Shown here: in pieces, positions 1-64,000 of the stretch
How the letters are laid out: each line of letters begins with the position of its first letter
How positions within the stretch are numbered: position 1 is the first letter of the stretch
Program-made: the position numbers and the translations under genes
Notes under the pieces: model-generated
What the model was told of the DNA's origin: nothing
The model's database searches: none
What the model saw: the letters and a program-made list of their open reading frames with translations, nothing else
NCBI GenBank assembly: GCA_964016885.1
Contig: OZ024743.1
Coordinates: forward strand, 337,404,001 to 337,468,000
DNA from: Eledone cirrhosa
Taxonomy: Eukaryota
Direction of reading: 5' to 3'
DNA length: 64,000 nucleotides

Positions 1-344
1 TTACTGCCAAATATGCACACTTGGACTCACCAAATTTAATTTTGATGTCGGTTGAAAATTGTGTAATGAGGTCCAATTGTTTCTTGATGTCATTGATATT
101 TGGCCCATATAACTTCAGGTCGTCAACAAAGAAAACATGGGAGATACTTCTGGGCCCACTTCTTTGTCTACCTTGTTTCCCGAGTAGGTAAGATAGTGGA
201 TTCAGTGAGAGAACGAAGAGTAGCACTGACAAGCTATCACCCTGAAAGATGCCCTTCTGGTAATGTATCTTATCAGTCTTAACTTGCTCCTTCTCACCTC
301 TAAGGATCAAATTGGTGTACCAGTTCTTGGTCAGGCGTTCAACA

Positions 345-1303
345 GCAGCTACCAATGGTTGTGGGACTTTAGCTAACTGTAAAGCCTTAATAATCCACCC
401 ATGAGGTACACTATCAAATGCTTTTTGATAGTTCAGCCACACCACAGTCATGTTTCTGCGATTCTTTGTTGTTTTTTCCTGAATCATTTTGTTAGTTAGT
501 AGGTGATCTATGCAACCCCACACCTCCCTCTTTCCACTAGCTTGCTCAGGTGTTATGATGTTGTTGGTAGCACAGTGATCCTGTAAGAACAGGTTAAGGC
601 ACCCAGTATATAATTTATACATGATGTTTTCGCAGGCTATTGGGTGGTAATTTTTAGCAAGGGTGGTTTGGCTATTTTGGGGAATGAGGAGAGTAGTGGC
701 AGTTGATAACCATCTGGGCAGTTCTTATGTGCCTTTAATGGTTTCTGTAAACAGCCGTATGAGATCTTGCCGATAGAAAGTGAAATTCTTCAACCAGTAT
801 CCTGTAATGAGGTCTGGGCCTGGCGATTTCCTATTCGACATTTTCTGTAAAGCTGTTTCCAGTATTGACCCATCTATGCCATATTGTTTTGTCTGGACAT
901 GTTGGCAGTAGTCCTCCGTCATCCGTTTCCCATACAGAACTCCAGTAGCTCTCAACCTGTTCTTTTGAAGGGGTGTCATTTACAGGGATTGAGCTTTTGC
1001 CACCGAAGCTGCGATAAACTGATTTAGGATCTCTGGCAAACAATCTATTTAGTACTTGTCGTTTATGTGCTGTTGACTTATATTTTAGTCTTTCTGTTGT
1101 AGCTGTGAGTTGTTGTTTCAACTGGTGTAATTTGGAGTTCAAAGTTTTAAATTTTGTATCTCCAAATCGTCTCTCTAACCTTTTTTTAGGTCTTCCTGGT
1201 GTCGTGTGAAGTTGCTCTCTATGTTGCATTTCATAACGACTGCGATGTGTGAGATACTTCGTCTCAGGGATAAAATTTTGCTTTTTAAATTTCGCATCCA
1301 CGC

Positions 1304-1305
<2 letters not shown>
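345..1305 (-). mobile_element. R4/Dong-clade non-LTR retrotransposon fragment (N-terminal part of RT region), degenerate
   Basis: Minus-strand frames read NRLFARDPKSVYR, KSPGPDLITGYWLKNF and GCIDHLLTNKMI...WLNYQKAFDSVPH, typical R4/Dong RT motifs. The 5' end abuts (TATG)n at 1306. Confidence 0.85.
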
Positions 1306-1334
<29 letters not shown>

Positions 1335-1408
1335 TGTATGTATGTATGTATGTATGTATGTATGTATGTATGTATGTATGTATGTATGTATGTATGAATG
1401 TATGTATG

Positions 1409-3392
1409 TTCTTCTGGTTTTATAATTTCACAAAGTTTTACCAATAGAGAGAGAGTCGGTTTCTAACATAGACACAAGACTCTCTCATTGGAATTTACAC
1501 AACATCAACTAGGTAGATATGTATGTATGTCTGCATGCATGCACGTGTAGATATGGATGTTATTGTATGTGTGGATGTGTATGTTTTGAGTTGTATGTGT
1601 GCATGTGTATATGCTTTGTATCTGTACATGTGTATATGCAGTTATGAGATGCAACATTTTTGGAATGTTTTACATATTTTTACTGTTCCATTAATGGATT
1701 GTACTTGTAATTTCCTAACTAGTTGTGTTCTTTCTGTTCCTGTGAAGCCTAGCTTCTCAAGATTTGTATTGAGGCAGTTACTAACATATCCCAGTGCCCC
1801 AATAATCACAGGCATAAATCTGAAGGTGTAATCAGGGTGGAGTATCTGCAGATTTCTCATCAGTTCTGCATAAATATTCTCCTTTTCACTAATCCTTGAT
1901 ATTATATTGGCATCTGCTGGGCAGCTAATTTCCACTACTGTGCATGTTTTCTTCTCCCTGTCCCATATCATAATATCTGGTCTGTTATGCCTGCATTTTA
2001 TTGGGGTTTTTACTGGAACATTCCACCACTACTCTTTCATATTATGTACATGGATGTCTTCCACATTGTTGTAGCTTTTAATGTGTTTATTATCGGGGCT
2101 ATCGTTTTTACGAACTGCATTGTACAGTGTTTTGGCCACTACATCATGCCTCATAGGTAGATAGTACCGCGATGACATCTTTGGGCAGCTGCTGATGACA
2201 TGGGTGATATCCTCGATGTTAGTTCTGCAGAGTCTGCACTTGTTATCACATCTAGGTGTTTTGCCTGCATCCCTATCTCTTTTGTGAATCAGGTATTTCG
2301 TGCTAATCTCCTGTTCTTGGATTGCAAAAGCGTATCCTTCAAAGTGGGAGCCAATATAGCGGTTATTGGTCCAAGATAGACTACTTTCCTTATCTATATT
2401 ACTCTCACTCTGGAGCTTCCTGGCAACATATCCATGCATGATTTTTTGCTGATAGGCATGCAGTTTTTCATCCATGGATTCACTGCGATACTGCTGAGCG
2501 ACATCCCTGGGTGTGAGTTTTTGATTATCACACAGGGAATATCTCTCAAGGAGTTCCTTCCCAACTCTTATGATCTTATCTGTTTCATGCAGATAGACTT
2601 GCTCGAGAAGCGGGCTTCTACGTTTCGAGGTTCGTAGATGTTGTCGGAGAGATATGATGCGACATTCAAATGTTGTCTGGACTGATGTTAGGCCTCTGCC
2701 TCCCTGCTTACGTTTCAAGTAAAGGCGGTCTATGTCACTGTTGATGTGGAAGTTTCCGGTGTTGTTCAGTATTTTTCGAGTTCCAACATCAACTGCTCGG
2801 ATTTCGTCTATCGTCCAATTGAGTATTCCAAACGTTGGTGTTAGGACAGGCACAGCAAACACATTGTGAGCCACTGTTTTGTTTTGCGCAGAGAGTTCCG
2901 ATGACCAGATCTTTCTTAATCGGGTGTAGTATTCCCTGGTTACGCGTTCTTTATTACAGATACCATTATAGAATATGTTCTCATCTATCCCCAGGTATCT
3001 GTAGCAGTCCTCATCAGATATCGGTGAAACAGTTAGACCATTGATGACAATGTTGCTAGATTGGGTTGTTATTTTACCCCGCTTTACAGTCATGTATGAG
3101 CATTTATCTTGGCCAAACTCCATTCCTATATCCTTTGAGAACGTTGTAACCAGGTCAAGATTTTTCTTCATCCCATCCATGTTCTTGGCATAGAGTTTCA
3201 GATCGTCCACAAAGACGTTATGGGTTAGGTTCGTATTTCTGTCCTCCTGTGAGCCAATGATGTATCCCTCACATTTCTTGAGCAGAAAGGACAAGGGGTT
3301 TAATGACAAGATGAACAATATCACAGAGAGACTGTCCCCCTGAAATATACCCCTGCAATATTTTATTTTATCAGTGAAAATAGAGTCCTCTA
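1409..3392 (-). mobile_element. 5'-truncated R4/Dong-clade retrotransposon (RT C-half, CCHC finger, restriction-like endonuclease, 3'UTR) in a (CATA)n microsatellite
   Basis: ORFs 2029-3324 (FVDDLKLY; CRLC...HVISSC) and 1642-1971 (preceded by RPDI; VEISCP) are separated by one stop codon. The 3'UTR ends in (CATA)n, and (TATG)n lies on both flanks. Confidence 0.93.
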
Positions 3393-3398
3393 TTTATG

Positions 3399-3432
<34 letters not shown>

Positions 3433-3472
3433 TGTATGTATGTATGTATGTATGTATGTATGTATGTATTAT

Positions 3473-4080
3473 GTCAGGTCACCACTTGGTGCTACTGGTA
3501 ACATGTATCCCAGTACAACCTGTCTCATGGTCGGGTCGTTGGCGACTAAACTGGCAACCCCACCAAGGTTTCTTGGTGAGGAGGGTGACTTTGGACATCC
3601 TGCAGGACTAAATTCAAAACCTGTCAAAGGGCAACGGAGCTCTTAAGAGTCAATGGCCATCCAAAATCACTGGGAGAGATGACCCCTTAGCCTTTGTCAA
3701 GGCAGAATTCTAGGAGAAGGAAAACTCTGATATAACACCTGCAACCCTCATGGTATCCAATGATGTTGACTTGTTCTTCTTTTTGGTAAATATCATCTTG
3801 GTTAAGAGAGTGGGACTGGCTTTGTGCAGTGCCTTTGCTCACTATAAAAGCTTCACGGCACAGGCATTGCTTTATATCTGGAGATCTCTCTGCACTTGTC
3901 GTCACATGGTACCATGGGGCCAGCACTGTGTCAATAATTGTCACAAGTGTAGTGTTTGTACCAGAGTTTTCAAGTCGCTGGCTGGACTAAAAAGTCACAC
4001 TCGTTCAGCGCATCGGTAGGGGTTCTCCTACATGGACATAAAGTAGTGGCCGTACTCGAAAACGAGTTGGCAGCCACCAT
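3473..4080 (+). mobile_element. RTE-derived non-autonomous element (~610 bp), copy 1
   Basis: Near-identical to three copies at 29450-32059. The head resembles the 5'UTR of the RTE at 52770-52927. The tail encodes an RTE-type C-terminal C2H2 (CSVCTRVFKSLAGLKSHTRSAH*) followed by a 3' stem-loop and (ATGT)n. Confidence 0.85.
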
Positions 4081-4216
4081 ATGTATATGTATGCATGTAT
4101 GTTTATGTATGTATTTTCATGTATGTATGATAGGAGAATTATGGTTAGTCGTGTTTACGTGAATTTATTATGTGGAATCGAATATATATCTAAGAATGTT
4201 TCTTTTATAATTACAG

Positions 4217-4372
4217 GGTGACTCAGGCGGTCCACTGATATGTGAAAAGAACGATATGCCGGTTTTGGCTGGTTTAGCCAGTTACGGAAATTGTAACATG
4301 TATCCAGGTGTATTTACTAAAGTCTCCAGCTTTGTTGATTGGATTTATGAGAACATTAAGAAATCGATATAA
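4217..4372 (+). CDS. Terminal coding exon of an S1/trypsin-family serine protease
   Basis: A ttacag acceptor is followed by GDSGGPLICEKNDMPVLAGLASYGNCNMYPGVFTKVSSFVDWIYENIKKSI*. This has the catalytic Ser motif and the PGVFTKV..WI C-terminus. AATAAA overlaps the stop. Upstream exons were not found in the window. Confidence 0.93.
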   Translation, partial: GDSGGPLICEKNDMPVLAGLASYGNCNMYPGVFTKVSSFVDWIYENIKKSI

Positions 4373-4540
4373 ATAAACATTTGACAATCGATTAGTTTAC
4401 ATTGTCGTAAATGTAGACAGTTGCGAAAAGAGAAACAAAATTGATCATGTTAATTTTATTTTTGACGATTGAATATAAGATTATTTCAGTATTGTTGTTG
4501 TTATTTTTGCTGCTGTCATCTTGTTCGTTGTTTTTATATA

Positions 4541-4900
4541 TACGAGGGGGCTTCAAAAAGTTCGTGGAAGAGGTACATAGTTAAAATCATATGAGAGAAT
4601 TTTGATCTCAATGCACTTGTACGTTCTCGTAGTAACGTGTCATAACATGTTCTAACATGAACCCTTAAATACATGTTGCAACGCTGCACCGCCAGTTGGA
4701 AATCAGCACACACTTGAGCAGCATGGCCTTCATCAAAACATCAAATTAATAGTGAAGAGCAGCCGAATCATTGATGCTCTGGAGCAAGTTTATGTGGACA
4801 ATGCCCCAAAGAAATCAACAACCAGAAATGGAAGAGATGAGGTTGAAGATGATCCCCAGTTGAAGATGTAAAAAAAGCTGCTTTGACATGATTTAAATCA
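4541..4900 (+). mobile_element. mariner (irritans/Hsmar2-like) remnant
   Basis: TA-CGAGGGGGCTTCAAAAAGTT is a TIR-like start. A decayed transposase N-terminus reads NIKL.VK..IIDALEQVYVDNAPKKST..GRDEVEDDP. Confidence 0.75.
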
Positions 4901-4906
4901 CATGCT

Positions 4907-4978
4907 CTCAGACAGTCTTTGGTAAAACTGTTTCGAATCATGTGAAGGGAATTACCAATTCTATTGCTCTTCAGTGGA
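4907..4978 (-). ncRNA. Hammerhead-like motif (PLE type, weak stem I)
   Basis: Minus strand reads CTGAAGA...GAAA CAGT(loop)ACTG TC; stem I has only about 2 bp. Confidence 0.5.
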
Positions 4979-5157
4979 TGTATTAATTAGTAGACCTTTC
5001 ACTTCTAGGTTTCTTAGAAGACTAAATGAGGCGCGTGTTTAAAATAACGCACATGGCATTCAGTGCCTAGCGTGTTTCGTAAAACATATGCTACTAAAAA
5101 TAGCAGCCAGGTTCACTCGACATTTAATAAGCTCTACAAAATTCAAGGAGCCGTATT

Positions 5158-5371
5158 TATCAAAAGTATATATTGAGTTAGAAACTCAGAATAGTCCGAT
5201 ACAATTAAAATAGCTCAAGAAAAAAAATGTTCCGAGCCATATAATATATATCTGTGTTTATCGCTCTTTATTATATTAAATTATACTATACCGCTCGGAA
5301 TTTTTTTTCCTTGGGCTATTTTAATTGTAAGGGACTATTCTGAGTTTCTAACTCAATATATACTTTTGATA
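5158..5371. repeat. Fold-back inverted repeat (~80-bp arms) ending at (TA)n
   Basis: tatcaaaagtatatattgagttagaaactcagaatagtcc pairs with ggactattctgagtttctaactcaatatatacttttgata. Confidence 0.85.
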
Positions 5372-5399
5372 TATATATATATACAGTATATATATATAT

Positions 5400-6520
5400 A
5401 AGAGAGTATTGAAGTTTGTTTGAAAGAAATGGATAGAATGACTAGGAAGCTAATGACTACCTACAGCATGTTCCACACAAGAGAAGTGATGTCGATAGAC
5501 TCCACTTAAAGAGATCTGAAGGTGGAAGAGGTCATATCAGTATAGAGGACTGTGTTCAGATGGAGAAAAACAGTCTGCACAAATATGTGTCTGAGTGTAG
5601 GGTGCCGATGCTCAAAGTTGTACTGAAGGAGAAGACAATAGACCAGGGGATGTCCAAGGAGGAAGTAACAACAAAGAGGAAGGGCAACCTTCATGAAAAA
5701 TCCCTTCATAGCACCTTCTTTAAGAAAACGGAATTCAGAGATTCACAGACATAGAGCTGGTGAAAAATAAGAGACCTTAAAAAATCTACAGCAGGAATGC
5801 TAATGGCTGCACAAGAGCAAGCCCTCAGAACAAAGTGGGTGAAACACCATATTGACAAGACGGAGGCTAGCCCACTCTGTAGGATTTGTGGAGAGACAGA
5901 GGAGGCTGTAGCTCACATCGTATCCGAGTGTAAACACCTAGCCCAGACTCACTATAAAGGTTGGAGGCACGATATAATAGGAAAGGTGATTCATTGGCAT
6001 AAATAATTTACCACATTCTGAGAAGTGGTATGATCGTAAGCCAGAGTTGGTGCTATGAGATTTCAGGATACAGACGGACAAGAAATTAGAACACAATAGG
6101 CCTGACCTGGTGTTTTATGACAAAGAAAAAAGATCGTGCCTGATTGTAGATGTAGCCTGCCGCTTTTGTACAAGAGTGCAAGAAAAGGAGAAGGAGAAAA
6201 TTAACCGGTACCAGAATCTAACGTCGCAACTGAAAATGATTTGGGACTGTCATGAGATCAAGGCTCTATCTCGAAGAGTTTTTAAGGATGGTTAAAGAAC
6301 ATTAGTCCAGCCCCCATTTTTGGAACACTTGAAAAGATATGCTTGCTGGGAACAATAAGGACCCTCCACTACCCGCAGCCTCAGATATTCAGGAATATCT
6401 GAATATGCAGTTAGCGGCTTGATATTCATTTGAACAAACTTTCCAGTTAAATAACATCAATGACTGAGACTCCAAGAAAATAATGATAATTATAATAATA
6501 AAAATAATGATAATAATAAC
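5400..6520 (+). mobile_element. Second R4/Dong-family 3' fragment, degenerate, ending in (TAA)n
   Basis: Frames read DVDRLHLKRSEGGRG, AAQEQALRT, CRICGETEEAVAHIVSEC and HNRPDLV...IVDVA. A TAA-rich tail lies at 6480-6520. Confidence 0.85.
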
Positions 6521-6789
6521 TGTCTGAGAAACTGTTGAATCATGTATAAAGCTTCAGCTCGGCTTTTAGCCAAATCTTGCTATATATTTGGTAGTGTTAG
6601 ATTTGCAAGAGCACACATTCCTCAGGCTTCCGTTGTCTATGAACAAGCAAACGAAAGGACCGCAAAAGAATGCGGCATAAATGTATTTTAGGAAAGGAAG
6701 CAATTTGTCAAAAATGTTCGCTAAATGATCACACACAGACATACACATGCACACACACACACACACACACGCGCACACGCACACGCACA

Positions 6790-6863
<74 letters not shown>

Positions 6864-7477
6864 TGTATATATATAAAATAAAATAAAATAATATAAAATA
6901 AACACAAAACAAAAGAAAACGAAGCTGAACATAAATACCTTATATTAATTAGTCGTTGCAATCAAGCTTTGAAGCCAAGAATCGAATGACATATCTTGAA
7001 ATAGAAAGTGTTATTAGCGAGTGGTTAAGAAAATACGCGGGGAAATGAAATTTCTACGACAAGCCTATATAAATAAAATATAATAACTTGGTCTGTATCA
7101 TATATACATGATGGCTGCAACTCGATTTCGAGTAATGCCATCACTTGATACTTAAGCATGAACGGACGTGGCTTTTAGTCCTGCTAAGGAATTGTCTATG
7201 GCCGGCCATACAATGCATCGTAAAAGAAAATGTCAAATATCGAGCGATGCCTGTGCTTGAAACTTTTTTAAGTGAGGAAAGCCTTTGCATGGTACCAATC
7301 CTACTCTCTGAACATCAAATGCATTTACCAAGTCGCAGAGTGACCTTCTCTTAGAGAGATATCTTAATGAAGAATAGGAGTCTCTCGCTCCTCAAAAAAA
7401 GAAAGAAAAAGAAAAAAATACTTATTGGTTGATCGTTGACTCTCCTGAGTTCCTCTGCCCTTTTATACATACATACA

Positions 7478-7790
7478 TAGGAAATTATAAGTACAGTCCA
7501 TTAATGGAACAGTAAAAATATGTAAAACATTCCAAAAATGTTGCATCTAATAACTGCATATATACACATATACAGATACAAAGCGTATACACATGCACAC
7601 ATACAACTCAAAACATACACATCCATAAATACAATAACATCCATACCTACACATGCATGCATGCAGACATGCATACATATCTACCTAGTTGATGTGTAAA
7701 TTCCAATGAGAGAGTCTAGAGTCTATGTTAGGAACCAACTCTCTATTGGCAAAAATTTGTGAAATTATAAAACCAGAAGAACATACATAC
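7478..7790 (+). mobile_element. Short 5'-truncated copy of the (CATA)n-associated R4/Dong element
   Basis: Reverse complement of 1409-1715, with CATA repeats on both sides. Confidence 0.9.
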
Positions 7791-7832
7791 ATACATGTAT
7801 ACATACATGTATACAGACAGGCATGTGTGCAT

Positions 7833-7931
<99 letters not shown>

Positions 7932-8144
7932 TACATATATATATAACTTATTTGTATTTATCGTAGTTGTGATACAAGTATGGCCACTGACTTCGGATGT
8001 TTCTCTTGGTGTCACACTTTGTAACTGTTGTATTTTAATCTGGGCGATAATGTTTACCTACTCACTCCATTGAGTGCTTTCTGATTGCCTCAAACAACTC
8101 GATTACTACCTGCTGTATGGTGGCTACAACTTCGATGCATACCC

Positions 8145-8212
<68 letters not shown>

Positions 8213-8445
8213 ACTATATATCTAGGGATTGGGGAATTAGTTAGAAGCCAAAGCGTAAAGGCATGTGCTCAATGTGCAATATGCAGTGGAAGGCACCTAG
8301 GTGGCTGGGTTCATGCAGAGGTTAGGTGCACAGAGCTGGAAATATTCATTAGTTAAGCAAAACAAGACCACAAATTTCACAAGGAAGACATTATTAAAAG
8401 ATTGTCAACATAGTTGTAGTTTAATGTAAGGAATGTAAAGAATAA

Positions 8446-8927
8446 TAATAATAATAATAATGCTAATAATGTCCGTTTACAATTGTTTCGCTATTCCATA
8501 TAATTTTTCTAATATATGGAACATTACATTCATGCAACCATCTTTTTTACCTTAACTTATATTCCTTTTGAAGTTCCGATGAACTGCTCCAATTTTACCT
8601 AAGTTAATTATCTTCAACTGAACCAGATCAATAATTGTTTCTACTTTTTGGCACAAGGCCAGTAATTACCCAGTGCATTGCTGGTACTTTATTTTATCAA
8701 CCCCGTAAGGATGAAAGGCAAAGTCAACCTCAGCGGGATTTGAACTCAGATCGTTAAGGGACGTAACTATGCTGGAAAGCATGGCATCCGACCCTCTACC
8801 GATACTGCCAATCCACCGCCTTGAACCAGATCAATAATGATCTATAATCATTTGATCCAGAAACATTATATGGAGTAGCGAAACAATTGTAAACGGACAT
8901 TATTAGTATTATTATTATTATTATTAT
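8446..8927. repeat. Fold-back inverted repeat (~55-bp arms) flanked by (AAT)n, with partial HHR (GAAA CAATTG TA)
   Basis: Arms at 8446-8502 and 8860-8927; a SINE is inserted in the spacer. Confidence 0.75.
8636..8821 (-). mobile_element. tRNA-derived SINE with 17-bp TSD
   Basis: Minus strand has A box TGGCAGTATCGG, B box GAGTTCAAATCCC and core GCCTTTCATCCTTACGGGGTTGATAAAATAAAGTACCAG. TSD TGAACCAGATCAATAAT lies at 8619-8635 and 8822-8838. Confidence 0.9.
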
Positions 8928-9364
8928 TGGCGACCTACGTAGTAAATCGTATCATCGTGAGCTCCGCAAAGGTTTGTTATTTTTAGTTGTTTAAAATTGC
9001 CATTTATGGAAAATTTTTATTGTTAACTGTATATAAGTGCACATACATTGATTTCTGAAAAGGACACTCAAAAATATTGGGGCCTTGAGCCCAAAATTTC
9101 AACTTTTTATAATTATCAAACAAACATTTTTCTTTGAAAAATAATGGATGACTCAGAGTCACTCCTTCCTCACAATCTAACACCTCACACCGACACCACC
9201 ATTGTAAATATTGCTACGTTTGCCAACACTGGAAATGTAAGCAGTAGCAATATTTAAAATTTGTCTCAGGTAGACGTTCATTTCCCGCCATTACCAATGA
9301 CTGCAGGTGTTAAAGCCGCCACCACCACCACCACCGCGACAACCACCACCCCACCACCACCACA

Positions 9365-10398
9365 GTGACAACAGAAACAAAAGAAAAAAATAAATTAACT
9401 CGTGATATCAAAATGAATTCAACCAAAATGAACTCTTCCACACCGAACACCACTGACGCCACCACCACCACAACTGAAACTAAAATTAACAATAGCAAAA
9501 ATAACGATAACAACAACAGCAACAATGAAATTAAGAAAACTACCCTGAGTTTTGCCAGAGTAGCAAAAACGTGCGAAGCAATCCAGGTAACTCAGGAGGA
9601 ATTAGAAGAAGCCAAAGGAATAGTAAAGAAAGATGGGTACAGGGTCAGCCTCATCCCCCCACACACCTAATAAAATGGAGCAACGTCGCCTATGAACCGT
9701 GTCTTATCGGACAATTAACATAAAATCGCGCCGAGTGGAACGGGCATCCGAGTCCCAAATCCAAAAAGCTTTGGGACATGTGTGGGCTAAAAAAACTCAC
9801 ATCAGACGTGGGCAGAAGTATGGAACCGTGGACGTGTTCTTTGAAACACCACAGGAGGCCAGAGAACACTCCATGGCCCCATTGAGAAGTGACGACTTCA
9901 CACTCGTCCCAAGCTATTGTGGCCAGAGACTTGTGAAGATCAGGGTGACCCACGTTCTACCGGCCATCGAAATTCCCTGGCTAATGGCTGCCGTCTTCAC
10001 CGCCGGCATCGAGGCCAACACCAAGATAATTGAAATAGCGAAAGAAAAGCAGGAGAACTGGTCCGGATCTGGGATGGAGCTCCTGATCCAAGCGGACCAT
10101 AAAAGCATTGAGGAGATCCCAGAGGTAATAGACCTCACTGACGGCAGCCACCTCACCGTAATCGTCGAGGGCAGAAGACCAAGGTGTGTCGTTTGTGGTG
10201 AAGGAACCCACCTAAGGGATTTCTGCCCTCAGGCTAAAAGGTTGAGGCCACCTCTCTTACCCACCCCAGGGACTCAACCATCAACACCACCAGCAGCAGA
10301 AATGGCAGCAACAACTGTAGCAGCAACAACAGAAGCAACTGTAACAGCAACAACCCCAGCAACAGTGGTCTTTCCCATCTTTTCCACTCCATTTCAAC
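9365..10398 (+). pseudogene. LINE ORF1 (gag-like, CCHC knuckle)
   Basis: SFARVAK motif and GRRPRCVVCGEGTHLRDFCP; internal stop at 9668. Confidence 0.8.
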
Positions 10399-13300
10399 AT
10401 GACCTCACTCAGAATAGGCAGCATAAATGCGCGTGGCTTGGGGTCGTCATGGAAGCAGGGCCACCTGCTCAACGACCTCAGGTCACTAAACATAGATGTA
10501 GTGGCCATCAGCGAGACCAGAATCTCCGAAGCACGGGCCTTCGCACCGATCTTCGGCGGCTACGATGTGTACGCATCTCCCAGCCGTCCGGGATCGGGGG
10601 CAGGAGTTGCTGTGCTTTTTCGGAGAGGTTTGGATCTCGCCATACGGGCGATCTTCCTGGACCGAGAAGGTAAGTTGGTGGTGCTAGACGTGACCAGCGG
10701 AGACGGGCAAACTTTCAGGCTAGTGGCCGTCTATGCCCCGACAGGAGCAGGACGGCTTGATTTCTTCCGGCGTCTGGAGACCTTTCTTGGAACGTCCCGC
10801 TCTCTTTAGTGTTAGTGGGCGACTGGAACGGGATCTTAGATGCACGCTGGGACTGTGTGGGATTAGCGGATAGGGGAGGAGGGTGCAAGAGCCTCACCAA
10901 CCTGCTCAGGCGTTTTGAACTGTCTGACAGGTACCGATTGGATTTCCCGAATGTGCCAATGTGGACTTGGACAAATCGCATAGGGTCATCCAGATCATAT
11001 CTAGATAGAGTATTTTGTAGAGAAATAGATAGGTCTAGCATAGGCTGTCCATAATTCAAGATAGTCAGCTACACGGACCACAAATTCGTGATCTGTGTGC
11101 TTGACTTAGATAGGCTTCATAGACGAGGACCCGGCGACTGGAAGTTAAACGCGTACTTACCAGCGCGCAAGGCCTACAGAGACCGGATTAGCGAACTAGT
11201 TAAGCGGGCGTTGACGGAGGCCATCGTCAACAACAAGTGGTGGTTTGCTCTGAAAAGAGCCATTAGAATAGAGTTCATTAGGTTTAGTAAGGCTTTAGCA
11301 ATAGAGAAAAATAGAGCAGAGGGAGAATTAGTTAGAAAATTAGACGAGGCGCTTAGCAAAGGCATCGCGACCGACGTACTTGCGGCGAAATTGGCCCTTG
11401 ACCAATTCTTCAATGCAAAGCACGAAGGCTGCGTTGTCACAGCTAGGGTGAGTGCTCTTCTCAGACACGAGGGGACGAAAGCCGTTCAATGGGCCCGAGT
11501 GGCGGAGGCACGTCGTGGCAAAAAAGCCACGATCCAGTCTTTGGTGGACCACGACGGGCGCATGCTACTCGATCCCGGGAAAATGTGTGAAGCTTTTCAG
11601 CGACACTTCGCTCAGTTGTTCGGGGGCAGCGGCGGGCCGGATCGAGGGATGAACTTTAGTGTCTACCTCAACGGACTGCCGCGGCTCTCGGCCACTGAGG
11701 CGGAGTGTTGCGAAAAGCCGATAACAGCCGCTGAAGTACGGGAGGAAATGACTAGCTGCACAAAGGGTAAATCGCCTGGTTTGGATGGTCTGCCCTATGA
11801 ACTTTACGTACAGATGCCAGACTTGTTCGGAGGCCTCGGCGGACGTCTACTGCAACTGGAAACAGAACGGGAGAATTCCCAGCTCTGTGAGCCGAGGAGC
11901 TGTGAGGCTGCTGAGAAAGGATCCGAACAAGGGGGATAACATAGATAATTTTAGGCCCATAACACTGCTAAACACAGAGTTCAAGATTTTGGCCAAGGTG
12001 CTAGCAAAGAGGTTGGCGCTTGTCGTTGGTGGTCTGGTGGGAGAGGCGCAGACATGCGCCATTCCCGACAGATCCATCCACGACAACCTCCACCTCATGC
12101 GATACATCGTAGAGAGGGTAGCTAGGGAACCTGGCACGGGTGGGTCCTTGATCAATTTAGATCAGTCGAAAGCTTTCGATAGGGTCGACCATCGTTACCT
12201 AGCGGCAGTCCTGAGGGCGGCTGGCTTTGGGCCCGTCTTCAGAGGCTGGATCGCTGCCATACACAGCGACATCTGCTCTGTGGTGAGAGTGAACGGTCAC
12301 CTTTCGGAACCGTTCAACATCGTGCGCTCGGTCCTCCAAGGATGTCCCCTCTCGTCCCTCTTGTACGTATTGACTCTCGAGCCATTACTGCACAAACTGG
12401 AGACGTTGAGGGGGGTCCCGCGCGAACTAGGATGCGGAAGATCCGTGTCAACATATGCGAACGATGTCACCGTAGTGGTGTCGAACGCCAAACACATCGA
12501 GGCGATCGGCACTACACCAAGAGAATACGAAGCGGTGACAGGAGCAATGATCAACCAGGAAATGTCAGTGGGCCTGCAGCTCGGCACCTGGAGAGGCAGG
12601 TCCATGCCGTCCAACAGCGTCGTCGGGCGCTGGACGGACGGACCAGTTAAATTGCTCGGGGTCTGGTTCGGTCCGGATCTCCAGACGGACAAAAACTGGG
12701 ACGAGGTGACGAGCAGGGTGGCTTCTCTCACCCAGAAATGGGGCGAGAGGAAGCTATCCCTGAAAGGTCGAGCGGAGGTGGCTAACGCGTATATCGCGTC
12801 CGTCATCTACTACCGCCTGACCGTCGTACCTTGTCCTAAGCCCCGCCTGACTGCGCTGGAGCGTTTGCTCTTTCGCTTTTTGTGGAAGGGACGCGCTCCG
12901 ATGGTCAGGCGGTCTATCTGCTGTCAACACCCGCTACGTGGAGGGCTGGGAATTCCGTGGCTGATGATGCGCAGACACGCGCTCAGGCTACGACATCTCC
13001 ACCTCTTCCTCGACGGTGATCAGGTGTGGTCTCCGTTTGCTAGACACGTCTTTCCCCAGCTCGTCTCCTTGACGGAGCTGCAGTCCTGGGTCAAGCGAAG
13101 ACCGAGAGGGAGCGCTTGGAGACTGGAATGTCTTTAGGCGCTCACAGCCCTCGACCAATTGGGCAATGTGATCGGTTGAAACTCCACCTTGGCGTTCTAT
13201 AGAGGATTAGTGGAGGGGAAGAGCGACGACGTACTTGGGGAAACTCTAGGCGTCGACGAAAATCAACTAGCCAATCTCTTCGGAAGAACTTTCGGGCCGG

Positions 13301-13820
13301 GGCCTATGGACAACCTCCAGAAATCCCTGGCCTGGCAGTGCTACCGAGGAGCTTTGCCAGTTCGGGATAAACTCTACAGGCATGGAGGTGCCGTCAGCCG
13401 GGCATGTCCGAGATGCGCGCAGGGCGACGAAACCGTCCTGCACGCACTCGTCCAGTGTCCGAGCATTGCTGACCTGTGGGTTTATGTCGAACACCTGCTG
13501 TCGCGTGTGGGACGGATCCAGCTATCAGCTGAGTCCATCGTGAGGATTGCCTGCCCTCTTCCTTTAGCCGGGAAGAGCAGGCAGTTTTTATCTGTCTGGT
13601 GGCCATGGCGAAAGAGATAGTATGGTGGACACGTTTGAAAGGGTTGAAGACGAGCACTTACCTCTTCGGTGATGCCCTGATTAACTTTTTCAAATTTCAT
13701 TTGAAAAGGAAAATCAGGGTAGAGTGGGAAGTGCTCTCTTCCCAGCATTTTGTTGAAAGATGGGTGAGAGAGGCAAGAATGGCCGGAGTGAATGGGCCTA
13801 CTCTGAGTATGTGTCTGTAA
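10399..13820 (+). pseudogene. LINE ORF2: APE endonuclease, RT and C-terminal zinc motif
   Basis: SINARGL, ISET, GDWN, SYLDR, KSPGLDGLPYE, LDQSKAFDRVDH, QGCPLS, YANDV (YADD mutated) and CPRC...HALVQC. Several stops and frameshifts. Confidence 0.93.
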
Positions 13821-14208
13821 ATTAAAGGTGGAAAACTGGGAGAGGGCACTTGCCCTGGTGGTCAGGGTCACTGTGGCTTTTTAATGGGCTTTCTCCACCA
13901 ATTTCCCCCGGAAGTCTCCCCCCTATTGGGGAATTTTTTCATTGTTCTATTATTACATCCTCTGTTTCTTGTTTTTTTTACACGCAGAAATGCCCATTTG
14001 TACCGCCCTGTATTGTCCTGTACTGTCCTTAATGTCTACTTTATGTAAACCCTTGTGGTTAATAAAGAAATCATTATTCTTTACATTATTATTATTACAT
14101 TATTATTATTATTATTATTTACATTCCTTTCATTAAACTAAAACTATGTTGACAATCTTTTAATAATGTCTTCCTTGTGAAATTTGTGGTCTTGTTTAGC
14201 TTAACTAA

Positions 14209-14286
<78 letters not shown>

Positions 14287-14289
<3 letters not shown>

Positions 14290-14489
14290 CGAAGGAAATG
14301 TGGTAAGGAACCAGGTGGACCATAACGCACCAAAGTACTCAATACTTGAGGTAGTAGAGTGGGTAATAGGAACCAGTAAGACCCCGACAGCTGAGCTCAA
14401 GCCGTTTCGACGGCTAATTCTGGACTCAGCTAGTCCAGAATTAGCCGTCGAAACGGCTTGAGCTCAGCTGTCGGGGTCTTACTGGTTCC
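14287..14489. mobile_element. PLE pLTR fold-back mini-insert (family of 23255-27226) in (TA)n
   Basis: Reverse complement of the pLTR 3' end, a 5-nt spacer (14427-14431), then a forward arm AGTCCAGAATT...GTTCC followed by TA. Confidence 0.9.
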
Positions 14490-14762
14490 TATATATATAT
14501 ATATATATATATACAAAATTAAATTAAGGGTATCATGTCCGAGATATGCGCCATATCCACCGTAGAATATGCTCAAAGATTCCAATGAATAGATCCGATC
14601 ATTTTATATCAACTAGAAATTGATTGACCTATATATATATATCTAAAATAAACACATGAAACAATCACAGGAGGTAATTTGTAAAGTGTGTAATCACACA
14701 GAGCTAGGTAGGTAATTAATTAAAGTTTAACTAGAACTTCAATATATATATATATACATACA

Positions 14763-14797
<35 letters not shown>

Positions 14798-14929
14798 GTA
14801 TACACGCATATTATTCCATTTCTTTTCCTTTTCCCGTATTTCTTTTCTTCTTTTTCTAATCTTCCATCTCCATTTATCGGAAACACCGGCAGTACAAAAT
14901 CAACCTTTCACAAATATAGAGCAAGGTGG

Positions 14930-15540
14930 AAAAAGCCTCGGCTCGATACACCATCAACTTGGTTCGTAGTTTCAGGTTTTACTTTACCAAGACACGATGA
15001 AAGTGTTTTCGAAAAGTGACATGGCGAGCTCGGATCCTGTTCTCGACATCTTTTTCAAAGTTACATTGTGGGGAGAGAATGCTCCCCAGATATTGGAACT
15101 GGTTTATTTGTTCCATTAATGTATTGGAGATGGCGGTGCTGAAATCTAGAAGAGTTGAGTTCGGAGCAGGTTATGCAAGTATTTTGATCTTCTGAGTGTT
15201 GATTGACAGATCAAAGTGATCATATGCATTTTTGAAGTTGATAACTGATTTCTTCTGGTGAATAAATTGGCGAGGCATTGTCATAGCGTATATTAATGTT
15301 CAGAGACTCCTGTTGACAAGTTTTTGTAATCAGACAGATTGTAGAGTCCCCCATCGAAGTGGTACTTGTTCCCTACACTAGGGTTGATTGGTGTAATTTC
15401 GTAAAGCATGGCTGCAACCTATGCAGAGAACAAGACAGGAGCAAGTAGGCATCCATGTTTTAAACCATTGCTGATTGGGAATTCTTCATGTGTTGTTTTG
15501 ATAAGCCATCTGTCCTATCATGCCGTCATGGAGTGCCCGG
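14930..15540 (-). mobile_element. Degenerate RTE LINE RT fragment
   Basis: GLKHGCLLAPVLFS, FDGGLYNL and FDLSINTQKIK on the minus strand. Confidence 0.7.
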
Positions 15541-15741
15541 ATATGTATCACAAACGATCAGTGCCTACCGCTTGCCACGGCGTCGATCGTGTCATTTTTG
15601 CGGTGCTTCTGTTATGTGTGCATTGGCCGAAACACAGCGAAATGCCTGCACGGGATTTGATCTTATAAATTCGTGAACCACAAACAGCTAGCCCGTCTTT
15701 TAACTATTCTGGTTCTCTACATTTGCACGTCTGTTTGCATT

Positions 15742-15807
<66 letters not shown>

Positions 15808-15808
<1 letters not shown>

Positions 15809-18800
15809 GATATTAACAAATAGAAACTATATTTATAAAACCATATTTATTTCATTATACATATTTCAAGGACACCAAGTTAAATTATGGTGTGCTTTCA
15901 TCAGATAAAATATAATATAGATCAGTTTTATAAATAAATATTGAGATACCCTTAAAAAATGCAACCATTACTGTTGGAAGCTCCCGGATAGTGGAGTTGT
16001 TTAATTATATTATTATTAGTATTGGATATTTTTAGTTTTAAAATAAGCCGTTGGGTTACAGAGAAAGAAAAAGATAAAGAAGGAGAAAGAGAAAAAGAGA
16101 GAGAGAAAGAAAAGAGAGAGAGATAGCAGAACAACAGAGAGAAAAGAGAGAGAGAGAGAGAGAGAGAGGAGAAAGAGAAAGGAGAGAGAGCGAAAACTCT
16201 AAGTCTTATCTTGTTGAGTTATCTTAACATTTGAGATGAAATGAATAAATAAAATTAGAAATGTTAATAATCATGAATGGAAGATACATATATAATATGA
16301 GAAATTTAACCATTGTTTAAATATGATTAAATATTTAGTTAATCAGTTAAAATATTGAGATCAATACATTAAAAATTGAGATCTATATAATAAGAAATCT
16401 ATATATTATTATTAAGACTATATTATTAAAAATCTATATATTATATAACACATATACACACGCAAAAATACATACATATAAATATATATTCACACGTATA
16501 AAAATATATATACATATCTAACTACGTATATAATATATACATATAAAATATAAAGGATTTTTTAATTTGCGATATAAGAATCTTATAAAATCAGGGAAAA
16601 TCATTTCAATGTAATATCAAAGCAGCGTGAAGGAAAATTACGTTATTTAGTTATATAAATGTTACAATTGTTAAGATATTAAAGGAAATTTTATGTTATA
16701 CACACTTTATGTTATTAAACAAATGTTTTTTATATAAGTTTTATAAGATTACCTGTTATGTAGTTATGACTGTTATTAAGTGCAATCGAATTGTATGCAT
16801 ATACACATATATATACATACACAATTCCCACATATACATACATATATGTGTGTACCCACACAAATAGGTAGATATGCATCACATATATATATACATACAG
16901 ATAGACATACACGCATAAAACATATGTACATGTATATCAATACACACATACATATATATATACACACATATAGAGAGAGAAAAGTATATATAAATACAGT
17001 ACATAGTATAATTGAAGTACATAAAATACAAAAGAATTATATTACGATTTGGAAATATAATTATAAGCAATATAACTTTAAAACAATATAACTTAAAAAA
17101 TATTATAGAATATTTCAAGTTATAATTTCAAAATAATATGTTTAATAAATTTAGTATAAAAATTTTCTACGTATATTTAACTTAATTTTATATCCATAAG
17201 AGAAAGAAAAAGAAACTTTCAAAAGATAAACTTTCGAAAATAGGAGAAACTATCAAAAAATATTTTCCCCTTTTAAGAGCTTTCAGTATATTTCTCTAGA
17301 AGAGTTTATTATATTTATTTATATTTAGGAAGAACAGTTTTTTTTTACTTGTGTGTATAAGCAGTCAAAAAATGAAGGAATCTAATGATTTATCGATAGG
17401 TTCTATATGTTAATAGAATTAATTAATTAATTATATTTTAAATTTATATTTAAGCGTTGAGTTTCAATCTATGTCTACAGCAACTAAATAAATTGTTCCT
17501 TAGGTTCAGGGAATTTTTGGTCTTTAATATAAAGAATATTTCCTCTATACAAAGATCACAATTTTCTGAAGAGGAGTTAAAAGGAGTAGCTTTTGAAATA
17601 ATATTCCAAATCAACGAATATTCAACGTTCTTTAGTTTGAAGTCCCCATAATAAGCTAGATAGAGAAGTTGAAGATTTTTTGTTTGGATCTGTAAAAGAA
17701 TTTTTTATGATTATTGAAGCGGGATTTAAAACTCTGTGGAAGTGGATCCCACATAATTAAATGAATTTAAATTAGTTTTTTACATTACAATTATATACTA
17801 TATTTTTAGCTAAGCAATTGAGATTTATTTCTACAGTTACATTTATCAAATTGGATATTGCTTGGGTTATTAGTGGTATTTTGGTTAGGTTTTAAATTTC
17901 TATTATTAATTCTATTAATATTTTGCGCTAAGTTTTTGGTGGAAGAATAAGTTAATTTTTATAGTATGTCTATTAAAGATTGAATAATATCTATGTGTTT
18001 CTAGGGAAGCATTTGTCAAGAGCTTTAAAAAATAGTTTAGCAATAGGGATTTTAATATTTAATGAGAAAGGAGGAGCGAACCATAATATGTTCCTAGTTC
18101 TATTTCTTTTTTTTGTTTTCGGAATCATTGTAAGGTATTATAGTTGTTAAAATTGTTTAAAATAGTTAAAATTGTTACGATTATGGTTAGTTGTTATATT
18201 ATTATTATCAATGTATTTAATTTTATTTCTATACCCAGCTCTACCTAACGCTTCGTTGTAATAATGTGCTTTATCATCAAATATATTCTTATTAGCTGAA
18301 ATTCTCGAAATTCGTTCCTGTACAGAATTCACTATAGTATTTTTAACGGATCTGGGGTGATTAGAGTTAAAATTGACGTAGTTTAAGTTCTCATTTAGTT
18401 TGTGAAATGGATAATGAAGACATGTGTTAAGATTTAGTGTTACATCTAGAAAGTTAACTATTTTATGGTTATTCTCTATTTCTACTTTTAGATTAAGGTA
18501 ATTAAAAAATTGTATAATTTGTTTTCTTTTTCTATTTAGTTCACAGTTATTATTTTCTATAAGTAAAAACATGTCGTCACGATATAAACCTCCGGTTATC
18601 TCAGGAATTTTCCTATGTAGAGAATTATTTATAAAGAGGCCCACAAGATCCGTTACCTGAGCGGAATCGGATGATCCCATAGTTATATCGAAGTTATTAT
18701 TTCTATCTGCCCTAGTCCAGAGTTGGTTATTAAATTCTATTAATGTTTTCCGTGCCGATAATATAATGTGCATTTCATTGCTAGTTAAGTCTGTATGTTT

Positions 18801-19047
18801 AAATGCGTAAGTTAGTGCTTTATTCAGTAGATTAGGAGTGACAGATGAGTAATAGTTAGCAATATCCAACTGAATAAACTTATTATTATAGTTATATTTA
18901 ATTTCCTTAAACCAATCGATAACTTCACTAGTTCCTTTCCATAATTTTAAATAAGATAAATTTTTAATTTGTGGTATTATTCTGTCTAAAATATTTTTGC
19001 TAAGTCTGCCAAGGTCCGATTTAGATGGTGCAATTAATCTGACTGGT
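15808..19047 (-). mobile_element. AT-rich Penelope-like element, 5'-truncated, in (TA)n
   Basis: RT ORF 18147-18869 (DIANYY, MGSSDS, GGLYRDD). GIY-YIG region at ~17500-17830 (YVGSTSTEFKSRFNNH). Long AT-rich 3'UTR, then a pLTR with HHR. Confidence 0.9.
15849..15910 (-). ncRNA. Minimal type I hammerhead in PLE pLTR
   Basis: TTTTAT CTGATGA AAG..CTT GAAA TATGTA TA ATGAAA. Confidence 0.8.
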
Positions 19048-19070
19048 AAATATATATATATATATATATG

Positions 19071-19158
<88 letters not shown>

Positions 19159-19289
19159 GATTAAACCAGTATTGAACTAGTTAGATGATTATTCAACAGA
19201 GCACTGACATGAGCTCACCCGTCGGAATATGACTCTTTCTAATATATATATATATATTTATTTATTTATGTGTGTATGTATTATATATA

Positions 19290-19452
19290 ATTGTTTCTAC
19301 TTTTGGCACCAGTACATTACTGGTACTTTATTTTATCGACCCCGTAAGGATCAAAGGCAAAGTTACCTCGACGGGATTTGAGCTCAGACCGTAAAGGGAC
19401 GTAACTATTCTAGAAAGCACGGCATCCAACCCTCTACCGATACTGCCAATTC
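19290..19452 (-). mobile_element. tRNA-derived SINE copy
   Basis: Homologous to 8636-8821. Confidence 0.85.
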
Positions 19453-19793
19453 ATTATGTATAATACTGTAATATATGTAATAACTAGCATATATAATATG
19501 TATATGTGTGTGAGTGTGCATGCGTACCTGCGCACGGGTGTTTGTGTATGCTTGTATAATCGATTAAGTACATTACAATCTGTATGGCAAAAATACACAT
19601 TAGTTCGTTACAGGAGGAATGTTTAAAAAACTGTTTCTATCTTCTCCAGTTCTGAACGTTTGCCAATCAGGTTTCAAACACTCCACCATTCCTTTCTGAC
19701 GCTTCTTTCTCTCAGACAAGACTATTTAACTGAGAATACAGCAATCAAGTTCTTTGTCTTGAACGGTTTCGTGGTAAATACTCTTTTTAATCC

Positions 19794-19918
<125 letters not shown>

Positions 19919-20104
19919 ATATATATATATTTATATATATACATATATTATATATATTATATATTGTATATATAAAAATAAAGGTTTTTATGTCGTCTGA
20001 AAGTTATCAAAATTTATAGCCCTCGGCAAAATATGTATCACGAAGATTATATAAACCTAAATCAACTGCCTATGAGTTTCAATCTTATTAATACTATATA
20101 TATG

Positions 20105-20176
<72 letters not shown>

Positions 20177-20180
<4 letters not shown>

Positions 20181-20348
20181 CCAGCGAATTTTCAACCGTC
20201 AAGGTTGTTTTCCATGGTTATGTCACTATTTATAAAACAAATTTTGTATTTTATCTGATGAAAGCGCACCAAGGTTGGCTTGGTCGCCCTTGAAATATAT
20301 ATAATAAAATAATTATGGTTTTATAAATATAGTTCCCATTTATTAATA

Positions 20349-20352
<4 letters not shown>
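20177..20352 (+). mobile_element. Solo PLE terminus with hammerhead (HHR ~20249-20309), (TA)n-flanked
   Basis: TTTTAT CTGATGA AAG..CTT GAAA TATATA TA ATAAAA; related to the pLTR at 15808-15950. Confidence 0.8.
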
Positions 20353-20410
<58 letters not shown>

Positions 20411-20686
20411 AATGAATAATAAATCAGGTAGACATCATAAAAAGGTAATTTATTCTGAGTGCTTACAAATGTTTCAACAGTAGTTACACAGCCTAGTCAT
20501 GCGATGTGCAAATTAGTAGTTATTTATTTGCAGATACTCAATTTTCAAATGCTGCTTCTCCTATCGTATCTTCAGATCAGAATGGTTAAAGTGTAAATTC
20601 CCTTGTATTACTTAAAGGAAGTTATTGGGGAAGATAGAGTAGGAAAAGGAAGAGAGAAAGAAGGGGAGAGGGAGAGAGAGAGAAAA

Positions 20687-20763
<77 letters not shown>

Positions 20764-21053
20764 TATATATATATATATATAGATATATATATATATATAT
20801 ATATATATAGATATATAGATATATATATATAGATATATATATATACATATATATATATACATATATATGTATATATATATATATATTATATATATATATA
20901 TAGATATAGATATATACATATATATATATACATATATATGTATATATATATATATATTATATAAATGAGAGGTATAGAGATTGTTTTAGCAATTATATAT
21001 ATATATGTATATACATATATATATATATGCATTTATATATATATATATATATG

Positions 21054-21338
<285 letters not shown>

Positions 21339-21344
21339 CGTGTG

Positions 21345-21893
21345 TGTGAATGAAGAATGGCGTGCTGCGTTGTTGCGAACATGAACATATGAATAAAAAT
21401 AGACCAAGAGATAAAATGTCCTCATCAGTAGTCTGACGTTATTGTTGGTATTTCGACGCATTAAAGACTAGATACCTAAAATCAGTGCGAGCGAAAACTC
21501 AATTAAGTTATCGGGACAGTGGGAAAACAGAGGGAAGGAAACAATCACATGGTAGTAATGCAACGTAAAGAGAGGAAAATAGAGACAAGTCAATGAATCC
21601 TGTGGGCTTAAGTCCGACAAATCAAATTGACGAGAAGAAATAGACACGCCCGAGCCGCGAGAAGATTGAGAGGGGAAAGAAATTCAAGCAGGTCAGACGG
21701 GAGGAAGTGAGAGAGGGGAGAAGCAGAGAGGGGGTGAGTGAAAGTGTGAGGAAGGGGCAGCCGGGAGTGAGTGACCAGAAGCGGGAGTTGAGGAAGGCAA
21801 GAGGTGAAGGAGAGAGAAAAGGTGATAGCAGTAAGGTGACAGAAAAAATACGAACCACAGCGAAGGGAAAAAAATATGTGAATGAAGAATGGC

Positions 21894-21895
<2 letters not shown>
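21345..21895 (-). mobile_element. ORF-less 532-bp element with 19-bp terminal redundancy carrying a permuted hammerhead
   Basis: TGTGAATGAAGAATGGCGT at 21345-21363 and 21877-21895; microsatellites on both flanks. Confidence 0.65.
21415..21476 (-). ncRNA. Non-circularly permuted hammerhead ribozyme candidate
   Basis: Minus strand: GGUAU C UAGUCU uuaaugc GUC GAA AUACC aacaauaacguc AGACUA CUGAUGA G GAC. The full core and all three helices are present in non-standard order. Confidence 0.72.
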
Positions 21896-21973
<78 letters not shown>

Positions 21974-21976
<3 letters not shown>

Positions 21977-22084
21977 AAAAGAGTCAGGATCCCGACGGTC
22001 GGCTGAGCTCCGGCCGTTTCGACAGCTAGATCCAAACTAAGTCACCAGTTATGGTCCACCTGCTATTTTACCACACCCTTTTTG

Positions 22085-22088
<4 letters not shown>
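21974..22088. mobile_element. Diverged PLE pLTR mini-insert (inverted arm plus forward tail)
   Basis: Reverse complement AGTTTGGATCTAGCTGTCGAAACGGCC..CCGTCGGG is homologous to 23591-23648. The tail ttatggtccacctg matches the pLTR end. Confidence 0.7.
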
Positions 22089-22119
<31 letters not shown>

Positions 22120-22121
22120 AA

Positions 22122-23104
22122 TCTATAAAGTTCAGTGTGTGGTCATGCTCCTTCGTTATAGAAATCTACGATATAGAATTTCTTCAATTGAAATTTATAA
22201 CTCAGTATTCGAAATAGGTTCGATTGCGTCTTGACGCAGATAATTTTTTCAATTTCACCCACAATTACGCAAAAAATAGATAAAACTCAATATTTTACGA
22301 TTTTTCACTGTCATTTAAACTGCTAAACTCTTTCCACTACCATTCAAAATCTATACAACTTCATACTTTCTGCTACTTTCTCTTTCCAAGCTTGATGGTG
22401 ATACTGTCCGTTCACACCACTCCCTACTGTCTTAAATTTAGAAAACACATATCCTCTATGAGGTTACTAAACCTGCTAGAAACAGCAGCTAACTCTCCCC
22501 CATATCACACCACTCGCTACTGTCTTAAATTTAGAAAACACATATCCTCTATGAGGTTACTAAACCTGCTAGAAACAGCAGCTAACTCTCCCCCATACCA
22601 CACCCCTCCCTACTGTTTTAAATTTAGAAAACATGTCTTCTATGAGGTCACTAAACCTGCTAGAAACAGCAGCTAACTCTCCCCCATATCACACCACTCC
22701 CTACTGTCTTAAATTTAGAAAACACATATCCTCTATGAAGTCACTAAACCTGCTAGAAACAACAGCTAACTCTCCCTCATATCACAACCCTCCCTACTGT
22801 CTTAAATTTAGAAAACACACAGACAACCATGCAGAACAACTCCATCGCAGCTCTGTTGTTCGGCTGGCATCGTCTACGCGCGTGTTGCGCAAGTACTGTG
22901 AAACAATAAATTTCAACACTTTTTTGCACAGAGATAATATCCATAGGCGAAACTACAATTGTCACTGCTGGCGCAGCTCCTGCTTCCAGGTCTGCAATTC
23001 ATTCACCCAGTGCCTGGCAGACAAAAAAGTGCTGCCATAAAATGGGTGGTGCAACCTAACTTTGGTAACTTAATGACCCCGAGCAACGCCGGGCTTTAAT
23101 GCTA

Positions 23105-23105
<1 letters not shown>
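22122..23105 (+). mobile_element. Non-autonomous Helitron with internal ~91-bp tandem repeats
   Basis: 5' TC, a 3' hairpin CCCGAGCAACGCCGGG and CTAG|T. About 4.5 repeats lie at 22410-22820. Confidence 0.85.
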
Positions 23106-23161
<56 letters not shown>

Positions 23162-23542
23162 TATTTATTTATTTATGTATTTCTTTAGCCTAGCAATAGC
23201 GAGAGACTTAAGTCTTAGTAACCAGCCTTAGCTTATTTTTTTTTTTGTTTTTTTTTTGTTTGTTTTTTTTCATTCTCAGTACTTTTTATAGTTTTACCCT
23301 TAATTGTTCTACTTACCGTTTCGACTTCCTCCCCCTCCCCCTCCCCAGTATCCTCTTTGACCTCACGCCCAGCTGTAGCCGGCACTACCAACGCATGAAT
23401 GGGTCTACTCCACCCCCTCGCCCTTTTTCTCCTACCGCCAGGTTTAGCTACCCCTTCCCCCACCAATTTGCCATCACAGATTTACTACTAACTTGTGATG
23501 TGACCAATCCTGGTGATTATCTCTTTGACCATATATGGAATT

Positions 23543-23636
23543 ACCCCTTGATAAGCTCGGCTATTTAAATACCAGAATAAATTTTCATTCAGTCCAGAAT
23601 TAGCCGTCGAAACGGCTTGAGCTCAGCCGTCGGGGT
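23543..23636 (+). ncRNA. Type I hammerhead, U3-A8 core variant (5' pLTR)
   Basis: ACCCC TTGATAA G..CGGCTA/TAGCCG.C GAA ACGGCT..AGCCGT C GGGGT; predicted cleavage after 23631. Confidence 0.8.
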
Positions 23637-23821
23637 CTTACTTGTTCCTATTACCCACTCTACTACCCTAAGTATTGAGTACTTTGGTGCGTTATTGTCC
23701 ACCTGTTTCTTTACCACTTTTCCTTCGTTATCTAGCTCCTATCCCCGTAGTAGAACACTTTCCGACCCTACCACGCCGTATCCAGACTTTTCCGCTAAGC
23801 TCAATTTCTTTCACCCGCACC

Positions 23822-25960
23822 ATGCGAAAACACAACATCGACTTCTCTACCAAGAACATCCCAATCCCACCGAAAAAACTTTACCTTCGGATGCTCACGC
23901 AAAAAATCGATCTATTTGCGAAAAGACTTAGATGGAGAACTTTTTTCTACGACAGCTATTGCGACAATCAGGACTTCGGTACCAAGGAGAGATTCGGATT
24001 TATTACCTACAAATCTCCCCCCCCCGAACCATTTGCTCTCACCCTTCGAGAATGACCTCTTCCAACTGGTCAAGAACCTTAAATTCAAACCCAGACACAA
24101 CCGATTCCTACAAAAACTCCGTAGCAACTTAACAGAGTATGATAACACCAATGACATCATGGTGCATTCGGATAAAACTGGGAACCTATACTTTGTCAAC
24201 CCCGACAGATACCACACACTGATCAGGAGCAGTCTAAACTGCACCTATAAAAAGGCTAACCACTCATGCATCGAGGAAATTAATCGAGATGGACAACAAA
24301 TTACCTCCAGCCTCAGGGTCGCCGACCGCACCGAACCCCTAGACCCACGGACACCCTACTTCACACTGAAGGACCACAAATCCGATTTCGACCGTAAACC
24401 TTCTATCAGGCTTATAAACCCAACGAAGTCCGACATAGGGAGAATCAGCAAAAAAATCCTAGACCGCGTGATACCAAAAGTCAAGCAACACGCCCGACTT
24501 AGCCTATGGATCAACACCCAGGAAGTTATCTCATGGTTCAGCAATATGGAGGATAAACGAGACACTAAATTTATCCAGTTCGACATAGAGAGCTACTATG
24601 CTTCAATCACCTTACCGCTACTTACTGCCGCCTTGGACTTCGCCGAAGCACTTGTGCCCATCACCGACCAGGAAAGAAAAATCCTCCTCCACGCCAGGAA
24701 GACAGTCTTACTCTTTGATAACTCCAAATGGATAAAAAGAGCTCCCGACTCACCCTTCGACGTCAGCATGGGCGCGTCGGATTCGGCGGAGGTCACAGAT
24801 CTTATAGGATTATTCCTTATAGCCAAACTCACCGATATGTTTCCTGCTTTCGGTGGTGGATTGTACCGTGATGATGGGCTCCTTACCCATAAAGGGTACA
24901 ACCCCAGTAGTACAGATCGGGTCCGTAAACAATTAATCAGCTTCTTCCGCGACTGGGGATTTAAAATAACCCTACAAATGTCCCTGACCCAAATTAATTT
25001 CCTGGACGTTACCCTTGATCTCAATAATGACCTGTACTACCCATACAGGAAACCCAATGACAACCTGCACTACATCCACCGCCGATCTAACCATCCTAGG
25101 AACATCACCAACACCCTGGTCAAAAACATCTCCCTCCGCATATCCCGTTTGTCAGCTAATGAGAAGATATTCGATGAACATGCGCCTTACTACAACCAGG
25201 CCCTCAAGCGGAGTGGTTTCCGGGAGGAAATATCCTACTGTCCAGCTCCCATTAGCGGAACCAGCAGGCGACACCGCCGCTCACGCAATGTAACATGGTT
25301 CAATCCTCCCCACAACGCCGAGGTGACAACTCCCATCGGGAAAATTTTCTTTAGGCTCATTGAAAAACACTTCCCACTACAACACCGCTACCACAACATA
25401 ATTAACAAAAATACCATCAAACTCTCTTACAGCACTACACCTAACTTCGCACAAAACATCGTTTCCCCCAACAACAAAAAACTCAACCCCGATGGAAGAA
25501 ACAACCTAAATAGCAGTGGAGAGCCGACCAGGAGGTGCAACTGTCCTGATAGATCCAGTTGCCCCCTCGACAACAGATGCAGAGACCGTAATGTGATCTA
25601 CCAGTGCAACGTGAGCACGGACACCTCCAACAAAGCTTATATAGGATTAACCGCATGTGACTTCAAGACCCGGCTATACCAACACCGACATACCTTCCGA
25701 AATCCGACCCGGCGTCACGCCACTACACTTTCGGGCCACATATGAGACCTCAAGGACAACAACATCAACTATGATCTCACTTGGAAATTACTGTCCAGAG
25801 CTAACTCTTACACGGGAGGACGCCGTCCGTGCAATTTATGCTCGGAGGAAACTTTACAAATGTTGTTTTCGACGGACTAACTCCTAAACAAGAAATATGA
25901 ACTGGTTACTGCATGTAAACACCGATTACGTAGGACTTACCTCGCCCTCAAACCCCATAA
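23822..25960 (+). pseudogene. PLE RT and GIY-YIG endonuclease polyprotein
   Basis: MRKHNIDFSTKNIP start; frameshift in the poly-C at ~24020; DKTGN, FDIESYY, GLYRDDGL, CNC..C..C, VIY..AYIGLT; late stops. Confidence 0.93.
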
Positions 25961-27038
25961 TGACCCGGGGGGGGGGGGGTAGACTAGGGCTATAACACCC
26001 CACTTGCCTATATTGTAATGGGTAACCCCTGCTTGCCAATGGAGACGTAAGATCTTCTTTTACATTCTTTTATCGCCTCCTCTATATTTCCTTCTTCCCC
26101 CCATCCCTCCCTAGTCCTTCAACCCCAGTTCCTTTTCTTTGTCGTCGTCTTTTTCTCGCCCACCCGAGGTAGCCCCTCGGTCCCTTGTAGCTTCAGTACC
26201 CCCACCCCCTCCCCTATTCTATGATAGATTTGGCTGACTCCGCTTTTTATAGTAGAGGTGTTAGACTTCGGATACTTGCCCCCTTCTCCGACCGCCATCC
26301 CTTTTTTCCGTGCCCTCTATATTTCTTAGTGGCATCTTTGCTTTAATTTCTCGTTTATCCAGTATTTCTTTCTTCTTTTTCTCTTTTTTTTGGGTGGGGT
26401 GGGTGGGTGGGGGTGGGGGGGTGGGGTGTTTCTGTATTAATTTTCCGTTCTTTACTTTTACTTCGTACGATCTTTCATGTAGCTTGTATAAGACTTTTTG
26501 TTTCGTGGCGGTACCCTTAGAGTTAGCATTAGTATTTTTTTGCGGGACCCTGAATTATATTCTCGTACTAGTTTACTTTCTTGCACTGGGTGGTTGCTGG
26601 CCCGGTGATTGGGGTTGAAACCTTTATTATTTCGTGGTAGTCTCTTTAGTATTTTGGCCCCCCCCTTTGTTGACCCGTCACCGTACGATACACGCACTTA
26701 TACCTCGTATAAGGGTCCCTTTATTTCCGTCCCACCTAGTTTATTATTATTATTATTATTTATTTTTTTATTCTTTATTATTATTATTATTATTATTATT
26801 TTTTTTTTTCATTCTCAGTACTTTTTATAGTTTTACCCTACATTGTTCTACTTACCGTTTCGACTTCCTCCCCCTCCCCCTCCCCAGTATCCTCTTTGAC
26901 CTCACGCCCAGCTGTAGCCGGCACTACCAACCGGCAGGTTTAGCTACCCCTTCCCCCACCAATTTGCCATCACAGATTTACTACTAACTTGTGATGTGAC
27001 CAATCCTGGTGATTATCTCTTTGACCATATATGGAATT

Positions 27039-27132
27039 ACCCCTTGATAAGCTCGGCTATTTAAATACCAGAATAAATTTTCATTCAGTCCAGAATTAGC
27101 CGTCGAAACGGCTTGAGCTCAGCCGTCGGGGT
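27039..27132 (+). ncRNA. Type I hammerhead, U3-A8 variant (3' pLTR)
   Basis: Same sequence as 23543-23636. Confidence 0.8.
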
Positions 27133-27223
27133 CTTACTTGTTCCTATTACCCACTCTACTACCCTAAGTATTGAGTACTTTGATGCGTTATGGTTCACCT
27201 GGTTCCTTACCACTTTTCCTTCG

Positions 27224-27292
<69 letters not shown>

Positions 27293-27336
27293 TATATATA
27301 TATAGGCATATATATAGGTATATAGGTATATATAGG

Positions 27337-27371
<35 letters not shown>

Positions 27372-27377
27372 ATATAC

Positions 27378-27738
27378 ACGGGTGTGTATGATTGTGTATA
27401 GAAGATTATATTAATAAAAGGAATTCCAACTTTGTCTGATTTACTCGTTTTATTTACAATCCTTTAAAATTTTAATGATATTGGAACAAGTACTTTCATG
27501 CTTTCGCAATCTTCAGGTTAATATTCAGTGGTGACAGCCAAGTTTGCAATTTTCAACTGTTGAAAATTGCAAACTTGGCTGTCACCACTGAATATTAACC
27601 TGAAAATTGCATGAAAGTACTTGTTCAATTAACATTTAACATTTAATATTCTACCATACTATTTCATTATAATATCATTAACATTTTAAAGGATTGTAAA
27701 TAAAACGAGTAAATCAGACAAAGTTGGAATTCCTTTTA

Positions 27739-27742
<4 letters not shown>
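27378..27742. mobile_element. Fold-back insert (1-nt spacer at 27558) with a minimal HHR at 27485-27519 (-)
   Basis: AAC CTGAAGA T TGC gaaa GCA T GAAA GTAC TT GTT; (TA)n on both flanks. Confidence 0.85.
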
Positions 27743-27804
<62 letters not shown>

Positions 27805-27806
<2 letters not shown>

Positions 27807-28067
27807 CAAATAGATATTTAATTTGTTGGTAATTCAACAAATATATATATTTATAACTGATTCAAAGCACTCGACAAGTTTTCTGGAGTATAATATCAAT
27901 GATATTAATAAATGGAAACTTTATTTATAAAACCATATTTATTCTATTATATATATTCCAAGGGTACCAAAACTTTGGTTGGTACCCGCTCATCAGATAA
28001 AATACAAAGTTTGTTTTCTAAATATTGACATATCCAGAACGAGATCTTAACGGTTCAAGTTTTACCT

Positions 28068-28070
<3 letters not shown>
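27805..28070 (-). mobile_element. Solo PLE terminus with tail and variant HHR
   Basis: TTTTAT CTGATGA..GGGTACC/GGTACCC..GGAA TATATA TA; related to 15808 and 41462. Confidence 0.7.
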
Positions 28071-28154
<84 letters not shown>

Positions 28155-28174
28155 GATTGTATGATGATGTGGTT

Positions 28175-28690
28175 GAGAGGAAGAGCAAAACCTGGGTGGC
28201 GTGCCACAGTTTGAGATCGGTGTGGAAGTCCGACCTTCGTAAAAACCTGAAGATCCGTTTCTTCGTTGCTACATGGGAGTCTTGCTGCTGTACGGGTCTG
28301 AGACTTAAACGCTGACCGAGAAACTCATTCAGATGGTGGGTGGGTGCTACACGAGAATGCTGAGGATGGCTCTGTACATTAATCAGTACACACTGAGGAT
28401 GAAGAACTCAGAGCTGTACGGGAGCCTCCTAAAAGTCAGCTCGAAAGTAAGACAGAGGAGACTGAGATTATCTGGACATGCTCGCCGACATTCGGAGTTG
28501 ACACTGCACTCAGTGCTACTGTGTGAGCCCCTACATGGACATACTAGAAGAGGGAGACTGAAGTTGACATATATTGACACCCTAAGGACAGAAAATAGTC
28601 TCTGGGAGACGCAGGACATGGCGGCGATGATGAGGCAGAGACCACTGGAAAGAACTCGTCCATGGATCTCGGGAATTTTACCGCCCTAGA
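28175..28690 (+). mobile_element. RTE-type LINE 3' fragment
   Basis: LLYGSET*TLT...GCYTRMLR...RRLRLSGHARRH...RRGR. Confidence 0.8.
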
Positions 28691-28705
28691 TATATAGATA
28701 GATTG

Positions 28706-28786
<81 letters not shown>

Positions 28787-29449
28787 ATGCCTAGGCTGGT
28801 GAGTGTGTGTGCATTTATGAGACAGTCTGTATGTGTGTGTACGTATGTGATTGAAGGTGAGAATGTATTTTTGTGTAACTACGCTTTTTTTAATGAGGTG
28901 CATGTGTGTGTGTGTGTGTGTGACTATATCTCCCCTCCTTTCTGTCAGTCTCTCTGCCTGTCTACCTGTATGTATGTATGGATGGATGAATGTGTATGTT
29001 TGTATGTATGTATGTACGTATGTATGTATGTGTGTATGTATGTATGTACGTATGCATGTATGTATGTATGTACGTATGTATGTATGTATGTATGTATGTA
29101 TGTACGTATGCATGTTTGTATGTATGTGTGTAGGTAAGAATGTGTGTATGTATGTGTGTACGTATGAATGTGAATGTTCTTTCTGTTCCTGTGAAGAATT
29201 TTTTTGTTGATGTTGTGTTCAGCCATGCTGTTTGTAGCAAATCCTTGTAAAATGAATTATGTATTTAGTCGGATATCTCTACGAATTCGAATAAAAGGTG
29301 TCTTCAGAAGGGATAGTTAGAAGAATAACCAGTTCTTCAACCTGGCTGTAGTCGTGGCATTACTGTCGGAGGTAGTATTCATCTTAAATTTAATAAATAG
29401 TCTCCAACGCCAAAATATGATGTATGTATGTACGTATGTGTGTATGTCA

Positions 29450-30159
29450 GTCAGGTCACCAGTTGGTGCTACTGGTAACATGTATCCCAGTACAACCTGT
29501 CTCATGGTCGGGTTTGTTGGCGACTAAACTGGCAACCCCACCAAGTTTTCTTGGTGAGGAGGGTGACTTTGGACATCCTGCAGGACTAAAAACAAAACCT
29601 GTCAAAGGGCAAAGGAGCTCTTAAGAGTCAATGGCCATCCAAAATCACCGGGAGAGATGACCCCTTAGCCTTTGTAAAGGCAGAATTCTAGGAGAAGGAA
29701 AACTCTGATATAACACCTGCAACCCTGATGGTATCCAATGATGTTGACTTGTTCTTCTTTTTGGTAAATATCATCTTGGTTAAGAGAGTGTGACTGGCTT
29801 TGTGCAGTGCCTTTGCTCACTATAAAAGCTTCACGGCACAGGCATTGCTTTATATCTGGAGATCTCTCTGCTCTGCACTTGTCGTCACATGGTGCCATGG
29901 GCCCAGTACTATGTGTCGATAATTGTCACAGGTGTAGTGTTTGTACCAGAGTTTTCAAGTCGCTGGCTGGACTAAAAAGTCACACTCGTTCAGCGCATCG
30001 GTAGGGGTTCTCCTACATGGATATAAAGTAGTGGCCGTACTCGAAAACGAGTTGGCAGCCACCATGTACGTATGTATGTATGCGTGCACGTATGAATGTG
30101 TATGTATGTGTGTACGTATGTATATACGTATGTATGTATGTACGTGTGTACGTATGTGC

Positions 30160-30191
<32 letters not shown>

Positions 30192-32059
30192 ATGTATGTA
30201 TGTATGTATGTATGTATGTATGTATGTATGTGTGTATGTATGTATGTATGTATGTGTATGTATGAATGTGTATGTATGTATGTGTATATCTCTTTCTCTT
30301 AATTTCGAGTATATTTTTTTTGACCGGCCACCTTCCTGGTGGCAAGATTGTAAAAGAAAAGAAATTGTCATCCCTATGTATGTATGTATGTATGTATGTA
30401 TGTATGTATGTATGTATGTATGTATGTATGTATGTATGTATGTATGTATGTATGTATGTCAGGTCACCAGTTGGTGCTACTGGTAACATGTATCCCAGTA
30501 CAACCTGTCTCATGGTCGGGTCGTTGGCGACTAAACTGGCAACCCCACCAAGGTTTCCTGGTGAGGAGGGTGACTTTGGACATCCTGCAGGACTAAAAAC
30601 AAAACCTGTCAAAGGGCAAAGGAGCTCTTAAGAGTAAATGGCCATCCAAAATCACCGGGAGAGATGACCCCTTACACTTTGTCAAGGCAGAATTCTAGGA
30701 GAAGAAAAACTCTGTTATAACACCTGCAACCCTGATGGTATCCAATGATGTTGACTTGTTCTTCTTTTTGGTAAATATCATCTTGTTTAAGAGAGTGTGA
30801 CTGGCTTTGTGCAGTGCCTTTGCTCACTATAAAAGCTTCACGGCACAGGCATTGCTTTATATCTGGAGATCTCTCTGCTCTGCACTTGTCGTCACATGGT
30901 GCCATGGGCCCAGTACTATGTGTCGATAATTGTCACAGGTGTAGTGTTTGTACCAGAGTTTTCAAGTCGCTGGCTGGACTAAAAAGTCACACTCGTTCAG
31001 CGCATCGGTAGGGGTTCTCCTACATGGATATAAAGTAGTGGCCGTACTCGAAAACGAGTTGGCAGCCACCATGTACGTATGTATGCGTGTATGTATGTAT
31101 GTATGTATGTATGTATGTATGTATGTATGTATGTATGTATGTATGTATGTATGTATGTACGTATGTATGTATGTGTGTACGTATGTATGTACGTATGTAT
31201 GTATGTACGTGTGTATGTATGTGCGTGTGTGTGTGTGTATGTACGTATGTATGTACGTATGTATGTGTGTATGTATGTTTGTATGTATGTATGTGTATGT
31301 ATGTATGTGTATGTATGAATGTGTATGTATGTATGTGTATATCTCTTTCTCTTAATTTCGAGTATATTTGTTTTGACCGGCCACCTTCCTGGTGGCAAGG
31401 TTGTAAAAGAAAAGAAATTGTCATCCCTATGTATGTATGTATGTATGTATGTATGTATGTATGTATGTATGTATGTATGTATGTATGTATGTCAGGTCAC
31501 CAGTTGGTGCTACTGGTAAGATGTATCCCAGTACAACCTGTCTCATGGTCGGGTCGTTGGCGACTAAACTGGCAGCCCCACCAAGGTTTCCTGGTGAGGA
31601 GGGTGACTTTGCACATCCTGCAGGACTAAAAGCAAAACCTGTCAAAGGGCAAAGGAGCTCTTAAGAGTCAATGGCCATCCAAAATCACCGGGAGAGATGA
31701 CCCCTTAGCCTTTGTCAAGGCATAGTTCTAGAAGGAAAACTCTGATATAACACCTGCAACCCTGATGGTATCCAATGATGTCGACTTGTTCTTCTTTTTG
31801 GTAAATATCATCTTGGTTAAGAGAGTGGGACTGGCTTTGTGCAGTGCCTTTGCTCACTATAAAAGCTTCACGGCACAGGCATTGCTTTATATCTGGAGAT
31901 CTCTCTGCATTTGTCGTCACATGGTACCATGGGCCCAGCACTATGTGTCGATAATTGTCACAAGTGTAGTGTTTGTACTAAAAAGTCACACTCGGTAGGG
32001 GTTCTCCTACATGGATATAAAGTAGTGGTCGTACTCGAAAACGAGTTGGCAGCCACCAT
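29450..32059 (+). mobile_element. Three tandem copies of the RTE-derived element (29450-30065, 30458-31072, 31491-32059)
   Basis: Near-identical to 3473-4080; separated by (TATG)n and a duplicated ~95-bp spacer. Confidence 0.9.
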
Positions 32060-32164
32060 GTACGTATGTATGTTTAACTAATGATATTTTTAGGCCGGAA
32101 GAAGATGCCAGCCGTTTCACAAGTAAACATTTCGACGAACCGGTGTCGTTACGTGAGCCAGGCA

Positions 32165-33160
32165 CACACCACTTTCCTGCGTGTAGAATATTATACACAC
32201 CACTTTCTTGCGTGTAGAATATTATACACACCACTTCCCGGCGTGTAGAATATTATACACACCACTTCCCGGCGTGTAGAATATTATACACACCACTTTC
32301 CGGCGTGTAGAATATTATAAACACCACTTCCCAGCGTGTAGAATATTATACACGCCACTTTCCGGCGTGAAGAATATTATACACACCACTTTCCGGCGTG
32401 TAGAATATTATAAACACCACTTCCCAGCGTGTAGAATATTACACACACCACTTTCCTGCGTGTAGAATATTATAAATACCACTTCCCAGCGTGTAGAATA
32501 TTATACACACGACTTGACGGCGTGTATAATATTATACACACCACTTTCCGGCGTGTAGAATATTATAAACACCACTTCCCGGCGTGTAGAATATTATACA
32601 CAACACTTTCCGGCGTGTAGAATATTATACACACCACTTCCCGGCGTGTAGAATATTATACACACCACTTTGCGGCGTGTAGAATATTATACACACCACT
32701 TCCCGGCGTGTAGAATATTATACACACCACTTCTCGGGGTGTAGAATATTATACACAACACTTTCCGGCGTGTACAATATTATACACACCACTTTCCGGC
32801 GTGTAGAATATTATACACACGACTTACCGCCGTGTAGAATATTATACACACCACTTCCCGGCGTGAAGAATATTATAAACACCACTTTTCAGCGTGTAGA
32901 ATATTATACACGCTGCAACACAGCGTGTAGAATATTATACACGCCACTTCCCGGCGTGTAGAATATTATACACACCACTTTACAGCGTGTAGAATATAAT
33001 ACACACCACTTTCCAGCGTGTAGAATATTATACACACCACTTGCCCGCGTGTAGAATATTATACACACCACTTTCTGGCGTGTAGAATATTATACACGCC
33101 GCTACACAGCGTGTAGAATATTCTACACGCCGCTATACGGTGTGTAGAAAATTATACATA
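32165..33160. repeat. 31-bp minisatellite, ~32 copies
   Basis: Unit CACACCACTTTCCGGCGTGTAGAATATTATA. Confidence 0.95.
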
Positions 33161-33164
33161 CGCC

Positions 33165-34645
33165 TTTTGGTTATTGTATTTGTGGTAATTATGGTTATGT
33201 TGCTGATGGTGGTGATGGTTGAAGTTGCGGTAGTAGTAGTGGTGGTGTTGGTGGTAGTGGCCAAGGTGGTAGTGGTAGTGGTGTTGGTGGTTGTGGTAGA
33301 AGTGATAGTTGCAGGAGTGTTGGTAGTAGTGGTGGTGGTGTTGATGGTAGTGGTGAAGTGGTAGTTGTAGTGGTGTTGTTGGGTGTGGAGGAGGTGGTGG
33401 TGGTAGTGTTGATTGAGGTTGTAGTGGTGGTGATGGTAGTGGTGATTATGGTTGTGGTACAGGTGGTAGTTGTAGAGGTGTTGTTGTTTGTGGTGCAGGT
33501 GTTAGTTGTAGTGGTGGTGCTGGTTGTAGTACAGGTAGTAGTTGTTTTGGTGGTGTTGGTTATAGTACAGGTGGTAGTTGTAGTGGTGTTGATGGTTGTA
33601 GTACAGGTGGTAGTTGTAGTGGTGTTGAGGGTTGTGGTGCAGGTGGTAGTTGTTTTGGTGATGATGGTTGTAGTACAGGTGGTAGTTATAGTGGTGTTGC
33701 TGGTTGTAGTACAGGTGTTGATGGTTGTAGTACAGGTGGTAGTTGTAGTGGTGTTGAGGGTTGTAGTACAGGTGGTAGTTATAGTGGTGTTGCTGGTTGT
33801 AGTACAGGTGGTAGTTGTAGTGGTGTTGCTGGTTGTAGTACAGGTAGTAGTTGTAGTGGTGTTGCTGGTTGTAGTACAGGTAGTAGTTGTAGTGGTGTTG
33901 ATGGTTGTAGTACAGGTGGTAGTTATAGTGGTGTTGATGGTTGTAGTACAGGTGGTAGTTGTAGTGGTGTTGCTGGTTGTAGTACAGGTAGTAGTTGTAG
34001 TGGTGTTGATGGTTGTAGTACAGGTGGTAGTTGTAGTGGTGTTGTTGGTTGTAGTACAGGTGGTAGTTGTAGTGGTGTTGTTGGTTGTAGTACAGGTGGT
34101 AGTTGTAGTGGTGTTGTTGGTTGTAGTACAGGTGGTAGTTGTAGTAGTGTTGTTGGTTGTAGTACAGGTGGTAGTTGTAGTGGTGTTGGTTGTAGTACAG
34201 GTGGTAGTTGTAGTGGTGTTGTTGGTTGTAGTACAGGTGGTAGTTGTAGTGGTGTTGTTGGTTGTAGTACAGGTGGTAGTTGTAGTTGTGGTGATGGTAG
34301 TGGTGATTATGGTTGTGGTATAGGTGGTAGTTGTAGTGGTGTTGTTGGTTGTGGTGCAGGTGGTAGTTGTAGTGGTGTTGTTGGTGGTGATGTTGGTGAT
34401 GGTGGTGACGGCGGTGGTGGTGGTATTGGTGGCTGTGGTGGTGGTGGCGGTGGTGGTGGTGTTGGTGGTGGTGGCGGTGGTGGTGGTGTTGGTGGTGGTG
34501 TTGGTGGTGGTGGTGGTGGTGATGGTGGTGGTGGTGGTGGCGGTGGTGATGGTGTTGGTGGTGGTGGCGATGGTGATGGTGTTGGTGGTGGTGGTGGTGG
34601 TGATGGTGGTGGTGGTGGTGGCGGTGGTGATGGTGTTACTGCTGC

Positions 34646-34676
<31 letters not shown>

Positions 34677-34850
34677 GTTGATGGTGGTGTTAGAAGTGGT
34701 ATTAATGGATGAAAATACATACACACACCTCCTTCTCCCCATCCTCTCCCCCACACCCTCCTACTCCTCCTCCTCATCATCATCACCCTTCTCCTCCTCC
34801 CCCTCCTCCTCCTCCTCCTCCTCATCATCATCATCATCCTCACCATCAAC
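33165..34850. repeat. (GGT/GTA)n low-complexity tract with 36-bp higher-order unit
   Basis: Unit GTTGTAGTACAGGTGGTAGTTGTAGTGGTGTTGTTG at ~33450-34380. Confidence 0.9.
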
Positions 34851-35081
34851 TACCCAGGATCAGACTCCCCTTCCATCCAGTTACCTGACCTTTCCCCTCT
34901 GGTGCAGTTCCTGGCAACCGCCACCTCTGCTGCACCACATATATGGGCAGCAGACTGCAATGGCGCTGGTAGTGTCGGCTGATCTTGGTTTAGTTGGCAG
35001 GGACCCAATTGGATATGAGAGGGAGGGGGAGAGGGGAGAGGGGAGAGAGGGGAGAGAGAGAGAGAGAGACAGACAGAGAAC

Positions 35082-35134
<53 letters not shown>

Positions 35135-35239
35135 AGAGAGAGAGAGAGACGCGGAGAGAGAGACAGAGAGAGAAAGTGAGAGAGAGATACGTACAGAGAG
35201 AGAGAAAGAGAGAGGGAGTGAAAGAATGAGAGAGAGAGA

Positions 35240-35304
<65 letters not shown>

Positions 35305-36287
35305 GGTAAAGAACTGCAGAGAAACTTGTAAAATCTAAGTGAAAATAAAAAATAATAAAATATATAAAAATATCCGTAAACGAAAATATAAGAAGAAAAC
35401 ATTTTCAGTGAAAGGAATTTCGATTAGTAAGAAATGTTGATAAATATATAATAAACAGTAATCAAGGATGAATTCAACATCCTCCGCCTCCCATATATAT
35501 ATATGTATATATGTGTATTTCTCACTACTACACTTATGCTAAATTTTTACTTTCCTTCGCTTTTAAAAACACTCTTTAATAACATCTAATTCTTATTTAC
35601 CACATTCATATAAAATAATATAAATTTATCCCTATAAGTATACCTATCAATTAATTTAATTTCTTGTTATAGATCTAGATTCCTTGTGGTTTAAATAAGA
35701 TTGGTATTTCTCAAATACTTTTACTCTAAAATTTTATTTTATTTCGTTTTTAACACTATTCTTTAATAACATCAAATTTTCATGTTACCTCACTGGCTTG
35801 ACCTCTTTTCATCCCCAAAGTATTCTTTTCATTCAAAACATAAGTCTGCACTCCTCTACCCCTAAATTAAATTTCTACTACTACTATTCTATCAACTTGA
35901 CATCTAACTACTTTTCTATTGGACAATACAAAACCTGTTCCCAAACAGACCTTTTATATTAAATCTTTGTGGGTTTTTTTTTTCAATAAGACAGCATATA
36001 TATGTGAAGGTATGTATATTTCCTCTGATAATGTGTAATATTTTTACATAGATCTATATGATATACATACCAACACACACATATACATCCTAGAACGTTC
36101 GTAAAATGATGATTTTTTTTAATATAAGGAATGGTTTGTTTTTATTTCATGGTTTTTATTAATTTATCTTGACTCTGTTTTCCTATGATTTTCATCGAAA
36201 AGTTTTGAATGCATCTTCTCTTTTCATGATATTTGGATTACATTGAGTTCTTCATACAGATTGGACACTACCGTATATTTTGGTAGA

Positions 36288-36377
<90 letters not shown>

Positions 36378-36384
<7 letters not shown>

Positions 36385-36710
36385 ATACTTTGGGAGGGTC
36401 ATGTTGCCAATAAGAAACACACGCACCAGTTGCTTTCACTTCAATTTATTATAATAAATTTATAAATTTAGGAATTTATAAATTTCCGGTTGGTTGGTTG
36501 GTTGGTTCCACAACCAGATAGTTGTTTATATATTGTCAAAGTTCTTTCGTCACACATTCTGTGACCTCTTCAGTGACTGGGGATTCTTTTCTTTATTTTT
36601 GTGCCTCTCCTTTGTTCTGTCCTACGCCATTTTGTTTCAAAGTAAAACAATATCGGTTTCAACACACGTTTTCAGATAAAGAATCTTGCTAAACAAATTC
36701 AGAAACGAAA
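36378..36710. mobile_element. pLTR mini-insert of the 37745 PLE family, HHR at 36535-36577 (-), inverted tail
   Basis: GTCA CTGAAGA G GTCAC..GTGAC GAAA GAAC TT TGAC. 36638-36710 is the reverse complement of 37745-37816. Confidence 0.85.
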
Positions 36711-36732
36711 TATATATATATATATATATATA

Positions 36733-37701
36733 TATTATGAAGAGAGAAGAAACATTTAGATATAATTAGTAATAAAATGTATCATACCTAAACTGCTCCT
36801 AGATTCCTCGACTACGTAGTTTCGTGGCATAAACAAAAACAATACATCATAAAGATATAGAGCTTTTGCGAGGTCTGCCGACTTATCAAGAGGATACCTC
36901 GTTTTACTAGCTTCAAGAACGCGTCTATATGATGTGAGAAAGAATCCCAAAAGGCGGAGGGGGAAATAGTCACGTGATACAACGGTCAAGAAACTGAGCT
37001 AAGCCTCTTATAACCCCGAAGAAAATACCACGGAGGCGGAGGGGGCATTTATATCGAAGCCGTAGAAGAGGTGGTAAAGGAGGCGAGAAGTATGAGTAAT
37101 GGCAGCTTTCCAGCAGTCACCACACTTCAAAGATTACTCGACCAGAGGGAGTTATGAACAATATATTTAGAAACACACAGATACATGCGGACACACACAT
37201 ATACATGAATGCATCCACATACAACTGTGAGTTAATGGTGCCAACCTTACCGATGTTGCTCTATGAATGACTGGGACAGACCAATCCGGTTGAATTAGAC
37301 CGAACCAGTATCAGAGCTAAAAGTACATTATGAAGAGAGAAGAAACATTTAGATATAATTAGTAATAAAATGTATCATACCTAAACTGCTCCTAGATTCC
37401 TCGACTACGTAGTTTCGTGGCATAAACAAAAACAATACATCATAAAGATATAGAGCTTTTGCGAGGTCTGCCGACTTATCAAGAGGATACCTCGTTTTAC
37501 TAGCTTCAAGAACGCGTCTATATGATGTGAGAAAGAATCCCAAAAGGCGGAGGGGGAGATAGTCACGTGATACAACGGTCAAGAAACAGAGCTAAGCCTC
37601 TCATAACCCCGAAGAAAATACCACGGAGGCGGAGGGGGCATTTATATCGAAGCCGTAGAAGAGGTGGTGAAGGGGGCGAGAAGTATGAGTAATGGCAGCT
37701 T

Positions 37702-37702
<1 letters not shown>
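36733..37702 (-). mobile_element. Retrozyme-like partial tandem (593-bp period) with two HHRs (36806-36893, 37399-37486)
   Basis: ~375-bp direct repeats, each with CCTC TTGATAA..GAAA CTACGTAG TC GAGG; no credible ORF; (TA)n flanks. Confidence 0.8.
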
Positions 37703-37744
<42 letters not shown>

Positions 37745-37746
<2 letters not shown>

Positions 37747-40480
37747 CGTTTCTGAATTTGTTTTGCAAGATTCTTTATCTGAAAACGTGTGTTGAAACCG
37801 ATATTGTTATACTTTGGGAGGGTCATGTTGCCAATAAGAAACACACGCACCAAGTATTTCACTTCAATTTATTATAATAAATTTATAAATTTAGGAATTT
37901 ATAAATTTCCGGTTGCTTGGTTGGTTCCACAACCAGATGATTGTTTATATATTGTCAAAGTTCTTTCGTCACACATTCTGTGACCTCTTCAGTAACTGGG
38001 GATTCTTTTCTTTGTTTTTGTGCCTCTCCTTTGTTCTGTCCTACGCCATCTTGTTTTTGTGTGTGTGTTGTGTGTTTAGTTTGCGCATGTGTTACATCCG
38101 GGTGTCTGTGTGTGTTTATATTTGTTTATTTACATGTTACTGGTTGGTTGTTTGTTCTATGTGCGTGTGTGTTTTCATTTTGACCTTCATTGTAAGTTGT
38201 GATGCTGCTGTTCCACTCATGTTTTCTATTTAATTTTGGTTGGAGTTCATTTATGTTTATTGCCTCTGTGATTTGTCTAAACATTGCGTCTTTTCTGTGT
38301 GTAGATTCTATTTTTATTTCTATGTTCTCTAATTTACCCTTATGTTCTATTTTAGCATGTTGGTAGAGTTCAGATGATTCTTTACTGTCTTGAAGGTCTC
38401 GCCAGTGTTCATTTATCCGTTCCCCTACACTACGAGCTGTCTCACCTATGTACACTATATTTTTATCTCTACATTGTCCTTCAGTACATCTTAAGCTATA
38501 TACTACATTTCTAGTTTTACAGTTAATATGGGGGCTTAATTTACAGATTATACATTTCTTATCTATACAGGGAGGCCTTTGAAAAGGGTATGTATTGCTA
38601 ATAAGTGTTTTTATGGAGGTACCTGGTCTTTCTACTATCTTAATATTGAGTTTATGTTTATCTAGTGCCCTTCTAAATTTGTAAGCTAATTCACCTCTAG
38701 GGGTTGTATTGATGAACATTACACTCTGGTATTTATTGCTATCATACCATGAGTGTATTCTATTAGCCTTATTCCTAGTTCTTTCTATTCTATTCCCAAA
38801 TTTGCTCCTATACAAGGGGCAGGTCCCATTTGTGTCATTATTTACCATTTATTCCCACTTGGTTCTGGCTCCTCTATATACTCTGATTTTATCTCTCTGA
38901 TTGTAACCAGAGAACTGCGGTGGATGAAGTGTTGTATGTGTCTCTCTAGTTCTTCGGGGTTGCACATGCGGGACACGTTTCTCATCACCCGTACCAAATA
39001 CGCAATCAGTATGTTGATTTTGGTGTGATCCGAAACAGCTGAGTTTCGGTGGATCAGATATTTGGAAGTCATGGGTTTGGCATAATGGGAATGGAGGATT
39101 TGTTTTTTGTTATTAATGGTTTCTAACCAGAGCTCTGTGTCTAGTACAGGTAATCGATGGTTGGGGTGTTTGCTTGGGTAGCCTATAGTAACTCTAATAC
39201 TCTGGTGGATGGAGTTAGCTATTTGCTGGATGCTTTCCATTGTGTTTTTCTCTAATTCCTGACTGTTCTCTAGTTGGGTGTTTTAACTACGATGTTTATA
39301 TCATCAACGTAGCGGGAGTACATTATCAGGCTTAAGGGGTCTTCTAATTGTTCTTTAAGTATAAGTTTAAGTTTACTGTCCCACCATACCATGAATAGGT
39401 TAGCTATGTCGCCTGAAATGCTAACGCCAGTAGCTGCTCCCTCCTCTTGGGCATATGTTTTTCCATTAAATTTGAACATATGTTCCTTAAGGGTTAATTT
39501 TATGCTGGCCCCCACCGCATGTGCAATCATTTTCTTTAGTTCATCGTGGTTTTCGGGGGCCGTATGGCTCTGGTCCACCCGTTCCATCTATCTGTGTGGG
39601 TTTTCTTGGCCATTGAGGTAATGGTAGGTGGTCTGCCACTTGCTGGTCTTGTAGGGCACAGGTTGCTAAGGACATATGTATCCAGATAATTATTACTATA
39701 GGTAAGTTTAAGTAGGAGTCCCAGCTCACTGGTATCAATCCCACGGAATTCAACATTGCTCTCACTGATCATTTCTACGCATTTCTCCACAGCAAAATCC
39801 ACGACAAAAGATGGATACAGGGACACAACATCCATACTACCTATTATGCAGTTTGTTAGGTCCCTAGATCGGTTACTCTCGCCGATTCTGCTGAGGTCCT
39901 CCATGCTGTCACATATATCTGGGGACATTTCAATGATGGGGCATATGATCAGGGAGAGGAAGTATGAAAGTCTGTAGTTACTAGCAATGTTAGCTTCACA
40001 GACTGGCCGTGTTGGTGGTCCTGTGACAGGGTCACTGCTCGTTTTATGGTCTTTTCGAAGCCCATGCAACACTGGCACGTCATTGTTCCAGGCTTGGAAG
40101 TTGTTGGCAGTCCTTTTGTTGGGCTGCATTATATTTGTCCACATCATCATATGGGCATTGAGGCCTTTTTCCCTATCCTCATGCTCCTGTGGTGTTACCT
40201 CTCTTGTGTTAGTGATGTGGGGTTGCATTGCCTGGATGTAGTTTGGCAGACTGTCAACCGACATTCTGCCAGACTTGTCTGTTGGAAAGCATGCTATCTC
40301 TCCATTACACGAGCGCTGCATGAGCTTACGCAAGCCATTTGCAGATTTTGCTCCCAGTTGCTGGGCCTAGATTCTATTATGCTTCTTGCTATACTGTTCT
40401 ATAATATTTCTAAGTTTAGATCTAGCTATACTAAATTGTGCTTCTGTTTGTTCATCGACCTATGTTGTGTTGTATTGTAT
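37745..40480 (-). mobile_element. Penelope-like element (RT plus C-terminal GIY-YIG), frameshifted, HHR at 37954-37996
   Basis: DKSGR, SMDVVSLYPS, GAATG, YSRYVDDI, LPVLD, NVVY..VYIGETAR..R..EH. Confidence 0.92.
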
Positions 40481-40722
40481 GGCGTAGACATACAATGCAA
40501 CAGGAGGAAACATAATAGTACCACTGATGATGTTGCAGATGTGCAACGAAAGAACTTTGTTAGACTATATATATGTATTTATATATGTATTTTTGACCGT
40601 TGGTCAATCAATGATAACTATTGATGGCTGAATGAACTAACTATGGAGATATAAAAGATACAGAAGCGAAAACTAACCAAACAGTGAGTGTGTTCCGTTA
40701 TTATTTCTGGCAATATTATAAC
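40481..40722 (+). mobile_element. Inverted related pLTR segment with HHR (~40519-40561)
   Basis: CTGATGA T GTTGCA gatg TGCAAC GAAA GAAC TT TG. Confidence 0.65.
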
Positions 40723-40738
40723 TATATATATATATATA

Positions 40739-40808
<70 letters not shown>

Positions 40809-40881
40809 ATCTGCAAAAGACTTTCTGACCACACAAGCCGAAACCGCTTGGCGCCGTAGTTGGGATTTTACATCTCTCTCG

Positions 40882-40956
<75 letters not shown>

Positions 40957-41011
40957 TGTGCGTGCGTGTGTGTCTGTGTATGTATATATATATATATATA
41001 CATATATATAA

Positions 41012-41198
41012 TAATTGTTTCTACTTTAGGCACAAGGCCAGCAAATACCCAGTGCCTTACTGGTACTTTATTTTATCGACCCCGTAAGGATGAAAGGCAA
41101 AGTCAACCTCGGCGGGATTTGAACTCAGATCGTAAAGGGACGTAACTATGCTGGAAAGCATGGCGTCCGACCCTCTAATGATACTGCCAATCCACCGG
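41012..41198 (-). mobile_element. tRNA-derived SINE copy
   Basis: Homologous to 8636-8821. Confidence 0.88.
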
Positions 41199-41229
41199 CT
41201 ATTATATATATATAATAATAATAATAATA

Positions 41230-41452
41230 ATAAATTTGAAGACTAAAATCCAAAGAGGGCTCGATAAGGATAAATATATATCAAATATATAAGAACCGTA
41301 GAGAAAATATTTTTAAAAATAACAGATTAAAGTTTAAGCAAAGAATCGCTGCTTTCACCCTTAGCGGGATCTTCTGAAAACTCAGAAGATCCCGTTAAGG
41401 GTGAAAGCAGCCATTCTTTGCTTAAACTTTAATCTGTTATTTTAATAAATAT
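41230..41452. mobile_element. Fold-back of the terminus of the 60355-62010 PLE
   Basis: Matches 60360-60510; 4-nt spacer near 41380; HHR-like CAGAAGA T CCC..GGG T GAAA. Confidence 0.85.
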
Positions 41453-41461
41453 ATATATATC

Positions 41462-41748
41462 TATACGATATTAACAAATGGAAACTATATTTATAAAACC
41501 CTATTTATTTCATTATACATATTTCAAGGACACCAAGTTAAATTATGGTGTGCTTTCATCAGATAAAATATAATATAGATCAGTTTTATAAATAAATATT
41601 GACATACCCTTAAAGAATGCAACCATTGCTGTTGGAAGCTCCCGGATAGTGGAGTTGTAGCTTTAATTATATTATTAGTATTGGATATTTTTATTTTTAA
41701 AATAAGCCGTTGGGTTATGGAGAAAGAGAAAGATAAAGAAGGAGAGAG

Positions 41749-41790
<42 letters not shown>

Positions 41791-42178
41791 CAGAACAACA
41801 GAGAGAGAAAGATAGAGAGAGGGAGAGAGGAGACAGAGAAAAGGGGAGAGAACGAAAAATAAAAATATCCAATACTAATAATATAATTAAAGCTACAACT
41901 CCACTATCCGGGAGCTTCCAACAGCAATGGTTGCATTCTTTAAGGGTATGTCAATATTTATTTATAAAACTGATCTATATTATATTTTATCTGATGAAAG
42001 CACACCATAATTTAACTTGGTGTCCTTAAAATATGTATAATGAAATAAATAGGGTTTTATAAATATAGTTTCCATTTGTTAATATCGTATTTTTACTCCA
42101 AATATTTGTTGAGTGCTTTATATCAGTTATAAAAATATTTGCTTGTTGTATCCCAACAATTTAAATAGAACTTCTACA
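41462..42178. mobile_element. Fold-back of the 15808 PLE pLTR (~235-bp arms, HHR in each arm, ~85-nt tail)
   Basis: 41462-41697 is inverted at 41856-42089; a tail continues to (TA)n. Confidence 0.9.
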
Positions 42179-42729
42179 TATATATCTATCTATATAAATC
42201 TGAGGATGTGTATGTTAAGGTTTGTAACGTATGCACGTCTACAATTTCCAACGGATATTATTCAAAGTCGGGACAATTATTGATTTTGGTCAGGAAAAGG
42301 TCCTGAGGTAAAGAAATTCCAAATCCATCAACAATAAGGGTAAAAATCGATCATGATCATTCCCCCTCTCTATAATTTAACTGCTTTACTCTCTCTGTCG
42401 CTCTTCACTCCCTATATGACAACACTGCAGAGAGAGAAACAGTGTGTATGATCAAATGGAGAGTTCCGTATATTCCCTCCCTCTATAATTTAACTGCTTT
42501 ACTCTCTCTGTCGCTCTTCACTCCCTATATGACAACACTGCAGTGGAGCGTACGTATTGAGCGTTCCATGTTGAGCGTTCCGTATTGTCATACGGCTTAT
42601 CTGGGGCATTTTCAATCGGCTTATTGCAAATAACAACCCGCAAAATAACACTTCATATAACAGATTAATGCTATAGACATATGAATCGGAATGTAACGCG
42701 TGAACTTTTTCCTGTGCAAAATTATTCGA

Positions 42730-45499
42730 ACAGACATGACCTCATTGCCAGAGTGTTGTGACTGAAACTGGCTAAACTCATGGCTTTAATCAAAGAGGGT
42801 CAGGTATTTGGAGCTGTAAAATGTGACATGTTCACCGTCGAATGGCAAAAACGAGGGCTGCCAAATGCTCACATTTTGATTTGGTTAGCTGATAAAATCA
42901 ATTCATAGACAGCTTCATTTCGGCTGAAATCCCTAACCCAGCAACTGACCAGGAATTACATGACATCATCAAAGCTAACAAGGTCCGTGTGCATCGGGTC
43001 CTAATGAGCATCACACGTGCCTGAAAGGGGAGTCGTGCAGTAAGGGATACTCCAAAAGATTTGTTGACCAGACTCAGACTGGTGGCGACGGGTACCCCCT
43101 GTACAGGCGGAGAGGGCCCGAGAACGGTGGCTTCACCACAACAGTAAAGGGAGGTCAAGTCGACAATAGAGGCATTTCAAGGCATTTCAAGCTGAAAATA
43201 GAAGGGACGAGGTCACAGAATACCTGGCGGGGTGGTACATCAGTAGCAATGAAGCTTTTTGGCGCCTATTTGGTTTACCCCTACACCAACGGCATCCCGC
43301 CATCGTACAGCTTGCGGTATATTTGGAAAATGGGCAAATGGTTTACTTTACGGACCAAACCGCCGCCAAGTTGGCCGCCGATCCGAAAGAGACCACTCTG
43401 ACGGGTTTCTTCAAACTTTGCCAGTTCGATACATTTGCGCAAACAATTGTGTACCCCCAGATTCCATCCTACTTTAGATGGTCGAAAAACACTTGGGTGC
43501 GAAGAAAGTCAAGTCAGGCTGTTGAAAGACATCCTGGTGTAAAAATTGACAGCTGCCTTGGAAGGGTTTACACTGTGCCCCCAAGTCAGCATGAGTGCTT
43601 TCATCTCCGCCTTCTTCTGCATGAAGTTGTAGGCCCACAAAGTTTTCAGGACCTCAAAACTGTTGATGGAGAAATATGTGATACGTACCGGGAAGCCTGC
43701 TTTAAGCGTGGTCTTTTGTAAGATGATTCGCAATGGGATTCCACTTTAGCAGAGGGTGCTTTGTTGAAATCACCTAAAGGTCTACGGTAACTCTTTGACA
43801 TTTTGCTTCAAAAGTGTGAATATGGGTCAAGTACAGGGACTTCATGTCTGAGGACTTCCTGCGCCTGGCTCCTTCAGTGTCCTTCAGTGGAAGTTGGTTA
43901 CATTACAGCGACATTATCTACAATAGGGCAATAAAGTACCAGTAATGCACTGGGTAATTGCTGGCCTTGTGCCTAAAGTAGAGACAATTATCTACAACAG
44001 GGCACTCATTGATATCGAGGACGCCCTCCTCGACATGGGTGGGAGTGAGTTGGCGACGTATGGCTTGCCGTCAACCGTCAGAGAGGAAGCTAACACGTTG
44101 GCCCCGGATTTGTTGCGGGAAACAACATATGACATCGAATCTCTTTCCCAATACTTAGAGGAAAATGAGCCCAAACTTCTGTCGGACCAAAGGTTGGCCT
44201 ATTTAACTATCATTGACGCGGTTCAAAATCAGACTGGGGGTATTTACATTCTCGATGCTCCTGGGGGTACCGGAAAAACTTTTGTAACAAAATTGATTCT
44301 CGCTAAGATTCGTCAGGAGAAAAAAATTGCGTTGGCCGTTGCATCGTCCGGGATCGCTGCTACTTTGCTGCCGGGAGGCAGGACAGCACATTCAACCTTT
44401 AAACTCCCCTTGGATTTAATAAAAACTGAGACACCAACATGCAATATCAGCAAGAGTTCACACGAAGTTCTGGTTCTCAAAAAATGTTGCCTCATTGTTT
44501 GGGATGAGTGCACAATGGCACACAAGGGTGCCCTTGAGGCATTGGACATGACCCTGAAAGACATTAGGGATTCTACAGCTCCTATGGGTGGCGTAACCCT
44601 TCTGCTATCAGGGGATTTTCGGCAAACGCTGCCTGTCATCCCCAAAGGGACAAGAGCTGAGGAAGTGCGTGCCTGCCTTAAGTCGTCCATGTTGTGGATC
44701 CAGGTGAAGAGTTTGTACCTGAGCACAAATATGCGTGCTCATTTGCATGGTGACAACATGTCTGCAGGATTTGCTCAGAATATTTTAGCACTTGGTGAGG
44801 GCAAGGTCTCTGCGGGTGACAAGAGTGGCATAGCAATTGACTCCCTGTGCAACATTGTGAGCAGCCCTTCTGACCTTTTGGAAGCAGTTTTTCCTAATGT
44901 CTCATCTAACTTTAAAAACCTCGATTGGCTCAGCGAAAGAGCCATCCTTGCTCCGAAAAATACCATGGATAATTTTATTAACGAGCAGCTGATTGAGAAG
45001 ATCCCCGGTAAAGAACACATCTTCAAATCTATCGACCAGACGTCAGACCCCGACGATATCGTTAATTATCCGGTTGAGTTATTAAATTCCCTTGAGCCTC
45101 CAGGGCTCCCACCTCACATTCTTAAGCTTAGGGTTGGCTGTCCCATTATGCTAATAAGGAACTTGCATCCACCAAAGCAGTGCAACGGTACTCGCATGGT
45201 CGTCAAGTCACTGACGCCCCACTTGATTGAGGTCACCATTGTAACGGGGTGCGGGAGAGGGGAGACTGTTTTCATTCCAAGGATGAACCTTTTCCCCTCG
45301 GCGTCAGATATCACGTTCGATTTCCGGCGATCCCAATTCCCGGTGAGACCATGTTTTGCCATGTCCATTCACAAGTCACAAGGGCAAACATTGTCGGTGG
45401 CGGGCATCCATTTGGGGAGCTATGCTTCTCCCATGGCCAACTTTTTGCTTACACTCCTCAAGGGATGACACGCAATATCGTCTACAAAGAGGTGCTATA
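42730..45499 (+). pseudogene. Helitron Rep/PIF1-family helicase
   Basis: VEWQKRGLPNAHILIWL (Rep motif 2, one His lost), DAPGGTGKT, WDECTM, GDFRQTLPV and AMSIHKSQGQT. Confidence 0.93.
43931..43986 (+). mobile_element. SINE 3' fragment inserted in the Helitron with 18-bp TSD
   Basis: ATTATCTACAA(T/C)AGGGCA at 43913-43930 and 43987-44004. Confidence 0.85.
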
Positions 45500-45827
45500 G
45501 ATGTTGGTGCAGGTGTTGGAGGTGGTGGAGCTATGCCGTCTGGAAAACTATTTCCTGGTAGGGTCACCCATGGCGGACAGATCTGACACCCAGCGGCATC
45601 AGGGCCACCATCTTGCAGCTTTGGTCTACTAAATTCGCTATTGGAAGATTATTAACCCATCATTATTTTTGTCCAAAATGGTAATTGGTTCGTAACTTTT
45701 AATAACCGGTTCAACTGCTTTATGCACTTAATTGATAAGCCTACTCGTTTCAAGCCACGTTTGCCTGTATGTAACTTTTCATAGCAAATGAACAAACCCG
45801 AGCAACGCCGGGCTAAACTGCTAGTAT

Positions 45828-45858
<31 letters not shown>

Positions 45859-46552
45859 CACACACATACACCTACTCACAGACACATATAAAACGCTAAG
45901 TCACGTGTCGATATTTTTTTATTGGTTGGTTTCTATGAAGCTGGCAGGAAAAAGCAATGGGTGAGGTGAAAGAGGTGAAAGAGGGAGACAGAAATTATTG
46001 AAAAGAGTAGCAAATTAGATAAATAGGAAGGTGAGGGCTTGACAAGATGGCTGTCAGCTGTGAGACCGAGTCACGTAAATATTGTTGAATATCAAATACC
46101 ATGGAATAAAAAATGAAACTAAAAGAAGAACGGGAATAAGAAAAGAGAGGGAGAATTAGATTAGTTATGTACTCTTGGGTCCCAAAGAATAGGTGGGAGG
46201 AATGAACGGAGTGGGGTTGAAAGATCGGTGATTTATTTTAGGTTGTCTCCCTTGATTTTTAAAACCAGAATTATTCGTTTAGTTTACATATTGAGACCCC
46301 AACCCATCCTATTTATTTTATATAACGTATGAGGTTTTTTTTTTTCATGTATAATGTTTTTTTAATGTATAAAGAAAATTAATTGTCGCAGGAATGCTAC
46401 CACTTAAAATATAATTTCACAGATGATAGATTAGAAAAATTTAATAAGCGGGGGGTGGGGTATAACAGCGGGGGTGACGGGGGACGATTATTCGAGAGCC
46501 GAGTGTATAACATAACAGAGTATAGAGAGTGAGTGAATGACAGAGAATGATA

Positions 46553-46604
<52 letters not shown>

Positions 46605-46762
46605 CATATGTATATGCTATTTTCGAGGGGAGGATGGAGCAGAATTTGATTGAGAGAAAAAAGAGAAGAGAAAGTTTTGTGTAGATAGAGAGGAAGATAA
46701 ACAAAAATATGTATAATGAAGTTTGTCTGTGCTCTTGGTTCCCACCCCACCGGAGAGCATAC

Positions 46763-47056
46763 CTCCACATTGTCCAGACATGAATTATGCCTGTACTCTG
46801 CCCACCTGAGGCCATTCCCTCCACATTGTCCAGACATGAATTATGCCTGTACTCTGCCCACCTGAGGCCATTCCCTCCACATTGTCCAGACATGAATTAT
46901 GCCTGTACTCAGCCCACCTGAGGGCATTCCCTCCACATTGTCCAGACATGAATTATGCCTGTACTCTGCCCATCTGAGGGCATTCCCTCCACATTGTCCA
47001 GACATGAATTATGCCTGTACTCTGCCCACCTGAGGGCATTCCTTCCACATTGTCCA
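46763..47056. repeat. 56-bp minisatellite, ~5.3 copies
   Basis: Unit CTCCACATTGTCCAGACATGAATTATGCCTGTACTCTGCCCACCTGAGGCCATTCC. Confidence 0.95.
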
Positions 47057-47064
47057 CACTTGTA

Positions 47065-47410
47065 ATGGTGCTTTAATTTATTGACCCCATAAGGATGAAA
47101 GGCAAAGTTAACCTCGGCAGGATTTGAACTCAGATCATAAAGGGCCGTTACTCTGTGTTGCAAAGCATCGCGACCGACCCTCTACCGATAATTACCAATC
47201 CACCCTCCTACTAATATAGATACAAGGCTGTTAATTTGGAGAAGGGGGAAACTCACTTATATCAGCCCCAGTACTCAACTGGTATTTTAGTTTATCGACT
47301 CCAGAAGGATGGAAGGCAAAGATGACCGCGGTGGGATTTGAACGTACAACGTAAAGAGCCAGAACAAAAACCGCCGTAGCATTTTATCTGGTATTCTACT
47401 AATTCTGCCA
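47065..47410 (-). mobile_element. Two adjacent diverged tRNA-SINE copies
   Basis: AAGGATG(A/G)AAGGCAAAG..GGATTTGAAC core occurs twice. Confidence 0.75.
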
Positions 47411-48229
47411 GGACACGAAAGAGAGTGGATGGGGGTAAAATTAGTAAGAATGCTTAAAGAAGAAACAGGGAAAGGCAATGAAGAAAGTCTTAAAGCAAGA
47501 ATAAGAAGAATTAATGAAAGAATGCAAAAACGAAGCTCATCAGTTTTTATGGGCATTACGTTGGTGTACACATGCACAAACGCGCGCGCGCGCACACACA
47601 CACACACTCTCACACACACACTATATTTGCTCCACTGAAAACACGTACGTCGTCAGGTAGCCATGTTGGAATGATATTCATAACAAAAAAAAAGGCAATG
47701 TTAGCAAAAGGCGACACAAATCTCATTTAGATCTCACGCTACCACACGCATAAGAAACATGAAGACCAATTACACTTGAACAGGATTGACAAGTACAGCC
47801 AGTTTGGAAGTGGTATCAGGAGTGGCGGGTGTAGGATCAGTCGCTGTTATTTGCAGACGACATGATGATACATAATTCATCAGAAGTGTTTCCGACATGA
47901 AGACTGAGACGCTCGTCCTCTCAAGGAAGCATGCGCAGTGCAACCTACACGTCAATAGAGTTCCACTGAAACAGGTCGAGAAGTTCAGGTATCGAGGCCG
48001 TGTTCCCGAGTCTTGGAAGGCAGGGGGCTGAATTAAGTGCTAAAATTGCGGGAGCTGGTGCAGTAATGCGGCAGCTTCAGCTTTAGGTTATCAGAAGAAA
48101 GGAGGTAGATGTAAGAGCCAAACTCGCTATCTACAATTCGGTATTCGTGCCAATCCTTACCTAAGAATGTAATGACCGAAAGATTACGAAAATCTTCCCA
48201 TTTAGCATAATCACAAACGGAATACAAAG

Positions 48230-48808
48230 GGCTAAACATATAGGTATCAAAGAACTAAGGACATGCCAAAACAAACCCAGGAAAAATGTTTTACTATATG
48301 TGTCAACCTTCAACCTCAAAAATCTCAAAGTGTTTGACCACTTCCGCAAAAACATTTCCTATTCTATATAGAGATGAAAATATGAAAACAATTCTTGAAA
48401 CACAAAATCATCAAGAGTAAAAGACAGCCTAAAACACCAAATCTTACCCTTACTGGGGCAAAAACATATAAACAAATCTCCAACCACTGTTACAAAATGC
48501 GGAAGAACAAATTGTGGTACCTTCTTATACCTAATTCAAGGACTGACATTCAAGTTTAAGGATGGATAAACCTTCAGAATAAAAGTAAATTTCTCCTGCA
48601 ACTCGAAAAAGCTAATCTATGTGATAACTTGCTATGGATTTCTGCAAAATTACATAGAACAGACGGGAGTATCATTACGGGAAAGAAAGACCATGCACCA
48701 CCAACAAATCCGTGAGGAAAACATGACAGAAATCCCTATTTTTAGCTATTTTTACAAACCCTGAAAATAACTTGATATTTTGGCACAATTAAACCTCACT
48801 TAAATGTA

Positions 48809-48889
<81 letters not shown>

Positions 48890-49250
48890 TACAAAGAAAT
48901 GCCATCTAGACCAGTTTTTTTATGAATAGAAAAGGAATTTTCTTGTGAATCAATTATACATTAAACTGTTGAACCCCACCACCACCACCACCACCGCACC
49001 TTCATAAAGAACATATATATAAGTAAATTCATATAGTTTCTAACTGCTTACAGAATATGAGAACTAACTTTTTTATTTGATAAGCTTGATTCAATCGAAA
49101 CCGGTAATATTTGACAAAATCTAAACCCATTTAATGTAACAATTATAAAAATATTCATTCTGTCAAGTTAAAGAAAAAATAATCTTTGAATATACCCCTT
49201 TGTTTTTTAACTTTTACTTTTTACCTATGATTATTGATTTGTATGGAATT
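48230..49250 (+). mobile_element. Degenerate PLE 3' part (GIY-YIG) with terminal HHR at 49074-49109
   Basis: FSCNSKKLIYVITC..NYIEQTG..LRER..H; TAT TTGATAA G..C GAAA CCGG TA ATA. Confidence 0.75.
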
Positions 49251-49261
49251 TTACTTCCATT

Positions 49262-52200
49262 TTGAGGGGTCAACAGTTTTCTCAGTTCAACTTTTTATGT
49301 TTATGTCTAAATGGCGCTTCACTCCCGCTGCTGGTTTACACATCAAGTCACCTTTAGTGCAGATGACATAATTTTGAGCTGAGCAGGAGGACATGTTTGA
49401 TAGTATCTTGGTGTTAGATCTTAGATCACGAAGATGGATCAGTCGAGATTTTACATAGTTCTTTATACCTTCGTGGTAGACAGCTCCCCATTTTCCAAGA
49501 TCAGTAGCTACGGCTTCAAACGAAGTGAGAAGTATATTCACAGATTTAATATTGTATTTCAGTTTGCCCTTATATATGAGTAGTTATCTACCTACAATAC
49601 GTGCACCAATATAAAGTTGACACTATGACACCACATTGCGTGTGCGGTCCTCAATCTTCTGTAGGACATGACCAGCCTATATGAGTTGTGATTGCATCAG
49701 AAATGATTCAATCCCACCGATGTTGTACCTCGGCATTGGATTTTATGTCGGAAAGTGTATAACCACAGATAGAGCGAAGATGATGTTTGTGGGAGACATC
49801 AAGCTTATACATATGGGTGTGATAAAGTGACCATGACTCAGAGCTGTATAAGATTGTTGTCAGTACCACTGCACGGTAAACTGCAACTTTCATTTTCAGG
49901 GATATACCTCTGACACCCCATAGACGATGATGTAGTTTGCCTAAGGCATCAGTTACTTCAAAGGTGCGGTTGAGGATCTCATTATTCAGGGATGCAGGAC
50001 TACTCACTTTGCTGCCAAAGTAAGTAAAAGAGTTCACATACTTCAGATCCTTGCATGACAACAGTGATGGGAATATGGGAACGCCCGTACTCCGGCTGTC
50101 CTTCTCCAACATCTTCTAATTTTCTGGGAGTGGTTGGCCTTGGTTAATGTACCACACCAGTCTTCTTAATACTGATTGTTAAACCAAATGCTTTACAGGC
50201 AAGCTAGAAGCGTTTCATGAGTTCTTGCCCTTCTTCAAGGGATGTTGCAACGAGTGCAGCATCATCAGCAAACAGTATGATTAACACTTGTTCGTGTAAG
50301 TATTTAGCCTTAAAGCGCTGATGGTTGAATAACCCACATGATGTATGGAATTCAGTGTCTAAGTCACTAAATGCATGCTGGAGCATTAAGAGAAGAATAA
50401 AGAAAAGAGAACAGGAAGCATGACCCTGTTTCGTACCAAAGGTTTCAGAACAGTTACCATTTAACATAATTCCCTCATGAAAAGATATAACATTCAGCAT
50501 ATTGTCACGTATGCCAAGCTTTTTGAGGATTTTTTTGAGAGTTTTGCGATTGACAGTGTCAAAGGATTTAGTCAAGTCGACAAAGACCATAAGCAGTTCC
50601 TGGTTCTTTTCATGAATCTTCCTTGCAGCCTGGTGAAGGGGGAAAAATCATGTCAGTAGTACCCCGACCTTTACTGAAACCACATTGGTTTCCAGAGTAG
50701 ATATCGTCAATAAGTCTGGATGTAATTCTGTTAAGAATGACAGGAGGGGAAAGTACCTTGCAAGCAATGCCGAGAAGGTATTTTAAAAACTTTTAAAAAC
50801 TTTTATCTCAAGGAGATGGATTATAAATGCATTTCTGAAATCTTGAGGAACATGTTCTACTTTCCAGATTTCTAGAAATAGCCGAAGCTCACGAATATAT
50901 TTTGACTACCATATTTGAAAATTTCTGGTGTGATCCCATCTTTACCAAGATATTATTGGATGACAGTTGTTTGATAACGGCTTGTACTTCCTTAAAGCTC
51001 GGGTTGAATACTAATTCGGGTATCTCTGGCCTTTGTGGAATAGATGATATCATGTCTTTATCAACGTTTGACTTAGTATTTAGGACTTTTTCAATGTGTT
51101 CCTTCCACCGAGAGAATATCTCAGCTTTGCTTGTGTATTGGGCTGTACCATCAGATGATAGAACTGAATTTGACCTGCTCTCTCTAGGACCATAAACTGT
51201 CTTCAGACCACTATAAAAGGTCCTTTTTATCGGCAACGTTTTGTAGATCAGCTGCTTTAGCTGCCCATCAGACATTCTTCATCTTTCTAAGTAAGGATTG
51301 TGCCTGCTGTTTACAGTCTTATAGGCTTTCCTTTTAGTTGTTGGGTTTTTAACTCCAATCCAGAGCCTGTGTAGGATATGCATCTTGCCGATAAGATTCT
51401 GGGCATCCGAGTTGCTTCCATTAAACCAGTCCTGGTGTTTCTCTTAGGAAATACTAAAATGTCTACAGAGCTGCATAGATAGCATCTTTGAGTGCTTTTT
51501 AGTAAGCCTCAATGTCATCAGAAATCTGGACAGAGTCGAGGGATGAGTCAAGTTTTGCAGAAAGTTCCAGCCTCCTATCTGTGGATCTCAAAGCATCCAC
51601 ATCAACCTTGGGTGAGATAAGAGACTTTTGATAACGCCTTCTTGAGGAAGATTGAATGAAACTTTACTGTGCAGTAGTGCATGATCCGAGAAATAACAAG
51701 AAGTGTGAAAACAACAAGTGGTTTTGAAATAGTTTAGGTCACGCCTGTTTGTGATGACTTAATCAATTATGTACCAATCCTTGGATCTAGGATGCATCCA
51801 TGTTATCTTATGTTTTGCAGGTTGTTAGAAAAAGCTATTAGTGACGCTAAGATCAAATTCCTTACAAGGTGAAAGCAGCCTAAGCCCATTTGAGTTCATA
51901 GATCCGACTCCATTAAACCCGTTATGCTACGTTTGATGGTCACTTCCTACTCTAGCATTAAAATCTCCCATTATGATGAGCTTGTTCTCTTATGGAACAG
52001 AGGAAACCACTCTGTGACGTTGATCATAAAATGTTACGATATTCTGCTCAGATGAATAAAGAGTTGGGGAGTAACAACTTACTCGTGTAACAGAGGTGTT
52101 TTCTAGATCCAGGGAAAGAGTGTGGGTACGATCACTGTCACCTTTGGGGAATTGTGTTAGGGGTCGAGTAATGTCAGATATAATAACAAAATCAACAACT

Positions 52201-52930
52201 GACTGACGGTGGTCATCTTCACTTTTTCCGGACCAGAAAACTATGTATCCTTCTCCCACTTCTTTCATTTGGGAGTGCCAGGGAGTTGGGTATCCCTTAT
52301 CTCACAGATATCGATGTTATATCTGTAGAGTGGATTGCAGATGAGGGCTGATCTTCGCTCCGGACCTGATATGTTAACCCGGAGTATTTTAACATTCCAG
52401 GAACCAAAATTTAAATTTAAATACTTTGTTTCATTTCGACCGCATATTTGAATAATCAGACGGCCATGGTTTCCTGTCAAATTAAAAGTTTGAGCAAACA
52501 TTTGTTTAGGGCGAATTTTACCGCCCCCCTCCCTGTGTAGGGAAAGCAGTGGTATGTTTAAAAAACCAGTTAGCTTTGTGTTAACAGTGGGATATCAAAT
52601 AGACAGAACTGATAGAGCTGTTGAGCTACCCACACAAACGGATTGCTTATAGTGATGAAGGTTTGTGTTGAACCAGCCACACTTTTCGAAAGTGTTGATA
52701 ACAAAAGATTGGAGCAAAATGTTTGCCACGAACTCAGAGAACAACACACCTTAGTATTGGATGGCCATTAACTCGTAAGAGTTCCCCCAGCCTTTGACAA
52801 GTTTTGTTTTTCCTTCCGTATGGTTTCAAAAATGCCCCCCCCCCCGCCAAGCAAGCAAGCAAACTTAGTGGTGTCACTGGTTTAATCGCGGACTACCCGA
52901 CCAGTAGCGCTCATAAGTGACCTGACACCT
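49262..52930 (-). mobile_element. Full-length but decayed RTE LINE
   Basis: FGSWNVKIL..PERRSALI (APE), VDLTKSFDTVNR, LFADDAAL and LYSSESW; 5'UTR at 52500-52930. Confidence 0.9.
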
Positions 52931-52959
52931 GGGCTTCATTGCACTCTTTCGACTACAAC

Positions 52960-53272
52960 ACGTTGGGCTTTGTTGTGCAGGAAACACTTGATCCATTACA
53001 GCAACTTTCCAGAGACACCAATGTTGGCTAGTTTTTTTCACTAGAATGTTGTGATCAACCCTGTCAAAGGTCTTGCTGAAATCAAGATAGATGACATAAA
53101 ATGTTGGAGCCCTCTCGCAAAGCTCTTAAAATGTCATCAAAGTGATGCAGGTGCTGCGCTAGGCAGTCCTTTCCATTACGGAACCAATGGTGGTTGGAGA
53201 TCAGCAGATTGTTGCTTTCAAGAAATTGAGCTATTCGTGATTTCACCGCCCTCTCAAATACCTTAATGATAT
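52960..53272 (-). mobile_element. CR1/L2-type LINE RT fragment
   Basis: IKVFER..FLESNNLL..YLDFSKTFDRVDH. Confidence 0.75.
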
Positions 53273-53520
53273 ACATACATATATATATATATATATATAT
53301 TTTTTTTTCCACTTACTCTGACAGTTGGCAGGTAAAGAGTATACGGTAGTGATGAAAGGTAATCACCCAGAAACATTAGTGACTGCCGTTCTGTTTATAT
53401 GCCAATACAAGAGCAAGCAAGAATGATGGGGCCATTCTACTGTCATGACTTAAGAGGCTGCTTACAAACGAATCGAATATTATTAATATTCGAAAAACTC
53501 AGATTTACATTTCTTATATA

Positions 53521-53660
53521 TATAGAAGTGGTTACACAACAGTTAGTTCAAAACAATTGTTCTCGGTATGGTGAACTAACAGTTGTGTAACCACTTCTAC
53601 CTAACTCGTCCCATGGACTGAGTGCTCTACCACTACGGATAATACCTTCCAGTGTTCTAC

Positions 53661-53662
<2 letters not shown>
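53521..53662. mobile_element. Small fold-back with tail, (TA)n-flanked
   Basis: Arms at 53523-53550 and 53572-53599; the tail contains CTGAGTGC. Confidence 0.75.
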
Positions 53663-53717
<55 letters not shown>

Positions 53718-53722
<5 letters not shown>

Positions 53723-54455
53723 GGAAAAAATGAAACGAAATTTCATTTCCCACTCTTAGTACGGCTGTTACTTAAATATAAGTATGTATACGTACATACA
53801 TATATGTATACAGACGTACAGTAGTATGTATATATATATATATACATACATGCACATATATATATATATGTTATATATGTACGTATAGACTCACCGAACA
53901 TTTATTATAATGCTCGATGTGTTTGTAAACAAACATCCCGTATTAAGCCGTAGTGTCTAGCAACCATCGTTGCTCATTTGTTCAACACTGACAAAGGACC
54001 GCTGTACTAGTTTCAAGCTTATTAGCTATCGTCAGCAACGTATAGCTTCCTGCTAGATGGTTGAACGTCTGAAAGTATATACTTTCCTTATGCATATTAA
54101 CGGCTGAGCAGCCTAATTTGCATATCGAGTGAGTTAATCGGCCGGGGTACCGAAAACGATAAACGGAAAAAATGAAACGAAATTTCATTTCTCACTCTTA
54201 GTACGGCTGTTACTTAAATATAAGTATGTACACGTACATACATATATGTATACAGACGTACAGTAGTATGTATATATATATATACATACATGCACACATA
54301 TATATATGTACGTTGCTGACGATAGCTAATAAGCTTGAAACTAGTACAGCGTTCCTTTGTAAATTCAGGCTGTTCAGTTTGTTTACAAACGAACAAAGCG
54401 GGCGCTATAATAAGCGTCCGCTAAACTGATGCGTACATATATGTATGTGTACCTG

Positions 54456-54521
<66 letters not shown>

Positions 54522-54953
54522 TGCTACTGTACGTCTGTATACATATATGTATGTACGTATACATGCATACTTACATTTAAGTAAGTGCCGTACTAAGAGT
54601 GAGAAATGAAATTTCGTTTTCATTTTATTACAACTCATCGTTTTCGGTGCGCCTGACCGATTTAACTCACTCGATATGCAAATTAGGCTGCTCAGCCGTT
54701 AATTTTCATAAGGAAAGTATATACTTTCGAACGTTCAACTATCTGGCAGATGGGTATACGGTGCTGATGATAGCTAACAAGCTTGAAACTAGTACATCGT
54801 TCCTGTGTCAGTGTTGAACAAAAAGGTGACGTGGTTGCCTTAACACCGTGTGGCATAAATTCAGGCTGTTCAGTTTTTGTTTACAAACGAACAAAGCGGG
54901 CGCTATAATAAGCGTCCGCTAAACTGATGCGTACATATATGTATGTGTACCTG

Positions 54954-55035
<82 letters not shown>

Positions 55036-55465
55036 TGCTACTGTACGTCTGTATACATATATGTATGTACGTATACATGCATACTTACATTTAAGTAAGT
55101 GCCGTACTAAGAGTGAGAAATGAAATTTCGTTTTCATTTTATTACAACTCATCGTTTTCGGTGCGCCTGACCGATTTAACTCACTCGATATGCAAATTAG
55201 GCTGCTCAGCCGTTAATTTTCATAAGGAAAGTATATACTTTCGAACGTTCAACTATCTGGCAGATGGGTATACGGTGCTGATGATAGCTAACAAGCTTGA
55301 AACTAGTACATCGTTCCTGTGTCAGTGTTGAACAAAAAGGTGACGTGGTTGCCTTAACACCGTGTGGCATAAATTCAGGCTGTTCAGTTTGTTTACAAAC
55401 GAACAAAGCGGGCGCTATAATAAGCGTCCGCTAAACTGATGCGTACATATATGTATGTGTACCTG

Positions 55466-55501
<36 letters not shown>

Positions 55502-55551
55502 TGCTACTGTACGTCTGTATACATATATGTATGTACGTATACATGCATACT

Positions 55552-55556
<5 letters not shown>
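53718..55556. mobile_element. Retrozyme-like HHR tandem array, two subfamilies
   Basis: HHRs at 54001-54039 (-), 54312-54350 (+), 54760-54798 (+) and 55274-55312 (+). Periods are ~443 bp (-) and 514 bp (+). Confidence 0.85.
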
Positions 55557-55591
<35 letters not shown>

Positions 55592-55594
<3 letters not shown>

Positions 55595-55783
55595 CGAAGG
55601 AAATGTGGTAAGGAACCAGATGGACCATAACGCACCAAAGTACTCAATACTTAGGGTAGTAGAGTGGGTAATAGGAACAAGTATGACCCCGACGGCAGAG
55701 CGCAAGCCGTTTCGACGGCTAATTTAGTCCAGAATTAGCCGTCGAAACGGCTTGAGCTCTGCCGTCGGGGTCATACTTGTTCC
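55592..55783. mobile_element. PLE pLTR fold-back mini-insert (family of 23255-27226)
   Basis: Same structure and end points as 14287-14489. Confidence 0.9.
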
Positions 55784-56299
55784 TATATATATATATATCT
55801 GTTTGTGTGTGTGTGTGTGTGTGTGTTTGTGTGTGTGCGTGTCTCTCTGTATGTGTTGGTGCAGTTTCGGTTACCTACTCTGTGTTTACACAGATATAAG
55901 GTGGAGGGGGGAGATACACATGATGAAACATATACAGTTGTGTGTCTTAGCACATGTCTGTGCTCATGTGTGTGTTTTAATATGTATATATGTACGTACA
56001 CATACACACGCATGTCTGTGTGGGTATGTGTGTGTGTATGTGTATGTGTGTGTGTGTGTATGTGTTTCTACCTTACTCCCCCTATCCCTCCTATCTATAT
56101 GTACCTGTACTTGAATATCCCCCCCGCCCCCAAACCAATCTACTATCACGCCACAAACACACACAGACGTACACACACACTCACATATACATATATACAC
56201 ACACACACATATAAAAAACTCCTCATTCCTTCAAGTCTTCATTCCAACCAAGTTCCTCAACACTTGCTAACAGACTTCACCGAAATTCTTTACCTCCTC

Positions 56300-57450
56300 T
56301 CATCACTGTCACTGCCACCACCACCACCTCCACCTCCACCACCAACACCATCACGACCACCACCGACACCAGCACCACCACAACCACCAGTACCACCACC
56401 AGCATCACCACCATTATCACTAGCGCCACCACCACGACCAGCAACAGAACAAGCAGCAGCAACAGTAACACCACCACCAACACCATCATCACTATCACCA
56501 CCACCACCACCACCACCTCTACCACCAACACCATCATCACTATCACCACCACCACCACCTCTACCACCAACACCATCATCACTATCACCACCACCACCAC
56601 CACCACCTCCACCACCAACACCATCATCACTATCACCACCACCACCACCACCACCACCACCACCTCCACCACTAACACCATCATCACTATCACCACCACC
56701 ACCACCACCACCTCCACCACCAACACCGTCATCACTATCACCACCATCACCACCACCACCACCACCTCCAACACCATCACCAGCACCTATATCACCACTC
56801 CAACACCACATTCTATACTACTATTGCAACTACATCCCCAACCATCATCTATACCACCACTATCACCAGTACCAATATCACACCTCCAACACTACCACCT
56901 GTACTACTATAGCAACTATCTCCCCCACTACCACCTATTCATTACTGTCAACAGCACCTATATTACCACTCCAATACCACCATCTATACTACTACCACCA
57001 CCACCAACACCATCATCACTACCTTCGCCACTACCACCACCACCACCACCACCACCACTACCCCCACTACCACCACCACTACCACCACCACCACCACCAC
57101 CACCACCATCACTACCTTCGCCACTATCACCACCACCACCACCACCATCACCAGCACACTACTATTATTACCTTCACAACTACCACCACCACCACCACCA
57201 CTACTATCGCTACCTTCGCCACTACCACCACCACTAACAATTACCACGGTTACAAGCATCACAACCAATCGTAGCCATCTCTACCAACATCAGCCTCTTC
57301 CGGCATCGCCACCGCCATCACTACGACTACTGTTCTCTCTAACTACCTACTACACTTCTCCCCCACCACCACCACTAGCACTACTGCAGCCATTATGTAA
57401 TATATTATTATATGTCACTCTTCTCACCACCACTACCACCACCACCAGAC
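56300..57450. repeat. (CCA/CAT/CTA)n low-complexity tract
   Basis: Degenerate trinucleotide repeats. Confidence 0.9.
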
Positions 57451-57659
57451 AAGGAAAAAGAGGGAAAAGGAGAAAGAAAGAATGAGAGGATGAGAGAAAG
57501 AAGGAGAGAGAGAGGGGGAGAGGCGAAGAGAAAGAATGAAAGAGCGAATCAGGAGAAGAGGAGGAGAGAAAGGGTGAGAGAGAGAGGGAAAGAGGGAGGG
57601 GGAGAGAAAGAATGAGAAAGATAGAGTTATAGTGAGAATGATATAGAGAAAGAATCAAC

Positions 57660-57812
57660 TCTAGTATTTTACTGGCATTTTATTTTATCAACTTCAAAAG
57701 GATAAAAGGCAAAATTGACCTCTCCACGGGTTTTGAACTCAGTACCCAGAGAAGCGGAACAAATACCGCAAGGTATTCTATCCGACGTTTCAACAATTCT
57801 GCCGATTCGATG
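57660..57812 (-). mobile_element. Diverged tRNA-SINE (another copy at ~58548-58660)
   Basis: AAGGATAAAAGGCAAA..TTTGAACTC core. Confidence 0.65.
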
Positions 57813-59014
57813 CCTGTATAACCACTGTCAATTTTGTCTTCCATCCATTTAAGTTCGATAAAAAGAAGTACCAGTCTCACACTTGGGTCGATTCTTCCAC
57901 TATTTTTCTTTCTCATTTTCTATCTTTCACTCTCTATACTTCTCTGAAAGAAATCTGCTGAATTCAGATTTGGAGAGGAAATGGGCTCCACCAGGTTTCT
58001 AAAAAATAAAGCCCTAGAAACGCCATATGTCAATACGGCACCCCTACGATTCTCCCAGGAGTTACGGGACCATACATATGCATATTGACCTAATAATCAC
58101 CTAACACAGAGGACATGAGAACAAGTGGTCTCGTTGTTGGAGTCCTCCCCTCCGACAATAAAAACTCCTTGAGTAGGGTTTCTTAAAAAAAAAAAAAGAT
58201 TTCGCAGCCAACGTGAAATATTGTCTTCCAGAGCAGACGATCAGAAGTAACATCACTATGTTTGTTATAGTGAAACCTTGTACCACTGTCTCGGAGATCA
58301 TATTGGCCGCATTCCTTTTTTGTAATTTTCCGTATTCGCATTTTTGGCAGTCGGTTATCCAATATTCTTTGAATGTAGCCATTTCATCGCAGTCGGGAAT
58401 ATATCACCTTAGCTTCAAAGCGGTTGAATCTAGTTCGAACTAAATTATTCTTATTTCTAACATTTCAATAAAGCCCCAATTACCATTTTAGTGTGTGTCT
58501 TGATTCCGTCACAACAGAAGACACTTTTGTAAAGTTTTCCAAAGACAACCCCGAAAGAATGAAAGGTAAATTTGACCTCGGCAGAATTTGAACCCAGTGA
58601 GTACAGAACCACAGCGAAAAACATAAATCATTCTATCCGCCGTTCTAACGACTCTGCCAAGTCGTTGTCATCTTATTGTAGATACTTTCTAGATAACGGA
58701 AATGGTTAACTTCTTCAAAAGATCGGTCATGAATTTGAATTTGAAAAGATGGGTGACTCCATTTCATGAAGAGATTGCTTAAAGACCATAGTTAAGAAAT
58801 TTTTTTTTTTTATGTTTGGGGCAAAACGTATATAAACATACACAAATATGTCTGATGTAACGCAGTCATCAGCATATTGAAGCTCAGAAAAAAAAATTCT
58901 TCCAGTTGTTTTGAGCCTCCGGAGGTTGAGGGAGCGCTTATTTTAAGGATACCGGATGGAGATTTCATCCTTCTTAATACTCTTTCAGTCTTCTTGATAA
59001 GATGCTTAGCATAG

Positions 59015-59349
<335 letters not shown>

Positions 59350-59494
59350 TGTATGTATGTATGTATGTGTGTGTGTATATATAGTACTGAAACGAAGACA
59401 CCAATCCAAGGGAATTAGAGTAAACACTTATACGTTAAACAGTGAGAAAAACGATTTCGTGTGTATAGAATATACATATATATATATATATAAT

Positions 59495-59620
59495 AATGGG
59501 ACGATTCCCGATGTCTATCGGGAGGTGACAACCATAGTTAAAAAGGGTACCCAATACGTTAAAGGTCTTTCTGATGATTTCATAGGAATGAAACTGTTCT
59601 AGTCCTGTAGAAAACTTATA
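59495..59620 (+). mobile_element. Solo PLE terminus with HHR (~59568-59612)
   Basis: TTT CTGATGA TTTC..GAAT GAAA CTGTTCTAGTCCTG TA GAA; same family as 62995-63177. Confidence 0.65.
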
Positions 59621-60236
59621 TCAAAATACCGGCAGCAGCAGCAGTTGTGATACAGTTGATAGTAAATCGTTATATGAGGGTGAAATAACAAACAACAATA
59701 GCAACAGTAATAACAACAACAGTGATGACAACAGTAACATCACCACCACCAGCACCACCACCGCCACAACCATAAAAACTACAATCACCACCACCACCAC
59801 TAACATCAAAAACAACAACAACAACGACAACAGCAACTGCAGCAAGCAACAATAAGAAACACAACAGCAATTACAACAATAACCCCCACAGACACCACCA
59901 CCACCACCAGCATCATCATCAACAACAACAACAACACCAACAACAACAACAGCCAAACCGAAAACAGTGCAGGCTGTGTCTTCGAAAGATCATATTTCTT
60001 TGACGCGAAAGAAGCCGGCAGTTTGTGAAGAGTCTATTTTAGGCGTGTTGGAAGTATTTTTGCTTATCTTTGCTGGATTCCTTCTATAACACTACACCTA
60101 ACTAAATGGTAAGAACATGCCACCATGTAGTTACAATAGAAAACTAATTTTGCAGGTGGGTGTTACGATGGTAAATATAGGAGTTTATGTGTGTGTGGGC
60201 ACGTAAATGTATATATATATATATACACACACACAT

Positions 60237-62010
<1,774 letters not shown>

Positions 62011-62278
62011 TAGTGTTGTCTAGTGTGTGTGTGTTATCTTTTTATGTGTCTACGATTTAGTAAGCAGTCAACATTTTGCTTGCCCCAAAGCTGTCGTGTG
62101 TTGGTGTGTATGTGTGTATGTATGTGTGTGTGTGTGTGTGTTATCTTTTGATTTGTCTATACGATTTAGTAAGCAGCCAAAATTCTGCTTGCTTCAACCG
62201 ACGCAATTGATCAACTCAAGATTCTATAACGCATGCACTGCATGCGTTGCATGCACGGACCCTTCGCCCTTGATATAT

Positions 62279-62372
<94 letters not shown>

Positions 62373-62494
62373 GCGTGCGCGCGCGCGTGCTTCAAGGTGT
62401 GTGAGTGTCCGCATCTGTTTTTCAGCTGTTTGTAGGCGTGACTACATAGGTGTGCGTACGTATATAGATATGTATATGCGTATGTATATAGATA

Positions 62495-62524
<30 letters not shown>

Positions 62525-62528
<4 letters not shown>

Positions 62529-62922
62529 AGTTAAAACAATGAAATAAAAAATCAAGTCAGAGATATACTTCACTGCTTTACGATCGTTTCTAGATGATGA
62601 TAATATATTGTAGCTATACTCCGTTATTGATCTATGTAAGGTTAGTTACAAAATATCAGATAAAGAGAACTAACCTTACATAGATCAATAACGGAGTATA
62701 GCTACAATATATTATCATCATCTAGAAACGATCGTAAAGCAGTGAAGTATATCTCTAATGACTTGATTTTTTATTTCATTGTTTTAATTTATATCATGAC
62801 TCTGTTTTGCTTTTAATGTTTTATTGTTTTTCGAGATTTATCTTAACCTACAACATTTTCAACATATGGATTACATCGAGTTCTTCATGCAGAATAGACC
62901 CCACAACTTACTGTGGATATCT
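62525..62922. mobile_element. Fold-back (~120-bp arms) with GAAA CGATCG TA and a tail
   Basis: 62525-62647 is inverted at 62668-62793. The tail is related to 36170-36280. Confidence 0.85.
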
Positions 62923-62927
62923 CTGTG

Positions 62928-62992
<65 letters not shown>

Positions 62993-62994
62993 TT

Positions 62995-63177
62995 ATATAG
63001 ATGAGATTCTACAGGACTAGAACTGTTTCATTCTTTATAAATCATCTGATGATTTGTAAAGAATGAAACAGTTCTAGTCCTGTAGAATCTCATCTATATT
63101 AAAACTTTTATACTCTGCTATGTATTGAGTACCTTACTTACTGTGGTTACCTCCGATTCAACCAGGAATAACGTACC
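62995..63177. mobile_element. Fold-back centred on an HHR CTGATGA core, with tail
   Basis: Centre AAATCATC T GATGATTT near 63047; GAAA CAG..CTG TA; tail contains TTGAGTAC. Confidence 0.85.
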
Positions 63178-63251
63178 TATATATATTTATATATATAAAT
63201 GAAAGTATAGAAATTATTGTGAGCATGAAGCCAACAGAATTTCATAATATA

Positions 63252-64000
63252 CTAGCAGTAAAGCCCGGCGTTGCTCGGGGTCGCTCAGTAGCTGTGTTAA
63301 AGTTACAATGTTAAGTTTCTTTTTTGGCTTAAAAACTGTAGTGTCTACTATGCAGACTTGCATGTGGTGTTTTTGATTAATATTCCCTCAACCAACAATA
63401 TGCCTTATGAAGTTAAGAAAACATAACGATAACCCCAATGTTATAACAAAAGAGGATGCTGGGGATAAAAACTGCACTGGTTATTTATTAACAAAGTTCG
63501 AAAATGTAAACACTGCAACGCAGAGAAAAACATTAGCGTAACCAAATTATCAGTTATGTCTGTCTGCACGCCTATATCACCTCTCTGCACGACTGTCTGT
63601 CTGCACGCCTGAAATATTTGCTTGTTTTACGTAGTCTTTAAATAGACTTGTTTTCAAGTAAAAATATTGTTTTAAAATGCTTTTAAATGGAAATGAAGCA
63701 AAACGGAAGCCTAGTGTTCGAACTGATGAATTTTGCAGGTCAATATTTTGCTGGCTCGACAACTGTCTGTTCGTGTATTGTGTTAATGTCATTTTAAACG
63801 CTGAGAAAGCCAGCGTAATTTTTTACGTAAGACGCTCAATGTAAACAGAACAAAGGGAAATAACTGATAACTTACGCTCAAAAATCGATACATTATATTC
63901 GATTTCGTCACATAGAGTGGGTCAATTTGAAATTTTTTTTTCCGATGTCTTCGCTAGGGCTCAATGTACAAGTATAGCAATTTCGGTGCAATTCCGTGAG
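63252..64000 (-). mobile_element. Helitron 3' portion (continues beyond window)
   Basis: Reverse complement of CCCCGAGCAACGCCGGGCTTTACTGCTAG|T, the same 3' end as the other two Helitrons. Confidence 0.85.

Follow-up and report, generated by a model that had tools for sequence, protein, structure and literature searches.

Short head-to-head inserts of a Penelope-like element (PLE) in the Eledone cirrhosa genome, hereafter called stubs, have inner ends that concentrate inside the hammerhead ribozyme of the element. We consider it probable that each stub consists of two cDNAs, which were primed from both cut strands of the target and ran off at the capped 5' end of the RNA near a single position, +1. 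The stubs number tens of thousands and represent most copies of this PLE family. They are described here from a window, the analysed 64,000-nt stretch of contig OZ024743.1 (337,404,001–337,468,000), and from counts and sampled loci across the genome. Positions are counted from an A at window 23591, which is +1 and corresponds to 27087 in the 3' pseudo-LTR (pLTR); site B is at +61 and site A at +141.

Inserts and element in the window

Inserts 1 and 2 are head-to-head arm pairs of a Hydra-type PLE, in which one arm ends at +61 and the other at +141 (table 1). An earlier sequence-only reading of this DNA had placed the start of the forward arms at AGTCCAGAATT at 14432 and 55726, which was borne out; its extent for insert 1 (14287..14489) was amended, as the insert spans 14286–14492. 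A third insert, from a diverged sister family, had been said to end at the homologous base (22038). This was wrong: the arm runs 11 nt on (22039–22049), and 10 of these 11 bases match the upstream loop of its own family. Because the arm passes 22038 by about 11 nt, insert 3 does not add another example of an end at this base. Its two arms are joined by a 2-nt microhomology, and a 19-mer of the sister family had 3,914 exact matches in the genome. The window element had also been taken as the parent of the inserts; however, both inserts carry haplotypes of other subfamilies that differ from that of the window element, and thus it was not the donor.

Table 1. Inserts, PLE and predicted ribozyme in the window.
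Feature	Position	Strand	Remarks
Insert 1, A arm	14286..14426	-	+1 to +141 of pLTR, 80-nt tail included; G at -1
Insert 1, junction filler	14427..14431	.	5 nt between arms
Insert 1, B arm	14432..14492	+	+1 to +61; ends on (TA)n
Insert 2, A arm	55591..55724	-	+8 to +141
Insert 2, B arm	55726..55786	+	+1 to +61
Insert 3 (diverged sister family), B-type arm	21972..22049	-	passes homologous +1 (22038); ends at about -11
Insert 3, short A-type arm	22048..22090	+	tail only; no overlap with B arm in element coordinates
Hydra-type PLE	about 23252-27228	+	two pLTRs around a broken RT-GIY-YIG ORF; ends on (TA)n
5' pLTR	23252..23731	+	outer boundary approximate
3' pLTR	26790..27228	+	whole hammerhead, +1 = 27087; ends at site A on (TA)n
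Broken RT + C-terminal GIY-YIG ORF	23820..25961	+	Hydra-type motifs; translation read by eye
Site B (+61)	23651	+	fixed 3' end of one arm; probable RT start
Site A (+141)	23731	+	fixed 3' end of other arm; probable RT start
+1, putative capped transcription start	23591	+	inside loop II; putative minor starts to -4 (23587)
Predicted type I hammerhead	23543..23636	+	long stem II/loop II, palindromic loop III; sequence inspection and pair counts
U3-A8 core of predicted hammerhead	23548-23554	+	
Predicted hammerhead cut	after 23631	+	between +41 and +42

The translation of the window PLE, read by eye, contained the RT (YRDD) motif and a C-terminal YIG-type motif; a single RT and GIY-YIG ORF between aligned pLTRs is the organization of EN+ PLEs. 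In particular, all four Hydra motifs were present, namely DKT (for DKG), a CxCX5C linker, and CxxC and CxH around a conserved E and N, and by these motifs, as defined in the passages covered of PMC8557442, the element can be assigned to the Hydra clade type. In the frame upstream of the break, the translation near the N terminus reads, by eye, RWR where the Hydra clade has RWK. The ORF is damaged by a frame change near its 5' end and by two in-frame stops in the endonuclease part, and Pfam gave no match for either ORF. The 3' pLTR is without 43 nt that the 5' pLTR has upstream, and in the comparison of 23670-23721 with 27166-27217 the two pLTRs differed at five sites inside about 25 nt of the tail and at hardly any elsewhere. 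Two further features were observed nearby: another PLE RT fragment, diverged but similar in its motifs, on the reverse strand at 18147-19154, which adjoins (TA)n, and a long inverted repeat flanked by (TA)n tracts at 27435-27740, just 3' of the PLE.

The core nucleotides and three stems of a type I hammerhead could be recognized in each pLTR, with a predicted cleavage site. Across nine copies from two families, 92% of the cells were paired, compared with 14–49% in slid controls; the individual stems were 91–94% paired, and stem II had one double change between the families (nine rows of related sequences). These pairing counts upheld the earlier placement of the homologous A (23591/27087) inside the loop of stem II, where +1 sits away from the stem edge. 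An Rfam scan gave no hammerhead family match, and unconstrained folding did not return the hammerhead; a U3-A8 variant of the core is known from PLE hammerheads (PMC4209133). The hexamer TCAGTC that had been reported at the site is correct for the subfamily of the window element, but only there, since most other subfamilies have TTAGTC. Both versions presumably fit the animal initiator.

Inner ends across the genome and an extra G

Exact whole-genome counts fell steeply around +1: they were 46,431 for +42..+61, 41,702 for +39..+61, 38,766 for +8..+25, 17,544 for +1..+25 and 4,652 for -5..+25, and 3,273 for -8..+25, a pattern that misses one subfamily allele. Above chance, 73% of the arms reaching +1 stopped within the next 5 nt (17,544 vs 4,652). 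Only 45% of the arms containing +8 reached +1, a figure that includes mutational loss, and thus trimming must account for most ends. Among the first 100 arms in genome order, taken from the +39..+61 matches and with five possibly mis-called owing to indels, 63 ended at -4 to +8, 26 at +12 to +38, and 11 read through. The farther-reaching arm of 51 pairs in the same region ended at -4..+2 in 31, at +3..+7 in 13 and beyond in 7. Dispersed break points, which the sequence-only reading had named as evidence against itself, were therefore not found genome-wide; however, its "same base" was too strict, as the ends are concentrated in a wall from about -4 to +7 rather than in a one-base spike. Long arms passing the wall had scattered end points. 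The sister family has a different loop II; of 30 arms sampled from it, only two continued all the way through, and most of the remainder stopped, as judged by eye, on the homologous A or a few bases away from it. Several sister-family arms (L368, L372, L381 and window 22039-22049) ended 8–16 nt upstream of +1, where there is possibly a second upstream start.

A second signal was found directly before +1. In pairs, the partner arm often supplies the base at -1; thus, the test was made on arms joined straight to (TA)n, with counts by eye. The base between ATATATAT and +1 was G in 54, T in 32, A in 9 and C in 5 (first 100 of 195 matches). In the controls, G was found before +5 in only 1 (first 100 of 144; Fisher p 2e-19) and before +2 in 7 (first 100 of 281; Fisher p 2e-13). 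Read-through copies had C or T at -1 (79-80/80 in a set selected on that motif; 39 references). Since the element gives T or C and the target gives A, the G is untemplated. The sister family also carried G before +1, in 47 of 74 arms, or 41 of 63 after two local clusters were collapsed, and its template base at -1 was T in 98 of 100 (first 100 of 299 read-through matches). In the other (TA)n register, the 53 matches had C in 30, G in 20 and A in 3; the excess of C may stem from common TACA interruptions together with microhomology. Head-to-head pairs gave a weak G signal, in 8 of the 44 arms whose -1 base the partner leaves uncovered.

An untemplated 5' G in L1 and SVA has been attributed to copying of the cap (PMC3287187, PMC9341517). 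By analogy, the G before +1 is likely a copied mRNA cap that marks a capped RNA start, although it could alternatively reflect cap-independent addition of C by the RT at another kind of RNA end. From these DNA footprints we infer a start site at +1. A start mapping elsewhere was another outcome that had been foreseen as contradicting the reading; as approximated from DNA, the untemplated G lies exactly before +1.

The fine structure around this position points to a minority of templates that would start 1–4 nt upstream. In the C(-1) subfamily, several arms ended exactly at -4. Runs of at least four T before +1 were present in 16 of 71 arms of the T(-1) subfamilies vs 0 of 75 of the C(-1) subfamily, in samples pooled from several searches. 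These observations indicated that some templates include -3..-1 and slip there. T runs of up to 17 or more directly before +1 (L111, L149, L160 and others) were confined to subfamilies with TTT at -3..-1; they may arise from reiterative copying at the template end or from reiterative transcription initiation. As a candidate for the main start, -4 was rejected: direct (TA)n joins numbered 17 there vs 195 at +1, with G in 3 of the 17, and their rarity indicated that +1 dominates. A TATA-like motif at -29 was not kept across subfamilies and was rejected as a conserved TATA box.

A minor class of ends lies at the predicted ribozyme cut. There were 1,100 arms with two non-template bases before +42, and 25 of 30 fetched loci were true ends, the other five being G-run expansions (some loci were the two arms of one insert). 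The +41 control gave 391 matches, mostly palindromes that may equally be +42 joins. By a rough estimate, +42 ends amount to a few percent of arms. Pieces of the ORF were joined to +42 in L284, L288 and L415. These results suggest that the hammerhead does cut in vivo in some RNAs. The base before +42 after (TA)n was G in only 3 of 47, with T in 15, A in 17 and C in 12, and thus the G belongs specifically to +1. The half ribozyme that had been anticipated at the RNA 5' end would apply to the main capped RNA but not for the minority starting at the ribozyme cut. The cut was also considered as the main wall and rejected, because the drop from 46,431 to 41,702 across +42 to +39 is mostly matched by point mutation. 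Loci L389-L418 have ends at the predicted cut (window 23631/23632) without an extra G, often in both arms and with a 1-nt A/T filler.

Paired arms and alternative explanations

Outside the window, we collected 106 head-to-head pairs with loose anchors, which also returned many false single arms; 98 pairs were kept, and 8 with <80% identity, some of them real, were dropped. One A arm and one B arm made up 91 of the 98 pairs, and 80 of these 91 had (TA)n at both outer ends. The tail is at one end only, as in the inverted 5'-truncated copies of EN+ PLEs, and long inverted arms also end at +61. The 98 pairs had 85 distinct junctions, several subfamilies and at least eight haplotypes; the inserts are independent of each other. 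Among the 91 pairs, the A arm reached farther 5' in 39, the B arm in 41 and neither in 11, and 4 pairs were without any overlap. Fold-back from either arm cannot produce the 41 pairs in which B reaches farther or the 4 non-overlapping pairs. The pattern thus favours, as the main route, twin priming on sense RNA rather than self-priming on an antisense template. Starting from two internal sites on the RNA, a PLE enzyme does cut and extend both strands of the target in vitro (PMC11167929). The proposal that the inserts are strong-stop-like cDNAs made by internal priming and run-off was supported, amended in that each insert comprises two separately primed cDNAs rather than one.

Several alternatives were weighed against two capped-RNA cDNAs. 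Fold-back of a single molecule, or the self-priming on an antisense template that has been proposed for head-to-head PLE junctions (PMC3846280), would explain why a four-site haplotype was common to both arms in 74 of 87 pairs, against 0.20 expected between inserts, why six rare alleles were mirrored in both arms, and why some junction fillers copy nearby sequence. We nevertheless regard it as very unlikely, since neither arm can be a copy of the other where the tail-less B arm reaches farther 5' or where the arms do not overlap, 84 rare alleles are confined to one arm, and the G precedes the sense-strand start. Amplification of one MITE-like ancestor, which had been named beforehand as a rival, is the least credible of the alternatives. 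It would accord with the fixed outer ends and with two junction types that recur five times each; however, some recurrent junctions coincide with microhomologies, the arms of one insert match each other rather than other inserts, and the diversity of junctions and haplotypes rules it out for the bulk of the inserts. Membership in the MITE class, in which many near-identical copies derive from a single founder and carry terminal inverted repeats, was likewise rejected on the 85/98 junctions and the unequal arm lengths. Non-LTR retrozymes were considered as another class; these are tandem units, each with a whole hammerhead (bioRxiv 10.64898/2026.07.22.740005), whereas the stubs are inverted and are without the 5' half of the ribozyme.

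The remaining alternatives concern the nature of +1. The sequence TTTTCATTYAG could be a splice or trans-splice acceptor, with G-AG contributed by the end of an upstream exon or leader; every subfamily of the main family has a version compatible with an acceptor, and the intron of Drosophila virilis Penelope ends at its hammerhead (PMC4209133). We consider this hardly tenable: the base before G in 46 G-preceded arms varied (T24/A9/G7/C6), longer shared words were partner-arm sequence and none matched a donor-flanked exon end in the element, ends at +3 were found in only 4 of 100, and the sister family is without the pyrimidine tract. As no shared upstream exon was found, this alternative, which the sequence-only reading had put forward for checking, gained no support. 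RTs add untemplated bases at run-off ends. Position +1 might be a real template end or hard stop other than a Pol II cap, such as an RNA processing site, a block by protein or structure, or an endonuclease cut in the element's own cDNA, with the G added by RT terminal transferase. Such untemplated addition could supply the G. The PAc endonuclease prefers ATT (PMC11167929), which is found at -4..-2. This explanation is unlikely, although less so than the others, given that the template end at +42 rarely carries G, that the wall and the G recur in the sister family although it lacks ATT at this place, and that +1 lies in the loop and not at a stem edge.

Proposed mechanism, related systems and long copies

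We proposed the following route for two cDNAs run off at the cap. The A of YAGT in hammerhead loop II would be the main start of RNA polymerase II, which would less often begin at positions as far as 4 nt upstream, and the RNA 5' end would then carry only the downstream half of the ribozyme and keep the cap and both priming sites. The element's enzyme would cut both (TA)n strands and prime at sites A and B on the 5' segment of the RNA. Both cDNAs would end by run-off at the cap, with the cap copied as C, and would then be trimmed and joined via 0–4 nt of microhomology or filler; sometimes the RT would jump to another spot of the RNA and run off again. The upstream half of the pLTR is absent from the stubs, which are probably dead ends. 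Like a retroviral strong-stop product, the stub would be a short minus-strand cDNA from an internal primer to a capped 5' end, the cap being deduced from the G footprint; its (TA)n junctions point to priming by target DNA, not tRNA.

In L1, second-strand priming, known as twin priming, gives an inversion, and the twin-primed pieces are usually non-overlapping. In the family of the window, the primers lie 61 and 141 nt from the presumed cap and the arms mostly overlap. L1 and SVA also share the extra G at the 5' junction that is ascribed to the cap; however, the G marks full-length copies in L1 and stubs here (PMC3287187, PMC9341517). The Hydra clade of EN+ PLEs (Craig et al. 2021, PMC8557442) has the same C-terminal GIY-YIG, DKT, CxCX5C, CxxC and CxH motifs, (TA)n targets, a pLTR hammerhead and an inverted, 5'-truncated copy whose tail is present at just one end. 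The tail is 30–40 nt there vs 80 nt here, where stubs form most copies, and in the passages covered, Hydra elements are described with neither a fixed inner end nor a cap footprint nor a start site. In vitro, Poseidon PAc of Anolis (Frangieh et al. 2024, PMC11167929) likewise cuts and extends both target strands, with two internal RT starts that bound the tail, the pLTR-ORF junction as template and uncut RNA as the main substrate. That study used uncapped in vitro templates with the RNA 5' end left unmapped, and had no reads at the ribozyme cut, to which a minority of genomic ends map here; a term search of the text covered found no wording on run-off or strand transfer.

Penelope of D. virilis (Schostak et al. 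2008, PMC2377424) resembles the present family in a pLTR-internal start at an Inr and an internal TATA-less promoter. Its start was mapped by RACE and is followed by an intron that ends at the hammerhead (PMC4209133), whereas the start proposed here lies inside loop II and no intron was evident. Minimal PLE hammerheads (Cervera and de la Pena 2014, PMC4209133) share the U3-A8 core, long stem II and palindromic loop III, and they also occur as opposite-strand motif pairs 100–700 bp apart, with most motifs in truncated copies. That work proposes cleavage and circles as template, whereas most stub templates here appear to be uncut and G-marked, with half a ribozyme only. Earlier work thus already covers this type of element, the inverted tail-out structure and transcription that starts inside the pLTR. 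In our literature search, which covered titles, the opening of abstracts and selected passages, no paper was found that reports a PLE cap footprint in loop II or strong-stop stubs; the supplements of PMC8557442 and PMC11167929 may hold end maps. The field has left open how PLE pLTRs are rebuilt, why hammerheads are present and how head-to-head inversions arise (PMC2377424, PMC8557442, PMC3846280), and no mechanism for pLTR regeneration is apparent in the part covered of PMC2377424. With thousands of insertions, this family offers a base-resolved record of the RNA template, in which a likely capped start in the ribozyme, two probable priming sites just 3' of it and a putative second, uncapped start at the ribozyme cut can be read.

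Long copies behaved differently from stubs. We read 30 of the 349 loci spanning site A into the ORF and treated one array of four copies as a single case. These loci held 16 independent long copies with ORF sequence, of which 14 read through +1, 2 were cut short and none stopped at +1. Simple run-off does not predict this, and thus productive copies need another route, likely with a different template state: the RNA could be circular or tandem, or the RT could jump by homology to the 3' repeat. In L260, L261, L264 and L266, a piece running from near +1 into the ORF (to +960, +254, +203 and +232, respectively) was followed by a second piece from near +1, and the joins in L261, L264 and L266 showed short microhomology by eye. 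This structure indicated that the template starts near +1 and runs into the ORF, in keeping with priming on the 5' copy of the repeat, and that the RT can jump after run-off. Microhomology-guided jumps therefore exist; seamless long copies fit circles or tandems equally well, and the tail alleles were not diagnostic for 5' vs 3' pLTR templates.

Tentatively, and with less than even confidence, we suggest that +1 to +41, bounded by the start site in the ribozyme and by the ribozyme cut, may act as a retrovirus-like terminal repeat. The 3' hammerhead would trim the RNA and remove the downstream priming sites, the 5' half-ribozyme, being uncuttable, would keep them, and a strong-stop cDNA made near the cap would have to jump to the 3' repeat. 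If so, the jump would regenerate the pLTRs, and the stubs, in their tens of thousands, would represent jumps that failed. The record left by this family also makes the regeneration of pLTRs a two-way test, strand transfer vs circular or tandem template, within reach of the existing in vitro PLE assay.

Repeated structures were observed at several loci. L261 contained two direct repeats of -2..+254 followed by -2..+144 at 1369-2029 (G000:C1:27009516-27010170), with an inverted B arm in front; these may reflect a series of jumps following run-off or a local duplication that came later. In addition, tandem arrays that look perfect, each with at least four whole elements at a period of about 3.5 kb, were found (L269-L272; G000:C1:437200354-437210966), which are possible products of a circular or multimeric template.

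Follow-up and report, generated by a model that had tools for sequence, protein, structure and literature searches.

A candidate non-circularly permuted hammerhead ribozyme in a non-coding Penelope-like repeat of Eledone cirrhosa

Results and Discussion

The insertion and its copies

The window, i.e., the whole stretch of 64,000 nucleotides analysed here, corresponds to positions 337,404,001 to 337,468,000 of contig OZ024743.1 in the Eledone cirrhosa assembly GCA_964016885.1. A Pfam scan took in 11 of the 39 open reading frames of the window and recognized RVT_1 reverse transcriptases at 2032-3393 (minus strand) and 11752-13134 (plus strand), as well as a PIF1-like helicase at 43927-45465 (plus strand, E 4.8e-64), which is possibly Helitron-derived. 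The insertion in focus occupies 21345-21894 on the minus strand within a (TA)n/(CA)n microsatellite. It consists of a 532-nt non-coding Penelope-like repeat unit, which belongs to a family designated F1, and, on its 5' side, a second copy of 18 nt from the 3' end. The element contains no open reading frame. The distance between the motif described below and the 3' terminus of the unit is approximately 110-130 nt.

F1 copies shared 89-95% identity, as judged from 40 scored out of 2681 first-look candidates in the 3.0 Gb genome, and the exact block consisting of GAAA plus the core was matched 125 times in the genome and not once by its control. The usual layout was a full unit following a 5'-truncated partial copy, at times inverted, and the copies ended at either of two 3' points about 40 nt apart. 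The traits of a non-autonomous Penelope-like element, namely 5'-truncated partial tandems, inversions, a tail and the lack of an open reading frame, were all present. Partial tandems, inversions and (TA)n targets appear as hallmarks of Penelope-like elements (PLEs) in the text of Craig et al. 2021 (PMC8557442). Related copies were present in the three sequencing runs examined, an observation with no bearing on expression.

Layout of the motif on the minus strand

An initial annotation of the window had pointed out a non-circularly permuted hammerhead at this place. Every base that it assigned was found where it had been placed, from 21476 to 21418 of the minus strand (with GTC at 21457-21455); stem I of 6 bp, stem III of 5 bp and stem II of 3 bp are complementary, and the core is intact. 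The element reaches about 15 nt further in the 5' direction than had been noted, to 21491. Read 5' to 3', it starts with a strand (strand a, 21486-21491) that can pair into stem II, followed by the 5' strand of an additional helix (21480-21485), a 3-nt strand predicted to be the non-bulged side of a k-turn (21477-21479, UUA in the window copy and UGA in other families), the stem III strand GGTAT ending in U16.1 (21472-21476), and C17 at 21471, which takes the H17 position. By analogy, the cut is predicted 3' of C17, between 21471 and 21470. The stem I strand TAGTCT (21465-21470) comes next, separated by a 4-nt linker from the 3' strand of stem II, UGCGUC (21455-21460). G12-A13-A14 (GAA, 21454-21452) and the stem III strand from A15.1 (ATACC, 21451-21447) follow as one stretch at 21447-21454. 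The predicted bulged strand of the k-turn, a 3-nt bulge followed by GA and U, lies at 21441-21446, with AA in the window copy where the family has GA. After the 3' strand of the extra helix (21435-21440) and, in the general layout, one further base, the element concludes with the 5' strand of stem I, AGACTA (21434-21429), and the core CTGATGA (21428-21422), together 21422-21434, and an extra G (21421) with GAC (21420-21418), together 21418-21421. The hammerhead core is thus present as C3-U4-G5-A6-N7-G8-A9, G12-A13-A14, A15.1-U16.1 and H17. The order of blocks is S-G-C, and not the CGS, GSC or SCG of types I, II and III.

The window copy retains the core and all three stems, and it is a slightly decayed member of a widespread family. 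Its linker of 12 nt, as described in the initial annotation, is correct for this copy but not for the family, in which the linker has 13-14 nt and from which the mutated linker of the window copy deviates privately; the family form was found in 18 + 8 of 39 intact copies. Owing to this private linker the k-turn signature is broken in the window copy, and only two of the six pairs of the extra helix are left. Since the extra helix and the predicted k-turn are mutated, the window copy would probably cut poorly. With a folding program that does not form pseudoknots, the best nested fold of the window copy buried the core in a 6-bp hairpin, and none of the six copies folded by such a program reached a z-score below -1.6.

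Related families and covariation

A relative of 70.7% identity, F2, was found beside an F1 copy by similarity over the whole element, and its core is intact. Further families were recovered by pattern searches. A search of the genome for copies and for covariation of the stems had been proposed along with the initial annotation. Two complementary patterns comprising the GAAA block, GAT and the core gave 1605 + 9127 = 10,732 genome matches, against 2 + 1 matches for their reversed controls. The window copy itself falls outside this pattern, having lost the G of GAT. The non-circularly permuted arrangement holds beyond the single copy, as relatives in S-G-C order keep both core and pairings.

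The alignment was built from ten natural copies, with each family or subfamily represented by a single copy chosen for intactness; it is free of gaps over 80 columns and leaves out the shorter F3 copies and two low-copy relatives (L066 and L139), which differ in length. Pairing was found in 93.9% of the 230 cells, a value reached by none of 500 shuffles, while slid controls gave 32-47%. Both sides had changed at 15 of the 23 pairs, where the ten families are interrelated and the counts do not represent independent events. Stem I was paired in 98.3% of the cells, with both-side changes at five of six pairs, and stem III in 100%, with both-side changes at two of five pairs. The extra helix, which extends stem III, was paired in 96.7% (five of six pairs changed on both sides), and stem II, when formed with the upstream strand a, in 81.7% (three of six). 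Most families were found with patterns that contain the core, and the invariance of the core is to that extent built in.

Several low-copy, divergent relatives (L234, L235, L236, L166, L167 and L172) match the pattern of GAAA, k-turn and core, while their upstream strands are decayed. These are possibly old 3' ends of Naiads.

How often such an arrangement arises by chance was estimated on dinucleotide shuffles of the window made after masking of the microsatellites. A strict descriptor of 6, 3 and 5 Watson-Crick pairs was matched once in the window and in none of 300 shuffles; a loose one was matched once in the window and six times in 300 shuffles. PLE copies are often rearranged, and F1 carries a GAC...GUC hairpin after the core, so that one may think of a chance arrangement, or of a broken type I hammerhead scrambled by truncation and inversion. 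That hairpin, however, is not followed by GAAA, more than 10,000 matches share the same order, and both-side changes occur in all four helices. A chance origin of the motif is excluded, and the reading as a scrambled type I hammerhead, which we regard as exceedingly improbable, is refuted by the shuffles, the genome matches and the covariation alike. An F1-like stem II pattern combined with a different stem III was also searched for and rejected; its 4 matches, against 11 in controls, represent chance or type I.

A scan of the window against Rfam returned 141 matches, none of them to a hammerhead and none at gathering score. That the motif is missed by standard models, as had been claimed, is correct as far as the absence of an Rfam hammerhead here is concerned, but the common minimal type I hammerheads of the window likewise went unrecognized by Rfam, so the miss at the motif does not discriminate.

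Stem II and the predicted k-turn

The 3-bp stem II of the initial annotation, formed with the GAC after the core, is complementary in the window copy. Across the ten families this pairing was present in only 36.7% of the cells, compared with 81.7% for the upstream strand, and the proposed extension by AUU/AAU is superseded by that covarying strand. The comparison of families shows that stem II would largely be built by a strand upstream of the predicted cut site. In families other than F1, strand a is the source of 5-6 bp of stem II, whereas in F1 four of its bases (21489-21486) pair with the outer four bases of UGCGUC (21460-21457), and the inner 2-3 bases of UGCGUC can pair with the bases after the core, a possibility confined to F1. 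Here the upstream strand is mismatched at the two innermost positions of stem II, exactly where the post-core bases pair, and stem II of F1 would consequently be composite, with the inner 2-3 bp from post-core bases and the outer 4 bp from upstream. For F2 and F7, only the upstream strand is able to pair into stem II; F2 had been considered as a family with a dead stem II, which was rejected when its upstream strand was found to pair. In many families, four separate strands seem to make up the catalytic core.

The innermost pair of stem II deserves separate mention. A G10.1-C11.1 pair is usual in hammerheads. It can be formed through post-core bases in the window copy and F1. Considering all ten families, a 10.1-11.1 pair was formed via the upstream strand in five, mostly not as G-C, and via the bases after the core in six. 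The G two bases past the core (21420 in the window, alignment column 77) was invariant in all ten families and is kept even where pairing with 11.1 is impossible, so a role in a tertiary contact is conceivable.

The loop between stem III and the extra helix carries a k-turn signature in all ten representatives, i.e., a 3-nt bulge followed by invariant GA. The opposite strand reads GA in six and UA in four of them, with the A invariant in all ten. From these bases the loop is predicted to be a k-turn. The A-U variant is reported to fold in Kt-23 (PMC2790904), and a k-turn to bend the axis to about 50 degrees (PMC5061560). Located between stem III and the extra helix, a k-turn would bend the RNA and fold the extra helix back. 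The far end of the extra helix could then meet the far ends of stem I, via one base, and of stem II, directly, and it would hold the two stems together as the contact between loops I and II does in ordinary hammerheads. Under this arrangement the chain ends would fall between A9 and position 10.1, which would make the fold a circular permutation of the type CSG form found in nematode Naiads.

Covariation is blind to whether pairs form within or between molecules, and the same pairings could be realized by domain swapping in a dimer, or from one tandem copy to another; the stem I/CUGAnGA strand of one chain would then be bound by the S-G hairpin of its partner. Dimers have been proposed for the minimal type I hammerheads of PLEs (text of PMC4209133), the copies are often in tandem, and the Naiads EuTe and Bfor have long, near-straight arms of stem III and extra helix with no k-turn, which would strain a monomer. 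Nevertheless, we consider a dimer unlikely, given that in the families of this genome the signature of the k-turn is invariant at the very hinge where a monomer requires it, that stem III has 5-13 bp and is no short palindrome, and that SGC and CSG RNAs with an equivalent helix cleave during transcription according to the text of Eckert et al. 2023 (PMC10085705). We prefer the single-chain fold, in which intact family members would form a pseudoknot by themselves.

Occurrence in Naiad elements

According to the main text of Craig et al. 2021 (PMC8557442), Naiads target (TA)n, have a tail of about 40 nt and form partial tandems with inversions; the same text reports no canonical hammerhead in Naiads, only marks named ‘HHR_core’ or ‘HHR_half_core’. 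By eye, the 3' end of the element resembles those of the published Naiad_Obim and Naiad_Ovul; membership in the Naiad clade would call for a 3' end in common with an element that encodes an N-terminal GIY-YIG and a reverse transcriptase. The 3' UTR of the octopus Naiad shares with F2 the k-turn loop and an exact upstream stretch of 12 nt, and has both ribozyme layout and flanking sequence in common with the window element. The published Naiads encode an open reading frame, unlike the window element. The non-coding repeat is likely derived from Naiad Penelope-like retrotransposons.

The same topology was seen by eye in 16 published Naiad consensi from six phyla, ten with the split form and six nematode ones with type CSG; these parses, including that of strand a, cover a minority of the 54 consensi in the supplement of Craig et al. 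The split S-G-C form occurs in Bfor (ctenophore), Amil, Aacu, Anas and 2_Movir (cnidarians), Plae (acanthocephalan) and EuTe (crustacean), and among cephalopods in Obim, Ovul and Esco, the last with four of five stem II pairs; stem I of Bfor has only 2 bp. For Bfor, the three Acropora records, 2_Movir and EuTe, pairing of the post-core bases with the stem II strand that adjoins GAA is impossible, and it is the upstream strand that provides G10.1-C11.1. Plae has the upstream G-C too, while its downstream bases are able to form an alternative, shifted helix. Type CSG was found in Parc, 2_Nbra, 3_Nbra, Hpol, Asuum and one record assigned to Hcon by position, and four of these six show the extra helix clearly. 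If the split form is closed on itself, 3' end to 5' end, the result is precisely the circle of type CSG. No motif was seen by eye in Ppla, Lpol, Ptep, Omin and Dcar, the last two being incomplete.

Remnants of Naiad open reading frames in the genome amounted to 3 pattern matches and 53 protein matches, most of the latter with stops, and had decayed much further than the non-coding copies. The motif was found downstream on the same strand in 0 of 3 and 0 of 20 remnants examined. An autonomous partner in the vicinity of the repeats was also considered and rejected: judged by eye, the open reading frames near 20 + 50 copies resembled those of Hydra, Neptune or LINE elements, and microsatellite lay in between. 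More than 10,000 fairly young non-coding copies thus stand against only decayed Naiad reading frames, and the mobilising partner is either missing or belongs to another PLE clade.

Relation to described hammerheads

Six block orders are defined in the text of Eckert et al. 2023 (PMC10085705), where SGC and CSG are validated in vitro and type SGC cleaves at 0.007-0.19 per min. The C-B-A order of the initial annotation is their type SGC, and the order itself was already known. Type SGC, with the HRIMA-1 motif and its variants, resembles the present element in the succession of cut-site block, GAAA block and CUGAnGA block, in the short linker from stem I to stem II, and in an extra helix which ties stems I and II and is sometimes joined directly to stem III. 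From that description we infer that our extra helix is equivalent to their ‘interaction’ helix between stems I and II. The difference lies in block C (stem I strand, CUGAnGA and stem II strand), which Eckert et al. assume to be unbroken: in the families described here, stem II is supplied entirely or for the most part by a strand that precedes the cut site, and the chain is open between A9 and 10.1. An unbroken block C fails in most of our families and holds only for the inner 2-3 bp in F1. The consulted text of Eckert et al. makes no mention of a k-turn, and ‘kink’ had no match in the supplement. Type CSG has the same circular topology, which the window form opens elsewhere; it is represented by two metagenomic sequences in Eckert et al., compared with the six nematode Naiad consensi here.

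The hammerheads described so far in PLEs are type I in the portions consulted of PMC4209133 and bioRxiv 2026.07.22.740005. In PLE pseudo-LTRs and non-LTR retrozymes, the minimal type I hammerheads likewise sit in PLE-type repeats with tandem non-coding units. The extra base after A9, which the initial annotation regarded as common to other PLE hammerheads, is indeed a further trait shared with them, and it is found also in the minimal type I family of the window. However, the order of those hammerheads is circular, their helix III is tiny, and dimers have been proposed as their active form (text of PMC4209133), whereas the window element has a non-circular order, a long stem III and the additional helix.

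The first account of non-circular RNA permutations dates from 2023 and drew on environmental sequence alone (Eckert et al., PMC10085705). As stated there, type SGC came from metatranscriptome RNAs only, and genomes of known organisms yielded none except for a weak bacterial GCS candidate; in its consulted part, PMC13725137 merely cites Eckert for other permutations. Among the titles, abstracts and passages searched, with subscription papers mostly outside the search, no report of non-circular hammerheads in PLEs, Naiads or animal genomes was found, and the split-core wiring is without precedent in that literature. We think it rather likely that Naiads across animal phyla carry overlooked, active non-circular hammerheads, mostly open between A9 and 10.1, and that these represent a seventh wiring, held by a k-turn in the families of this genome. 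If true, this would explain why Naiads seemed to lack hammerheads, and non-circular ribozymes would be abundant in animal genomes, with more than 10,000 copies in this one. Provided that these RNAs cut, they would be the first such ribozymes for animal genomes in the literature searched, and the statement that Naiads lack hammerheads, which the text of Craig et al. (PMC8557442) uses to argue that PLEs do not need them, would be overturned. A chain split between A9 and 10.1 contradicts the assumption of an indivisible CUGAnGA block; if the split form holds, current search descriptors overlook the whole class because they treat this block as indivisible. The nematode CSG form, the split form and the metatranscriptome SGC form represent one circle opened at different points. 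F1 has the look of an intermediate between permutations, and as such it would offer a testable route from one to another.

Predicted cleavage

It is probable, in our judgement, that the motif is a conserved pseudoknotted S-G-C fold in a repeat likely derived from Naiads, and that intact copies act as a single chain, predicted to cut after position 17. The likely job of such a ribozyme would be to cut tandem or read-through transcripts into RNAs of unit length, as proposed for other PLE hammerheads. A pile-up of 5' ends at the cut, first suspected by eye, was unsupported when measured: 5' ends of truncated copies lay within 4 nt of the cut in 1 of 91 F1 and 0 of 56 F5 copies. For a Poseidon PLE, uncut RNA is reported as the main template of insertion (text of PMC11167929); the absence of a pile-up fits this report and lends no support to activity.

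The missing pile-up, together with the non-canonical 10.1-11.1 pairing of many families, would also suit a fold that is real but mostly non-catalytic, being recognised as a structure by the retrotransposon protein, or one that cuts only once protein is bound. The Poseidon hammerhead itself, as described in the same source (PMC11167929), cut only with protein and was dispensable for insertion in vitro. We find such a role quite improbable. The bases of the core are kept while the stems turn over, position 17 is G in only 1 of 157 distinct copies, and N7 varies freely, a pattern expected of selection on cleavage; moreover, the core is retained in Naiads from ctenophores to molluscs.

Other hammerhead cores in the window

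One family of minimal type I hammerheads, in which A9 is followed by an extra base and which Rfam missed throughout, has members at 15904, 27996 and 41562 on the minus strand and at 20255 and 41991 on the plus strand. A second type I family is present at 36573 and 37992 (minus strand) and 40524 (plus strand), flanking a PLE open reading frame at 38129-38848 (minus strand) with a weak C-terminal match to GIY-YIG; the same arrangement was seen at another locus, L062. A third repeat with a type I-like core lies at 54035 on the minus strand and at 54316, 54764 and 55278 on the plus strand, in tandem at about 514 nt. Finally, a repeat that is common next to (TA)n and often forms inverted pairs occurs at 14290-14490, 21970-22030 and 23590-23680, as well as at loci L188 and L191. 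It contains a conserved GC-rich hairpin around GAAA, with no CUGAnGA nearby, and its copy near 23600 precedes an open reading frame of 648 aa (23799-25742) that had no Pfam match.
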